A stretch of DNA of 63,814 nt, filler included, from Intoshia linei (taxonomy: Eukaryota > Animalia > Orthonectida), in the NCBI GenBank assembly GCA_001642005.1. It is 7 parts of 7 records of this genome, joined end to end, with 100 filler letters (N's around TTAATTAATTAA, not from the genome) between each part and the next. Parts side by side here need not be neighbours in the genome. Positions count along the whole stretch, not along the records: positions 1 to 11,624 come from LWCA01001167.1; 6 more parts are not named here. One strand, written 5' to 3'. Both the position numbers and the translations under genes were made by a program. The first letter of the stretch is position 1, and the number at the start of each line of letters is the position of its first letter. The notes beneath the pieces are model-generated. The model did no database searches. It was not told the origin of the DNA and saw only the letters and a program-made list of their open reading frames with translations. Of this stretch, positions 1 to 63,814 are shown piece by piece.

Positions 1-176
1 ATATATATATATATATGATAATGTAAATAAGTAAACAGCTTTGAGGGTTCGATTGAAGTTAAATTTGATTAATTTCAACTATACTTATATATAATAGTAC
101 CAGTACCTTATATATAATTGTACTGGCAACTGTACAACCTGCCAATATGTTAAAATTTATATTTTTTATATTATTA

Positions 177-1064
177 CTAGCTTACTGTTATGTATTTCGT
201 CAAACATTTAGTGCCGAGGGCGGACTTTTTTAATTCTATTCAAAAATAAATTCAAAGATATAATCCAACTTAAAATGCTAAATTCACTATTATCAATAAT
301 TTAAAGGAGTGGTTTCGAAACTTGTTTCACCATGGACTCGTCATTTCACTTTGCATTTGGGTTTGGATTTATGAATTTATGATTTTAAAAAATATCCCAT
401 AATTTATCCTTTACTTATATAATAATTTTAAAATAAATTGTTATCCCATTTTTTTAATTTATTAGACAGAATAAATTTTGTGTGTAAAGTAAAAACAGTC
501 CAATCATAAAAATTGTCATAAAAATTGTCATAAATTCCAGAAAAAATTAAATTATAAAAATATATTTTGTCATTTTCAATGATATAATATATTCAGTACT
601 ATTTTAATAAATACTTAAAAATACTAATTTTCGGACCGTTAATTATTTCAATTTTTTTGTTTTAATAAAACATTTCGGAAAAAATATATATGAATCATAA
701 AATGCTTTTTTGAACATGAAGGCGTCACTTATTCGGATTGAAATTTTTTGTGTGTTAACAGGATACAACTGTACCACCTGTAATTTTTTTTGGTATTCTA
801 GGTCTGTTTTCATTAAAAAAAGAAGGGTAATTTGGGGTTTTCGCCCTGAAGATATCATTTTTTAAATTCTCCAACTCATTTTGATTTTCAAAAAAAAAGG
901 ATAATTGGGCTTTTTGACCCGTAAGATGTGAGTTTGGGAGGTTGAAATTTATCTTACTAACACCCCGGAAAAAACGGATTTTATAAAATTCTAAGATTGG
1001 TAGTTACCGAAATAAACGATAACGCACACACACAGGCAAACAAAGCATATTATATAAGTGAGGA
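177..1064 (-). mobile_element. Non-autonomous Helitron-like element, near full-length copy
   Basis: Minus-strand 5' end reads A^TCCTCACTTATATAAT (1064). The 3' end is CTAG^T at 177-180, next to the family GCCGAGGGC motif. There is a subterminal (CA)n tract. Internal blocks recur more than 10 times in the window. Confidence 0.75.
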
Positions 1065-1306
1065 TTATGTATCATATGTAGGGTGTCAACTTTTTTTTAA
1101 ATTGAAACGTGTAGCAAAAATATCAATTAAAATTATTTCATTTAAAGAATACCATTTAAATTGTATAGAAGTAATTATATACATTGTATATAATTCATTA
1201 TTTACAATTTCGCTGACAGTAAGAATACATTTTTAAATTTTCTGTTTTGCTTATTAATAAAATAATCCAAAAAAATTTTTTCGTTCACCCCAAAATTTGC
1301 CTATAG

Positions 1307-4300
1307 ATTGGTGTACGTCTAGCTTCTACATATAAATCACGACAATTTTTGAAGTACAGTATACACAACCCACTCAATTGTATTACAAAATTGATATTAC
1401 AACTTTCTACCGAGATTGCAAAGCATTTTTGTAATTTTTTTTTTAATCAAGTTAAAATTTTATTGTAATACGTAATCGGATATAATACTAATAATTATTG
1501 TAATTAGATTATGTATATTCAACAATATTTACTTCAAATGGTGTATTATTTAAAGATATACTCGGATATCATTTTGGTTTTTCGAACTTTTGGTATATAG
1601 TAGTGAATAGTTTTTAGGTTTTTTAAAATATCATTATTGACACACTTTATTTACATTTAAAGTAAAACTATTATTTACCCATACTTCTATGTTTGAAGTT
1701 TCATCTATACAACTGCTAATTTGCTCCGGAAATACACTATACAGGAGTGTGTACGGTAGTGTAGTATATAACGTAGTAGTAGTATATAGTGGTAATAAGT
1801 ATTATAGTACTCTTTATACTTTACGTTTTTTATGTGTACAAGAGAAAGGTAAATGATAGAGGGTTTACTTTGCAATTAAAATGCAATTTAGTAAGGTACA
1901 TTTATATCCATACACACCAGCTGTACTCATGCCAGCCCTGTTTATATAATAAAATTATTATTTTAGGACACTGTGTGTGTTGATTTAAAAAAAATCCAGG
2001 AAATTTACACCTTAAACTGTGAGTGCAACATTATCTGTACAGACGACGATCACGTATCAATAATTTTTCCTATTTAAATTATTTTTAGGTGATTCGATTT
2101 TCAGACATCAAATATACAATCAAATTTGTTTCATTTATTGAAATGATTTATAGATGTCGCATAAATTCTAATTTGTCCATATGCCAAACTATTCGATCAC
2201 CAATGTGCCAATATTTACACAAAAAGCTATATCACAATGTACAAAGGTTACATTGATATTGAAAATTTAATAATTTAAATAGTGTATTCATTATTTATTA
2301 CAGTAACTATCTTTGATGGTTAAAAAATCGTTTAATTTATTAAAACCCAATTTGTAATACAATTTTTTGAAATTGGTGCAGTATCACAAATTTTATTCGC
2401 AGAAATTGAGGGCTTCAGGGTCAAAAACCTCATTCCCTTTTTTAAATAAAAAATATCCTTTAATTTTAAAAACACAAATTCAGGGTTTGTTTGAAAATCA
2501 TCAACTTTATCATAAATTGGAACCTCAAAAACTTTCATATTAAACGCCAGAGGCCAGATATATCTAATACATTTATATGATATCTAATTTAATGTATTTA
2601 ATCGGTTCACCGCGGTGGTACAATCACTTTGAGTAGGAAGGACATTAAAACGCATTAATACTAATAAATGTATATTTTGTCTAGGCCACTTTTGGCTAAG
2701 ACTTTCAGAAATCGGTCTCTTGTTTTATTATTTATAATTAGAATCGATTCATTGACTGAAAAATTGAAAATTTACAACAAATACAATACGGAAATAAATT
2801 GGTTAATCCGTGTTGTACGACGCGAAAAATGTTTCAAATATGGTTTAATATATATTGACACAGAAGGACAAGTTTATACGGATGAAATTGTTTATTCAAA
2901 ATCACAATATTCTCTAAAACAGAAAAATGAAATTAATGGCTTCAAAACCATGGATCAACTGCTAGACTATTTACAAACTCCATCAAACGCATATTTTTAC
3001 AAACTGAAACAATGTTTGGATCCTAATGAAAAAGGTTTATTTTATTGGATAAAATTATTACTATGATAAGTCCATATAACTCCATATCACAGGGTAATTT
3101 TTTTAAGCTAATTTGTCTATATTATTTATTATTAGTAATGTGGTTAATGTAATGTAATTACATAATTATTTGCATTCATTAAGAATTAAATTGCCAATGT
3201 GGTTCCCTCATCTCAAAATTCGGTTCTACAATCTTTAAATGTATTATAAAATTAATTAACCATTTAGAAAAAGATTATTCGACAATAATATCCAAAGTCA
3301 ATTTGCAAATAAGCAATGTAAATGGTAGTCAATTCATAAAACCCGAAAATTTGAGATACCTAACCGAAGAAGAAAAAATAAAATTTGCTCCAGATTGTCC
3401 CATGTTTCTCAATTTAAACGTTTTGGAGAAAAAAAGCCTAGTTTATTCAATAGACCTACACCTAATGCACGCACATTCTAAAATAGCTGTAAGATGTTTA
3501 TTATTATATATAGTACTAGCTTGGCTGTTTTGTACTACGTACAAACAGCACCTAGCTCTGCCGAGGGCACTCTTTTAATATACCAAAAAAATAAATTCAC
3601 GTTAAAAATTTAACTTAAAAATCCTACTATTAACTATTATCAATCCTTTAAAGGAGTGGTTCCCAAATTTTTTTTAATTTTCGGACTATTAATTATTTCA
3701 CATTTATTGTTTTAATAAAATGATTCGGAAAAAAAATATATGAATACTAAAATGCTTTTTTGACCATGAAGTCGTCACTTATTCGGATTGAAATTTGTTA
3801 TGTGTGTTAACATGATACAACTCTACCACCTGTAAATTTTTTTAAATTTAAATTTATGATAATGTTTATGATTTTAAAATCCGCATCAGCGTATATATTT
3901 TTTTAAATTCTCGAACTCGTTTGATTTTCAAAAAAAAGACAATTGGGATATATATTTTTTTAAATTCTCCAACTCGTTTGATTTTCAAAAAGAGGGACAA
4001 TTTTTTAACTTCTCTAACTCGTTTAATTTTCAAAAAGAGGGACAACAGATGTTTTTGACCTTTAAGATGTGAAATTGGGAGGTTGAAATTTATGTTATTA
4101 TACGTCCCGGTAAAAACTGTAATTGAAATGTGGTCTTTAAAAAATTTAAAGAGTGCTAGTTATTTCAAAAAAGTAACACACACACACAGACACCCAAACA
4201 AAAATCGCGTCGCATTTTATATAAGTCAGGATACAATGTATAATATACATAGTACAGTACAACAGTGGCGACTCTGGCTAATCGAGATCACTCGGGCTAA

Positions 4301-7093
4301 AATTTCTATGACAACCACACCTTATTTTTCAAATTATATTTGAAAATAATAAATATCAAAAAAAAAACAATAAAAGGTATCTCACGCGTCATTTTACCCA
4401 CTCTGCTTTTATATCTAACTAACTTAGATTTGATATTAGAACTAAAATTGCGATAATATAGCGTACATGTTTATTTAGAATACTCTACAATTAATACAAC
4501 AAACCAAAGAATTGTCTAATTTTTTTGTTAATTTAAAATCCTTCTCAATGTCACCAAAGGTTCAATGGACAATCGAATATACCGAAAAGTGTTCTCCGCT
4601 TACCTTGGAATATTACATACAACACAATAATTTAAGTATTGAATCAAGAATAGCTATTTTATTAAATATTTCTCGCATGATTCATAAATTGGTAATATTA
4701 TACTATTATTATAAAGGTATTTTTCACCGGGAATGCGTTGATTTCTGAGGTTGAAATATTGTATTTAGAACAAGTGAAATAAGCTGTATTAAAATTCTTT
4801 TTTTAAATTCTAGCACCATTAATTACATCATATTTTCTATTTTAACAAAATAATATTCAAAAAAAAAGAGTAAATAGTAAATTGTTTTTTTGACCTTGAA
4901 AAACTCAAATTCTGAAAATTAAATTTGGATAAACCATCGATCCTGAAAAAGTTTCAAAAAGTCTTGTATCAGAAATTGGGTTTTTTAAATTCTAGCGCAT
5001 TTAATTTTTTAATTAAACGGTAACACACACACTAACATTACATTTGTACTGGTAAAGAATATGTAAGAAATTTCTTTTAGTAGTAATGCGCGTAAAATTG
5101 GAATACTCGTATGAAGAATTCCCGTGTACATATATTTTGGTACGGTCCGATTCGGACCATACGTTAGTTAATGATATATCCAATCCAGACTCCGGATTCT
5201 AATTTATAGAACTATTTTTTACACATTTTTACAATAACTTTTACATTTACTCAATAATAATTTGCATAAATTTGTAGATGAATTCTGTGTACTCATCAAT
5301 GGACATTTATTTGAGAAGCAATCAAATCATTATTTATGACTTGAATAATGTAAAATTTCAAGTTCCAGTTTTGTATCAATATTTAAACGAATTACCCGTT
5401 ACTCATGTATATAATATAGAAAGGTATTTTCCAATCATTAAGAATTACAAATTACAATTAAAGCAATATTATTTACAATGTACTAATCCAAATATGTAAG
5501 GCTGCTAGTTTTGCTGATACCGTCACATTTTACTAGTTTTTCTTATTAGCATAAAAATATTAGTAACAGCATTAATATTTACTGATATCATTGCCGCAAC
5601 ATTAAATACTTTAAAATAGGACTTAAAAATCATTGTTGTAATTGTAAACTTCATTATAACAATAATTATTTTAATTTTAGTATACAATTTAGGTTGTGAA
5701 TAAGATTAATGAAATATTATATCGAAATAACGAAATTATTGAAAAATAATGATTGAAAATATATTAAAAATTATTTTGCACTGGGAATGCGTAGATTTCT
5801 GGAGTTGAAATTTTGTATTTATATCAACTGGAATAAGCTCTATCAGAATAATTTATTTTTTTTAATTTTCGGACCGTTAATTATTTCACATTTTTTGTTT
5901 TAATAAAATCTTTCGGAAACATAATATATAAATACTAAAATGCTTTTTTGACTGTGAAGTCGTCACTTATTCGGATTGAAATTTTTGAAATTCTAGGGCT
6001 ATTTTCATAAAAAAAAAAAGGTTAATTTGTGGTTTTGGCCCTGAAGATATAATTTATTTAAATTTAAATTTATGATAATTTTATGATATAATAATAAAAA
6101 TAATATTAATTTATTTAACTCAATTCGTCATAACAGGTTAACAGTAAATATTCTAAATAAATTTGTCTCAGCTATAATTATAATTATAATTTAACGATGA
6201 GTTTAACTGGAACTATAAATAATATTTATGAAAAATTTTTTTTTTAAATTTTGGTAGCAGCCTTGCAAATATTATAAAATATAAATAAATATTCCAAAAC
6301 TGTTTATTAAGTTATATAATATTAGAGCATAATAGATTTTAACTGAATTTAAATCAAACCACCTTTTGAGCGACGATATTTTTTACATGTCACTGCATTG
6401 TAAAATTTGAAAATAAAAAATTTTTTTTTCAAAACAGGTTGATTGGTGATTTATAACAAATAAAAGTAAATTTTACAACTCAATGATTAGAAATACCTAT
6501 TAAACCGCACCAATTCATATTTTATACAATTATAGTATCTTTGAATTCGCCATTTTCCCCCTCTGTCCTTCGAAATCACGTGTAATCATGCAGTGGTAAG
6601 ATCTACTTTGTAATTGTTACGTATACACAAAGATCTGAGATGGAAGAATGTAATTTTCGTCGGTCAAAAGTTGGCTTGCTTAAATAAACCTTAAAATCGA
6701 CGTTCCGAAGATATATAGTTACTACATTGCAGTGTTTACTTTTTGAAATAAATTTTATAGTTAATAGCGTCGTTTAGAGTAGCTTGGGTAGCACCTGAAA
6801 ACTATGATAATCTATTATTTCAAAATAATCAAAAATCAATGGCATTTTCCTTTTCTATTCTAATTTGGGAAGTATTGTCAGGTAGTAAACCCATTATTAC
6901 AAATAAAATGAGAAGATCATGCGATTTAAATAAATTTTCACCAATACCCAAGGAGGCCGAAAATAACCAATTCATCACAACTCTTATCAATAAATGCTGC
7001 TCAATTAAACGTAAACAAAGACCTAAATGGTCTGAAATTGTCAGCTTACTCAAAAAAGCTTTAAAACGTAATTATTTTTATTTATCGTATTGA
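1307..7093 (+). CDS. JAK: Janus kinase-family protein (FERM-SH2-pseudokinase), multi-exon, 5' end incomplete, no JH1 kinase domain found
   Basis: Spliced exons ~1307-1430, 1967-2053, 2089-2246, 2742-3034, 3268-3488, 4479-4691, 5278-5423, 6778-7093. KFVSFIEMIYRCRINSNLSICQTIRSP...HNVQRIDSLTEKLK matches the JAK FERM-SH2 junction (SFVSLIDGYYRL...CKEVAPP...HGPISMDFAISKLK). SH2-like segment WLIR...FKTMDQLLDYL...LKQCLDP, then QFIKPENL. IERVAWVAPE...FSFSILIWEVLSGSKP resembles JH2 ERIPWVPPE...WSFGTTLWEICSGGDKP. Confidence 0.75.
3516..4231 (-). mobile_element. Non-autonomous Helitron-like element in a JAK intron
   Basis: CTAG at 3516 followed by the hairpin GCTGTTTTGTAC-TAC-GTACAAACAGC and GCCGAGGGC. 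The other end is ...TATATAAGTCAGGA (5'-TC on the minus strand). Internal ~45-60 bp repeats. Confidence 0.8.
4722..5040 (-). repeat. Helitron-family fragment (intronic)
   Basis: Shares CACCGGGAATGCG..GATTTCTG..GTTGAAAT and the ACACACAC terminal block with copies at 5780, 49780 (reverse complement) and 62480. Confidence 0.6.
5760..6087 (-). repeat. Helitron-family fragment (intronic)
   Basis: Contains the family blocks TTTTCGGACCGTTAATTATTTC and GAAGTCGTCACTTATTCGGATTGAAAT, also seen at 630-740 and 3680-3800. Confidence 0.65.
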
Positions 7094-7249
7094 CTGATAC
7101 AGAGTTATAAAGTTTACGTGTTTGCTCGAAATTATTTAAAAAAACTAAGATATTTAAAATTAAAACAAACCATTTCTTGTAATGTTTTCATGGATAGTAT
7201 AGTGGGTACATATAGTGAGTAATACCCACTTGGTATATACGGTTTATAC

Positions 7250-8599
7250 CAGGGGCTGCCAAACTCATTTTGCCTACCGCTCCCTTTCTAGCAATATATT
7301 TTCGACTACGTCGTATATATATTTAAAAATTTACTCATTATGTGCAAAGTCGATATTCAATAATTAAAAAATTTTATTAAAAAATAATATATTTATTACT
7401 GTCACTTTTTATATCAGTGGATCCCAAAATTTTTATAAAAATATCCCCTTCGAACCAAAAAATTCACCAAGGCTCCACTATATCTATCTAAAATCGTTTT
7501 TAGGTATATAGTGTTGTTATATTTGTTTTTGCACTTTACAAATTGTTTGAACAAAACTTTTCATTTGTGCAGTTTAGTTTAATTTCTATAATTGTTGGCA
7601 TTTTTTATGAGGAAACGAGCTTATTCAAAAAAAATGAATAAATTCTTTCAAATTATTTTAATTAGTTCTACAAGATTTTGTTACATGATTGCTAAATTTA
7701 TTTATATAAATTATATTTTGTTTAGAAAACAAAGATACAAGTAGAAGTCTATTTAATGAATCTAATAGTTCAGTATGTTAAAATGAACCAATGTATGGAA
7801 CCTTGTAAGAATTTCATCAAATAAAAATTATATTGATTCATTTTGCACATAATTTCATTAGACACCTCAATTAAATCAGTTATCTCGTATGGTTTAAATT
7901 TGCTTATGCGAATTACTTTACTATTACTTTTGAAATTAAATTTAAATAATTAAAAACTCTAATTAAAGATTTTGAAAATTTTTAGTTCTAATCAAAACTA
8001 ATTTTATTTTCCCTTGTGATGCCTTAAATTTGATAAGATGTAATCAAAAGATATTTTAGGAGTAAAATTTTGGACCCGATGTGCCAATGAGTAATAGTTC
8101 AATTTAACTGCCAATATCATTGCTCTTTAGGTACAGTTAGTTAAATAAAATTTTCATCGTGTTCTTATTGCAAAAATAAGCAATTTTAACATTTTATCCT
8201 AAAAGCCATACAGGCTGCAGTGACTTGGCGGAACCATAGATTTCACACTGAATACACCATCATCGTATATACAAAAGGTATTGTATTGTTTTTATTGGAC
8301 AGCTATTATTATATTTGGATAGTGTAACACTATTTTATTGTAAACACCAACCGATATTATTAAAACTGACAAATAAGTTATTTTTAATTATAATAATAAT
8401 AATTACAATAATAATGGCTCATATATACAAAGATGTACGTCAAAGAGGAGATATTGTTATCAAATTAATTAGCATAAAGCGAAGAATTATGGAGTTGGCA
8501 CTCAATCGCCAGCCACAAGGATACAAATCAAGTCTAAAGATCGTGGTCCAAATTCTGTTGCCGTTTAATTTTACTTGCATTAAAACATTGCGACCCCTG
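7250..8599. mobile_element. Decayed hAT-like TIR element
   Basis: Termini CAGGGGCTGCCAAAC ... CATTGCGACCCCTG. The flanking 8-mers GTTTATAC/GTCTCAAC match only partly. No intact ORF. Confidence 0.35.
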
Positions 8600-8779
8600 G
8601 TCTCAACTTTAATAACAATTTACAATTCAATTTAAAGTGTATTTTCACATTTGGTTTGGTATTTTTTATCTTCATATGAATTTAAAATGGAACCTTAAAT
8701 CGAAATTATCATTTTATAAATAGTATAGTAAATAAAAATAGTAAAGGTATAACAACATATTGTACATTGTAACGTCTAC

Positions 8780-9350
8780 AACAGCCATTTCAAAAGCTCT
8801 GCCGAGGGCACATTTTTATTATACCAAACAAATAAATTAACGTTGAAAATCTAACTTAAAAATCCTACTATTCACTATTATCAATTTAAATAAGTGGTTC
8901 CCAAATTTGTTTCAGGTAGAACCATCATATCACATTACTTTTTACTTTAAAGTGATTATTCCATCTTAATTTTTTTGTTAACATTTGCGTAAAGAATTTT
9001 AAAAACAATTGTTATCCCATTTTTTTAATTCATTTGACAGAATGTGTATATAATATTAAACATAAAGTAAAAACAGTCCAATCCTAAAAATTGTCATAAA
9101 TAGCATAAATTCCAGGAAAAAATAAAATTAAGAAACCTATTTTGTCATTTTCAATGTGATGACATATATTCAGTATCAATTTAATAAATAAATCCTAAAA
9201 ATTGTCATAAATAGCATAAATTCCAGAAAAAATAAAATTATAAACTATTTTGTTATTTTGAGTGTGATGATATATATTCAGAACCAATTTAATAAATACT
9301 TGAAAATACTAATTATGTATCAATAATTAACGGAATCTTCAGTTTATAAA
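8780..9350 (-). repeat. Helitron-family fragment with an internal tandem duplication
   Basis: GCTCTGCCGAGGGC 3' block and AAAACAGTCCAATCCTAAAAATTGTCATAAA block, with a ~110 bp unit duplicated (9081-9190 / 9193-9298). Confidence 0.7.
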
Positions 9351-9878
9351 CATATTTCAGGCGAATTTTACTAATAATGCAATAAATTGTAATAAATATA
9401 AAAATGATAATAACAAAGTAGTACAGTCAAAATTTCATTTTCTATATAAATGTCTAAATATCTGGTATTTAACGAATTTCTGATTAACTTGGATTAATTA
9501 ACATTTGGATTCACTGTGTGATTTACTGAAATTCACTATTTCGAAATTTTTTTACTGTGATTCACTGTTTAGTGAGACTGAGAGTCAGTATTCTGTATAA
9601 TTATGGTAATAATTACAAATCTAACGATATAAAAGATATTTGATAAGCTTATTTACATAAATTTATCCGGAAACCACAGAGAATTGTAAATCCAATAAAC
9701 GAAACATAAACAAGAAAAAATTTACATCTTTTACTATGTGAATCAGAGAAATTAGTTTATTACACCAAAAAAGTTGTTTACCAAAAAGTGAAGAAAAAAA
9801 TTGTATCTATGAAAATATTACTTCTTTACAAATTAAAATAAAGTACGGAAGTAAATAAAACGTATTATATAACCGAGA

Positions 9879-11229
9879 ATGGTAATGAAAAATAAAATGT
9901 AATATAAAATGTTGTAGAAATCAAAGGAATGTATAGATTGCTGCCTTGATTTATTGAGAAGGTTACCTCCCCAGCAAATTAAGAAAAACGCATATAATAT
10001 AGCCAAATTAGTAAATACGAGGTTTATTTTGTACAACATTTTAGCTACAAGAGGATCCAGACTTGTGTGATGATTTACTATCAGCAGTGGATTTACCATT
10101 AGAAATTAGTAAAGATAATGTTTCTGGAAAGGAATATTTGTGTGGTGATTACAACCGAGACGGTGACTCTTATAGGTAACGTTCATACGCAATTTAATCT
10201 AAAACGTGGGACAATTAAGATCGCCATGGTCAAATCAATATTTCCCGTCGTTATTAGACGGAGTCTATCCATCTACCAAACTCAGAGAATTGGAAATTGA
10301 ATTTAATAATGCCATTTCTATATACAAAAACATGTACGTAGTTTTTATTTATTTTAGGTTCATAATTACATATTTTTATATATAGGTATTACGACGGTGG
10401 TTATAGTTCATGTTATCTATGGAACATGAACGATTTAGACACCACTGATCATTTTGGGCTTTCTTGGCTTATTAAAAAAAAAGGAGACAACGAATCGAAT
10501 GTTTTTGGTGAATGGAATTCAATTCATATCGTCGAAGCCAAAGTAAGTTGAAAACATATATATATATTGGTATTATTATCAAAAAATTTATTTTAGGTTG
10601 ACCAACAAAAAAAAGAATGCAGTTATAAAATTTCGACAACAATTATACTATCCCTCAAAACAACGCGTACCGACTGGGGTGTCGTTAATCTTAGTGGTTC
10701 GCTATCTACTAAGGTATTTTAGTTTATTAAATTTGTAATCAACCAATATTATTCACTTTCGGTGTCCTCTAATATAGATTTGTGGTCACTTGAAGTTTTT
10801 ATCGAAATGACCATCACAAGTGGTCAAAAACATCGAAAAATGGTTTTATATAATTTAAATACACATAGTCTATTAACATAGCCCTCAATTAGTGCAATTA
10901 AATATTATACATTATTTATATAATTATAATTAACTGATAAAGTTAATAAAAATATTATTAGAAATAATATTTCACCTTTCCGTGTTTTTACCATGTTTTG
11001 TGGTACATTTTATTTTTTAATTTATTTATAGCTCATTTATTGTGCTTTTTTGAAATTCATTATGAGTATTAATTATGAATAATTCAACCATATTTAAAAT
11101 CCAAAATAAATGAATTAGAAACAACAATATTAATTATAAATATAAATTTAATTTTTGAAATAGTGTATAAAAAAGGCACCTTACGATAAATTTAATAACC
11201 ATATTGTCAACGTTGGAAAATATATTGAG
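9879..11229 (+). CDS. CAPZB: F-actin capping protein subunit beta, 3' end truncated at the segment end
   Basis: ATG-only first exon (9879-9881), then a 36-nt intron. Translation gives [72 protein letters not shown] and [11 protein letters not shown]. Confidence 0.95.
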
Positions 11230-11624
11230 GTAATTTATATTTATTCCACAGCACCACACCTACAATATGCAAGGGTGATAAATACATCATCGTGTTCGTC
11301 TGAATGAACTGGTCAAAGTGATATCAATATTATTTATCAATCGCCTCTAGATGTTTTTGAATTGACGTTAAAGTTTCAAAAATTCACATAAATTGGTGTT
11401 TTCAAATCCATCTTAAACACACTTAAAAACTCTTAGTCTGTATTACATGAATCACAATACATAGATAATATATTAATTAATTTCAAACTATATTTTGTTT
11501 ACATTTTGTTATTCAAATACAATATAATTCAAATATAATATATTATAGTTTTTGAGAAGTGTCAAATAATTTATTAGGTCGTTTTTATTGTAACTTTATT
11601 ATAAATCATTATATCTTTACGAAT

Positions 11625-11724
11625 NNNNNNNNNNNNNNNNNNNNNNNNNNNNNNNNNNNNNNNNNNNNTTAATTAATTAANNNNNNNNNNNNNNNNNNNN
11701 NNNNNNNNNNNNNNNNNNNNNNNN
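11625..11724. other. Artificial contig linker N44-TTAATTAATTAA-N44
   Basis: The identical 100-nt cassette occurs six times. TTAATTAATTAA places stops in all six frames. Confidence 0.97.
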
Positions 11725-12932
11725 TGCAAAGGATTGTAATATAAAAATGATTGATGTTAAAAATGTGTTCATACTTTTGGCCTTTTTTCTTGTCAATGTT
11801 ATTTTTTTTTAGCATTTTCAAATTAAGTTAAATTAAGTTAGTATCAACACTTTTATAAATTCGTTGCCGTAGATGTTGTTCAAAATGTTTGGAAAATGAA
11901 AATTTGAAATTTAAAAATTGCGTAGCAATGAAAAAAATTCCGAAGGAATGAATTATGTTGATTTTCACCCATATGAAACGCCATACTATTAGAAATACCT
12001 CGAAACAATTTAAAATTCTTATATAGCTGAAAATCACTTAATGTAGCTTCAGCTGCGTATATTCAATTAAACCATTGTGTACTCAAAAATACACAATTTG
12101 AAAATGCCGCTAAAACTTCTTTATCCATTTGATTTTTTTATAGTACACAACTATTTAATTCCATATTTTTATCATAAAAAAAATATTAATATTAAATTCA
12201 CATAAATATCGAATGTATTTTATATATTGTTTAAAAATTACCAAACAGGCAACGTGTATTTAACACATAATTAAGTTGTAATAAAATTTGTACCGACTAT
12301 TATTTAAATTTTTACTGTTAAATGTCGTATTTAATCTTAAGGATATTCACCTACCAAAAGTCATTAAATGGTAAAAATATAACCTAGCGTGTTTGTTAGT
12401 GGGGTAATTGAAAATGCAATGGCTAGAGCAGAAATTAATTAAGTGGAATACTCAACAAGCAGAAATCTTTGGCATTGATTATAAGACGCTTTATGACATA
12501 TTACTGAGATAATCACCGAATAAAATTATTGTAGCATTATTAATAATTCATTTGCTAATGGAGTAATGGTTAAATGTCAAAGTATTTGTAGTATATAAAT
12601 AGTCCAGTTTTAACCCCATTTACATTAAGATAGTTAATATGCCTAATCCACTGTATTCAAGTAGCTTTTGTATTATTTTTAAGTGAATTTACATTATTTT
12701 GAAATTATTGTCTCAAAAATTGCGTATATATAATAGCCTGCAGCATTTATTTAAAATTATTCATTTTTATGAATGGACCATTTTACAAAAAAATACGTTT
12801 ACGTACTTTTAGATGGTATTGAATTTAAATGTGATTTTTAATTTTTATTGTCTAGAAATTCAACAATTGCAAGGCTGATGCTAGTATATATTTTATTTTT
12901 ATGGGTTTTTATAGTAATTTCTATAATAAATA

Positions 12933-13640
12933 TCCTTACTTATATAATATTCTACGCATTATTTGTTTGTGTGTGTATTGCACTTTATTTCAATAACTAC
13001 CAGTCTTAGAATTTTATAAAGTCCACATTTCAATTCGTTTATTTCAATAACTACCAGTCTTAGAATTTTATAAAGTCCACATTTCAATTACAGTTTTTTC
13101 CGGGACATATAATAAGATAAATTTCAACTTCTCAAACTCACATCTTACGGGTCAAAATTACCCATTGTCCTTCTTTTTGAAAATCAAACGAGTTGAAGAA
13201 TTTAAAAAAATATATACGCTGATATGGATTTTAAAATCATAAACATTATCATAATTTTAAATGCTGATGCGGATTTTAAAATCATAAACATTATCATAAA
13301 TTTAAATTTAAAAAAATACACTGATGCGGATTTTAAAATCATAAACATTATCATAAATTTAAATTTAAAAAAATTAGATTTTCAGGGCCAAAACCACAAA
13401 TTACCCTTCTTTTTTTAATGAAAACAGCCCTAGAAATTCAATAAATGAATTTAAAAAAATTTCAATCCGAATAAGTGATTACTTCACGGTCAAAAAAGCA
13501 TTTTAGTATTCATATATTTTTTTCCGAAATATTTTTATTACAAAAAATGTGAAATAATTAACGGTTCGAAAATTAAAAAAAAAAAATTATTCTGATATAG
13601 CTTATTCCAGTTAATATAAATGCAAAAGTTCAACCCGAGT
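12933..13640 (+). mobile_element. Helitron-like element, 5' portion, with internal tandem repeats
   Basis: Begins A^TCCTTACTTATATAAT, then a (TG)n tract. It is the reverse complement of the 177-1064 and 3516-4231 copies. It has a duplicated ~54 bp block at 12984-13088 and three copies of GATTTTAAAATCATAAACATTATCATAA. Confidence 0.75.
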
Positions 13641-16600
13641 TTATAAATAAATTTAAATTAAATATTTATCAATAATTTAGCATACCATATTATTCATAAT
13701 CAGTCATCTTGGAGACTAGAAAATTTTATGGGTCGATGCGAAATTATATTTAAAATTTTAGATTTATTTAAAAATTCCTTTTATAATAAATTGGTGTTAT
13801 TATTCTGATGGGCCACAACAAAATGTTGGTAAAATGGGGCATCATTTTTCCAAATTCAGTATTAAAAATTTTTCTGAATATCTTGAATATCATAACTATT
13901 TTACCACACATCTTTTGCGAATTTTTTAAGGCTTATTTTTCATTTTCGAGTGGTTTCAAGCTTGGTAGGTTCGGCTCTGGATGGCCCTCTGATTTGTAAG
14001 AACTAATTGTGAAATGGTTTATTTAATAAACGAATACATCTTGATGTGAAATTTTAGAAATAATTTAATCACAACATCCTTAATTAATAGTTATATTTAC
14101 TAAACGTGACAGGTGTAAGATTGTAGTAATTAATATAATTTTTTGTTTGTTAACGTAAAACCAATATTATCATTTGTATCTTAAATATTTAGTCATGTCA
14201 CATAAAATACCTTTTAAATACACAGCATATACTATATTATATTTCTGATGTTTAGTTTGATTTATTTAATGAAAATTTAAAACTAAATCAATACTGTATA
14301 ATCAAATTTAGGTACTTATTCTTTCCTTTCGTTACTTATTGTAAAACTATCAAAATAAATTAGGTCAGTCTTAAAAATATTTGTTAAATTTCCATAAATT
14401 TTTGAGTTGTTGAAAATATTTGATATCTGTTGATAACTTATTATACATTGACGTAATCAATAAAAACAAAAAAATTGAAATAAAATTATTTTTTAAATTT
14501 TTGCAAAGGGTAATACTTAATAACCGTTGAAAGATGACGTTACGTGATATTTACGATGTATTTGAAGTGTCTATTTAAATTTTATAAGTACATTCAAAGT
14601 TCATTGAATTATATTTACTCAAAAGTATATAACTTGTGACATTCATTATCGAAAAGAATTAATTTTTGGAACGTTTGATGTTTAATTATGGGGTAAAATG
14701 CGAATACAAACTCAAATAAATAAATAAATTATGCCACAGTGCGATGAGAGTTAATTGAATATGAAAAATATGACTCGTTCATTATAAAAATATTTATATT
14801 ATCCGATATATTTTTTGATGAATTGCGATGAATGCGTAATGTACATGTAAATTATTCAAATCATGACACGCGACCCTGCAAGATAAATTATACTGCATAT
14901 ACCATAATCCTAGAAAGTTATTTCCATTAAAGCTGACATCGAATTAAATGGGATACATGTTTTGTTAGACTTGGCTAACAAAAAAAAAATGATTAATGAC
15001 ACTGAAAGATTAATATATTTTGCATCATATTAACCATTAATATTATGAATATGTGTCAATAAATCATGAATTATTACAAACCAACTAATGCTAAGTGTGG
15101 CTAACTGTAAAAATGATGGATTAATTTTTGGGTGTGTCATTTCCTAAATGTCGCCTTCTTATACTAATATCGATGATTGTATAATTTATGGTTTTGTAAG
15201 CGCGATGCATTGATAAGCATCTGCTGTTTAATCTGAATGACGTATATTTCAATATTGTTACTTTTGTTTTGGCAATAAATATGTGGTAGTCGAAATTCAA
15301 TATAAATTTGTTTTTGTCTATAGCACTTAACCACATAATTAATTTTAAATTACGTGTATCACTCTCAACACAAACATATAAACGACAGCTCAACTGTTGC
15401 ATTTATTTTGGTGGACTTTACACTCTTGTTTCTTTACTCGTTGATCAGGTTGAATATCAGATTTTAATTAGGTGTTTAAAGATAATATTTACAAATATCA
15501 TTACATTTGTGCAACAATTTTGTGTATGTATTACTAATATTTTACATTTAGAACAAGATTCAAGACAAATTCAAATGTTTGTACATGACCATATATTTTA
15601 AATACCTAGTGAATTTGCATTAAATCTTATACAATTTTCAATTGAAATGAACACCTTTCTAACTACAATTGTCAACATTGTTTGTATTTATGCCTTGTTT
15701 TTCTTTCCTCTTATTCAAGGTATTTTTTTAAATAAATTAAATGTGATGGTATGAATTATTGAATTTACATTTTTTTTGATGTAGTGTAAAATAAATGATA
15801 CAATCTCATTTTAAATAGTTATAAAGAAAAACTAATTGTTTTCCATTATTTCTGAAAAATATAGTAAACTCTTAACCAAAATATTGCAATGAGTGTGTAC
15901 CCCACCGGTTCCACGATAAAATGAACCAAATTTAAAATTATTAGTTTATGAATTTCATTTTATATTATTTTTCTAAATTTCTAAAAGATCTTAGGATGTA
16001 ACAAGAATCTTTATAAAAATATCTGTAACAAAACGATAAGTAAATCTGTAAATTATAAAATTAAACGAAATAGGCGAATAATGAAATAAAAACTAAGTCT
16101 AATGATTAAGAAACTGTAATTCAAAAATTTTTCTAGTAACATATGAACATAGGTGCGACATATGAACATTTTCAAAAAGATACAATGAAGTGGGCAGCAA
16201 ATTTTTTAGGTCATTAGGAATTATTGAAGCATTCAAACCTTTGTAGAAAATGTTTTTTAATTTACTGATTGATTGTTTCCAATATATGGGATGCGGTCGA
16301 TACGTATTCCATGATTTAAAATTTAAATACTTAAAATTTAATTCTATAATAGTAAAATAATTTAAAAAGATAAAATTATTTTAAATACATTGTGAGAGTG
16401 CACCATCTAAAATGACCAAAAACGACAGACCTAAAAATGTGATAATTACTTACGATATTCATGGAAGGTTTTGAAATATGACTAAAAATAACAAAAGAAT
16501 TATAAACGCATATAGAAATAGACAGATAATTAGTAGTTGGTTAAAATTTGTATAAAAATTTAAACAACTTTTATTTTTTCAAAATGTTAAGTATAAATTA

Positions 16601-17694
16601 CCAACTGTAAATGATACTTTAAATACTAATACAATTAAATATAAAATATACTACTAATATAACACTAAATTTACTTATGTAACAACTAATTTCCTGTTTT
16701 TATCTTTTATTTTTAGTCATAACATGTATGATATGTGGTTTTTTAAATAGATAAAATTGAGGAGTGTAAGTGATTCTATGAATATAATACGAATTCGGTA
16801 ATATAACATAAGACAAGTAAAATTAAATATAGTTAAAAGCGACATCCTTCATGATAAATGGTCGTTGAAAATTTATTGACTTTTCATTATGTATTTATTT
16901 ATATCAAAGAAAGTGATGAAGGCTAGACATACCGGTTAATTATCGGTTCCAGGTTATAATTAATTATAATTACACAATTTGAAACATAATTTTCTCTACA
17001 GAATGACGTGAGTTAGACAGATGCACCCATATTGAATTTTATTATAAAGAAATTCAATTAAATTTAAATTTTCTGAACTCTAAATAAGGCTTATCATAAG
17101 CAGCGGAAATTTATTGTTCAGCCTTGTATAGTTTACTATTTAGATTTTAACCTTAATTTGTAAAAGTTCTACAGGGTATACTGGTTATGTTTAATATAAT
17201 AATGAACATCTCCAATACTTTAAATAAATCTGGTTGTTACTTATACTTATTTTATTTGGTTTAATTTAATCTGATTCTATAAAAATGCACTATTTGAATT
17301 AAAAATTGTTAATTCCAGCATGGATCCAACTAATATAGTATTAATCAATAATTTATTTTCAGTTTGTTTAATAAATATATTACTTATTGATTATTTTCAA
17401 CACTTTTTAATGAGGAAAGCTTGATATATCTACATTATATGTGCGATTTATTCCCCCGACAGCATTGAACCTTAAACGATAGGTTTGTAGAGACTGCTAA
17501 TTTTTAAAGTGTGTCTGTAAGCCATATTGACGCGATTGTCATTAAACTATTATTTGATTACAATGCTATATGTTATCCTAAATACCTTTGTAATTAGTTA
17601 AGTATGTGACAACTAATTATCCACAAATGTTCACATTTTCAATTTCCTGCATTATTTCATTTCCAATGTTGTTTTTATTTATTATGTCGTATTC

Positions 17695-20600
17695 ATGAAT
17701 GGTCCAAGTATTATTGTCATTCATTTAATTATTTATGTAGCCAAACTTCAATCTCACCTCATTATTGTGGAACACCCTCAAGATAAATATGTCAAGAAGA
17801 ATGAACCTGCCACACTTAATTGTAGAGCCGAAGGGGATCCTTCACCGATTATAACGTGGTATCGAGAAGGAAAACGTGTTCAGACTTCTGTAAGTTTTAT
17901 TTAATTTTTCAATTTTAATCCTACCAATCGTTCATGTAGTTTGTGGTCAACATTTACATCAATATAATCATTATATTAATACATTATATTATAATGTACT
18001 ACAATTAATTTATATGAATATGCATATCATTGTACAATTTACATTCATTGTATTTGCATATTCAAATTATCAGATCTATTATTATTAATAGTTTTAAGCT
18101 TATTTACAATCTGTTAATCAATCTGAGTATATTATTTTATGGAAAATCTCTTAATAATATATTGATATTTCTCTAATTCAAAATTACTACAATAAATATT
18201 GATTTTAAGCTTAGACATCAACACTAAGCATGTAATTTAAATTAGTCATGCTTTCAAGGTGGTTTATCGAGTTATTGTAATTTTTAGCTTTAGTTTTTTG
18301 TAGTCACCAGATTAACCTGAGACCTGCATTGACTCTAAAAGGTTAATTCCATATTATTATAAATTCTTATTTTATCTTCAATTTTAGATGGACATATCCA
18401 CATCGCATCGAATGTTACTGCAGACTGGAAAATTATTCTTTTTAAAAACACAAATAAACAAAAACGTTAAAGACACTGGAAAGTATTACTGTAATGCTAC
18501 AAACCCTGATACGGGAGAATGGGTGATTAGCAAAAGTGCCGTATTAGAAATAGCTCAAATTGATAACGATTTTATAATGGAGCCTGAAGATGTTATTACG
18601 ACCTCGGGAAATTCAATGGTTTTAAAATGTGTTCCACCCAATGGAACCCCAAATCCAAAAATCAAATGGCGTCATAATGGTAATAATATTAATGTGGTCA
18701 ACAATATCCGTAAAAGTCGTACATATACCAATTACCAAGAAAGTGATTTTTCAATTAAATACACCATTGAAAAAAATGGAAATTTAATCATAAACAATAT
18801 CGTTTCCGAAGATTCAGGAATTTATGTTTGTGTTGCATATAATGAAGCTGCTGAAATTGTCAGCAGAGAAGCTGAAATTACAGTTCAAGGTATTTTACAT
18901 AATAAGTAACACTTTTCTGTTTAATTTAAATTTTGAATCAAAAATTTAAATTCATTCCAAAGTTTTCTAATAATTTTATCGATAACATTTGGATTATTTG
19001 AGGTCTATTGTATTTTCAGTTTTATTGGTCTACATGTCAAATTTATTTTTGAATAACTTGATATATTAATAAAAGAATTTCACATTTTTATTGATATATT
19101 TATATTGATTTACAATTCTTATTGTTTTTTAATAAAACTTTTTGTCTTTAAGTAACAACAACGTTAACATATTTGATCATTAAAATTTCAAAATTTATAT
19201 TTTCAATTAAATATTTAATATTTAACCAATTAATGTATAATAGTTTAATTTATTATTTGAATTAATAATAACTTTTATATAATAGAAATGCCAAGCTTTG
19301 TAATCAAACCAATTAGCAAATCTTTACTTGTTGGTGAATCCGCTATACTTAATTGTAAAGTCCGAGGAAATCCAACCCCCACTATATTTTGGCAAAAAAA
19401 TGACTCAGACGTAAAAATAATTTAAGATTAAATTATAATGGTATTTTAGGAACTCATGTTGCTCCACAAAAATTATGGAAGATTATATATAGACTCTGAA
19501 GGATCGCTTCACATTAAAAATATACAAATAAACGATGCAGGTATGTATACATGTCGTGCTATGAGTATGATGGGTAGTGTTGCTAAATCAAGCACAATCA
19601 CTGTGAAACGTAATTTTTAAAAAAAAATAATTAATTGTAATTAATTATTAATCACTTATTTTGCATTGATAATCATTTTTAGAGCTTCACAAAATGATTC
19701 CACCACCAATTATTGACCAATTGCCGCAAGATCAAACCTTGCCAACTAAATCTACTGCGATCATGCATTGCAAAATTCGTTCATCGGATGGTGATGAAAA
19801 TTTGAAAGTGGAATGGTACAAAAATGGAGACTTGATAAATTTTTTCAATTCTCGATTGATAAAACTGGATTTAAATTCATTTAAAATAATGAACCTAGAA
19901 AAATCTGATACGGGTAAGTATGTTTGCAGAGCTACATTGAATGACAAAATGGTTCAAGCCACAGCGACGTTGAACGTAATAAACCCCAAAGTTGCATTGA
20001 ATACAAACGTAAAATTTTTCCAATCAAACACCGAATCAACACTACCCGGCCCACCTTTAAATTTTCTAGCATTTAACGTGACATCTAATAGTTTGGTTTT
20101 AAAGTGGGACGAGGGGAAATTAGGATCATCTAAAATAGAAATGTATTTAATTGAATATTATTCTGTCTGGAATACGAACGAAACAAATGTAATTAATAAT
20201 TATGAAAATATGAAAACGTGGGATACACTTTTTAAAACTTTAGAAAAACAAATTGTAGTCAAAAACTTGGAAAAGACTAGGAAATATATGTTTATTGTAA
20301 GAGCAAAAAATGATCATGGATTTTCAGCTCCGTCAAAAATTTTGGGTCCCATAATTCTTAAAACTGAATCTAATGTTAAAATTTTACAAAATGGTGATTC
20401 AAGTGTGACTGAAAATGATTCAATAGTTTATCTCAAATTGGCAGATATTTTGAGTTCCTCCCAATTGATGATTGAGTGGCGTATGATATATATTGATGAC
20501 AGAATACGTGGCTACATTATAAAATTTAATGAAATGTCTGGTGTTTTTGAAAATAATGTGGCTAAAAGTAGAAAATCAGGCGCTCTAATATCTACTCAAA

Positions 20601-22177
20601 TATATTACGTAAAGAATAAAAAGGATTTGTACCGAAACATATACAACGAAATTTTGCACGGTTTGAAAAAGTTTACGTGGTATGAAATTAGCGTTATACC
20701 GTTTCTAAATGATCAATATAACATGTTGGAGGAGAGTAACGTCATACACGCAAGAACCATGGAAGATGTGCCGTCCTCCGGTCCAAATGACATTGAAGTA
20801 GCCCAAATTTCAAACGATTCAATTGCTGTGGCTTGGTCTGCTCCTAAATTTGAAAGCATAAATGGTATTCTGAACGGGTATAAGTTGTATATAGAATCAA
20901 GTGATTCTGACTACAGCAACATTGTAACCACCAATGCTACAACTAATTACATTATTGTTGAACAGTTAGATGAAAAATGTGTGTACACTTTAACAATTGC
21001 AGCAATTACAAGAGTAGGAATAGGAGAAGCCTCAGAACCATTAAAAATTGGTCCTTTAGCTTCTAGTTTGCGCAGTACTGATAATTTAGGGTATACCACC
21101 AACAAACATTGGCTTTATTCTACCATAATAGGTTTATCTGGTGGTATTTTATGGTTTTTCATATCAATTATTTTTGTTTACCTGTATAGAAGAAAACGTT
21201 ATGGATTCTGCTGGAAACAGTCATTGTTTAAAAATTATGAAAACACAGAAATTAAAATGGTTGATAGTCATTTTAAAAATTCTCATGACACTGTGTACGA
21301 CAAAATTTCCAACCCGTCAACGAAAAACCTAAATTCTGTTTCTTTGTTGAAATTTTCCCCTGCAAGAAACGGAAACGAATGTTCTTCAAACATAAATGGT
21401 AAAAAATGTCCAAACTATTCTTACATGAGTCAAAATTATAAACGCCCCCGTGAAGATCAAAATTTTCTAAATCTTAATCAAAGTTCTTTAATGCGATGTT
21501 CAGCTTATGATGCACACGTACAGGACGAATATGAAAATTTTTGTTCTAAGTTTCCCATAGATTTAAGATATAATTTAACAAAAAATCAAAGTTTTCCTTT
21601 AGTTCATCAAACTCAAAATGAATTTTTCAAAAACGAAATTCCTAAAAAGATTATACGATTCGATGCTACATTACCTTCTCCGCCCTTGTCTGGCAAAAAA
21701 TGTATTCAAAATGGAGAAAATTGTAATAGAGTAAGACAAAATAAGTTATTGAATATTATACAAATTGAAAACCCGGATAATCTCAATGCATCAAACGCTA
21801 AAAAGAATAGAAGTTCCAATTCAAATTTATTCAATAGTTTCGATAGCTGCACAAATACTTGTAAGTATGATTTTATTAGTTCCACCAGAAACGATCAACA
21901 AATTAAAAAACAACAAAGCATGGAACAATTTGTCTTAAAAAAAATGAGGGAAAGTGAAGGAAACGTACCCTTAAATATTTTTTCAACTTGTATTGTAAAT
22001 CCAAAAAACAAAAAAATGAATTCCATGGAATATAAAAATTATTTTGAAGCTATAGAAAATGTATACTCTTCAGATTACGAACTATCTGATACTGAATTAC
22101 CCACAAATTCTAAATTTGAAAAAAAACCAAAACCGAAAACTCCCAATACCGCAAATTCTATTAAAATTTTATCTTAA
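17695..22177 (+). CDS. ROBO: Roundabout (Robo) receptor: 4 Ig + 3 FN3 + TM + cytoplasmic tail; true start/signal exon uncertain (hydrophobic ATG at ~17628)
   Basis: Exons ~17741-17889, 18388-18889, 19286-19410, 19450-19609, 19683-22177. Ig1 [24 protein letters not shown]...HRMLL..GKLFFL is diagnostic of Robo. Ig2 [10 protein letters not shown]; Ig5-like [14 protein letters not shown]; three FN3 domains; [27 protein letters not shown]. Confidence 0.93.
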
Positions 22178-22394
22178 AGCGATCTGCACGATTTGTAAAT
22201 ATTATTTATTGTGTTCATGACTAATAAATTTTAAGTAAAAAATGACCTTATATAAAGATAACCCAAGATTACTCATATGCAAAGAAAAAAGATTAAATTT
22301 GTATGAAAAAATAATGAATCTAATCAGTTTTATTAGGAAACGCGCAAATACATGACTATTTTTACATATCTCATATAATAATTCAAATTTTCGT

Positions 22395-23628
22395 TTAATA
22401 AGATAGCAAAGTGATCAATTGGTAATTTAAATATTTTTTATAAATATATTTTGAAAGATTAAAGGTTATTTCAATGATTATAAGAGGAAGTGTGACAATT
22501 TCGTGACATAGAGCCAAAGCTAAACCTGTGTTTAAATCTTTCCCTTTAAACGTTGCACTTATAACGAGAATAGTCAACAAAGTATCAGGTATACCCACTC
22601 CGATGGCTATCGATATAATATGACAATTCGGAAATCGCATCAGTTTGGCTAATATTACTGTTAGAATAAATCCTCCCCACGGGAGAATTATTGATTTATA
22701 CCACATATCTCGAGTTATGTACGTTATAAACTGATAATGTATTGCTATTGTAAATATACTCTGAAGGGTGACACCAATTCCTATTAAAATTTTGAAATAT
22801 GCTAAAATTTTCAAAGAGTTGTTGTATTTTGACTTTATGAATATTCCAATTATAATGGGAATTAACAATATTGAAAGCATCGCAAAGAGGTGTGCAAATG
22901 GTAGTGTATCTTTTAGTTGTATACTTTCATGCTGTACATTTTTTCCTAAGGCGTAAAACCATGCAGGTATAGCACCTATATGTTAATGTTAATATGGAAT
23001 GAATCGAAATTTACCTATAGCTGTCACAATTCCAGTAATAGTCATCATTGTGGACATTGTCACATTTCCATCTAAAAGAGCACTGTGAATGTTGCTTAGT
23101 TCACCTCCCGGGCAGCAACTTATCAATATTATAACAAATGCAATTACACCTTCAGCATTTAATAGGTATGCTGTTAGAATTCCAATCTAAATTTTAATAA
23201 TACTTTTAATAATCCTACAAAAATACCAACGGCATGACAATAAATTGACATAGTGCTGCTACCAATGGTCCGATCGGCTTTTTTAAAATTTTCTTAAACA
23301 GATTTAAATCAAACTTGAGTCCAAATAATAAATTCACGCAAAATCCAAGTACAACGACAAATGATTGATAAAATAATTTTAGTTTGACGCTGATTTCTGT
23401 ATTTTGATTGTTAGATGGGTTTGCAACGTTATTCTTGTTCCAATCATATTTCAATTTGGCTAAATGCTCAAAATTTTTATTGTTTTTTTCAGTTGAATTT
23501 TTAGAAATTAACAAATTATCTACATCTTGACATTGAGAAAAATTTCTTCCTAAACTATAAAATACTATAAAATAGAACCATTTCATATTGTACAAAATAG
23601 AAATTGATAAACACCTGTTTTTGTTCAT
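22395..23628 (-). CDS. SLC10 / bile acid:sodium symporter family protein, paralogue A (3 exons, degenerate Na+ site)
   Basis: Exons ~23628-23229, 23186-23016, 22974-22395. Motifs KKPIGPLVAALCQFIVMP, CCPGGELSN, LDGNVTMS, IPAWFYALG, PWGGF. Confidence 0.9.
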
Positions 23629-23847
23629 CCTCTATTTAACTATTTATTTGTCAAGTTTTCTTATATTATCAATAAGCCATATAACATCGGCTTCTTTGAT
23701 ACGAAATAATAATTTAAAATATATTAACGCTGACTGTTAACCATAAAAAATAAAAATGTAATTTACAAATTGAATTTATTTAACTTTTAAATAATAAGAA
23801 TCGACGTAGAGTTGTTTGATTAGATTTTTTAAATTATAATGCATAAC

Positions 23848-24080
23848 TAGAATCGTGGAGAGGGGTAGGGGCCATATGGTCCGGCATTCAATCACGAGAG
23901 CCTACTATTTTAATTTATCAATAGGTAATGTTAAAAAATTTCATTTTTTCGATTGACCAATGCGATTTTCAATTGTTATTTTTAATTTTTAAACACTAAA
24001 AAATTGATTAAATAATGTATAGGCGTCAATTTTGAAAATTTTTATCTGGACGCGCCTACTATTGACTCTCTACAGGCCTG
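23848..24080. mobile_element. hAT-type MITE
   Basis: Termini TAGAATCGTGGAGAG ... CTCTCTACAGGCCTG with an 8-bp TSD TGCATAAC/TACATAAC (7/8). Same family as 35347-37224 and 58963. Confidence 0.75.
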
Positions 24081-24868
24081 TACATAACCTATAAAATTTG
24101 ATAATTTTTTAATGATTAGGAAGAGGAAACAGTTTTTTACACCATATTATGGATTCACAACCCAGTATTAAAATTTAGTTCAAATTCAATAATTTTGAAT
24201 TTTCGATTCCTGTACCTCTCTAATAATTATGGTATTTTACATGTATGTCTTACTAGAACATTGTATAGTTAAAATTAAATGTAGAATTAAAAGATTTTAA
24301 TCATATAAACGAGGTTACATCTGCAATTTTGTCATCATATTTATAAGAATTATTTAAAAAATAAACAATTGTATTTTTAATTGTGAATAAAAAACATTCA
24401 GTGGAGATTATTTTTTTAAATTTTTTTGGTAAATAGAAAAAAATTGCTACTGCTGCAACCAAGTGTAGCTTATATAGCTCAAATAAAAGGTATATTTCGA
24501 TGGGTTCAATGTTAAAGTATGAATGTATGTAAGAAAGCTCAAAAATTTTTTTAATTTCAGTTTTTTAACATAATAAATTTATTTCACTCTTGATTCTATT
24601 TCGACATTGTCACATTATTATTAGTTGAATAAAAACAATTGACCACTGTTTCCACCTGCTGTATTATTCATTGCCATAAAATATTTTTTATCTCAAATTG
24701 GATTTGAATATATTATGAATATCGATATTATGCACGTCTACCCTTAAATTATGGACAATTACTACATTCTTATTGGATTATTTGCACTTTCATAGAATTA
24801 AAATTACATTTCAAGAAATCATGAAATATAAAAAATTAGTGTATATTAAAATTTAATATTGTATAATT

Positions 24869-26178
24869 TTAGTCAATTAAAGAATTTCCTCGGCTAATTT
24901 TCCCTTGTATTAAAGTAATTCCGTGTTTTTTACGTTCTAGTTTTCTTCGGATTACTTTATTAGCGTTGTAAATTATTTCAAACAAAATAAGCGGAATTAC
25001 AGTGACCACTGCTTGACAAGTAGTTATTGCAAATCCAGTTTTCATTTCCTTACCCGTGAATAAAGCAGTTATGACTATGAAAACAATTCCTACGTTTTGA
25101 ATACTTGTTTCAATAGCAATAGTTATCATTTGAGGGTATGCAAAGCAAAATATCTTGGAAATGAATGCACTAATGATAAAGCCACCCCACGGTACTAACA
25201 TAGATTGATACCACATTTCCTTCGATATATAAAAGAAAACATCGTAATTAACCACCAATCCTAAGGATGTTGCAATTAATACCGATACTCCAATGATTAC
25301 TTTGAAGTAAACTAATAGCTTTGTAATCTTCTTTTCAAATTTCCATCTTATGGAAAAACCAAGAATTAAAGGTATGACTATGATTACCAATACTCCAATT
25401 AAATGTAGAAATGGTATTATATCTGTAATACTCGTGTCTTCGTATATCACAACGTATCTGCCCAATGTGTAAAACCACGCTGGCATGGCTCCTAAATTCT
25501 TATATTTTCATTATCATATACTATACCTAATGCAACAATTGTACTAATTGATGTCATCATAATTGATAAGGTAACATCACCATCCAGTAATGCTGTATGC
25601 ATGTTGCTGGCTCCACCTCCAGGACAACATCCCACCATAAAAATAGAAAAGGCAACAATTCCATTAAGATCAAACAGGTAAATTGTTCCAAAGGCAAGCT
25701 AAAAAAATTAAAGTTACATTAAAATGCAAAAAACCATTGGCATAATGGTGAATTGACAAACTACGCAGACAATAGGACCTATGGGTTTTTTAGCATATTT
25801 TTTAAAAAGGTTTAAATCAAATTTAAACCCAAAAAGTAAATTTACAAAGAAAATAAAAATAATCATGAAAATTTGGAATCCTTTCAAGAGTTTTGATTCT
25901 GTAGAATTTTTATCCTCTACCGCACCATTTAGAGAGTTAGAATATCCCAACATGTAAATTTCGTTTTTATTGAAAATGGATTTTTTTTGGTCCTTTTCCG
26001 GGTTTACACTATTATTGTATGTTGTTGAATGGTTTTTGATTTGGAAGGTTTGTTCTTTGATTGATATCGTTGTAGTTGATTCTTTTTTGGTTTGAATTGC
26101 TTCGGTAGACACATAATATAAAAAAAAATATATACATAATTTAATTTTAATCATATTTAATTGGAAATTAAATTTCAT
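24869..26178 (-). CDS. SLC10 / bile acid:sodium symporter family protein, paralogue B (3 exons, canonical motifs)
   Basis: Exons ~26178-25736, 25698-25527, 25492-24869. Motifs KKPIGPIVCVVCQFTIMP, CCPGGGASNMHTALLDGDVTLSIMMTSIST, MPAWFYTLG, TIAIETSIQN. Intron positions match paralogue A. Confidence 0.93.
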
Positions 26179-26749
26179 TTAATATTTATGAGATGCGGTA
26201 CTAATTATCTTGAATCATTGTCCATGTTCACACCTGTTGAACTTTGGTTTCTTTAAACTAAAATGTTTTAAACGTAAACAACTTGTTTCATTTAAAAATG
26301 AAAACAACAATTAAAAAGTTATAGGTTGACTAATCTATTGAGCAAAATAAAAACAATACATCTGCTTTGAGCATGTGTTCCTTTTAAAATACAATTTATT
26401 TTTTACATTTCTGATCTATATTGTAAACAATATGAACATTTTTAGATTGTGATTAATATGACTTTTTGTGAAATTTTGCCTTATATCTATGTAATCGACA
26501 ATTAATAATGAAAAAAAATCAGTACATATGTATTATTAAACCAGCTAATAATACATAATTATGACAGTATAATGTACATTGCATTGTCTATTAACCATGC
26601 CCCATAAACATTGAGAATATTGTAACAGTTAGGTTTATATTTATATTTACATTGTTATGTTAATATTTACATTTTATAATTATATTAATATTTTATTAGA
26701 TTATTAAATATGTTAATAAAGTTTAACAAGTTGATCCAAGTATTAATAT

Positions 26750-27130
26750 ATTAGGGTGGGGACCAAAAAGTTTAATTTAAAATTTTCCTAATTTTTATAC
26801 CATTATTCTAACAATGTGTTAACTTACTGTTTCAGTTTCAAGTTTATAGCATGAACTTCATACTAGCTATTTTAAATATTTTTTCTATATATTGTTGATT
26901 CGACAACCTACTCAAGTGCGTCTTAGTAAATTTCATGTTTTTAACATTCTCATTCTGAATCTGAATATTTGATATCGTACACCAAATTATCAAACAAATA
27001 ATTTCGACTTGTCAATATCTGGACGTTTTATTTTTTGTTACTTTCCCCGTTTTACATTATATGATAGATTTTCGTCAGTTCATGGTGTTCTGTAAATGTA
27101 AAGTGTTGTTCGAAAGATGAGACTAGAATT
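26750..27130 (-). pseudogene. Possible mariner transposase relic
   Basis: The minus strand near 27030-27080 reads TDENLSYNVKRGK*, resembling mariner TGDEKWIxYxNVKRK. TATTAGGGTGGGGACCAAAA at 26750 looks like a TIR. Confidence 0.35.
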
Positions 27131-28161
27131 TTAATTTTTAATTAATTTTAATGCAGCCCACGACTAGTGAATTTCAACAGTGTAATATTATGTTAAAATT
27201 CCATACATGAGAAATAATTTGTAATTTCTATCGTTAATGTAATACTATGGGCTGCACTGTTTGCAGCCACGACTAGTGAATTTCAGTATGTAGTTTACAC
27301 ACTGAAATTCATAATTACAACAGTGTAATACCCATATCAAAATTCAATACATTAGACATAATTTGTAATTTCTATTGACAATTTTAACGATACTGTCACT
27401 GAAGAGTTTGTGACATCGAAAAACCATCGAATGGAATTTATATATAAATAAATTTTTTTAAATAATGCCTATTTTTTTTGCAGCCCGCCAATTATATTAT
27501 CTATGAGCGTGCAATAAACAGAGTACAATACCAATGAAATAGATCCTCATTCAAGTATATTGACGATAAAATAGTCAAGTATACAATTAATAAACTGAAA
27601 AATATATAAATACAAGTATATAGGAATAATAAACAATCGTTCATAATAAAATGTGTGATTTTTCAAAGTGAAAGATTGCCGGACTTTTTATCATTATATT
27701 AGAAAATAAAATTATAGATGTGATTTATAAGATATTACTCATACTACACGGCCATGTATTTTATCAATTTCTAAAATTCAACTAAAAAGTTAACGTACCG
27801 ATTTGGACATCTTTAATTAAGATGAACTTATCTGAGTTTGTTTCGGCCAATCGTTACAACTACAAAATGTGTTACATTATAAACGTTTCTGATTTAAATA
27901 AAATTTTAAATTTAATGTTTTTGATGAAAATAAATTCTAATGCACGATGTAATTGTGTAGTTTATATGTGGCTACACTCATAAAAAAGGTTAAAAGCAAC
28001 ATGTGTCGTTGCTAAAAGCGTAGCACTTTTTGACTAACTCCGTCGCTATTGTATATAATTATGGATAAATATTTTATCAGTTTAAAATGGAGTTTATAAT
28101 TTTCCATAGATACAACTTTATTGTGCTGTGATAAATTGTAAACATTGTGAATTTCAATATT

Positions 28162-28832
28162 ATGCCAAAGTTTTAAAAAAATCATTAATTTATAAATTAT
28201 ATTTAGATATTATTGCGACTATTGTAGCACTCACCTAACTCACGACTCGGTATTAAAATATTTACTTGTATAATTTAAATTAGAGGTCTGTACGACGAAC
28301 TCACAACACTGGAAGAAAACATTGCGATAATGTAAGAGAGTATTACCGCAGATGGTTTGATTCGAGAATTCAAGAAATGATTGATAGAACAAGTAAATAT
28401 ATTTTTACTTTTTTTTATATTATTTAGCGGCCGTTTACGAATCTAATATTGCTGTTCAAAACAGTACATATGTGCCCCCAGGAGGATTTATGCGTAATTT
28501 TATTTTTTTAATTTATATAAAATCACTTAATTACTATCGACTGATACATGACTTTAAAAGATTTATTTGTAAATGTTTTACATATATCACATATTTTTAT
28601 TTTTTAAAACTTGTATTTTAGCTCCACCTTTCATGCCTCCAAGTATGCCAAATAATCAGTTACCGCCAGCACTGAGCAACCAAATTCCCCCTTCAGGTAA
28701 AAATAGCACAACTTGTATAATTGATTTGTAGGTCCTCCAAATTTGAACGCTCCGCCTCCAATATTTAATACAATGCCGGTTAATTTGTGTGTACCTCCGC
28801 CAATCGCAAACCCAAATGGACCGACAAAATAG
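28162..28832 (+). CDS. SNRPC: U1 small nuclear ribonucleoprotein C (U1-C)
   Basis: Spliced translation [42 protein letters not shown]...MIDRT (U1-type zinc finger), then a Pro/Met-rich tail. Six exons, mostly with ~35 nt introns. It is absent from the ORF track because of the introns. Confidence 0.95.
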
Positions 28833-28840
28833 ATGAATAT

Positions 28841-30097
28841 TTATTTATATTTATAATTATATAATATGCTTGTCATAATAGAACCTAGAACTAATACAGC
28901 TATTATCAAATATTTTGTATTTATGCTTTGTGGGTTATTCTGTTCAATTATTTTACTAATTTCTTCACAATTTGGCGAAAACGGTAACTTTGTGTCGTAT
29001 CTACAAATTTTAAATTTAAAAAATTAATATTTACCCCAAAATTTGAACAAGGCTTTTATTTTTGGTCAACATTACTGTCGGAGGGTACATATGATACAGT
29101 TGAGATGCCTGACATGTTATTCGGGATTGATCAGCAATTAATGGTAAATTCTGTATCTTCATTGATATTTCTCCAGTGTCGAGAGTAGAACTTAAGATTG
29201 AACTGGAGGAGTCGTTTATTATCTAAATCTAGTAAAACTTGCAAATTGAAAAATTACCACGGAAGATAAATAAACCGGAAACAGTACTGGTGATGCTATA
29301 CAAATATCATAATATCGTATGGCTTTGTCGTAATCTTTAATTATATGCAGGAACCAAGTTAAAAGCCAACTAAGAATAATGATACCGTCAACCGAAGCTC
29401 TAATATTTTTTAAAATAAATTTCGAAAACATTACGCTTCTAGATGAGATTCTAATTTAGGATTTAGTATCTTTATTAAGGGCAATAAATAGTCTATGATA
29501 CATAAACTTTTTCCAAAATTATTGGTGGTATAGTATCTAATAAGTTATTAATGAGCATCATAATAAAAGTATACAATAGGTGCCTATTAGTTAATTCATC
29601 CATTACCAATATTGACAGTTCAAATCCTACTGTAAGCATAACTGTTAAGCACACTTCGTGAAAGCCCTATAAAAACAGTTTATCCTAGTTATATTTTATT
29701 GTAGTTATTACTTGATAATATTTTTTTGGACTTTGTAATAATAACTCCATTACCACTATTTTCAATTTTGATTTGATATCCTCCTTCTCTTCGTCGTCAA
29801 CTTGAAAGTTATTCATTAAAACTAATTATAAATACCGTTTGGTATGAGATATGTTATTCTATCTATATCGACTGTTACAATTTTATAAAACTCGTTTTTG
29901 CGGTATTCAAAGTCTAATAATTTAATTAATCACAATGAACTAAAATTCTTACCAGTGCTAAGTTTAACACGTTTATTTTCTACTTTTAAAATTTTGCTCC
30001 ATATAAATTTCCTATTATCTTTGTTTATTTTTATTTTGTGATATCCAAAACAGATATTCCTACAGTCTTCAATAGTTAGTTGATCGATTTTATCCAT
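28841..30097 (-). CDS. TBC1D20: TBC1 domain family member 20 (Rab1/Rab2 GAP, C-terminal TM anchor)
   Basis: Spliced motifs RKFIWSKIL, VTVDIDR (Arg finger), YYQ|GFHEV (Gln finger), LSWLLTWFLH, RYYDICIASPVLFPVY, and a hydrophobic C-terminus YLIIAVLVLGSIMTSILY. Confidence 0.88.
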
Positions 30098-30841
30098 TTT
30101 CTATTACTTGTATATTGAAATACGATAATTTAGTGTCTTAATAAACTATGTTAACATGACATCGATATAGCCTTGAAAATGGAATTTTTCGATGATTACC
30201 CTTGTATCATCAATGTTATAAATAAATAATTTTTCAAAAATAAGTCTACAAATAGTGTATAATTGTATCAAATGAATACATGGATATATTTTTTGGAAAA
30301 TACTACAGTAAACTCTCGAAAAGTGATCACTTTTCCCATTAATATCACTATGGTTACGGTATTAATTAAACTAAATATTTTATATAAAATGGACGAAATA
30401 TATGGCGATAAATTAATCCAAGAATATTATTTATAAGCGACTTTGAAAATATTTTAGAAATAAGATTGTAATATTTTGGTCCTTGAAGGTCTTTAATATT
30501 CGGCAAAATTTATTTCAAATAATTTCAAGAAAAAAAAAAAATTTTTTTAATTGAATGTTAAATTTTAATACACAACTATAAATTAATTTATTACAACCAC
30601 AACAACTAAACTCATACAACACTACAGTACATTTATTAAACATTGACATCATAGCCAAAAATTTGGACTTAATAGTTGTTATTTGACACACAAAATACTT
30701 GAATGACATGAAAAATGATAATTTTTTGGGTACGGTTGTTTCTATTTGATATTTAGTGGTCACTTTTAGAATCAAAATTAATTTACATTAGTATAGTTTT
30801 GTTATAACATCTAAATAAGAGGTACTTTTGAGCGTCTACTA

Positions 30842-31486
30842 CAGTGATTCTCAACATGGCCCACAGAAAAATTTTGGTAGTTCTCATAGAGCTTTAATAT
30901 ATTATTTAAAATTTTTATTATCGCTATTAAACTGTTATATTATGTGACTATAATATACTTTGTGATGATAAATTCACATGTAAAAAATCTTTCTATTTCA
31001 TACTGAGGTAAATTGAATTTTTCAGGGTAATATTCGGAGAAGGCTTGTAATTTTATGGATGGCTCATTTAGAAAAAACAATCCTTGAAACCATAATTATT
31101 TTACAAAATTTAAAAAATATAAATATATACGTAATGTCAAAAATTTTCTATCTTGGAATTTGGCTACCGAGGTACAATAAGATTGCAATCAATATTTTGT
31201 GTTAATTACACTGTAGTAAACACCAAGAATAAGGCATTGACCAAAATATATTTTGTATAAATGTAAATTTAGTTTAACGTTTTTTTTTGTTTAACTCAAT
31301 TTACTTTTTTATTCAACGTTTTACAACGTTAATATAAATATATAACTATTGAAATTAAAGTAAGTATATTCGTTAATATAAAATTTCTTTTGCTAATCGG
31401 CATTTTGGAAACGCTTATTTATGGTGGATTCAAAACCTTTTAAAATGAAATATGGTCCATAGCGAAAAAAAGGTAGAGAAACACTG
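30842..31486. mobile_element. hAT-type MITE
   Basis: TIRs CAGTGATTCTCAAC / GTAGAGAAACACTG with an 8-bp TSD GTCTACTA/GTCTACTG (7/8). Confidence 0.75.
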
Positions 31487-31582
31487 GTCTACTGTATTGA
31501 CAATTATAAACAGAGCGAGAAGTTATCAGAACATTGTACAGAAAAACTAATGTTAATTTTGATACTAAAACATAAAATCGTT

Positions 31583-32403
31583 TTATTGATGTCTTACAAA
31601 ACTTTTGGAATATATGTATTTGGTTGGTATTCCTCTCGAGGTATGATTCATTAATTCTATATATCTTTGTCTTTTCTCTGCTTCGTATAAAGTTAAACCT
31701 AGCCAGTCTATTTCATTTTTCGGAATAAGATATTTATTAAATTTGGATAAAATTTCGTTACTACAATCCTTTTCATATAATTTACGCATAAACCGACGTT
31801 TAAGCATCATTCCTAACATTGAACCAATTTTTGATTCAGAAGACTTCATAATGTAACCATCAATACCATAACATTGATCAATTGCTTCATAAGCCGTTTC
31901 AGTGGTCACAATTGTAAGCCAAACATTCAATATTTCAGAATATAAATAATTCCTTTCCAAATTAGGTCTCAAAAATCTAGGCTGTCTGTCAGTTTCGAAT
32001 TTAGTTTCTTTAACAAAATAAACGACTCTTTCAAGGTCCCATAATGATTTATCGGCAATAGAAGGTAAATACGTTTTAGGTGGGTTTCTATTTAAAACTT
32101 TTGGTAAGCCAAATTGATCGTAAACAAAATAATCTTTTGGAGGTTCATAATGAATTGTCGTTTTCAATAATAAATTATCATCTTGAAATTTTTCAATATA
32201 TCGTGATTTATAAAACTCTGGTAATCTACTCAAAACACCTATATTATGTGGCCAAATTCCTCTCAAAAGTAGTGATTCTTTGCTACATTCCAAGCTTGAC
32301 TTTCCATTTATTGAAGTTTTGTTGATATTCCCAAGAGCTAAAGCACTACATACAAAAAAATTTAAAAACAATTACCACTTTTAATCACATTTTTTGCACT
32401 CAT
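31583..32403 (-). CDS. MRPL28: Mitochondrial ribosomal protein L28 (bL28m)
   Basis: Motifs RLPEFY, IHYEP, LYSEILNVWLTIVTT...IDQCYGIDGYIMKS, LGMMLKR, IPKNEIDWLGLTLYEA. The ATG at 32403 is followed by a short intron. Confidence 0.88.
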
Positions 32404-33040
32404 TTTGACAAAGTTTTGTTCTTTTTGTTTTTAAATTTATTTTAGGTTAGAATAGAAATTAAATTTGGCTTCAGAAATTCAGCAGTGATCAATTAACATT
32501 TATTTTCAATGAGTTATAAAATATTAATATATTTCTTTAAATTCAAATGTTATGAATCAATGTATAGACCTTAATTTAAGGTCCTTTAAGGCTTAAAATT
32601 ACAGTTGATATATTTTTTTCACGTCTTCACATTCGAAAATTTCCAATTAATCGTAATATTGAAAATGTTACCAACTGCGAATATAAAAAATAATTTCAAA
32701 CTATTTTGGCTTGCAGCACTCTACATTGTAGTACGATATTAAATCTAATGTTCTTACCCTTTGGAAGCAGAACCTATGCAATGGAATTTTTTTGCAAACC
32801 CACTTCATTTATAAAAATTGACAACCCATTAAATGTCGTTCTACAAATATTTACACTCAGTTTTGAACTTGTAGGGTTTTTTCAGATATATAGAAATTTA
32901 GCCCTTAAAATCCAATAAATATAAGAATATTTTTCTCAAATATTTATTCTACGGGAATTTTATCCTGCATAAATTTACTAATTACAATGTAAAACAAAAT
33001 TTGTAAACTAAAAAATTTTATTTTCAAATAAAAATCAGTC

Positions 33041-33344
33041 TTATTTAAATTTAATGTAATAATATAGAGTTGCAAAAAAGACGAGTATAAACATCACTCC
33101 CGTAATAAATATTTTTTTGTCTGCTGAAACTCTAGTCATTATAGTTTTGGAAAGTGATGTGGAACGAGCTATAACGTTTTGAATTCTGTATATTTTGTTA
33201 TGGACATTTTCTAATTTTTCTTCCTGATAATTCAATCCTTCAATAATGTAAGTACTTTGCTTTATTACGTTATCAATTTCATTGTGAGCGGAGGAAAGTT
33301 TGGTATTGTGATCTAATTCAGAATTTAAATTTCTTTTTTTCATC
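33041..33344 (-). CDS. GOSR2: Golgi Qb-SNARE (membrin/GOSR2-like), terminal exon; upstream exons not resolved
   Basis: SNARE heptads IDNVIKQSTYIIEGLNYQEEKL with a zero-layer Q, then R...DK.IF and a C-terminal TM. There is an AG acceptor just upstream. Confidence 0.7.
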
Positions 33345-34917
33345 TGTCAATATGCGTTTAATTAATATAAAATGAATAAATGTTTATTGTAGTCAATTTA
33401 TTTATTTTTACATAATAATGATATGATCAAAATGCCTACTACATTATTTCCTACATTTATATGTAATGTGTTTCAAACTGTTATTATATGGCGTGCACTT
33501 GGTACTATTTCTATAACTTTGGGCTATTCATTGTGCAACATATGTAAGTACATTGTACAATGTATATAATTATCTAATTATTTAATTTTCATTATTGGAA
33601 CACTTTGTTTGTAAAAAATTTTTAATCTAAAAGATCTTTCTATATGAATGTATAATATACATTGTATATGCATTTCATTTAATTTACATACATAATGTAC
33701 ATTGAATATTTTTTATCATTTATAAATTATAATAGATAAAATTAATAACATTAAAATTTATTACATGCTAATATTATTTCAATTTCTTATGGGGTTAAGG
33801 CAATATACAATGTATGTATAGTAATAAATATAAAGTAAATAAATGAAAAAAATTATAAAATCTTTGTATCTTTTATCGTGGGTAACAGCTCATTTATTAC
33901 TTATTTATTCTTTACTATTAATAGTTTCTCATTTCCCTCTCGATTTTGTATGGATTGTTCATAACTATAATGTACATGGTTGGTAATGGAGACATATACG
34001 ATAAATACATTGATGCTCCAGTTCATCTTATAGACATTATTATTCTAAACGGTGACACAATATTAGTGATAATTCTAAATATAATCTCTACGTATCATAT
34101 TTAATACTTTAATATAATTGAATATAGAACATCATGGTACAGTAAAAATAAGTTGATAATTGGATTTGTAATTTAATTAAATATAAATGCCTGTATGATA
34201 TAAAGTGTATACTAAGGTGTTTCACTTAATCAAACTACAGTGCAGCCCACTGATAACGAACAATTTTTTAATTTCGTTATTGGCAGAACGAACAAAAAAC
34301 ATTTAAAATATCGCTTTTTGAAACAATGCAACCAATCGTTCGATGCAGTAAAATCGTAAATTTGAAATTTTGATGCAAATTTTTTAGCTTAGCTTGTGAC
34401 CTAAAGTTATTACAAATCACAAAATTTTTCGAGTTTTGCAACACCTTAATCACTAAGGCTTAGTGTATATAATATTTTTAGTCGATCACGTTGCTGATGT
34501 GCTTCACTATACTGTTAATTTCATTGCGATTTTTATTTTATTTAAATTTAAACGTAAGATATTTAAGTAATATAATTTATTAATCAAATCAGAAAGATGG
34601 GCTAAAAGTATTTGCTAGAATAATGAACATTTTGTATTCAAGTGGCGATATAAGATTAAAACATTTTGAAAATACAGTAATTTTTTTTAAATTATGAAGG
34701 AATATATTAAAATTTAGTTTAATTGTGAATTCTATTCGATATATGATATATATGCATATTTATATATTGATGAAGTACAGCTTAATAATTGCTACAGCAT
34801 TACTTACAATTATTGTATGGAAATGTCAATTTTAAAATGCTATTTGTCCATAAATATTATTTCAATCGTAAATTATTATATATTATATGAAATGTTATAT
34901 GTATATGAAAAATTAAA

Positions 34918-35017
34918 NNNNNNNNNNNNNNNNNNNNNNNNNNNNNNNNNNNNNNNNNNNNTTAATTAATTAANNNNNNNNNNNNNNNNNNNNNNNNNNN
35001 NNNNNNNNNNNNNNNNN
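34918..35017. other. Artificial contig linker
   Basis: N44-TTAATTAATTAA-N44. Confidence 0.97.
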
Positions 35018-35346
35018 GATGTGCTATTTTCATTTGATTTTCAAATTTGATGTTAAATACAATTTAACCTATTATTTTTTTCATTCAACTAACTAATTTT
35101 AAATAGGGGTACCATAAATTATTTTGGGATACCAGTTCGTCTCACCTATGACTCACATTTAAGATTCATAAATTATAAATATTTTTTTAAAATTTCATAA
35201 TACATTTATGTACCTATTTTTGATGAAGTAGAGTTTAACTAACTATTTATTTTATTTGATTTTTTTTACTTTGCATGGTATAGTTACAATAAATAGAAAT
35301 TATTATGGGGTACCAAATTATATTTTTTTAGTTTAGGGGTACCAAC

Positions 35347-37224
35347 CAGGGCCGTGGAGAGCCAGCAGTAGGCCCCTATAAATTTTTTTAAGAAAATGGA
35401 ACATATATATGGCTTAAGAGATAGTTCATTATTTAAAAATTAAAAATAACCGTTGGAAATCCCATCGGTGAGCATTAAGATAAAAACAGTAAATATGTAA
35501 AATGTTAATATAAACTACGTAATTATTTATTCTACAGTACTAGGTTGACTGTTATGTACTACGTACAAACAGGACCTAGCTCTGCCGAGGGTACCTTTTT
35601 ATTATACTTAAAAAATAAATTCACGTTGAAAATCTAATTTAAAAATTCTACTATTCACTATTATCAACCCTTTAAAGGAGTGGTTCCCAAATTAGTGTCA
35701 GGTGGAACCATCATATTATTACTTTTTACTATATTGTGAATTACTCCATCTTAATTTTTTGTTTGTTAACATTTGCGTAAAGAATTTTAAAAACAATTTT
35801 TATCCCATTTTTTTAATTTATTAGACGAATGTGTGTATAATATTAAAAATAAAGTAAAAACAGTCCAATTCTAAAATTCTAAAAATTGTCATAAATAGCA
35901 TAAATTCCAGAAAAAATAAAATTATAANNNNNNNNNNNNNNNNNNNNNAGTGGTTCCCAAATTAGTGTCAGGTGGAACTATCATATTATTACTTTTTACT
36001 ATATTGTGAATTACTCCATCTTAATTTTTTGTTTGTTAACATTTGCGTAAAGAATTTTAAAAACAATTGTTATACCATTTTTTTAATTTATTAGATAGAA
36101 TGTGTGTATAATATTAAAAATAAAGTAAAAACAGTCCAATTCTAAAATTCTAAAAATTGTCATAAATAGCATAAATTCCAGAAAAAATAAAATTATAAAA
36201 ATCTATTTTGTCATTTTCAATGTGATGATATATATTCAGTACGAATTTAATAAATACTTAAAAATACCAATTATGTATCAATAATAATCGAATCTTTACT
36301 TTATAAATATATTTTAGTTTTAATTTTTTTTAATAAAATAATTAAAAAAAAAATATGAATACTATAATGCTTTTTTGACCGTGAAGTCGTCACTTATTCT
36401 GATTGANNCAAATTTAATAATTACTTAAAAATACCAATTATGTATCAATAATTAATCGAATCTTCACTTTATAAATATATTTTAATTTTAATTTTTTTTG
36501 ATAAAATATTTGAAAAAAAAATATGAATACTATAATGCTTTTTTGACCGTGAAGTCGTCACTTATTCTGATTGAAATTTTAGTTGTGTGTTAACAGGATA
36601 CAATTGTACAATAATATTCTATATATAATGTATAATTTTTTAAAATCCGTATCAGCGTATACATTTTTTTTAATTTTTCAACTTGTTTAATTTTCAAAAA
36701 AAAAACAATTGGGGTTTTTGACCCGTAAGATGTGAGTTTGTGAAGTTGAAATTAAGTTTGCGAACACTCCCGAAAAAACTGTAATTGAAATGTGTACTTG
36801 ATAAAATTCTAAGACGGGTAGTTATTTAAATAACGTTGAACACACATACACACACTATAATTATAATTATATAAGCTATTTACACGAGACTAATTTTAAT
36901 GTTAATGGAACATTTTATTATACTATAATTTTCCAACACCTNNNNNNNNNNNNNNNNNNNTTTGCGAACACTCCCGAAAAAACTGTAATTTAAATGTGTA
37001 CTTGATAAAATTCTAAGACGAATAGTTATTTAAATAAAGTTGAACACACATACACACACTATAATAGTAATTACATAAGCTATTTACACGGGACTAATTT
37101 TAATGTTAATGGAACATTTTATTATACTATAATTTTCCAACACCTATTAATAAATTTACAAAGTAGGCCCCTTATGATTGTAGGCCCGGGTCATATGGCC
37201 CCTAGCCCCCTCTCCACGATCCTG
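35347..37224. mobile_element. hAT-type MITE interrupted by a Helitron
   Basis: TIRs CAGGGCCGTGGAGAG ... CTCTCCACGATCCTG with a perfect 8-bp TSD GTACCAAC (35339-35346 and 37225-37232). Confidence 0.85.
35540..36875 (-). mobile_element. Helitron-like element nested in the hAT MITE (contains scaffold gaps and overlap duplicates)
   Basis: CTAG at 35540, hairpin CTGTTATGTAC-TAC-GTACAAACAG, GCCGAGGG, and an ACACACA terminal block near 36840-36875. Confidence 0.75.
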
Positions 37225-37278
37225 GTACCAACTGCGAAGTATGTTAAGAACCGCTGATATATAAGTAAGGATAACAAT

Positions 37279-40200
37279 TTATTGTATATTACAATTATTT
37301 GAGGTATGAATAACTAACAAATTTAAATTTAACTTTGGTTCGAAAATTTTTTTATTTATAAGGTGGGTATTGGAATTTGGAGAGTATAAGTAATTTTTAC
37401 TATTTTCGGCTTCAGTCATTATATTTTCAATCTAAAAATAGAATGAGTATAAACAATGTTACATTAATTATACTAGTTTTTCTCAACAAGCGCTCTAATA
37501 AATTTTATGTGTGCCCAGCGGGAAATTAAAAGCGAGCTATATACCTTTTCCTTATGAGCTAGTTACATCACATATTTTGTTTTTGGTTCTATCTTATTTT
37601 AATTGGCACCAGAAATTAACTGCTCAGAATTATATGAACGGTTGTTCATATAAAAACAAAACCAAAAAACAGATGAAATTTTAAGGTGATATAAGGCTCG
37701 CCTTATCGCATACGCTGCCCAAAATATCAAGAATTGTAACTTAAATATAATCTCAAATTTCACCAATCAATCAACNTATATACCTTTTCCTTATGAGCTA
37801 GTTACATCACATATTTTGTTTTTGGTTCTATCTTATTTTAATTTGCACCTGCTCAGAATTATATGAACGGTTGTTCATATAAAAACAAAACCAAAAAACA
37901 GATTAAATTTTAAGGTGATATAAGGCTCGCCTTATCGCATACGCTGCCCAAGATATCAAGAATTGTAACTTAAATATAATCTCAAATTTCACCAATCAAT
38001 CAACTTAAGTCATTATAATAAAACTGAATGTTTTTTTAATTCTTTTATTTACATGTATGTTTTGATATTTTGATGATGTTTGGAGTATAGAATAATTTTG
38101 CGTCGCGAAAATTTTTTGTTCATAAGGATCCGTGAACACAAAAAGGTTTAAAACCATAGTTCTAAATCATTTCTTTATCAACCGGTAATAATTAATTAGA
38201 TTTAAAAAGATTAGTATATAGAATAAATTACAAAAATTCTAATTATATTTTTATAATTTCCATCATAATTTGAATCTAAATAAAATTACAGCACAAATTC
38301 AAAAAATATTGTATATAAGAACTTGTGATTGCATATGTACACAAAAACGAAGATACCAGGCTGTCTCGTTGAAAATCAGGGTCAAATTAGTTTTTAAAAT
38401 ATAAACAAAATTGTTTTAGACCCTTATCATAACTTACAATTTTTACATGGGTCTATTGCTAATATTATGGTACAGTATTCTCGCCAATTCTCTAACTCGG
38501 CATTAATTTAAAATATAAACTGAAAGTTTTAAAACTATTTTTCATAATAAGTCAAGTTATTTTGTATTACAGTTTAGATTTTATTGTAATTTAAAATTTA
38601 ATTTATAGGTTTTATCTGCTATTTCTATAGTTTTAAATTCTCTACCTCGCCAACGTTTTCTAAATCCCAAGAATGGCGAGTTATAAACAGAATACTGTAT
38701 TTTGTATCCTCTACTATTAATATATACGTTATTATTATTAATTCATAATTATATGTACGTTTACAATACAATATATTACTTTTGCGAAGTTTTATCAAAG
38801 CATCCAAAATTTTAGTGTATTGATTAATTGCAATAGCAGCATGTCCCTTTTTAAACTAATTTGTTATGTACATTTTCAATAAATCTAACCTCTTCTCTAC
38901 AATTTCGTATCAAAGTATTGCAACTCTGGATGGTCGCATTATCAGGAAATAATGCATCTAATAAAAAATTATACTTATATACAATATTATATATAATATT
39001 TAAACATCAAATATCAAACTAATCATTTTTATTTATTTAATGTAATTCTTATAATCATAGGACGACACCATAGTATAATATTTTCAGTATTGAAACAGAT
39101 GGAACGCTATATATATTGTAAAATGGTCGTTGCATTAACTTATACCTTACATGTTTAATTACTAATATTTCTAAGGGCCAGAAAATTTTCAATGGTCTCG
39201 AAAAGAAAGCACAATTAAAAATAAATAATTACTAAAATTTTGAAGATTTATCAAAGAATTTTGCTCTTTTGCCAAATCGAATTCAATTTTCACCAAAGTG
39301 AAATATAAACTCGAAATCTAAAATTTACATCAATCATTAAATTCAACTACAGTAGTACTAGTATATTACTTTTATTTTGATTGAATTTCTAATTTTATGT
39401 GTTGTTTCTACTATAAATTTTAAATTATCAATTACAAATACAAGTAGTATAAATATAAAAAATACTTAAAAATAACTACCAACGAAAATAAAAACGTTCA
39501 ATTTTGGGAACATTGGCGGGATAAAGATTAAACTTAACAGCACCGGTCGACATAAATCTTTATAAAATTTTCAATCAATATCATTGCCAATTTTATTAAT
39601 CTGAAATGTATCATTTCAGATTAATATTTTCTCATTTTTGCATATTTTGCATTATATCTATTAATATTTTCATTTTATGGTTCCTAATCTTTATAAATAA
39701 TTCAGTTTCACATCAATGAACAAATACAAAATTTTAATAATTTCCAATAAAATACAAAAAGTTAAAAAATTTTCTACTGCCCCACCAAATAGCTCCAGCT
39801 TCCCTAAGTGGGCGCTATCGCACACGTTAGGAATCACTGAGCTAAATGCAAATATTTTCAACTTCTTATTAATTCACAAGAATATAAAAATTTAACTATT
39901 AGCTTCAGCTCACTATTCAACAGTGAGTACCAATAAAACTACTACCGATGATTGATTTTATCCGATCCATGATTTAATAGTACAATTTTCTCATTATATT
40001 AACCTAAAATATTTGCGACATTTGTTTTTTATTTGATTAACGAGTCAACAAAAATTAATAGTTAAGGCATTCTAATGACCATTCATTAATAAATATAATT
40101 ACAATCAAAATATGATAAATGATGCAAAACTGCATCAATAACATTTTGATACAAGGTTGCATTGGTTTGATTTTGATCTGTAGACAAATTTAATTTAGCT

Positions 40201-42628
40201 ATCGAATTATCCTAAAATATTATAGATATTATATAGTAAAATAAAAAAATAAAACTAATAAAAAAAATAAATAATAATTTATTAAATTTTAACCTAAACA
40301 CGGCAATTAATAATAATTCTTATTTAATTCCGGTTAATGCGCACATTATAGACCAGAGGTTCCAAACATATTTCACAGTTAGATGCAGTGTTTCAATATC
40401 GGTAAATTATTACCGGTAATTATTTTCAGTTACGGTTAATTTAAAATTATAATAAAACGTTTATTGTGTATTACGTTTTTGAGATATTGATGTAGAGTTA
40501 ATTTTGCAAATAATTATATCAATTTAAACATAAATTTTTAATATTATCAGTTATACTTAAATATTTTTTAGTATACATTATCATGACTCGCAAATCTATA
40601 AATGTCTATGTATTGTATGGAAACATTTTATAAAAAAAAGACTGACAAAGTCAAGTGTTTACGTTGTCAAAATATTTTTATGATTTTACCGGTAACCCAA
40701 AATATTTACCCATAATTTTAAAAATATTACTTTTTCATATATTACATAGTTTTTAATATACTGAGATTGATTCAATATTGTAAATCAACATTTCATCAAT
40801 TTTTTTACCATTTTGTATTTATTAAATTACTTTTTTTACTATTTTGTTCAGCATAGCAAACAATTAACATGCTGAAATATACCTTTTTTTAATTGACAAA
40901 AGTAGTAAAAGCTAACACCCTAATATTCATATTGTACAACCAACTCTATTATCAATATTCTAAATATCTGGTCCCTTGACATTCATATTGTACAGAAACC
41001 ACTGTACTAAATTTCACCGGCAATTGAAAACACACAGTGACCCGCTGCTACTGTGAACATTCCACGTCTTGCGTAAAGACCATAAGCTCTCCACTGTCCC
41101 ATATGTAATATATTTTAAAATTTTACCGCAAATTTCTTGGATTGTAAACAAGGAGTATGTTCTAAATCCAAATATTTTTCTTTAAAAAAAGTAGTAAACT
41201 CAACTCTTTTCGCAACGTCTACCTGTAGCATTAGACTTAGAAGTATTTTACAATTGTTGGGTAAATGATCTGGAATCTAAACCATTTCATTAAAGAATAA
41301 CCCCAGAATTGTTTTATTAACATTAAATGTTGAATAAAAAACCTTTATAGTTTTCAAAGAATGAATACATCTTAATATGGTGGTAGAATTTGAGGAATTA
41401 AAAGGTGTATGACCCATGAGACTTTCTAAAATTTTATACATAATATTTCATAAATTTAACGATAAAAAATAATCCCCATCGACCATAAATCTGCCTTTGG
41501 GGTAAGTCGTTTAAATTGTATCAATTCAGGGGCCATATAAGATACTGTTCCTCTAATTGTAGATATTTCGTCTGCTTCATTTAAATATTGAGAAATACCA
41601 AAATCTAAATAAAACTGTAAAATATAATTTAAGTTATTTAATATGGAACTGGGTAACCAAAAATTTACAAAAAAATGGTCATCTACTTCCCATTAAATTT
41701 TAATTATTAAAGGGACTAACCATCGGGATATAAAAATATATTTTTTATTAATTATGCTTTGTACGTCAAAATTTAAAAGATTGGTGTAAACTTGAAAATT
41801 GAATAATTAGATATTGTTCAATAATAGAAGATTGATCAATGTTCATTATGTACTATGTAGAAAAATTAGTAAATTTACGGAATAGGAATAATCTGGTAGG
41901 GTAATAAACTAAATTATACGAACAAGCAGGATACCCATTAATAAATTCAAAAGTGTGCCAATTAGTTTAACTTATAATCGAACAAGTTGTTAGTAAAAAC
42001 CATGCCCTAAACTTTAAAACCTAAATTTTAGTGGTTTAAAACAATTATAGTCTTTACATGACACTAAACATATCTTTTTACCTGTAATTTTTAGTATAGG
42101 ATAATTTAAAGAAGAAGCAAGTATATTCTCCGGTTTTAAATCAAAATGACTAATATTCTTTGAACGTAAATATTTCATACCATTAGCTAAATTTTGGAAT
42201 AAAAAAAAATTGAATTATGTTAATTTTACAAATAAATTGTAAAACACGTAATGAATAATGAGGTGATAAATTTGTATGCATTTTTAAATGATAGGCCAAG
42301 TTTTGACCCTTACAATATTCAAAAATCAAATAGAGCTTTTTATTTTCAATCTAAATTTAAAAATGCTCAACATTTAAATCTACTTACTTTGTATTGGTAA
42401 AATGTAACAATATTTTCATGGTTTAAAGTTTGTAATATTTTTATTTCGTTCAATAATTTTTCCACATTCTTTTTATCATATTCAATTTGTTTTATTGCAA
42501 CAAATGAATTATTTATCTATTTTATCAATAAACCTTGACTAAATGCAAATTACTTTATATCTAGCTTTATAAACAACTGACGATCCACCCCTACCCACTC
42601 TTTCTAAAAAATTAAAATTTTCATTCAT
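37279..42628 (-). CDS. ULK3: Serine/threonine kinase ULK3 (kinase + MIT-like region, C-terminal CaaX)
   Basis: MNENFNFLERVGRGGSSVVYKA, FVAIK, KNISHFDLKPENILASSLNYPILKIT|DFG, RGTVSYMAPE, ADLWSMG, YLDLEHTP. These match ULK3 [28 protein letters not shown] and VDLEHMP. The last exon reads IENIMTEAENSKNYL...CNIQ*. Internal MIT exon boundaries are approximate. Confidence 0.88.
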
Positions 42629-42743
42629 TGTCAAATTCCTTTACAAATTACATACAAACATGATATTTAATAAAAAAATAAATGTACAATTCATTAGTTC
42701 AATGTTATGACATTACAAATAAGTTATAATTGATGGTAGTTTA

Positions 42744-44458
42744 TCAATCATTATTAGATTCCGATACATCATCGTTACTTTCTTGTTCAATATATTCTTC
42801 TCCATTGTTAAAGTAGGTAGTAGCATAATCATTGTCCTAAACATTTTATTAGACATGTAGTTTCTATATTATTCATCCATTCATAAAATCAGATGTAATT
42901 GAAAAAATATTATTCAGTGATTCAAGTTGAGAATCTCAACCTATTCTATAACCACATTACACATCAAATTAATATTTTACAGTACTGCAGTCCACGATAA
43001 AAAAGGAATAAAGACTGTTCACGCTAACCGACTAAGGTGTGGCCTGTACAGTTTGGATACCTATGGGTCAACCTTTAGGTACACATACATGCATATTATC
43101 AATAAAAATAAACATCATCGTCATCAACGTTTTCATCAATAGATTTGGTCTGGTCATCATGCGATTCTGCATCAGTGTCATCATCTTTTATGTTATTAAA
43201 TATATCATTTATATTCAACTTTGTGGTTATCTTCGCGTTCAAATTCATGTTATCTTGTGACTAAAATTATATAATCCCTCAATTGCAAAAATGTTAATAA
43301 ACCATGTTAAGATTTTTAATTTCTTTCCAAATCAATTCTTTTGGTAAAATTTCTGCGTCTAATATAAATGGTGTAATTTATAATTTGATTTCCATTTTAG
43401 ATTTAATAAAAATACAATTTATGATAATGTATATGATTTGTAAATACTATCCCAGAATTTATGTTTTATAAAATTTTACATGTTTCATTTTTAGTTTTGG
43501 CCATGAGGCCTACGTTTTTGAGGCTGAGATTTGTGACAATATTAATTATTTTAAAACGCGTCTAGAATTATTGTTTTATTAAATTTTTGGGGAATTGAGT
43601 TTTTGACCATGAAGAACTAAAATTCGGAAGTTGAAAAATAGATATCAAGATCCCCTGCGAAAAACTGTATTAGAAATTTGGTTTTTTAAATCTATTACAG
43701 TCACTTTTTTTATATATACATTAACACACACAGACATTTAATTTTATATCGGTTTCACATGCAATGATGATTGATATAGAAATCATTCAAAATTCTTAAA
43801 ATAATCGAATGGTTTATATAGGGCGTCTACTAAAAAAAATATAAATACTTTTTATAATTTTTAATAATTTTAATTTTAATACAACCATTTTTAATAAAAA
43901 TCTAGTTTTACCAACTCTAAAAGCAAAAATCCAGTTTACCAAATTAAAAAGGAAAAATTCAGTTTTACAGAATTTAAAGTAATTTGTATCAATATCAAAA
44001 TATACCTATAAGTTTTTAATTGACAAATCGTTTAAAACCGTATTATTTTCAGCTTATGGTTAGCGCTTAAAAAAGAAGGCCAACTACATTTTTTACAACG
44101 TACAAAACATTAATTTTAATGGTAAATAAATATACATTTTACCAATATTTTCATTTAAAGTTTCAATTCTTTTCAGATTGTCTTCATAATCATATTTATC
44201 AGAATAACGAAAAAAGAATGAATCTTTAGGAATATTTAATTTGTACCCAGTTTCAATCCAATCTTTTTGGAAATTTTTTTCAATTTCACCAATTTTTTCT
44301 TCGTAATCATCGTATTCAAAACTCGGAAATGTATTGAGACTCTATTTTTTAATTTTAAGTTAAAATTTTATAAACGTAAGTACAGGGTATCTTTCATTTT
44401 TAGATTCAATAAAATTTGGTCTTCTTGAAAAACGATTTGCTCCTCTGCGGTTATACAT
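42744..44458 (-). CDS. POLR3G: RNA polymerase III subunit RPC7/C31-like
   Basis: Arg-rich N-terminus MYNRRGANRFSRRP, FRYSDKY, ILPKEL, acidic region, and C-terminal NDYATTYFNNGEEY matching the RPC31 family DYxxxYFDNGED motif. Confidence 0.75.
43560..43750 (-). repeat. Helitron-family terminal fragment in the RPC7 intron
   Basis: TTTTGACCATGAAGAACT...AAAACTGTATTAGAAATT...ACACACACAGACA block. Confidence 0.55.
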
Positions 44459-44526
44459 TTCATTTATGTTAACATGGAAACGTTACAGCGTAGAAATAAT
44501 TTAAAAAAGTTCATATTCATTATTTA

Positions 44527-45189
44527 ACGAGTGTCCATATAAATTATAACAACACTTTGAAAAATCTGATTTTTAATTGTACTAATTAATAATAATTTTA
44601 TAACAATTTAATTAGAACATGGGTAGAGGTTGCAAATTAAGTGATGATTAAAAAAATTCATTTTAGGAACAGCATATGATGACAATAACATCAGGAGATC
44701 GTATAAAAATATTGCTGATCGTTTGACTTAGCATTTTACATCAAGAAGATCGTTTGATGTAGTTCGATCATTTTAAATGAGCCACAAGGTTATGATGAAG
44801 GCAGAAAAAGGGCTGGTGCGAAAACTAAAATGTCAGATAGGACAAAAAGAGTCATTATAATGGAGGTAACTTCGAATCCTAATAAAGGAGTAAGAGGTGT
44901 TGCGGCGATTATGTGCTCTAAGGGAATAAATATATCAAAATCTTCCGTTTACAATGTTATCAAGTCAAACCAAAATATCATCCTTGTTAAAATTAAACCA
45001 AAGCCAAAATTACTAGCAAGACACGAGGACTCCAGAGTAAAGTGGGCGGAAAATTATCTGAAGAGTAATATAGATTCTAAAAATATCATTTGGACTGATG
45101 AAAAAAAGTTAAATCTAGATGGTCCCGATTACTACAATTATTACTGGCATGACTTACGCCATGAATTGCTAGATTGGGTCAGTCTATAA
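44527..45189 (+). pseudogene. Tc1/Tc3-like transposase relic
   Basis: MGRGCKLSDD* N-terminal HTH with stops and frameshifts, then KPKL...RVKWA...IIWTDEKKLNLDGPD...YYWHDLR (Tc3-type first catalytic D). Truncated afterwards. Confidence 0.85.
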
Positions 45190-45675
45190 GATATCTAAAT
45201 ATTAACCGATTTCATTTCTTTTGGTAATGTTGTTTAAAAATAAAAAATGAACATACAGACAAAATGGCTTTTTCTGATAAAAAAAGTGGACACCCTAACC
45301 TACATATGTATATGATAATTTTTATGGTTTAAAAACTATTCCAGAAGGACTCAATTCGAAAAATTAAACTTAGATATAAACATTATCCGCTAAAAACTGT
45401 ACTAGAGCTTGAAGTTTTTAAATAAACCGTAACAAACCCACAAATTATACATGTTTTATATAAGAAAATGACAAGTTTAAAAAGTATTCAATAATGTTTA
45501 CTATTTCTTATTTACATTTTAATACTGAATTGATGTTGACATAATAGAAAAATGACATAAAAAAATATTTTTTTAAATCGTTTCATATTCAACAATAAAT
45601 TGTTAATAAAATTGGTATTAAAAATTAACTATTTTTGAATTTTAATATACATTTTAGCATAATTAAAATCACAAA

Positions 45676-47670
45676 ATGACGTTGATTCATGTTTCATTAA
45701 TTATATTGGGCAGTTTAATAATGGATTGCAAAACGGAAATTAAAATTTTAAAAATGGAACACATTGGAAAATCAGAATGGAAAAACAAATACATTTCTCC
45801 ATATTACAGTGTATTATTTAATATATGCGAGAATATACTTGTAGTCGGTGATATCAGTTATGATACATTGAACATTTTTTCAAGAAATGTAAATGAGATT
45901 CGACCGAAACTAATACAATCGTATCAATTAAAAAGCATTTACATAATTCATATTGATAATCAATCATTTCATTGTAGAAGTTTTGGGTTTAAAGTGATAA
46001 TTGAAAATAGAATTGCAACCATATACATTAGCTGTAGATCACCAAGAAAATATATTATTCTAGAACTGTTTGAAGAAGAAACCACTAATTACCTAGAAAA
46101 ATTAATTATATCCAAGTATACTAGCGATGTCATTTTTTATAATTATCATGAAATTATTTACATTCCATTAAATAAAATTCAAATTATAATTTCCACCAAA
46201 ATTTTACACATGAGTAAAATTGAATCTATAAAATGGTCAACAGATCCAGAAATTCATTACGCTTATATTCATACATCAAATGGTAATTTGTATGTATTTG
46301 ATACTATTGAAGTCAAGATTAAACTATTAACAAACAATGTTGTCGGGTACGTTCCATCTCATCATAATATTTTTATACTTTCAGAAAAAAAGGCATGGAA
46401 AATATACTCGAATAAAACTAATTTGTTAGATGACGTCAATTTAACAAAAGACTTAATGCCATTATATTCAAATAAATTACTTCACATAATTGCCTATTTC
46501 AGGGTTCGAAGAAGAATATTATTATACGTCCAGATTTCAAAGGAGCCAAGGAACAGGTTCAATTATTTAAAACCAAAAAATGTTCTCATCAGTGATGTTA
46601 ATCTGAAAAAATTTAGAAATACGCAATTTGTAAATATAACAGATTTTACAGTCAATTTTAAGGTTTGGACAATAGAAACAGTTACGTTTACATTGGTTAT
46701 TATGAACATACAACATGTTACAAAAATTTCATTTGACGCGGCTGATACGTGGGAAGATTTAAACATTGTTGGCGTACCAGATTCATCCAACATAACTGCT
46801 TATATCGTAGACGATAAATTTGATGTTTTGGGTTTAATTTCATTTAGATATTTTAACCCTAAAATAAGTGTAACTCAATCTACATTATACGTTTCACTTG
46901 ATGGTGGAAAACACTGGGATAGCCCATTCAATCATATCACAACCAACACTATATATAGAAATATAAAATCAATGTATCCGCACGTTATCATTGTATACAG
47001 CAAAATCAATATTTATATTTCTTTCACGGCTGCCCATTCATGGCAAGCGATTGGAAACAATGCTGAATTAATAGAAAATATATATTCCAAAAGTTTTGAT
47101 TTTTATGTGAACTTTTCCTTAAACAGCCGAATATTCAGTCTAGTTCATTTTTTAAAATATCCATACATATTTTCATATGATTTATATGTCAATTTTGAAG
47201 AATGTAAAACAAAAGTAAAAACTTTTCAATGTTCTAAAAATCTTCACATTTTTACTGCATTAAAAAATCCGTCCAGTATATGTTATTACAATAATTTCAA
47301 ACCAACAAGAAATGCGGATTGTAAATGTTCTAATATTGATTACACTTGTTCTTTTCATGAAGAAAAAGGTTCTACTTCCAATGAATGCAATTTTCTAAAG
47401 TTAAATATTTATGACACTAAATTTTATGATGATTTTTGTAACAGGTCCTATAATGATATTTTATACTCCATTTTGATACCTATTCTCAGTGTTTTTGGGT
47501 TCTTATTTATTATATTGATATTTTTGTGCATTAAAAGAAAATTATTTCCAAGTGTTTCAATGGTGCAGGGCCCAGAAATCAAACACACTATTCATGGAAC
47601 TTCTACAATGACTAAGACACGTGGAAATGATATACTAAGTTATCAAACAGGTCAAAAATATTCAATTTAG
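45676..47670 (+). CDS. VPS10/sortilin-like type I membrane receptor (intronless, divergent)
   Basis: Signal peptide; Asp-box/BNR repeats SFDAADTW, VSLDGGKHW and SFTAAHSW; Cys-rich segment CKCSNIDYTC (10CC-like CxCxxxDxxC); TM helix; short tail. Confidence 0.7.
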   Translation: MTLIHVSLIILGSLIMDCKTEIKILKMEHIGKSEWKNKYISPYYSVLFNICENILVVGDISYDTLNIFSRNVNEIRPKLIQSYQLKSIYIIHIDNQSFHCRSFGFKVIIENRIATIYISCRSPRKYIILELFEEETTNYLEKLIISKYTSDVIFYNYHEIIYIPLNKIQIIISTKILHMSKIESIKWSTDPEIHYAYIHTSNGNLYVFDTIEVKIKLLTNNVVGYVPSHHNIFILSEKKAWKIYSNKTNLLDDVNLTKDLMPLYSNKLLHIIAYFRVRRRILLYVQISKEPRNRFNYLKPKNVLISDVNLKKFRNTQFVNITDFTVNFKVWTIETVTFTLVIMNIQHVTKISFDAADTWEDLNIVGVPDSSNITAYIVDDKFDVLGLISFRYFNPKISVTQSTLYVSLDGGKHWDSPFNHITTNTIYRNIKSMYPHVIIVYSKINIYISFTAAHSWQAIGNNAELIENIYSKSFDFYVNFSLNSRIFSLVHFLKYPYIFSYDLYVNFEECKTKVKTFQCSKNLHIFTALKNPSSICYYNNFKPTRNADCKCSNIDYTCSFHEEKGSTSNECNFLKLNIYDTKFYDDFCNRSYNDILYSILIPILSVFGFLFIILIFLCIKRKLFPSVSMVQGPEIKHTIHGTSTMTKTRGNDILSYQTGQKYSI

Positions 47671-47792
47671 TATACGAAATATTTAATTTCTCCTAATCAT
47701 TAATAAATCCAAGAATAGAATCAATTAGCCCTTTTTATGAAGCCAATTGTTTATTTTTATATTAAATTTTACTTAATTACAACAGAGTATAG

Positions 47793-48260
47793 CAGTGCTT
47801 TCCAACCAGTGTGTCGCGGGAGAATTATAGGTATGTCGTCAACTTTTTAGAATGTATTATTATTAAAATTCTAAAATAATTTTCATTTTTTAAAATAAAG
47901 GCAATCTGGAGTTTTGATGGTCAAAATTAAATTTTTTGATATTGCGATTTATAATATTTATGATTTAAAAAAATATCACAGATTGTTTATTTTATAAAAT
48001 TCTAGAACTTTTTTCATTTGCAAATAAAAGTGTTATTTGTAGTTTTTACCCTGAAAATGTACCTTTTTGAAATTATTTTATTTTAAAATCTGTATAAGAG
48101 TATATATTTTTTTAAATTCTAGGAATCGTTTGATTATAAAATAAGGATAATTTGGGTTTTTTTACTGGGACAGGTAAGTGGTAATTTTCTGAGATTAAAA
48201 TTTAATATATATATATATATATATTATCTCGGAAAAATCTGACTTGGAATTTGTTTAATT
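47793..48260. repeat. hAT MITE end plus Helitron-family fragment
   Basis: TIR-like CAGTGCTTTCCAACCAGTGTGTCGCG at 47793, followed by family internal repeats (TTTTTAAATTCT..TCGTTTGATT). Confidence 0.5.
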
Positions 48261-49774
48261 GACCAAAAACATGAGATAATTAGGCAACTCTTTCTACCAA
48301 CCTATTATTATTACAATTGGTCACATCGCTACTTTTATTCTTCAATTCAAAAAAAACTAAATTAATCAAAATAAAAAATTAAATTTAATTTATTTTTTAG
48401 ATTTAATCGCGTGATTCGTACTCGTTCAACATTTTTTTTAGATCACTGTTTCCCAACCTTATACTTTCCAGTGCACCCCTTATAAAATTTTCAAATGATA
48501 GCGCCCCATATTAAAATTGAATACAATCGATATAAATTAAATCGCCTAACCTTTTCCATTATAATAAATTAAATATTGTAATGACTGAAACAGTGAAATA
48601 AAATTAGCAAACCACCTAAAGTTTCACATGATTTAATAAAAAAGGTATTATAAACAATAAAATATTTATTAAAAATTGATAAATACCCTCAGGTTGATGA
48701 GCCTGTGACAACTTATCGATATCAATCTGTAGCTTTGATCGTGGAAAGTTTTTGAAGTCACGATATAGGAAAATATTCATGATTTTAACAACCGTTCCAG
48801 AATTTGTGCTTTTTAAACGTCTACAAGCATTTTAAAAAAAAAGTAATTGGGATTTTTGCCCCTGAATGACAAACTATTCGAAATACTATTTTTAAAATTG
48901 TTAGACATATAGATATATCTTTAACAGAAAAATATTATTCACAAATTCATCATTTTCCAATTTGAATAAATAAACATTAATTTTGCATTTGGAAGTTTTT
49001 CACATAAAATAATGTTGCCATATTTCAGTGCTTTATAAATACATAAATAAGTCAATATATTTTAATTAATTAAACTCAGTATGCCATTGATCTAATATTT
49101 AAATAATTGGATTCGTTTTTAATTATACTTACAGTTGGCTACAACCTAAAACAGGGCGATTCAAACTTAAGTGAACGATCGGGACAAGTTAAAATCAATT
49201 TTTGGTGTTAATAAGTATGGAATTACGATCATTATGACACCAATATTATCTGTGTTAATTAGTTAAATAAAATTTTATAAGGGCAGTAAAGTCCAAACAA
49301 TTATATAAAGTAGTCGTGTATAATAAGGTGTCTCAAAAAAATGAAAAATTATATTTTTGAACATCCTTAGGTATAGTAGTGATCAAGTATAAAAAAATGT
49401 TATTTCCAAAACATTAATGCATTTCAACGAATATTAAAGATAGCCTGACCATTTAAAGTTTTCTATATATACTATGTATTATAAAATTAAAACTGAATTT
49501 ATTTTAACGGAAATTGGCGTTTAAGCTTTTAAACGTGGTACCGACTTTATAATATTGTTCTCCATGTTTAGTTATACTGTTTATTTTTTAAAATTTGTTT
49601 CTAGCTCAATTTTTTTGGATTTTATTAACGATTTAATTTCTCGAATTCTGGCTATTTACATTAAATAAATTGTATTCAAACAAAAAATAAAATAAAATTG
49701 CGCAACTCAAATCGGCATCTTTGCAACACCCCATTCTAGATTAACATGATAATACACCATTTCAACTACTCAAG

Positions 49775-50334
49775 ATTATTCTGATAGAGCTTATTCCAGT
49801 TGATATAAAAACAAAATTTCAACCCCAGAAATCTACGCATTCCCGGTGAAAAATAATTTTTAATATATTATCAACCAATATTTTTCAAATATTTCGAATT
49901 AAAATAAAAATATTGATCCTACAATATCAAAAAAAATGTGCATTGAACGTTTACACATTTCCAATAAAGAAATATGATTAAACATCTATATAATTCATTC
50001 CTTCGGATTTTTTTTCATTGCTACGCAATATTTAAATTTCAAATTCTCATTTCAAAACATTTTGAATCAAATTTAAATAGAAACTAAACAACGAAACTAA
50101 AACAACTTTGTTAATATCATTTTTATATTTATTACTATCCTTTGCAAATTTGGTAGAATTAGCCTGAAATATGTATATAAAGTGAAGATTCAAATAAATT
50201 AAAAAAATATGATAACAATTGTTTTTAAAATTCTCTACGCAAATGTTATCAAAAAAAATTAAGATAATAAAATAAAAATGTGCCCTCGGCAAAGCTAGGT
50301 GCTGTTTGTACGTAGTACATAACAGTCAACCTAG
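49775..50334 (+). mobile_element. Helitron-like element, 3' portion
   Basis: Ends GCCCTCGGC...CTGTTTGTAC-GTA-GTACATAACAG-TCAAC-CTAG^T, a hairpin a few nt before CTAG-3'. Confidence 0.8.
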
Positions 50335-50698
50335 TTTATTATAAATATTTATCATCTAAAATAAATTTAACATCATGAAGGTAATGCATCTCATAATATC
50401 ATAATCCAGATAAGAAATAAAAACTAACTTTGGAACATGTTAATAATTTAATTTAATTAGTCATTATTTAATAATAAAATACATATATTACAATAGTAAA
50501 TTTTGAAATTCGATTTTTCTAATTTCCATTAGGGCGGTACAGCTAAATTATAAATTATACATGAAATTAAACAAATACTTATACAAAACAAGTGTCGTAT
50601 AAATCAAACTATCTTAACTTTTTTAAAGTAATATAAAACATACATAAATAATTAAAATTCTAGATATATTAGGTATAAACTAAAATTGTAACTACATA

Positions 50699-51411
50699 CA
50701 CCCGACAAAACGTTATATCATCTAAATTAAATTGAAATATAGATAAAACTACATGCAGTTTCAACCATCAGATCCATCTAGGTTGAATAATTTTTCATCG
50801 GAAAAGCATATTTGATCCATATTAATCCACATGTATTTGATGAGAAACTTAATTCCCGCTGTATTATCAGTGTAAAAATCTAATTGAAACAACTTTAGAT
50901 TTTATTAACTATCAGAAATACAGAAATTTAATGCCTCTCTTAATAAAAGTCTTCTTTCAAATGGACTTAACTTCTTTGGGCGTCCAATTTTGCATCTTAA
51001 TTTTTTCGAAAAATGATTCTTAAGATACGTTTGTATCCACTTTCGACTTTTTTCTAATCTTATTGCAATTTTTAACTAGATATGGTCCTCATTGACGATA
51101 ATATCAATTAAACTCTTTTCGCGTTCATTGAAATATTTTTCTTTGGGCATTTTTATTAAAATTTGTATAATCTGCATGTATTTATAAATTAAAAAATTTA
51201 GTTCTAATGTTATTTAAACCTATTATGTAATCTCTTAGATCACTTTTGTCGCTTGATCGATAATGAAAATATATATTATGATCTAATTAGAGATGAATAC
51301 TTGCAATAAATTATATTTATATAATTTCACATATCACTTGGGACCCCGTGTTTTAAATGTATTAATAACAATTTTAAATTATTAAATGTTCTAACGTTTT
51401 GTCGGGGAGTG
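50699..51411 (-). mobile_element. Internally deleted Tc1/Tc3-like element with TIRs
   Basis: TA-flanked TIRs CACCCGACAAAACGTTA / TAACGTTTTGTCGGGGAGTG. The minus-strand relic reads MPKEKYFNERE...IAIRLEKSRKWIQTYLK...GRPKKLS...ICFSDEKLFNLDGSDG* with stops. Confidence 0.85.
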
Positions 51412-51598
51412 TATAAGTAATAATAACATGTAAATTGTGACTTGTTTCTAAAAATTAATTCCACTTAAGAATTCGATAAATGTTCATTTTTTCTTATGGT
51501 TCGTTAAAAATATCACCCATTATCAATTTTAATGGTAACAAAATTAAAAAAAGTTTAAAATCCCTCATAGTAGTCTCTACAAAGAAAGATTGAATGAT

Positions 51599-52829
51599 TT
51601 ACAATAGATATTCAATTTTGCACACCATCGAAATGTTATAATTACAGTACTAATGTGAAATTAAAAAATATAAACTTACCGATACGTGAGATAAGGGAAT
51701 AAATCCGCTATTATTAGTTTTAATTAGTGTGACGTGTATCCAATATTGGTCGTCTTGGTGGGTTAAATTGGTATTGATGACAATTCTGTCAGAAGCGTTA
51801 ACTGATAATTCGTAATTATTTTCCGATTTAAAGTTAAATGCGACATAATATTCCGATTTTTCAGCTGAACGGATTGACTTTTCACATTCTAAATATACAT
51901 AAAAAACGCTTATATAAATTTTACTTGTTAAAAAATCGAAACATGTTGAAAATTCTGATTTAATTTCACATTTTTGCTTAGTCGTTTGATTGTCTGTAAC
52001 GGTACGAGCAAAAATAGACGCACCATGGCAAACCAATAATTTTGAAATTTCATAGTGATCACAAGATGCAGCACAGTGTAAAGGCGTCCAAGCATCAACA
52101 TCTAAAGCATTAACATTACACCCCAATTTTATGAGAAATTGAACCATCTCTGCATCAGCTGAAAAGGCAGCATGATGGAGTGCAGTAATCCCATCAATAT
52201 TTACTTCTTTTGTAATTTCAATTTCATTGGATAATTTTTTAACTAGGTCAATTTCTCCTTCTATAATAGCATCCACAACAATATCTTTTGAGATGAATTT
52301 TACACGAACATCATTTTTTGGTTGATTGATATTTTTGAAATTCAATTTATTATTTTTAATACATGGTAATATATTTGCATCTTTTTCCATTATAATTTCA
52401 TAATTAAAATTTTCAGTATCATTGGAATCTTGAACATTATTTCCAGATGTTTTTAAAATTTGACCAATATTTATAGAGTCTATTTTTTCATGTTTACACT
52501 CGATTCGATTTTCAAATTTATTCAATTTTTTGTTAATATTTATTTTATCACAATATTTTGGAATAATAATATTTGAAAAGGTGCCTTCTTGTGGTATTAC
52601 ATTATTAGATATATCATCATAATTTAGTGAATCCCAATCATAACTCCTGTCAGTATAACCTGTCGTTTCACTATATTCATCTCCGTTATCATTGGTTTCT
52701 TTTATTTGATTATCAATTTTTGTAATTTTGTTAGATTTTATATATTCTAGCATGCTTGATTTACTTTTGTGTAATGCATTCTGTTGATTAATTAAATTTT
52801 TCTTACGTTCATTTTCACAGTTTTTTTCC
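51599..52829 (-). CDS. ASPP-family protein (RVxF + ankyrin repeats + SH3), 3' exons
   Basis: RVKF PP1-binding motif directly before DAIIEGEIDLV, GITALHHA, DAWTPLHCAASC, HGASIFART, then SH3 (ELSVNASDRI...YW...GFIP). A small in-frame intron lies near 51890-51925. Upstream exons are not resolved. Confidence 0.88.
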
Positions 52830-53599
52830 TAAAATTTAATTAAAAATTGATAATATAATAAGAAATATTAACATGTAAGTATAAAGTGTAAAGCAAGTCT
52901 AAGCCCAACAGTTTATATTTAATAGAATATGATAGATACAATCATATTTTTGAAATATTTTTAAACCCTATAGAGAACGTAATTATTTAGTAAATAAAAA
53001 GAATCAGTTTATAGAAATAGAAACACCACTGAGGCACAACTTTTCGAAAGTATCCAAAATGGTTTTTCAACAATTATTCAAAGCGATTGTGATGGCTATT
53101 GGCAAAACATGAAAAAGTACATACGAAAGTCAATTTTATTAGAACAAATTACGGACTAAAATTGTAAATTAAATTATTTATTAACGTTATTCTTCAATTC
53201 TAGTTTTTAGTTTACAATAAATGTATTCTATAATATTTCTCAATAAATTGCAAAAATTTTTCTGCAAAGTGCAAAAACAAATATAAATACACTGTAAGAA
53301 GATGAAATTTTGGAGAATCCGGATAATTTAGAAATTTTTTGAAAAATTCTGGAATATTCCGAATAGCGATATTGATTTCTATAATTATCTTTAACTCCCC
53401 ATATACAAGTAAAATTCAATAATTCATCTACTCGATAAATTGTAAAATATTTTATTTTATCTCATTAAATTGTAATTTAAAATAAAAATTAAGTTTATTA
53501 TTTTGTACATTATCTTAATGCTGTCACATATCTAACTTTATTTTCTTTATCAATTAAAATTCCTTTTTTATATTTACAATTTTTAACTGATTTAACTAA

Positions 53600-54003
53600 A
53601 TGAATTTAACTATTGATGAAAAATTGCAAATTCTCAAAGAATTGGAAAACGGCATTAAACCAACGGAATTATGCACAAAGTATAAAACCGCAATTTCCAC
53701 AATTTATTCAATTAAAAAAAATAAACAGAAATTACTCAACGTTGAAAAATATGGATCCTGTACAAACAATAAAATTAGAAAATCCATGAAACAGCCCTTT
53801 TTCCCAAAATTATAAGAATCATTGTTTTATTGGTTCATTGATCGACGTTTTTCCAAAATTCCAACAAATGACGATATTATAATAGAGAAAGCCAAATTTA
53901 AAGACAGACATGGGCTCAAATTTAAAAAATGCTCGGGTGAAAGTTTATTTGCAGATTCAGGAAAAATTGAAGCCTTTAAAGTGAAATTACATACGACCAT
54001 TCA
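53600..54003 (+). pseudogene. Pogo/Tigger (CENP-B-like) transposase relic
   Basis: HTH-psq LTIDEKLQILKELENG...STIYSIKKN, in-frame TAA at 53813, LFYWF...IIEKA, KFKDRHGLKF..GES. Runs into the linker. Confidence 0.85.
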
Positions 54004-54103
54004 NNNNNNNNNNNNNNNNNNNNNNNNNNNNNNNNNNNNNNNNNNNNTTAATTAATTAANNNNNNNNNNNNNNNNNNNNNNNNNNNNNNNNNNNNNNNNN
54101 NNN
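54004..54103. other. Artificial contig linker
   Basis: N44-TTAATTAATTAA-N44. Confidence 0.97.
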
Positions 54104-57062
54104 ATTTATAAAATCATTATTGTTAAAATTTTGACTACTCTATTATGTGCTATTATATATTCTTATTTGCTGATAAATAACATGTTAACTTAAAAGATGA
54201 CGCGATTCTTTCAACATATTTGACATTTTCAATGAAATCCAAAACAAATGAAAACAGAGTCTGTCAATGTATACTATTGACTATTCACAATGAGTATTTA
54301 TTTTTATTTCTTCATATATTTATTTGCGTTTGCATCAAAATTTGACTCCTGTAAAAATTTTTATATTTATTTATAATGTGCCAATCCATGGATCAATATA
54401 GCTTTAATAATAGAGAACGGTTACCAAAAAAATATAAACGTAATGATAATGAATCAGTTGATGTCCAAAACAATAGAGAGACAACTCAAAGGCTCCAACA
54501 ACAAATGATCCTAGCAGAAATATCCCGCTTGATCGATGCAGAATTTTCAGATTACATTGAATATCAAACAGCATCATTCGAAGCTGCAATTCGAGAACAC
54601 GATCAAAATGTAAATCATTTATGAAATTGACCAAACATAATTATCATGTTTAAATTTTCTGGTTTTCAATACAGCAATATATCTTGGATTTACACAAATT
54701 CCAATAAAGAATATAGCTATTTAAATGTATTGTTAATTGAAATTATTAATAATAAATTACATTATTATTATATTTTATTCTGAAAATATTTAATTTATTC
54801 ATCTAATAATAATCTAATATGATTATATCAACAAAAATGAGTTCATTGAATATGTAATGTCCAAATAATAAAAATGGTTTACTTTTTTAAATATATTTTG
54901 ACTAATTTCAGGACTAAAGTTAATTTAATAATGGAGTTAAATTATCATTTAACATATATAATAAAAAAATTTAGGTCAGCATTACAGAATACACGCGGTA
55001 ATATTTTAATTATATTTCAATTTTAATGATAATTTAGGTCACATCAACATTGACTGCAATGAAACCTCCACCAGCCAAAAAGCCAGTCAACAAAATGTGA
55101 TTAGAACCAGTAATGTGTATTTTTGAACCAACTTCACTTAAAGCTATTAAGAAAAATGATAGTATTAGTATAAATGTATTAAAATTAAATAAATAGATTA
55201 ATTTACAATTTAACTTTTTAATTTTCTTTTTGTTTTGTCCATTTTCGCGTTTAGATAATATTGATGTCAACTTTAGATTTTAAAGTATTATAGACGTTTT
55301 TTTCGTATCAATATTTTTATTATTTATTAATAATAATTATGCTATAAAGAAATTGCATTGATTTAGTTAGTGCAGAAAAATATTATATGTTCTGTTGAAA
55401 TATTTATGCTGTATTGCAAACCAAAAAATTCAAACTAAATACAATAGCGACAGATTAATTAATGATCATTAACCGGACCACTTTTAGTAACTTATTTATG
55501 TTTTTTTTAATTTTTTTAATAAAATAAAACATATTTATATACATTGACATATTTAATAATTTATTATAAATATAAATTAAATTTAAAATATTTATTTACA
55601 TGTTAATGAGAAATCTATGCAATGTCACATTCCAAACTAACAAATTTTATCAGCGAAATGAAAATTTGGTTTCTATATAATGATGTAAATATACATATTA
55701 TTATTTATTTATATATAATTTAAATTAAACACAGTTATATAAACTAATGAATTGTTTCATTTATTCGTTCTTTGAATTACACAAGATGATGGGCATAACT
55801 TTGTTTCATAATGTTGGCAACTTCACCTTTGTATATGCATTTGATATCATTTTTAACATTGTTTGATATTTTAAAAATGAGCATTGACTTCGAATCTGCA
55901 AACAACCAGTTTGAACCTTTCAATAATTGTATCAATGTACGATCACCATGTCTTAATACAATTCTTTATATAATTAATTAGTAATTGATAATTATGTAAT
56001 ACCTCGCTTCCGATGGTCACGCGTGCTGTGAACCATTTGTTGAAACCGATTGTGACCATTTCTGCCTTTATTATAGTTTTATTTTTTATCTATAATATAA
56101 TCAGCTTAGTTAATTATATAAATTACTATTAATAGTTATTGGTATTGTTCCAAACAGTAATTTTTATGTTGCAAACTTTAGTCTGTAAATTTAGAAATGA
56201 AATCTATTAATGATTTAATATTTATTCAAGTTTAAAAGATCAGTAAAGTGTAAACTAGTTAGATGTTAGCACACTATAACAATTCTTAAATTAATTTCTA
56301 TTGTGTATAAAATCATATATGGTCTTTTTCAGATCATTCGAATGGTTATTAGTTACGCCTCTTTTTATAACATTTAGTACACGACATTTTAAGTTTAATG
56401 TCATATATTTTATTGTTTTAAATTAGTAGTAAATTTACTTCAAACGATTCAGCAATGTTCGTTTCGTGAAATGTTTAAAATAGAATTACAATAAATATTA
56501 TAATTATTAAATTTATATTATTATAATTTATATTAGTATTGGTATATTGATTCATTTATTTAAGTGTAATAATATCAAGATTGATATATTGTATATTGAA
56601 AACCATAAAATTGAAACATAATACACTTTACTTGGGTTAGACTACATCAATATGTTAATTAATCTATTAGTGTTAGACCAATGTCAACCCTAATACGGCC
56701 CAAATTACTAGTTTTACTTCCTGGAAAAAGATTCAAGATACTTTTTTAAGTATATTGGCTTCTAATTTACAGTCTAACCACCATTAAGGCGTATAATTAA
56801 ACGTTACCTTTATGCAACTTAAATTTAAAATTTATAAAACAATATCGCACAATATATATTGACTGTTAGAACGGGTTTTCAATTAATAACTGATAAATTG
56901 ACAGACTCTGTTTTACTGATGTTTCTGATAGTTGTTGAAAATCTCAAATAGATGAAAGAATCGCGTCATCTTTTAAGTTAAATTTTTTTTTATCAGCAAA
57001 TAAGAATTTATAATAGCACATAATGGAGTAGTCAAAATTTTAACAATAATGATTTTATAAAT
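54104..57062. repeat. Segment bounded by diverged ~125-165 bp inverted repeats
   Basis: 54104-54267 (ATTTATAAAATCATTATTGTTAAAATTTTGACTACTC...AAAGATGACGCGATTCTTTCA...AAACAGAGTCTGTCAAT) is the reverse complement of ~56897-57062, with substitutions and indels. Confidence 0.85.
54376..54624 (+). CDS. Hypothetical 82-aa protein
   Basis: ATG-initiated ORF with a hydrophilic, protein-like composition (Q/E/R/D-rich), unlike the I/F/Y/K-rich spurious ORFs nearby. No homology recognised. Confidence 0.4.
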   Translation: MCQSMDQYSFNNRERLPKKYKRNDNESVDVQNNRETTQRLQQQMILAEISRLIDAEFSDYIEYQTASFEAAIREHDQNVNHL

Positions 57063-57162
57063 NNNNNNNNNNNNNNNNNNNNNNNNNNNNNNNNNNNNNN
57101 NNNNNNTTAATTAATTAANNNNNNNNNNNNNNNNNNNNNNNNNNNNNNNNNNNNNNNNNNNN
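57063..57162. other. Artificial contig linker
   Basis: N44-TTAATTAATTAA-N44. Confidence 0.97.
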
Positions 57163-58031
57163 GTGGTTCCATGTAGAGAAAATTATGTAGTAAAGGTGCC
57201 GTAAGAGAAATATTTTAATAAATAATTAATATAAAGTTTATATTATAAACACCTTAAATTACCTTATATTGTATCAAAACTTAATGTCTTAGAGTATAAA
57301 TTTTTTCTATTATCACTTGATCAGAATGAAACAATTGTAGATTTTTGTTTGTTTTGGTGTTTATAATTTACCTATCTTGCGATACGAAAATTTTCGTATT
57401 ATCCGACAATGTTATAACTAAAAAATTACAATCATATTGAATTTTATGATATTTTGAAATATTTGTCATAAATATATTTAATTGATTTAATTTTGCATCA
57501 TACAAATATAAATCAATTAAAGATACAATATATATTTTGTTAGTGCCATAAATTTCTATTTTTTGATGAACATCAAAATTAAATGTACGAAGTATTTTTT
57601 TGATTTTTAATGCAAAAATAGCGTTTCTATTAACATCTCTTATAGTACCATTATAATAGATTGTTTTATTAAATACAATGTATTTAGTAGGCATCACACG
57701 AACTTTTTTTGTTTCAGAACTTTTAGTTTAGTTTAGTTTCAGATGATATATAGATTAATTTATACTCAGTACCATCACTTACATAACTAAGATACGTATT
57801 AAATTTCGATTTAAATTCAATATAATAATAATATGATCCAATCATTTTAAATTGGTTTTTTAAATATTCCCATATCATTATCGAATTATACTTTTTTACG
57901 ACAAATACATTATTAAATTTAGTTATTGTATAATTTTTTTTCACATTTACAAATGTTACTTCTTTCAAAGGATTTTCAATTTGACGGGCGTTTACATAGA
58001 TCAAAATTGCCAATACCCATATTATTTTCAT
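57163..58031 (-). CDS. Secreted/membrane beta-rich protein (possibly VPS10-like), multi-exon, 3' truncated
   Basis: Signal peptide MKIIWVLAILIYVNA. The two ORFs join through a plausible 46-nt GT-AG intron. IFVSQD is Asp-box-like. Further short exons run to the linker. Confidence 0.5.
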
Positions 58032-58791
58032 TTGTGCAAAAATTCAAACCGTTTTAAAGTAAACTTATAAATTTCAATTTGCAATATTGATAGTTAATGT
58101 TATTATACAATGTACATATTTATTTACGTACATATTATGAATTTTTAAATTTAACTATAGTTTAGGTTTTCTGTGGGTCAATTCAGTTTTTTTTTTAAAT
58201 TTTTTTATGCTCCTTTAATAATTATGTATCACAAAAACTATTAGGAACAATTGCAGGAATCATGTTATAGAAAATACATATCTACATTACAAAAAATAAT
58301 TTAGTAGATTTATTTTTAATATCAAAAATTATATACACCTAACTCATCTAACATTAAAAAAAATATTTTATGCTAATTATGTGACGCGCACTAATATAAT
58401 GGTATTTATAGTAAATAAATTGTCTACTAGNTAAAATTTTTTATGCTCCTTTAATAATTATGTATCACAAAAACTATTAGGAACAATTGCAGAAATCATG
58501 TCATATAAAATACATATCTACATTACGGAAAATAATTTAATAGATTTATTTTTAATATCAAAAATTATATACACCTAACTCATCTAACATTAAAAAAAAT
58601 ATTTTATGCTAATTATGTGACGCGCACTAGTATAATTGTATTTTTAGTAGATAAATTGTCTACTAGCTATAATTACACTGTCAAATTGTAGTAAAAAAAT
58701 TAACTACTAAGTTAAATTATCAAAAGTTAATTTTTGTTATGTTTATCGGTATGAAATTACAAGCATGATGATATTAATATTATGCATTAGG

Positions 58792-59250
58792 CAGTGGTTC
58801 TTAACCTTTTTTGACCTATGCACCCCAAATATTGATCTTAATGACTGTGCACTTCTAAATAAAAATCAATTAATACAATATTAATTATAAATAAAGTGTT
58901 AACTAGTAACTTAAATTAAACGGATATAATTTAAGAATTAAAGCTAATTTAATCATAATAATGGTCGTAGAGAGCCAGCAGTAGGCCCGGGCTTGATGGA
59001 AAGTATAGGCCTCTATAAAAAAAATTTTAAAAATGGACCTCTATACATTAATTAATTAAACGTTCATTATCTAAAAATTAAAAATAACAATTATCTCTAC
59101 AGAAATTTTATCAATATTGGATTTCGGCAACCAATTTTCCCCTTCTTCACAGCAATGCAATGAAGATACTGACTTTTTTCGGTAGTACATATCGGTGCGA
59201 ACAATTGTTTTCGTTGATGAAGGTGAGAAAGAACAAGACTATTAACCGAT
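58792..59250 (+). mobile_element. hAT (Charlie/Buster-like) relic with an inserted MITE end
   Basis: TIR-like CAGTGGTTCTTAACC at 58792. MITE end GTCGTAGAGAGCCAGCAGTAGGCCC at ~58964. FPLLHSNAMKILTFFGSTYRCEQLFSLMK resembles the hAT C-terminal dimerisation motif (FxSTYxCExxFS). Confidence 0.75.
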
Positions 59251-59964
59251 TTGTATGTGTGAATAGTTTCGATTTTAGGGGTACAATTATTATAACATAT
59301 GTCAAGCTAGAGTTTTATGCTAACCTACATGTAGCTACAGCTCTGAATATAAATGTACAAGCCAAGCCGATTTTGGGCGTTGCAACTATGTATAATCTGA
59401 TTATTTAAATGAGCAGATTTTTGATATGATCATAAGCATTCGTGAGCGAAAACACCACCCATGTGGACAGAACGGGTATATAAAATCATGTATTATTAAT
59501 CAAAGAAATGTATGTAAACATTGTATCCACATGAAAATAATAGAAGTCTTGCCATTCCAGAACTACAGATACACAGAAGGATTTAATGTTATTACAATAT
59601 TTAATTAATTCTAACTTCAATGAATTTTTGCAACCTATTAAATTTTGTATAGATTTTATTTAAAATTCAATAAAAGTTTCACAGATTTATTCTAATTATG
59701 TGTGACCAAATGTGTACTTGAAATTTTCGATAAAAATTTTACGGTGTACATTTTATTAACATTTTAGTAAAAAATTAAAATAAATAAATAATAAATATAT
59801 TGATATTTAAAATATTGACCAACAGGCTACCATAATATTATTTTGTGATTCAGATTTGATCCAAAAATAAAAAATCACGTTTTCTTTCATGTCTATTTAA
59901 AATTTTCTTTAAAAATTCTACGGTGTACATTTTATTCACTTTTTAGTAAAAAATTGCAATAAAT

Positions 59965-60064
59965 NNNNNNNNNNNNNNNNNNNNNNNNNNNNNNNNNNNN
60001 NNNNNNNNTTAATTAATTAANNNNNNNNNNNNNNNNNNNNNNNNNNNNNNNNNNNNNNNNNNNN
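59965..60064. other. Artificial contig linker
   Basis: N44-TTAATTAATTAA-N44. Confidence 0.97.
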
Positions 60065-60160
60065 TAAATAAATAATAACTAAATACAATGTACATTATAC
60101 AAAGTAATTATAATAAAATCAAAAAAAAATATTAATAAATAAAAATAATAATGAATTTAG

Positions 60161-61648
60161 AATTCTATACGACACAATTTAAGTCTAAACAAGTGCTTTC
60201 AAAAAGTAAAATTGAATTAATAATAATTAATGAAAATATAAAAAATTTTTAAGGTACCAAGAACAAAAGACGAACCTGGTAAAGGAGGTTTTTGGAGAAT
60301 TCATGTTGACTACGAAGATTTGATATTGGACACACCATCATTTAGAGCTAGAAGTGAAGCAATGAATGGAAAAAAGAGTCTATTTAAAAATTCAAAAAAT
60401 TCTAGAAATATGAAATACCCTCATTCAAAATACGACACATACAAGCACCAAGCCCCACACATTTCCCCAGCAGCAATCGAACTAGCGCGTCAACATATTT
60501 TAGAAACGGAAGGAGTAATATCTGAAAAGGCTAATAATTTACTACAACCTAAACATTACATGGAACGCAACATTGCTGATACCCATATTAATGCTCCAAT
60601 TATGGAAAACACTCAATCACCCAATTTAGACATATCAAAGAAAAAAACGAAACCCAGAAGAAAAAAGCCCAAAAATTCAAAAACAAAAAAAAACCAAGAA
60701 ATCCAACGGAAAATAGAAATGGAACCAAAGCAAGACTATGAATATGAATATGAACCCAATCAAAATGTTTATCCTGGATATGAATTTGCAAATCAAACCT
60801 ATGAACCAATTTTTAACCAGCAATATCAACAAGTAAAGCGTAACATGCCAATTATGCAGAATAAAATATGTACAACTGAAAATTTCGAATGTTATCAAAA
60901 TAACTATGATTCCATCAATGCAAAATCCAACACGTATCAATACAATTATTACGATTCAGTGGAAAAGACGTATCAAAACCCGAACCAAACTCACAATGAT
61001 TCTCAAACATATATTTATTATGACGAAATAAATATGAATGGTACAAATAGTATAAATACAATTACTACTGCAAACTCTGAAACTGTGTACCAAAAAAATG
61101 ACATTCAAGATATTAAACCGGTAAACGAAAAATTATCAAACGGTATTGAGTGTGAAATTAAGGAATACAATTCAAATAATATCAACGTTGATTTACCCAA
61201 TAGTCAACATTTGTGTCAAAATTCATTCGAAAATTTTTTGGAAAATATTGAGTCTAGTAAATATCTTGACGAAAATTATTTAATATCTCAAAATCAAAAC
61301 AATTTACAAAATGAACCAATACATAATCAAAACAAACATGATATTCTCGAAAATTTTAATATTGACGAATATTTACAATTTGATAATATCCTCCAAAAAA
61401 ATAAAAAACGTAAAAATAGTAGAGATCTTAAAAGAAAAAAATCTAAACAAAAAAAAAATAAAAATCAAAAATCTGACGATTCCAATTTATTGGATGACGT
61501 TCATTTAGATTTTTTAACAGGTGATCCACTTAATTTACTTATTGAAGGAAAATCTCTTTATTCAATGGAAGCATTCATTTCCAACAATGAAAATGAAACT
61601 ATTGAAACTTTTTTTACCAAAATGCCTAAATCCAATTCCACAAAATAA
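60161..61648 (+). CDS. FOXJ1: Forkhead box J1 transcription factor, 5' truncated
   Basis: Exon 60161-60205 gives NSIRHNLSLNKCFQK. After a 48-nt intron, the exon from 60254 gives VPRTKDEPGKGGFWRI, the FoxJ1-type wing (KVPREKDEPGKGGFWRI). Long N/Q-rich tail with two basic clusters. Confidence 0.9.
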
Positions 61649-61906
61649 TATGTAAAAAAATTGTTAATTCGTTTATTATTATGTTTATTAAAATTCAGTT
61701 ATTTTGCCATTTTTAATTGTTTATCAAATACCGTTTCGTGGGTGATTTTAAGATTGATTATAATAAATCTCATATTTTGATTACGTATTCCGAAAGGTTT
61801 AGTGATAATTGAAAAAATCCTATCCACAATTATTTTTAAATTATAGTATATAATATATGGAATTGATAGCGGATAATTACATGATCACATTTAAATTAAA
61901 AAGAAA

Positions 61907-62006
61907 NNNNNNNNNNNNNNNNNNNNNNNNNNNNNNNNNNNNNNNNNNNNTTAATTAATTAANNNNNNNNNNNNNNNNNNNNNNNNNNNNNNNNNNNNNN
62001 NNNNNN
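61907..62006. other. Artificial contig linker
   Basis: N44-TTAATTAATTAA-N44. Confidence 0.97.
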
Positions 62007-63063
62007 GAAAACTGAAAGTCGCAGAAATTTATAAATCACAAATCCTAAGTCAGTTTTTTCCGCTACGTCAAGTAAGATAAATTACAATATCGTACATTTG
62101 TATCTTTATGGTGAAAATCCAAATTAAAATTTTTTTAAAAATTTAAATTATATTATAAAAAATATTCAATTATTAACGATTCTCAGTTAAATTAACTTTT
62201 ATGCTTCTTTTACACATTTAAAAATGTTTTGATTCCTCCATCAATTATTTAATCCAGTATCAATGAACTATTTAAAGTGAAATAGAACTAGAACTAGTGA
62301 GCATAGTTAAAATTACATTTATATTCAAAATTAAAAAATCCAGAAATTCATTATTTTTTTCCAGGGGTCTTCATCCTCGTAATCGCTATGCAATTTAAGT
62401 ATTTAAGTAATAAATTTATTATTAAATTTATTGTAATATACATACCATATATCTTATTTTAGATTAAAAATTATTTAAAAACTGTCCCACAATTTACGTT
62501 TTTGAACCTGAAGGCCTCAATTTATGACTATGAAATTTGCAATAAAACATCATTCTAGAAAATCTCTATTAGAAATTTGGTTTTTTATATTTTTGGACAT
62601 TTAATTTTTTAATTAAACAGTAACACACATGAACAATCTTATGTAAATAAAGGATAATTTGGTACACATGAAACTATTCAAATAATAAAATGTGCCAATC
62701 TGTCAAAAATGTGAAAACTCCTGCTTTGGTTCATCAAATTAAAAAATTTAATGATTTGTAAAAATTATATCTGGTAACATCCGCCCTGAATTGGACTAGC
62801 TACTGTTTGTATTAAGTACATGACATTCAAATATTTTCAATATTATGAAATAATATGAAACTATGATAAAAATAATATACATGGTAGAATATTCAAATTT
62901 CTGATGGTCTCAATACAGATTTTAGATAATTTCGTGCGTTACCAAAACAAAATTTTCAAAATGGTTGGGTTATTGAGTTAATAATAATGATAACTTATTA
63001 AGTTTCTATTTAACAAAAAATTTGAGGTAGCGATGACACATCACTGATGACCATTAAATTTAC

Positions 63064-63709
63064 CATTGCGAATAAATCAGATCGGGACTGGTTTCGAATT
63101 TTTATAATATTTTTAAAGCCCTTTGTTGTGACTAAACAACAAGGTTCTCCATTGGTTTCGAGTAATGCATTAGTAGCAACAGTTGTTCCCATTCTAATAA
63201 ATTTTATTTTTGTTCCATCAATCAATTCATCTAAAAAAGATAAATTAAGAATAATAGCTATAAGAATATACATTTTATATTTTAACCTAATAAATAGAAT
63301 CAAAAGTAACCACTTTTATAACTGTTGGACTTAATTATTTATAATATATATCATTATCATATAATTATTGTTGTTTTGAATTTTCTTACTATGAAAACTT
63401 TTCACATTGCTCTAATTTTTTTTGTATCTTTACGATACTTTTTTTTAATATTAACAATGTTAATGTAAATAAAGTAACAATTTTATGTAAATAATAAAAA
63501 ATTGTATATTTTTACTTACTTTTCTACTACTTCTTACTACTTCAAAACAAAACCACTACCTTATGCATAATCTGACGTATACCTTCCGCTGGAGCATCAT
63601 TATAGTGAATGTTATCAGATAAAAGTTTTTCAGTAACAATGTTTCCATTAGGCAAAGTGCAATAAATAGCTGTAAAAGTACCTCCTCTATCAATAGCAAA
63701 CTTGAACAT
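63064..63709 (-). CDS. OPLAH: 5-oxoprolinase (hydantoinase/oxoprolinase family), 5' exons only
   Basis: MFKFAIDRGGTFT...KLLS...YNDAPAEGIR and IRMGTTVATNALLE...LVTTKGF...NQSRSDLF. No downstream exon is recognised before the linker. Confidence 0.88.
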
Positions 63710-63814
63710 AAAAATTTTTATTAAATGATATAAAATAATTGATAGTGCTAATGTAAATACAAAATAAAGTTTAATTTAACAGATAGTATATATATTCATA
63801 TGTTAATCGTTCTT

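What the first reader, a model, noticed from the sequence alone, without database searches (positions are those of the whole stretch)
1307..9600. A Janus kinase that appears to lack its catalytic kinase domain (FERM-SH2-pseudokinase only)
Seen: spliced exons give the JAK FERM-SH2 junction, an SH2-like domain and a single kinase-fold domain. That domain has no Gly-loop, HRD or DFG (DIYLRSNQIII and VKFQVPVL occupy those positions), and its IERVAWVAPE...FSFSILIWEVLSG matches the JH2 pseudokinase. The frame stops at 7093, or shortly after if spliced to a small exon at ~7726. The 2.8 kb before CAPZB, on the same segment, is mostly repeat DNA, and I see no HRDLAARN, DFG or WYAPE exon. Known: canonical JAKs are FERM-SH2-JH2-JH1, and JH2 regulates JH1. 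Inference: this is a catalytically dead JAK retained as a receptor-bound scaffold or dominant-negative regulator, or a split JAK whose JH1 acts in trans. That would be a non-canonical, possibly STAT-independent JAK system.
Basis: partly seen in the sequence, partly recalled or inferred. Interest (0 to 1): 0.8.

Follow-up and report, generated by a model that had tools for sequence, protein, structure and literature searches.

The report
Orthonectid JAK gene without catalytic kinase
The window holds the last two thirds of the only Janus-kinase gene of the parasite Intoshia linei, and as assembled it ends after a degenerate pseudokinase domain with no catalytic kinase domain anywhere in the assembly, which is an unusual natural JAK variant if the draft assembly is right.

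Summary
The window is the whole 11,624-bp contig C2577 of Intoshia linei, an orthonectid and not human. E2 to E8 (1967-7093, + strand) splice in consistent phase. They encode an SH2-like region and one kinase-like domain without a Gly-loop, HRD or DFG, and they end at TGA 7091-7093.

By itself the window shows only a generic TK/TKL C-lobe, so its own exons did not establish JAK identity. The decisive evidence lies outside it. The genome's only JAK-type FERM_F1 hit (45.9 bits) sits at the 3' end of contig C1771, on the + strand. That ORF matches only TYK2, JAK2 and JAK1 FERM-SH2 structures in the PDB. C1771 ends in (AT)n and the window begins in (AT)n. I infer one gene of about 769 codons with the architecture FERM-SH2-pseudokinase-stop.

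No second kinase domain lies in the 2.8 kb before CAPZB. No JH1-like kinase turned up among the assembly's tyrosine-kinase loci or in the WYAPE motif search. STAT domains were not detected. The public annotation splits the gene into a "hypothetical protein" and a model fused to CAPZB.

A real loss of JH1 is the most likely reading. An assembly gap and a decaying relic remain open. I found no expression data and no orthologue.

The parts
1307..1450 (+). E1?, a possible FERM-F3 exon (48 codons, phase 0 to 0). Doubtful.
   Evidence: It has an AG acceptor at 1305-1306 and a GTTAAA donor at 1451. It has no homology signal. It is not in the public model P0001.
1967..2053 (+). E2, the end of the FERM F3-like region
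   Evidence: It is in the public model P0001. A 35-nt intron follows it.
2089..2246 (+). E3, the F3 C-terminal helix, the F3-SH2 junction and the start of SH2
   Evidence: It is in P0001. Its resemblance to the JAK junction motif (FVS..I..YR....C....P) is recalled from memory only. It gave no PDB hit.
2742..3034 (+). E4, the SH2-like domain
   Evidence: ESM Atlas features and predicted-structure neighbours are all SH2 proteins, TM 0.47-0.57, and one is a JAK fragment cluster. Pfam SH2 and SH2_1 do not detect it.
3268..3488 (+). E5, the SH2-kinase linker and a degenerate N-lobe (no Gly-loop)
   Evidence: Splice sites were read. P0001 ends this exon at 3440. It gave no profile match.
4479..4691 (+). 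E6, kinase helix C to helix E. It is missing from the public model.
   Evidence: It matches positions 54-104 of my kinase HMM colinearly, E 9e-4. Its phase is 0 to 0, which fits E5 and E7.
5278..5423 (+). E7, the degenerate catalytic loop (SSMDIYLRSN), the DFG position (QVP) and the activation segment
   Evidence: Translation is. No HRD or DFG is present. It is in P0001.
6778..7093 (+). E8, the kinase C-lobe (WVAPE to helix I) plus 10 codons and the TGA stop at 7091-7093
   Evidence: Pfam PK_Tyr 4.4e-11 at profile positions 165-257. PDB hits include JAK2 JH2 at 5e-4 among many tyrosine kinases. It scores 66.9 bits against my HMM.
7726..7772 (+). Mini-exon used only by the public fused model OAF65739.1. 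It is probably a gene-finder artefact.
   Evidence: P0001 was mapped onto the window. The exon has no in-frame ATG. CAPZB has its own ATG.
8795..9424 (.). A copy of a high-copy interspersed repeat of about 630 bp
   Evidence: It drew 3117 first-look candidates, and the 55 other matches listed are 75-100% identical. Related pieces lie at about 200-960, 3554-4100, 4797-4926 and 5855-6080.
9879..11624 (+). CAPZB, a separate neighbouring gene. Its ATG is at 9879-9881, a 36-nt intron follows, and exon 2 starts at 9918. The contig end cuts the gene.
   Evidence: Pfam F_actin_cap_B 3.5e-74 starts 5 residues into the exon at 9918. The sequence was read. The introns are about 34-54 nt, and one is 450 nt.
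1..16 (.). (AT)8 at the contig start. It pairs with the (AT)n at the end of contig C1771, which carries the JAK start codon, F1, F2 and the start of F3.
   Evidence: The sequences were read. FERM_F1 lies at C1771:102599-102832.

Best explanation
The window carries the 3' two thirds of the single JAK-derived gene of Intoshia linei. The start codon, FERM F1, F2 and the first F3 strand lie at the end of contig C1771. An (AT)n tract broke the assembly inside an intron. The window then supplies the rest of F3, an SH2-like domain and one kinase-like domain that occupies the JH2 position.

That domain keeps the structural C-lobe. It has no glycine loop, no HRD and no DFG aspartate, so it is very probably catalytically inert. 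Alignment of the catalytic loop is ambiguous, and with a one-residue gap its catalytic Asp may be retained. The reading frame ends 10 codons after the kinase fold, at about 769 codons. This is the length of a canonical JAK up to the end of JH2.

The most likely history is that JH1 was lost in this highly reduced, fast-evolving parasite. What remains is a FERM-SH2-pseudokinase protein. It can still dock on receptor tails, which is the kinase-independent chaperone or scaffold role known for JAK FERM-SH2 modules, but it cannot phosphorylate STATs. STATs also seem to be absent.

Shown here: the exon structure, the stop, the degenerate motifs, the JAK-type F1, and the absence of JH1 from the assembly. 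Inferred: that the two contigs are adjacent, that the gene is still functional, and that the protein acts as a scaffold.
For: **JAK identity.**
- The genome has one FERM_F1 hit (45.9 bits; 1.5e-11 on the ORF).
- PDB phmmer of that ORF returns only TYK2 (3.5e-5), JAK2 (about 4e-4) and JAK1 FERM-SH2 chains. F2 aligns colinearly.

**Adjacency of the two contigs.**
- C1771 ends ...catatatat and the window starts (AT)8.
- Both halves run on the + strand, and both candidate C1771 donors end in phase 0, matching E1 and E2.
- Each half is unique in the genome.

**Kinase-like domain.** The C-lobe scores 4.4e-11. E6 is colinear with the kinase profile. JAK2 JH2 is among the PDB hits and no chain identifiable as a JAK JH1 is in the top 60. 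No G-loop, HRD or DFG is present.

**SH2 fold.** Language-model and structure neighbours are all SH2 proteins.

**No JH1.**
- C2577 has only one PK_Tyr hit.
- The downstream open stretches have no kinase match.
- The WYAPE codon pattern gives 2 hits, and neither is a kinase.
- All 11 HRDxx[AT]RN loci are RTK-like, Csk-like or non-TK.

**Context.** STAT_bind and STAT_alpha were not found. CAPZB has its own ATG, so the public fusion is probably an artefact.
Against: **Assembly.** This is a short-read draft, and the gene is already broken once by a contig end. A high-copy repeat at 8795-9424 lies between the stop and CAPZB and could hide a misjoin. JH1 exons flanked by repeats could have been left unassembled.

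**Expression and conservation.** I found no RNA evidence; a word search for short ORFs matching E8 found nothing. I found no orthologue, so selection cannot be measured.

**Signs of relaxed constraint.**
- The introns are 0.2-1.35 kb and full of repeats, whereas CAPZB on this contig and the E2-E3 intron have introns of about 35-50 nt.
- SH2, F2, F3 and the N-lobe fall below Pfam detection, while CAPZB on the same contig scores 250 bits.

**Membership by alignment.** JH2 versus JH1 identity of the domain was not tested by phylogeny, because no tool returned a JAK reference sequence. The window's F3-SH2 resemblance to JAK rests on memory. Adjacency of the two contigs is inferred and was not read from the data.
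Confidence: 0.55

Rival explanations
1. This is an assembly artefact. The real gene has a JH1, and its exons are unassembled or were separated by a misjoin at the repeat at 8795-9424. Under this reading the exon ending near 7067 normally splices onward.
For: The gene is already split by a contig break in an (AT)n tract. Its introns are repeat-laden. A repeat with more than 3000 copies lies between the stop and CAPZB. A usable GTAATT donor exists at 7068, and the public model uses it. The same frame stays open for 42 codons after the TGA.
Against: No JH1-like kinase was seen among the PK_Tyr hits I examined, the 11 TK catalytic-loop sites or the WYAPE search across the 41.6-Mb assembly. No other copy of 7094-8794, the 1.7 kb after the stop, turned up in the assembly, and it has no kinase exon. 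The contig crosses five other repeat-bearing introns without a gap.
Confidence: 0.2
2. JH1 loss is real, but the remainder is a decaying relic, a young or unprocessed pseudogene with no function.
For: STAT was not detected. Pfam fails on SH2, F2, F3 and the N-lobe. The introns are unusually long and invaded by repeats, compared with about 35-50 nt in CAPZB on this contig and in the E2-E3 intron. Codon-position composition gives only a weak coding signal. No transcript-derived ORF is in the protein collection.
Against: About 769 codons across 10 or 11 exons stay open in a 26% GC genome, where stop codons arise easily. All introns keep GT-AG and compatible phases. F1 and the kinase C-lobe core motifs are still conserved.
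Confidence: 0.17
3. The window's gene is not JAK. It is another SH2-plus-degenerate-kinase gene, and the C1771 FERM belongs to a different gene whose 3' part is missing.
For: No JAK-specific family matches any window exon. PDB and large-database searches of E8 give generic TK/TKL hits. (AT)n contig ends may be common in an AT-rich genome.
Against: The genome has one JAK-type F1 and one orphan SH2-pseudokinase. They sit at facing contig ends, on the same strand and in a compatible phase. The combined length fits FERM-SH2-JH2. The four other SH2-tyrosine kinases I identified in the genome have canonical PF00017 SH2 domains of 53-75 bits, and this gene does not. A JAK fragment cluster is among the structural neighbours.
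Confidence: 0.05
4. The public model is right. One transcript fuses the JAK-like exons to CAPZB through the mini-exon at 7726-7772.
For: OAF65739.1 is built this way and is in frame.
Against: The CAPZB Pfam profile starts at position 1 just after the exon boundary at 9918. An ATG|GTAATG one-codon exon with a 36-nt intron lies immediately upstream. The model skips E6, which the kinase fold needs. The fusion would need a 2.1-kb intron.
Confidence: 0.03

Closest known systems
Canonical bilaterian JAK (Drosophila Hopscotch, vertebrate JAK1-3 and TYK2)
   Same: It has the N-terminal JAK-type FERM, and the F1 lobe matches TYK2, JAK2 and JAK1 structures. It has an SH2-like domain, then a kinase-like domain with degenerate catalytic motifs at the JH2 position. 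Its length up to that point is about 769 aa against about 810 aa in JAK2 (the JAK2 figure is from memory).
   Different: It has no C-terminal catalytic JH1. The frame stops 10 codons after the pseudokinase. The DFG position reads QVP, whereas JH2 has DPG (from memory). The sequence is far more divergent: Pfam misses F2, F3, SH2 and the N-lobe.
Sponge Ephydatia fluviatilis JAK-like protein BAA81718.3, which has FERM, SH2 and a single PTK (described in PMC3670263)
   Same: It is a JAK-family protein with only one kinase-fold domain after FERM-SH2.
   Different: The sponge protein keeps the catalytic PTK and lacks the pseudokinase, and this is taken as the ancestral state. Intoshia is a bilaterian. 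Its single domain is degenerate, so here the architecture is a secondary loss of the catalytic half.
Invertebrate JAK gene models with missing domains, such as the Owenia fusiformis (annelid) JAK said to lack FERM or TyrKc (PMC13203501)
   Same: It is an annelid-lineage JAK model reported without the tyrosine-kinase domain.
   Different: Those are database gene models reported in passing, without checks at the locus. Here the locus, the stop codon, the downstream DNA and the whole assembly were examined.
C. elegans, which has STATs without a JAK (PMC3670263, PMC13203501)
   Same: It is an animal lineage in which the JAK-STAT pair has been uncoupled.
   Different: The case is the reverse. Intoshia keeps a JAK remnant, and no STAT was detected.

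Membership tests
Janus kinase (JAK) family | N-terminal JAK-type FERM domain, F1 ubiquitin-like lobe | tested here: met
   PF18379 scores 45.9 bits and is the only hit in the genome, at C1771:102599-102832. The ORF scores 1.5e-11. PDB phmmer returns only TYK2, JAK2 and JAK1 FERM-SH2 chains. The hit lies on the neighbouring contig, and its link to the window is inferred from the (AT)n ends, strand and phase.
Janus kinase (JAK) family | FERM F2 and F3 lobes (Pfam FERM_F2, Jak1_Phl) | tested here: inconclusive
   Pfam found no hit anywhere in the genome. F2 aligns colinearly but weakly to JAK2 residues 112-171, at 1.8 bits. The F3 exons E2 and E3 resemble JAK only from memory.
Janus kinase (JAK) family | SH2-like domain between the FERM and the kinase-like domains | tested here: inconclusive
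   ESM Atlas features (0.76-0.82) and predicted-structure neighbours (TM 0.47-0.57) are all SH2 proteins, and one is a JAK fragment cluster. Pfam SH2 and SH2_1, PDB phmmer and pairwise phmmer against the genome's own SH2 exons give nothing.
Janus kinase (JAK) family | Pseudokinase domain (JH2) directly after SH2 | tested here: met
   A kinase fold is present: E8 4.4e-11, and E6 is colinear. It has no G-loop, HRD or DFG. JAK2 JH2 is among the PDB hits at 5e-4 but is not the best hit. JH2-specific phylogeny was not possible.
Janus kinase (JAK) family | C-terminal catalytically competent tyrosine-kinase domain (JH1) | tested here: not met
   The stop is at 7091-7093. The contig has no second PK_Tyr hit. 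There is no kinase match in 7094-9878. No JH1-like locus was found genome-wide. The protein is therefore filed as JAK-derived and not as a canonical JAK.
Canonical JAK-STAT pathway | STAT transcription factor in the same genome | tested here: not met
   STAT_bind and STAT_alpha gave no candidate at E<=1. This is a weak negative, because the search goes exon by exon in a fast-evolving genome.

The most novel reading that the evidence does not exclude
Intoshia linei keeps, under selection, a JAK orthologue that has lost its tyrosine-kinase domain and acts without STAT as a receptor-bound FERM-SH2-pseudokinase scaffold or chaperone. It would be a natural experiment that isolates the kinase-independent functions of JAK and of JH2.
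Probability: 0.35. Interest if true: 0.65.

Novelty: new variant of a known kind. Interest (0 to 1): 0.5.

Why it matters
JAKs are defined by a pseudokinase-kinase tandem, and JH2 is understood mainly as a regulator of JH1. An orthologue that keeps an open FERM-SH2-JH2 reading frame after losing JH1, in an animal with no detectable STAT, would show that this module has a selectable function of its own. Candidates are receptor docking, a chaperone role, or dimerisation. It would also document how a core metazoan signalling pathway is dismantled in an extremely reduced parasite.

There is a practical correction too. The public annotation misses the JAK gene. It is split into "hypothetical protein A3Q56_00195" and a model fused to CAPZB (OAF65739.1), so surveys based on those gene models may miss the Intoshia JAK or misread its domains.

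Tried and rejected
**Searches on the window's exons that found nothing JAK-specific.**
- Pfam on every exon, and on P0001 at E<=10, found only the C-lobe.
- PDB phmmer on E3, E4, E5, E6 and E7 found no JAK or SH2 hits.
- The one large HMMER job, run on E8, returned the public self model plus generic multi-kinase TKL proteins of protists. No JAK was among the 69 hits. This is probably a shared AT-rich composition effect.
- Word searches with P0001 residues 1-285 and with E8 found self only, or nothing.
- ESM Atlas on E4 alone gave no usable hit.
- Pairwise phmmer of the genome's own SH2 exons against E1-E8 gave noise.

**Structure.** AlphaFold2 on P0001 without an alignment gave pLDDT 36, so I ran no fold search.

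**Ideas tested and rejected.**
- The two-kinase-domain candidates are not JAK. C1354 is Csk-like. C2669 holds two copies of a receptor-like kinase.
- I considered a tandem-SH2 (Syk or Shark) reading of E1-E3. Nothing supports it: structural neighbours place a single SH2 at about 45-178 of P0001, and no WYAPE kinase exists.

**Other negatives.** Rfam and tRNA scans of the window found nothing.

- Only single exons by reference and the public models P0001 and P0070 by id were used.
Full report
**What the sequence is.**
The piece is 26% GC and is the complete 11,624-bp contig C2577 of a 41.6-Mb, 3,520-contig assembly. A 624-aa public protein is 99% identical to the last kinase exon. It is OAF65739.1, named [quoted passage not shown]. 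The organism is therefore the orthonectid Intoshia linei, a fast-evolving, gene-poor, annelid-derived parasite (context from PMC11521371).

**Checking the observation.**
- I read the exons from the sequence and from the mapping of the public model. They are E2 1967-2053, E3 2089-2246, E4 2742-3034, E5 3268-3488, E6 4479-4691, E7 5278-5423 and E8 6778-7093.
- Every intron has GT-AG, and all phases fit.
- E1 (1307-1450) has usable splice sites but no other support.
- E8 is a significant kinase C-lobe (PK_Tyr 4.4e-11, profile positions 165-257).
- I built a kinase HMM from the hits and searched the exons one by one. E8 scores 66.9 bits at positions 152-247. E6 matches positions 54-104 (E 9e-4 against one target). 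E6 is therefore colinear, and the fold needs it, although the public model omits it.
- No G.G..G, HRD or DFG occurs in any + frame of the window. Only WVAPE does.
- The catalytic-loop region reads SSMDIYLRSN, and the DFG position reads QVP. With a one-residue gap the catalytic Asp could be retained (SMD against HRD). The DFG Asp and the glycine loop are gone. "Pseudokinase" is a sound inference from sequence, but I did not test it.
- The frame ends at TGA 7091-7093.
- Downstream, none of ten open stretches in 7094-9878 matches a kinase. The whole-genome PK_Tyr scan finds only one hit on this contig.
Only 8795-9424 belongs to a high-copy family (3117 first-look candidates), and no other copy of the rest turned up. 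Pieces of the same repeats fill the gene's introns and the contig's first kilobase.

**Is it a JAK? Evidence from the window alone.**
The window by itself does not prove it.
- Pfam sees no SH2, SH2_1, Jak1_Phl or FERM_F2 in the exons or in the public model.
- PDB sequence searches of E3 to E7 give nothing relevant.
- For E8, JAK2 JH2 (5e-4) ranks below EphA2, INSR, TAK1 and MLKL.
- The full HMMER search of 1.84 billion representatives returns generic TKL kinases only.
- The SH2 fold rests on the ESM Atlas. Its feature neighbours and ten predicted-structure neighbours are all SH2 proteins, and one is a JAK-fragment cluster. That is a lead and not a test.

**Is it a JAK? Evidence from the neighbouring contig.**
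The decisive evidence came from outside the window.
- The JAK-type FERM_F1 family has exactly one hit in the genome, at 45.9 bits, at C1771:102599-102832 on the + strand. This is about 700 bp from that contig's 3' end.
- It lies in a 216-codon ORF that begins with ATG.
- Against all PDB sequences, that ORF matches only JAK-family FERM-SH2 structures. These are TYK2 4PO6 (3.5e-5), JAK2 6E2Q, 6E2P and 4Z32 (about 4e-4), and JAK1 7T6F, 5IXD and 5L04. The F2 lobe aligns colinearly.
- A 47-nt intron and a second exon follow. Both possible donors of that exon end in phase 0, and then the contig stops.
- C1771 ends ...catatatat, and the window begins with (AT)8.
- Each half is unique in the genome. 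Both run on the + strand towards and away from the break. The combined length is about 769 codons, which is what a JAK measures from its start to the end of JH2.
- I conclude, by inference, that this is one gene broken by the assembler in an (AT)n tract inside an intron.
- The public annotation has it as two unrelated models: "hypothetical protein A3Q56_00195" (266 aa, P0070) and the CAPZB fusion.

**Is JH1 really missing?**
- It is absent from the locus.
- Genome-wide, the codon pattern for WYAPE occurs twice, and neither site is in a kinase.
- The pattern for HRDxx[AT]RN occurs 11 times. I read each site:
  - an EGFR-like receptor (C2206);
  - an insulin-receptor-like kinase (C288);
  - a PDGFR/VEGFR-like kinase (C1601);
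  - DDR- or Ror-like kinases (C3013, C854);
  - a transmembrane kinase (C1489);
  - a three-copy receptor-like family (C2669 twice, C2337);
  - a Csk-like kinase (C1354);
  - one non-tyrosine kinase (C693).
- The other SH2-kinases (C2733, C2809, C2070) have canonical PF00017 SH2 domains directly upstream.
- No orphan JH1-like domain was seen. STAT_bind and STAT_alpha gave no candidates.
- These are exon-by-exon searches in a divergent genome, so the STAT negative is weak. The JH1 negative is moderately strong, because catalytic tyrosine-kinase domains in this genome score up to 263 bits.

**The CAPZB fusion.**
- The public model leaves E8 at a GTAATT donor (7068), uses a mini-exon (7726-7772) that has no ATG, and joins CAPZB exon 2 at 9918.
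- CAPZB has its own ATG at 9879-9881, followed at once by GTAATG and a 36-nt intron.
- The CAPZB Pfam profile starts at its first position five residues into the exon at 9918.
- A gene finder that cannot call a one-codon exon would make exactly this fusion. I treat the fusion as an artefact and TGA 7091 as the real end.

**How it most likely works.**
- By descent this is the Intoshia JAK.
- It retains the receptor-docking module, with the best-conserved part being F1, and a structurally intact but catalytically degenerate kinase fold.
- Canonical JAK architecture and the regulatory role of the pseudokinase are described in PMC3670263.
- Kinase-independent chaperone and scaffold roles of JAK FERM-SH2 modules are established knowledge that I cite from memory.
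- Without JH1 the protein cannot phosphorylate receptors or STATs. If it is functional, it acts as a scaffold, a chaperone or a dimerisation partner.
- For retained function: about 769 codons stay open across 10 or 11 exons in a 26% GC genome, and the splice sites are intact.
- For relaxed constraint: the introns are long and repeat-invaded where CAPZB on this contig and the E2-E3 intron have about 35-50 nt. Most domains fall below Pfam detection although CAPZB next door scores 250 bits. Codon-position composition is only weakly gene-like.

**Caveats.**
- Adjacency of the contigs is inferred.
- A misjoin at the repeat, or unassembled JH1 exons, cannot be excluded without reads.
- I found no transcript evidence and no orthologue.
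- No tool returned a JAK reference sequence, so JH2-versus-JH1 phylogeny was not done. The F3-SH2 junction resemblance remains a recollection.
- The joined spliced model that includes E6 was not searched or folded. Single exons by reference and the public models P0001 and P0070 by id were used instead.
- AlphaFold2 on P0001 without an alignment failed (pLDDT 36).

**Comparison and novelty.**
- A sponge JAK-like protein has FERM, SH2 and a single catalytic PTK, and it lacks the pseudokinase (PMC3670263). Intoshia would be the mirror image, reached by secondary loss.
- A recent survey notes invertebrate JAK gene models that lack domains, including an annelid model without TyrKc, and reports no check of the loci (PMC13203501).
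- C. elegans has STAT without JAK.
- I found no described JAK orthologue that keeps FERM-SH2-JH2 and lacks JH1 at the gene level. I rate this as a new variant of a known kind, with interest 0.5. The locus-level evidence is good, but the finding rests on a draft assembly with no expression or conservation data.

Noticed in passing
window 1967-11229, the exons of P0001: The public protein OAF65739.1 ('F-actin-capping protein subunit beta, partial') is a chimeric gene model. It joins JAK-like exons E2-E5, E7 and E8 to CAPZB through a mini-exon, and it skips kinase exon E6.
   Followed up: yes
L030:1438-2285 (G000:C1771:102536-103383): The 5' half of the JAK gene (ATG, F1, F2, first F3 strand) is annotated separately as 'hypothetical protein A3Q56_00195' (266 aa). 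The contig ends in (AT)n 170 bp later.
   Followed up: yes
window 8795-9424, with pieces at 200-960, 3554-4100, 4797-4926 and 5855-6080: A non-coding interspersed repeat of about 630 bp. It drew 3117 first-look candidates in a 41.6-Mb genome, and the copies listed are 75-100% identical. It has inserted repeatedly in the introns of this one gene. Its type (MITE or SINE) was not determined.
   Followed up: partly
window 9879-9917: CAPZB seems to start with a one-codon coding exon (ATG) followed by a 36-nt intron. Its other introns are 34-54 nt, except one of 450 nt.
   Followed up: partly
window 8252-8632 (+): A 127-codon open stretch lies between the JAK stop and the repeat, in DNA for which no other copy turned up in the assembly. 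It has no Pfam match. Shuffled sequence gives open stretches of up to 118 codons, so it may be chance.
   Followed up: partly
L030:428-583 (-), G000:C1771 around 101526-101681: An exon that resembles the N-terminus of a Y-family (ImpB/UmuC-type) DNA polymerase lies head to head about 850 bp upstream of the JAK start codon. This identification is from memory and no search was run.
   Followed up: no
L040, L041 and L039 (G000:C2669:1879-4902, C2669:10075-13098, C2337:103503-105674): A three-copy family of receptor-like tyrosine kinases shares its exon structure and the motifs YVHRDLATRNCL and W-C-A-L-E-C-L. Two of the copies lie in tandem 8 kb apart.
   Followed up: partly
window 7504-7638 (+): A sub-threshold Pfam hit to bacterial DUF2198 (22.6 bits, cut-off 25.7) falls in a hydrophobic open stretch. 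It is most likely a composition artefact.
   Followed up: no
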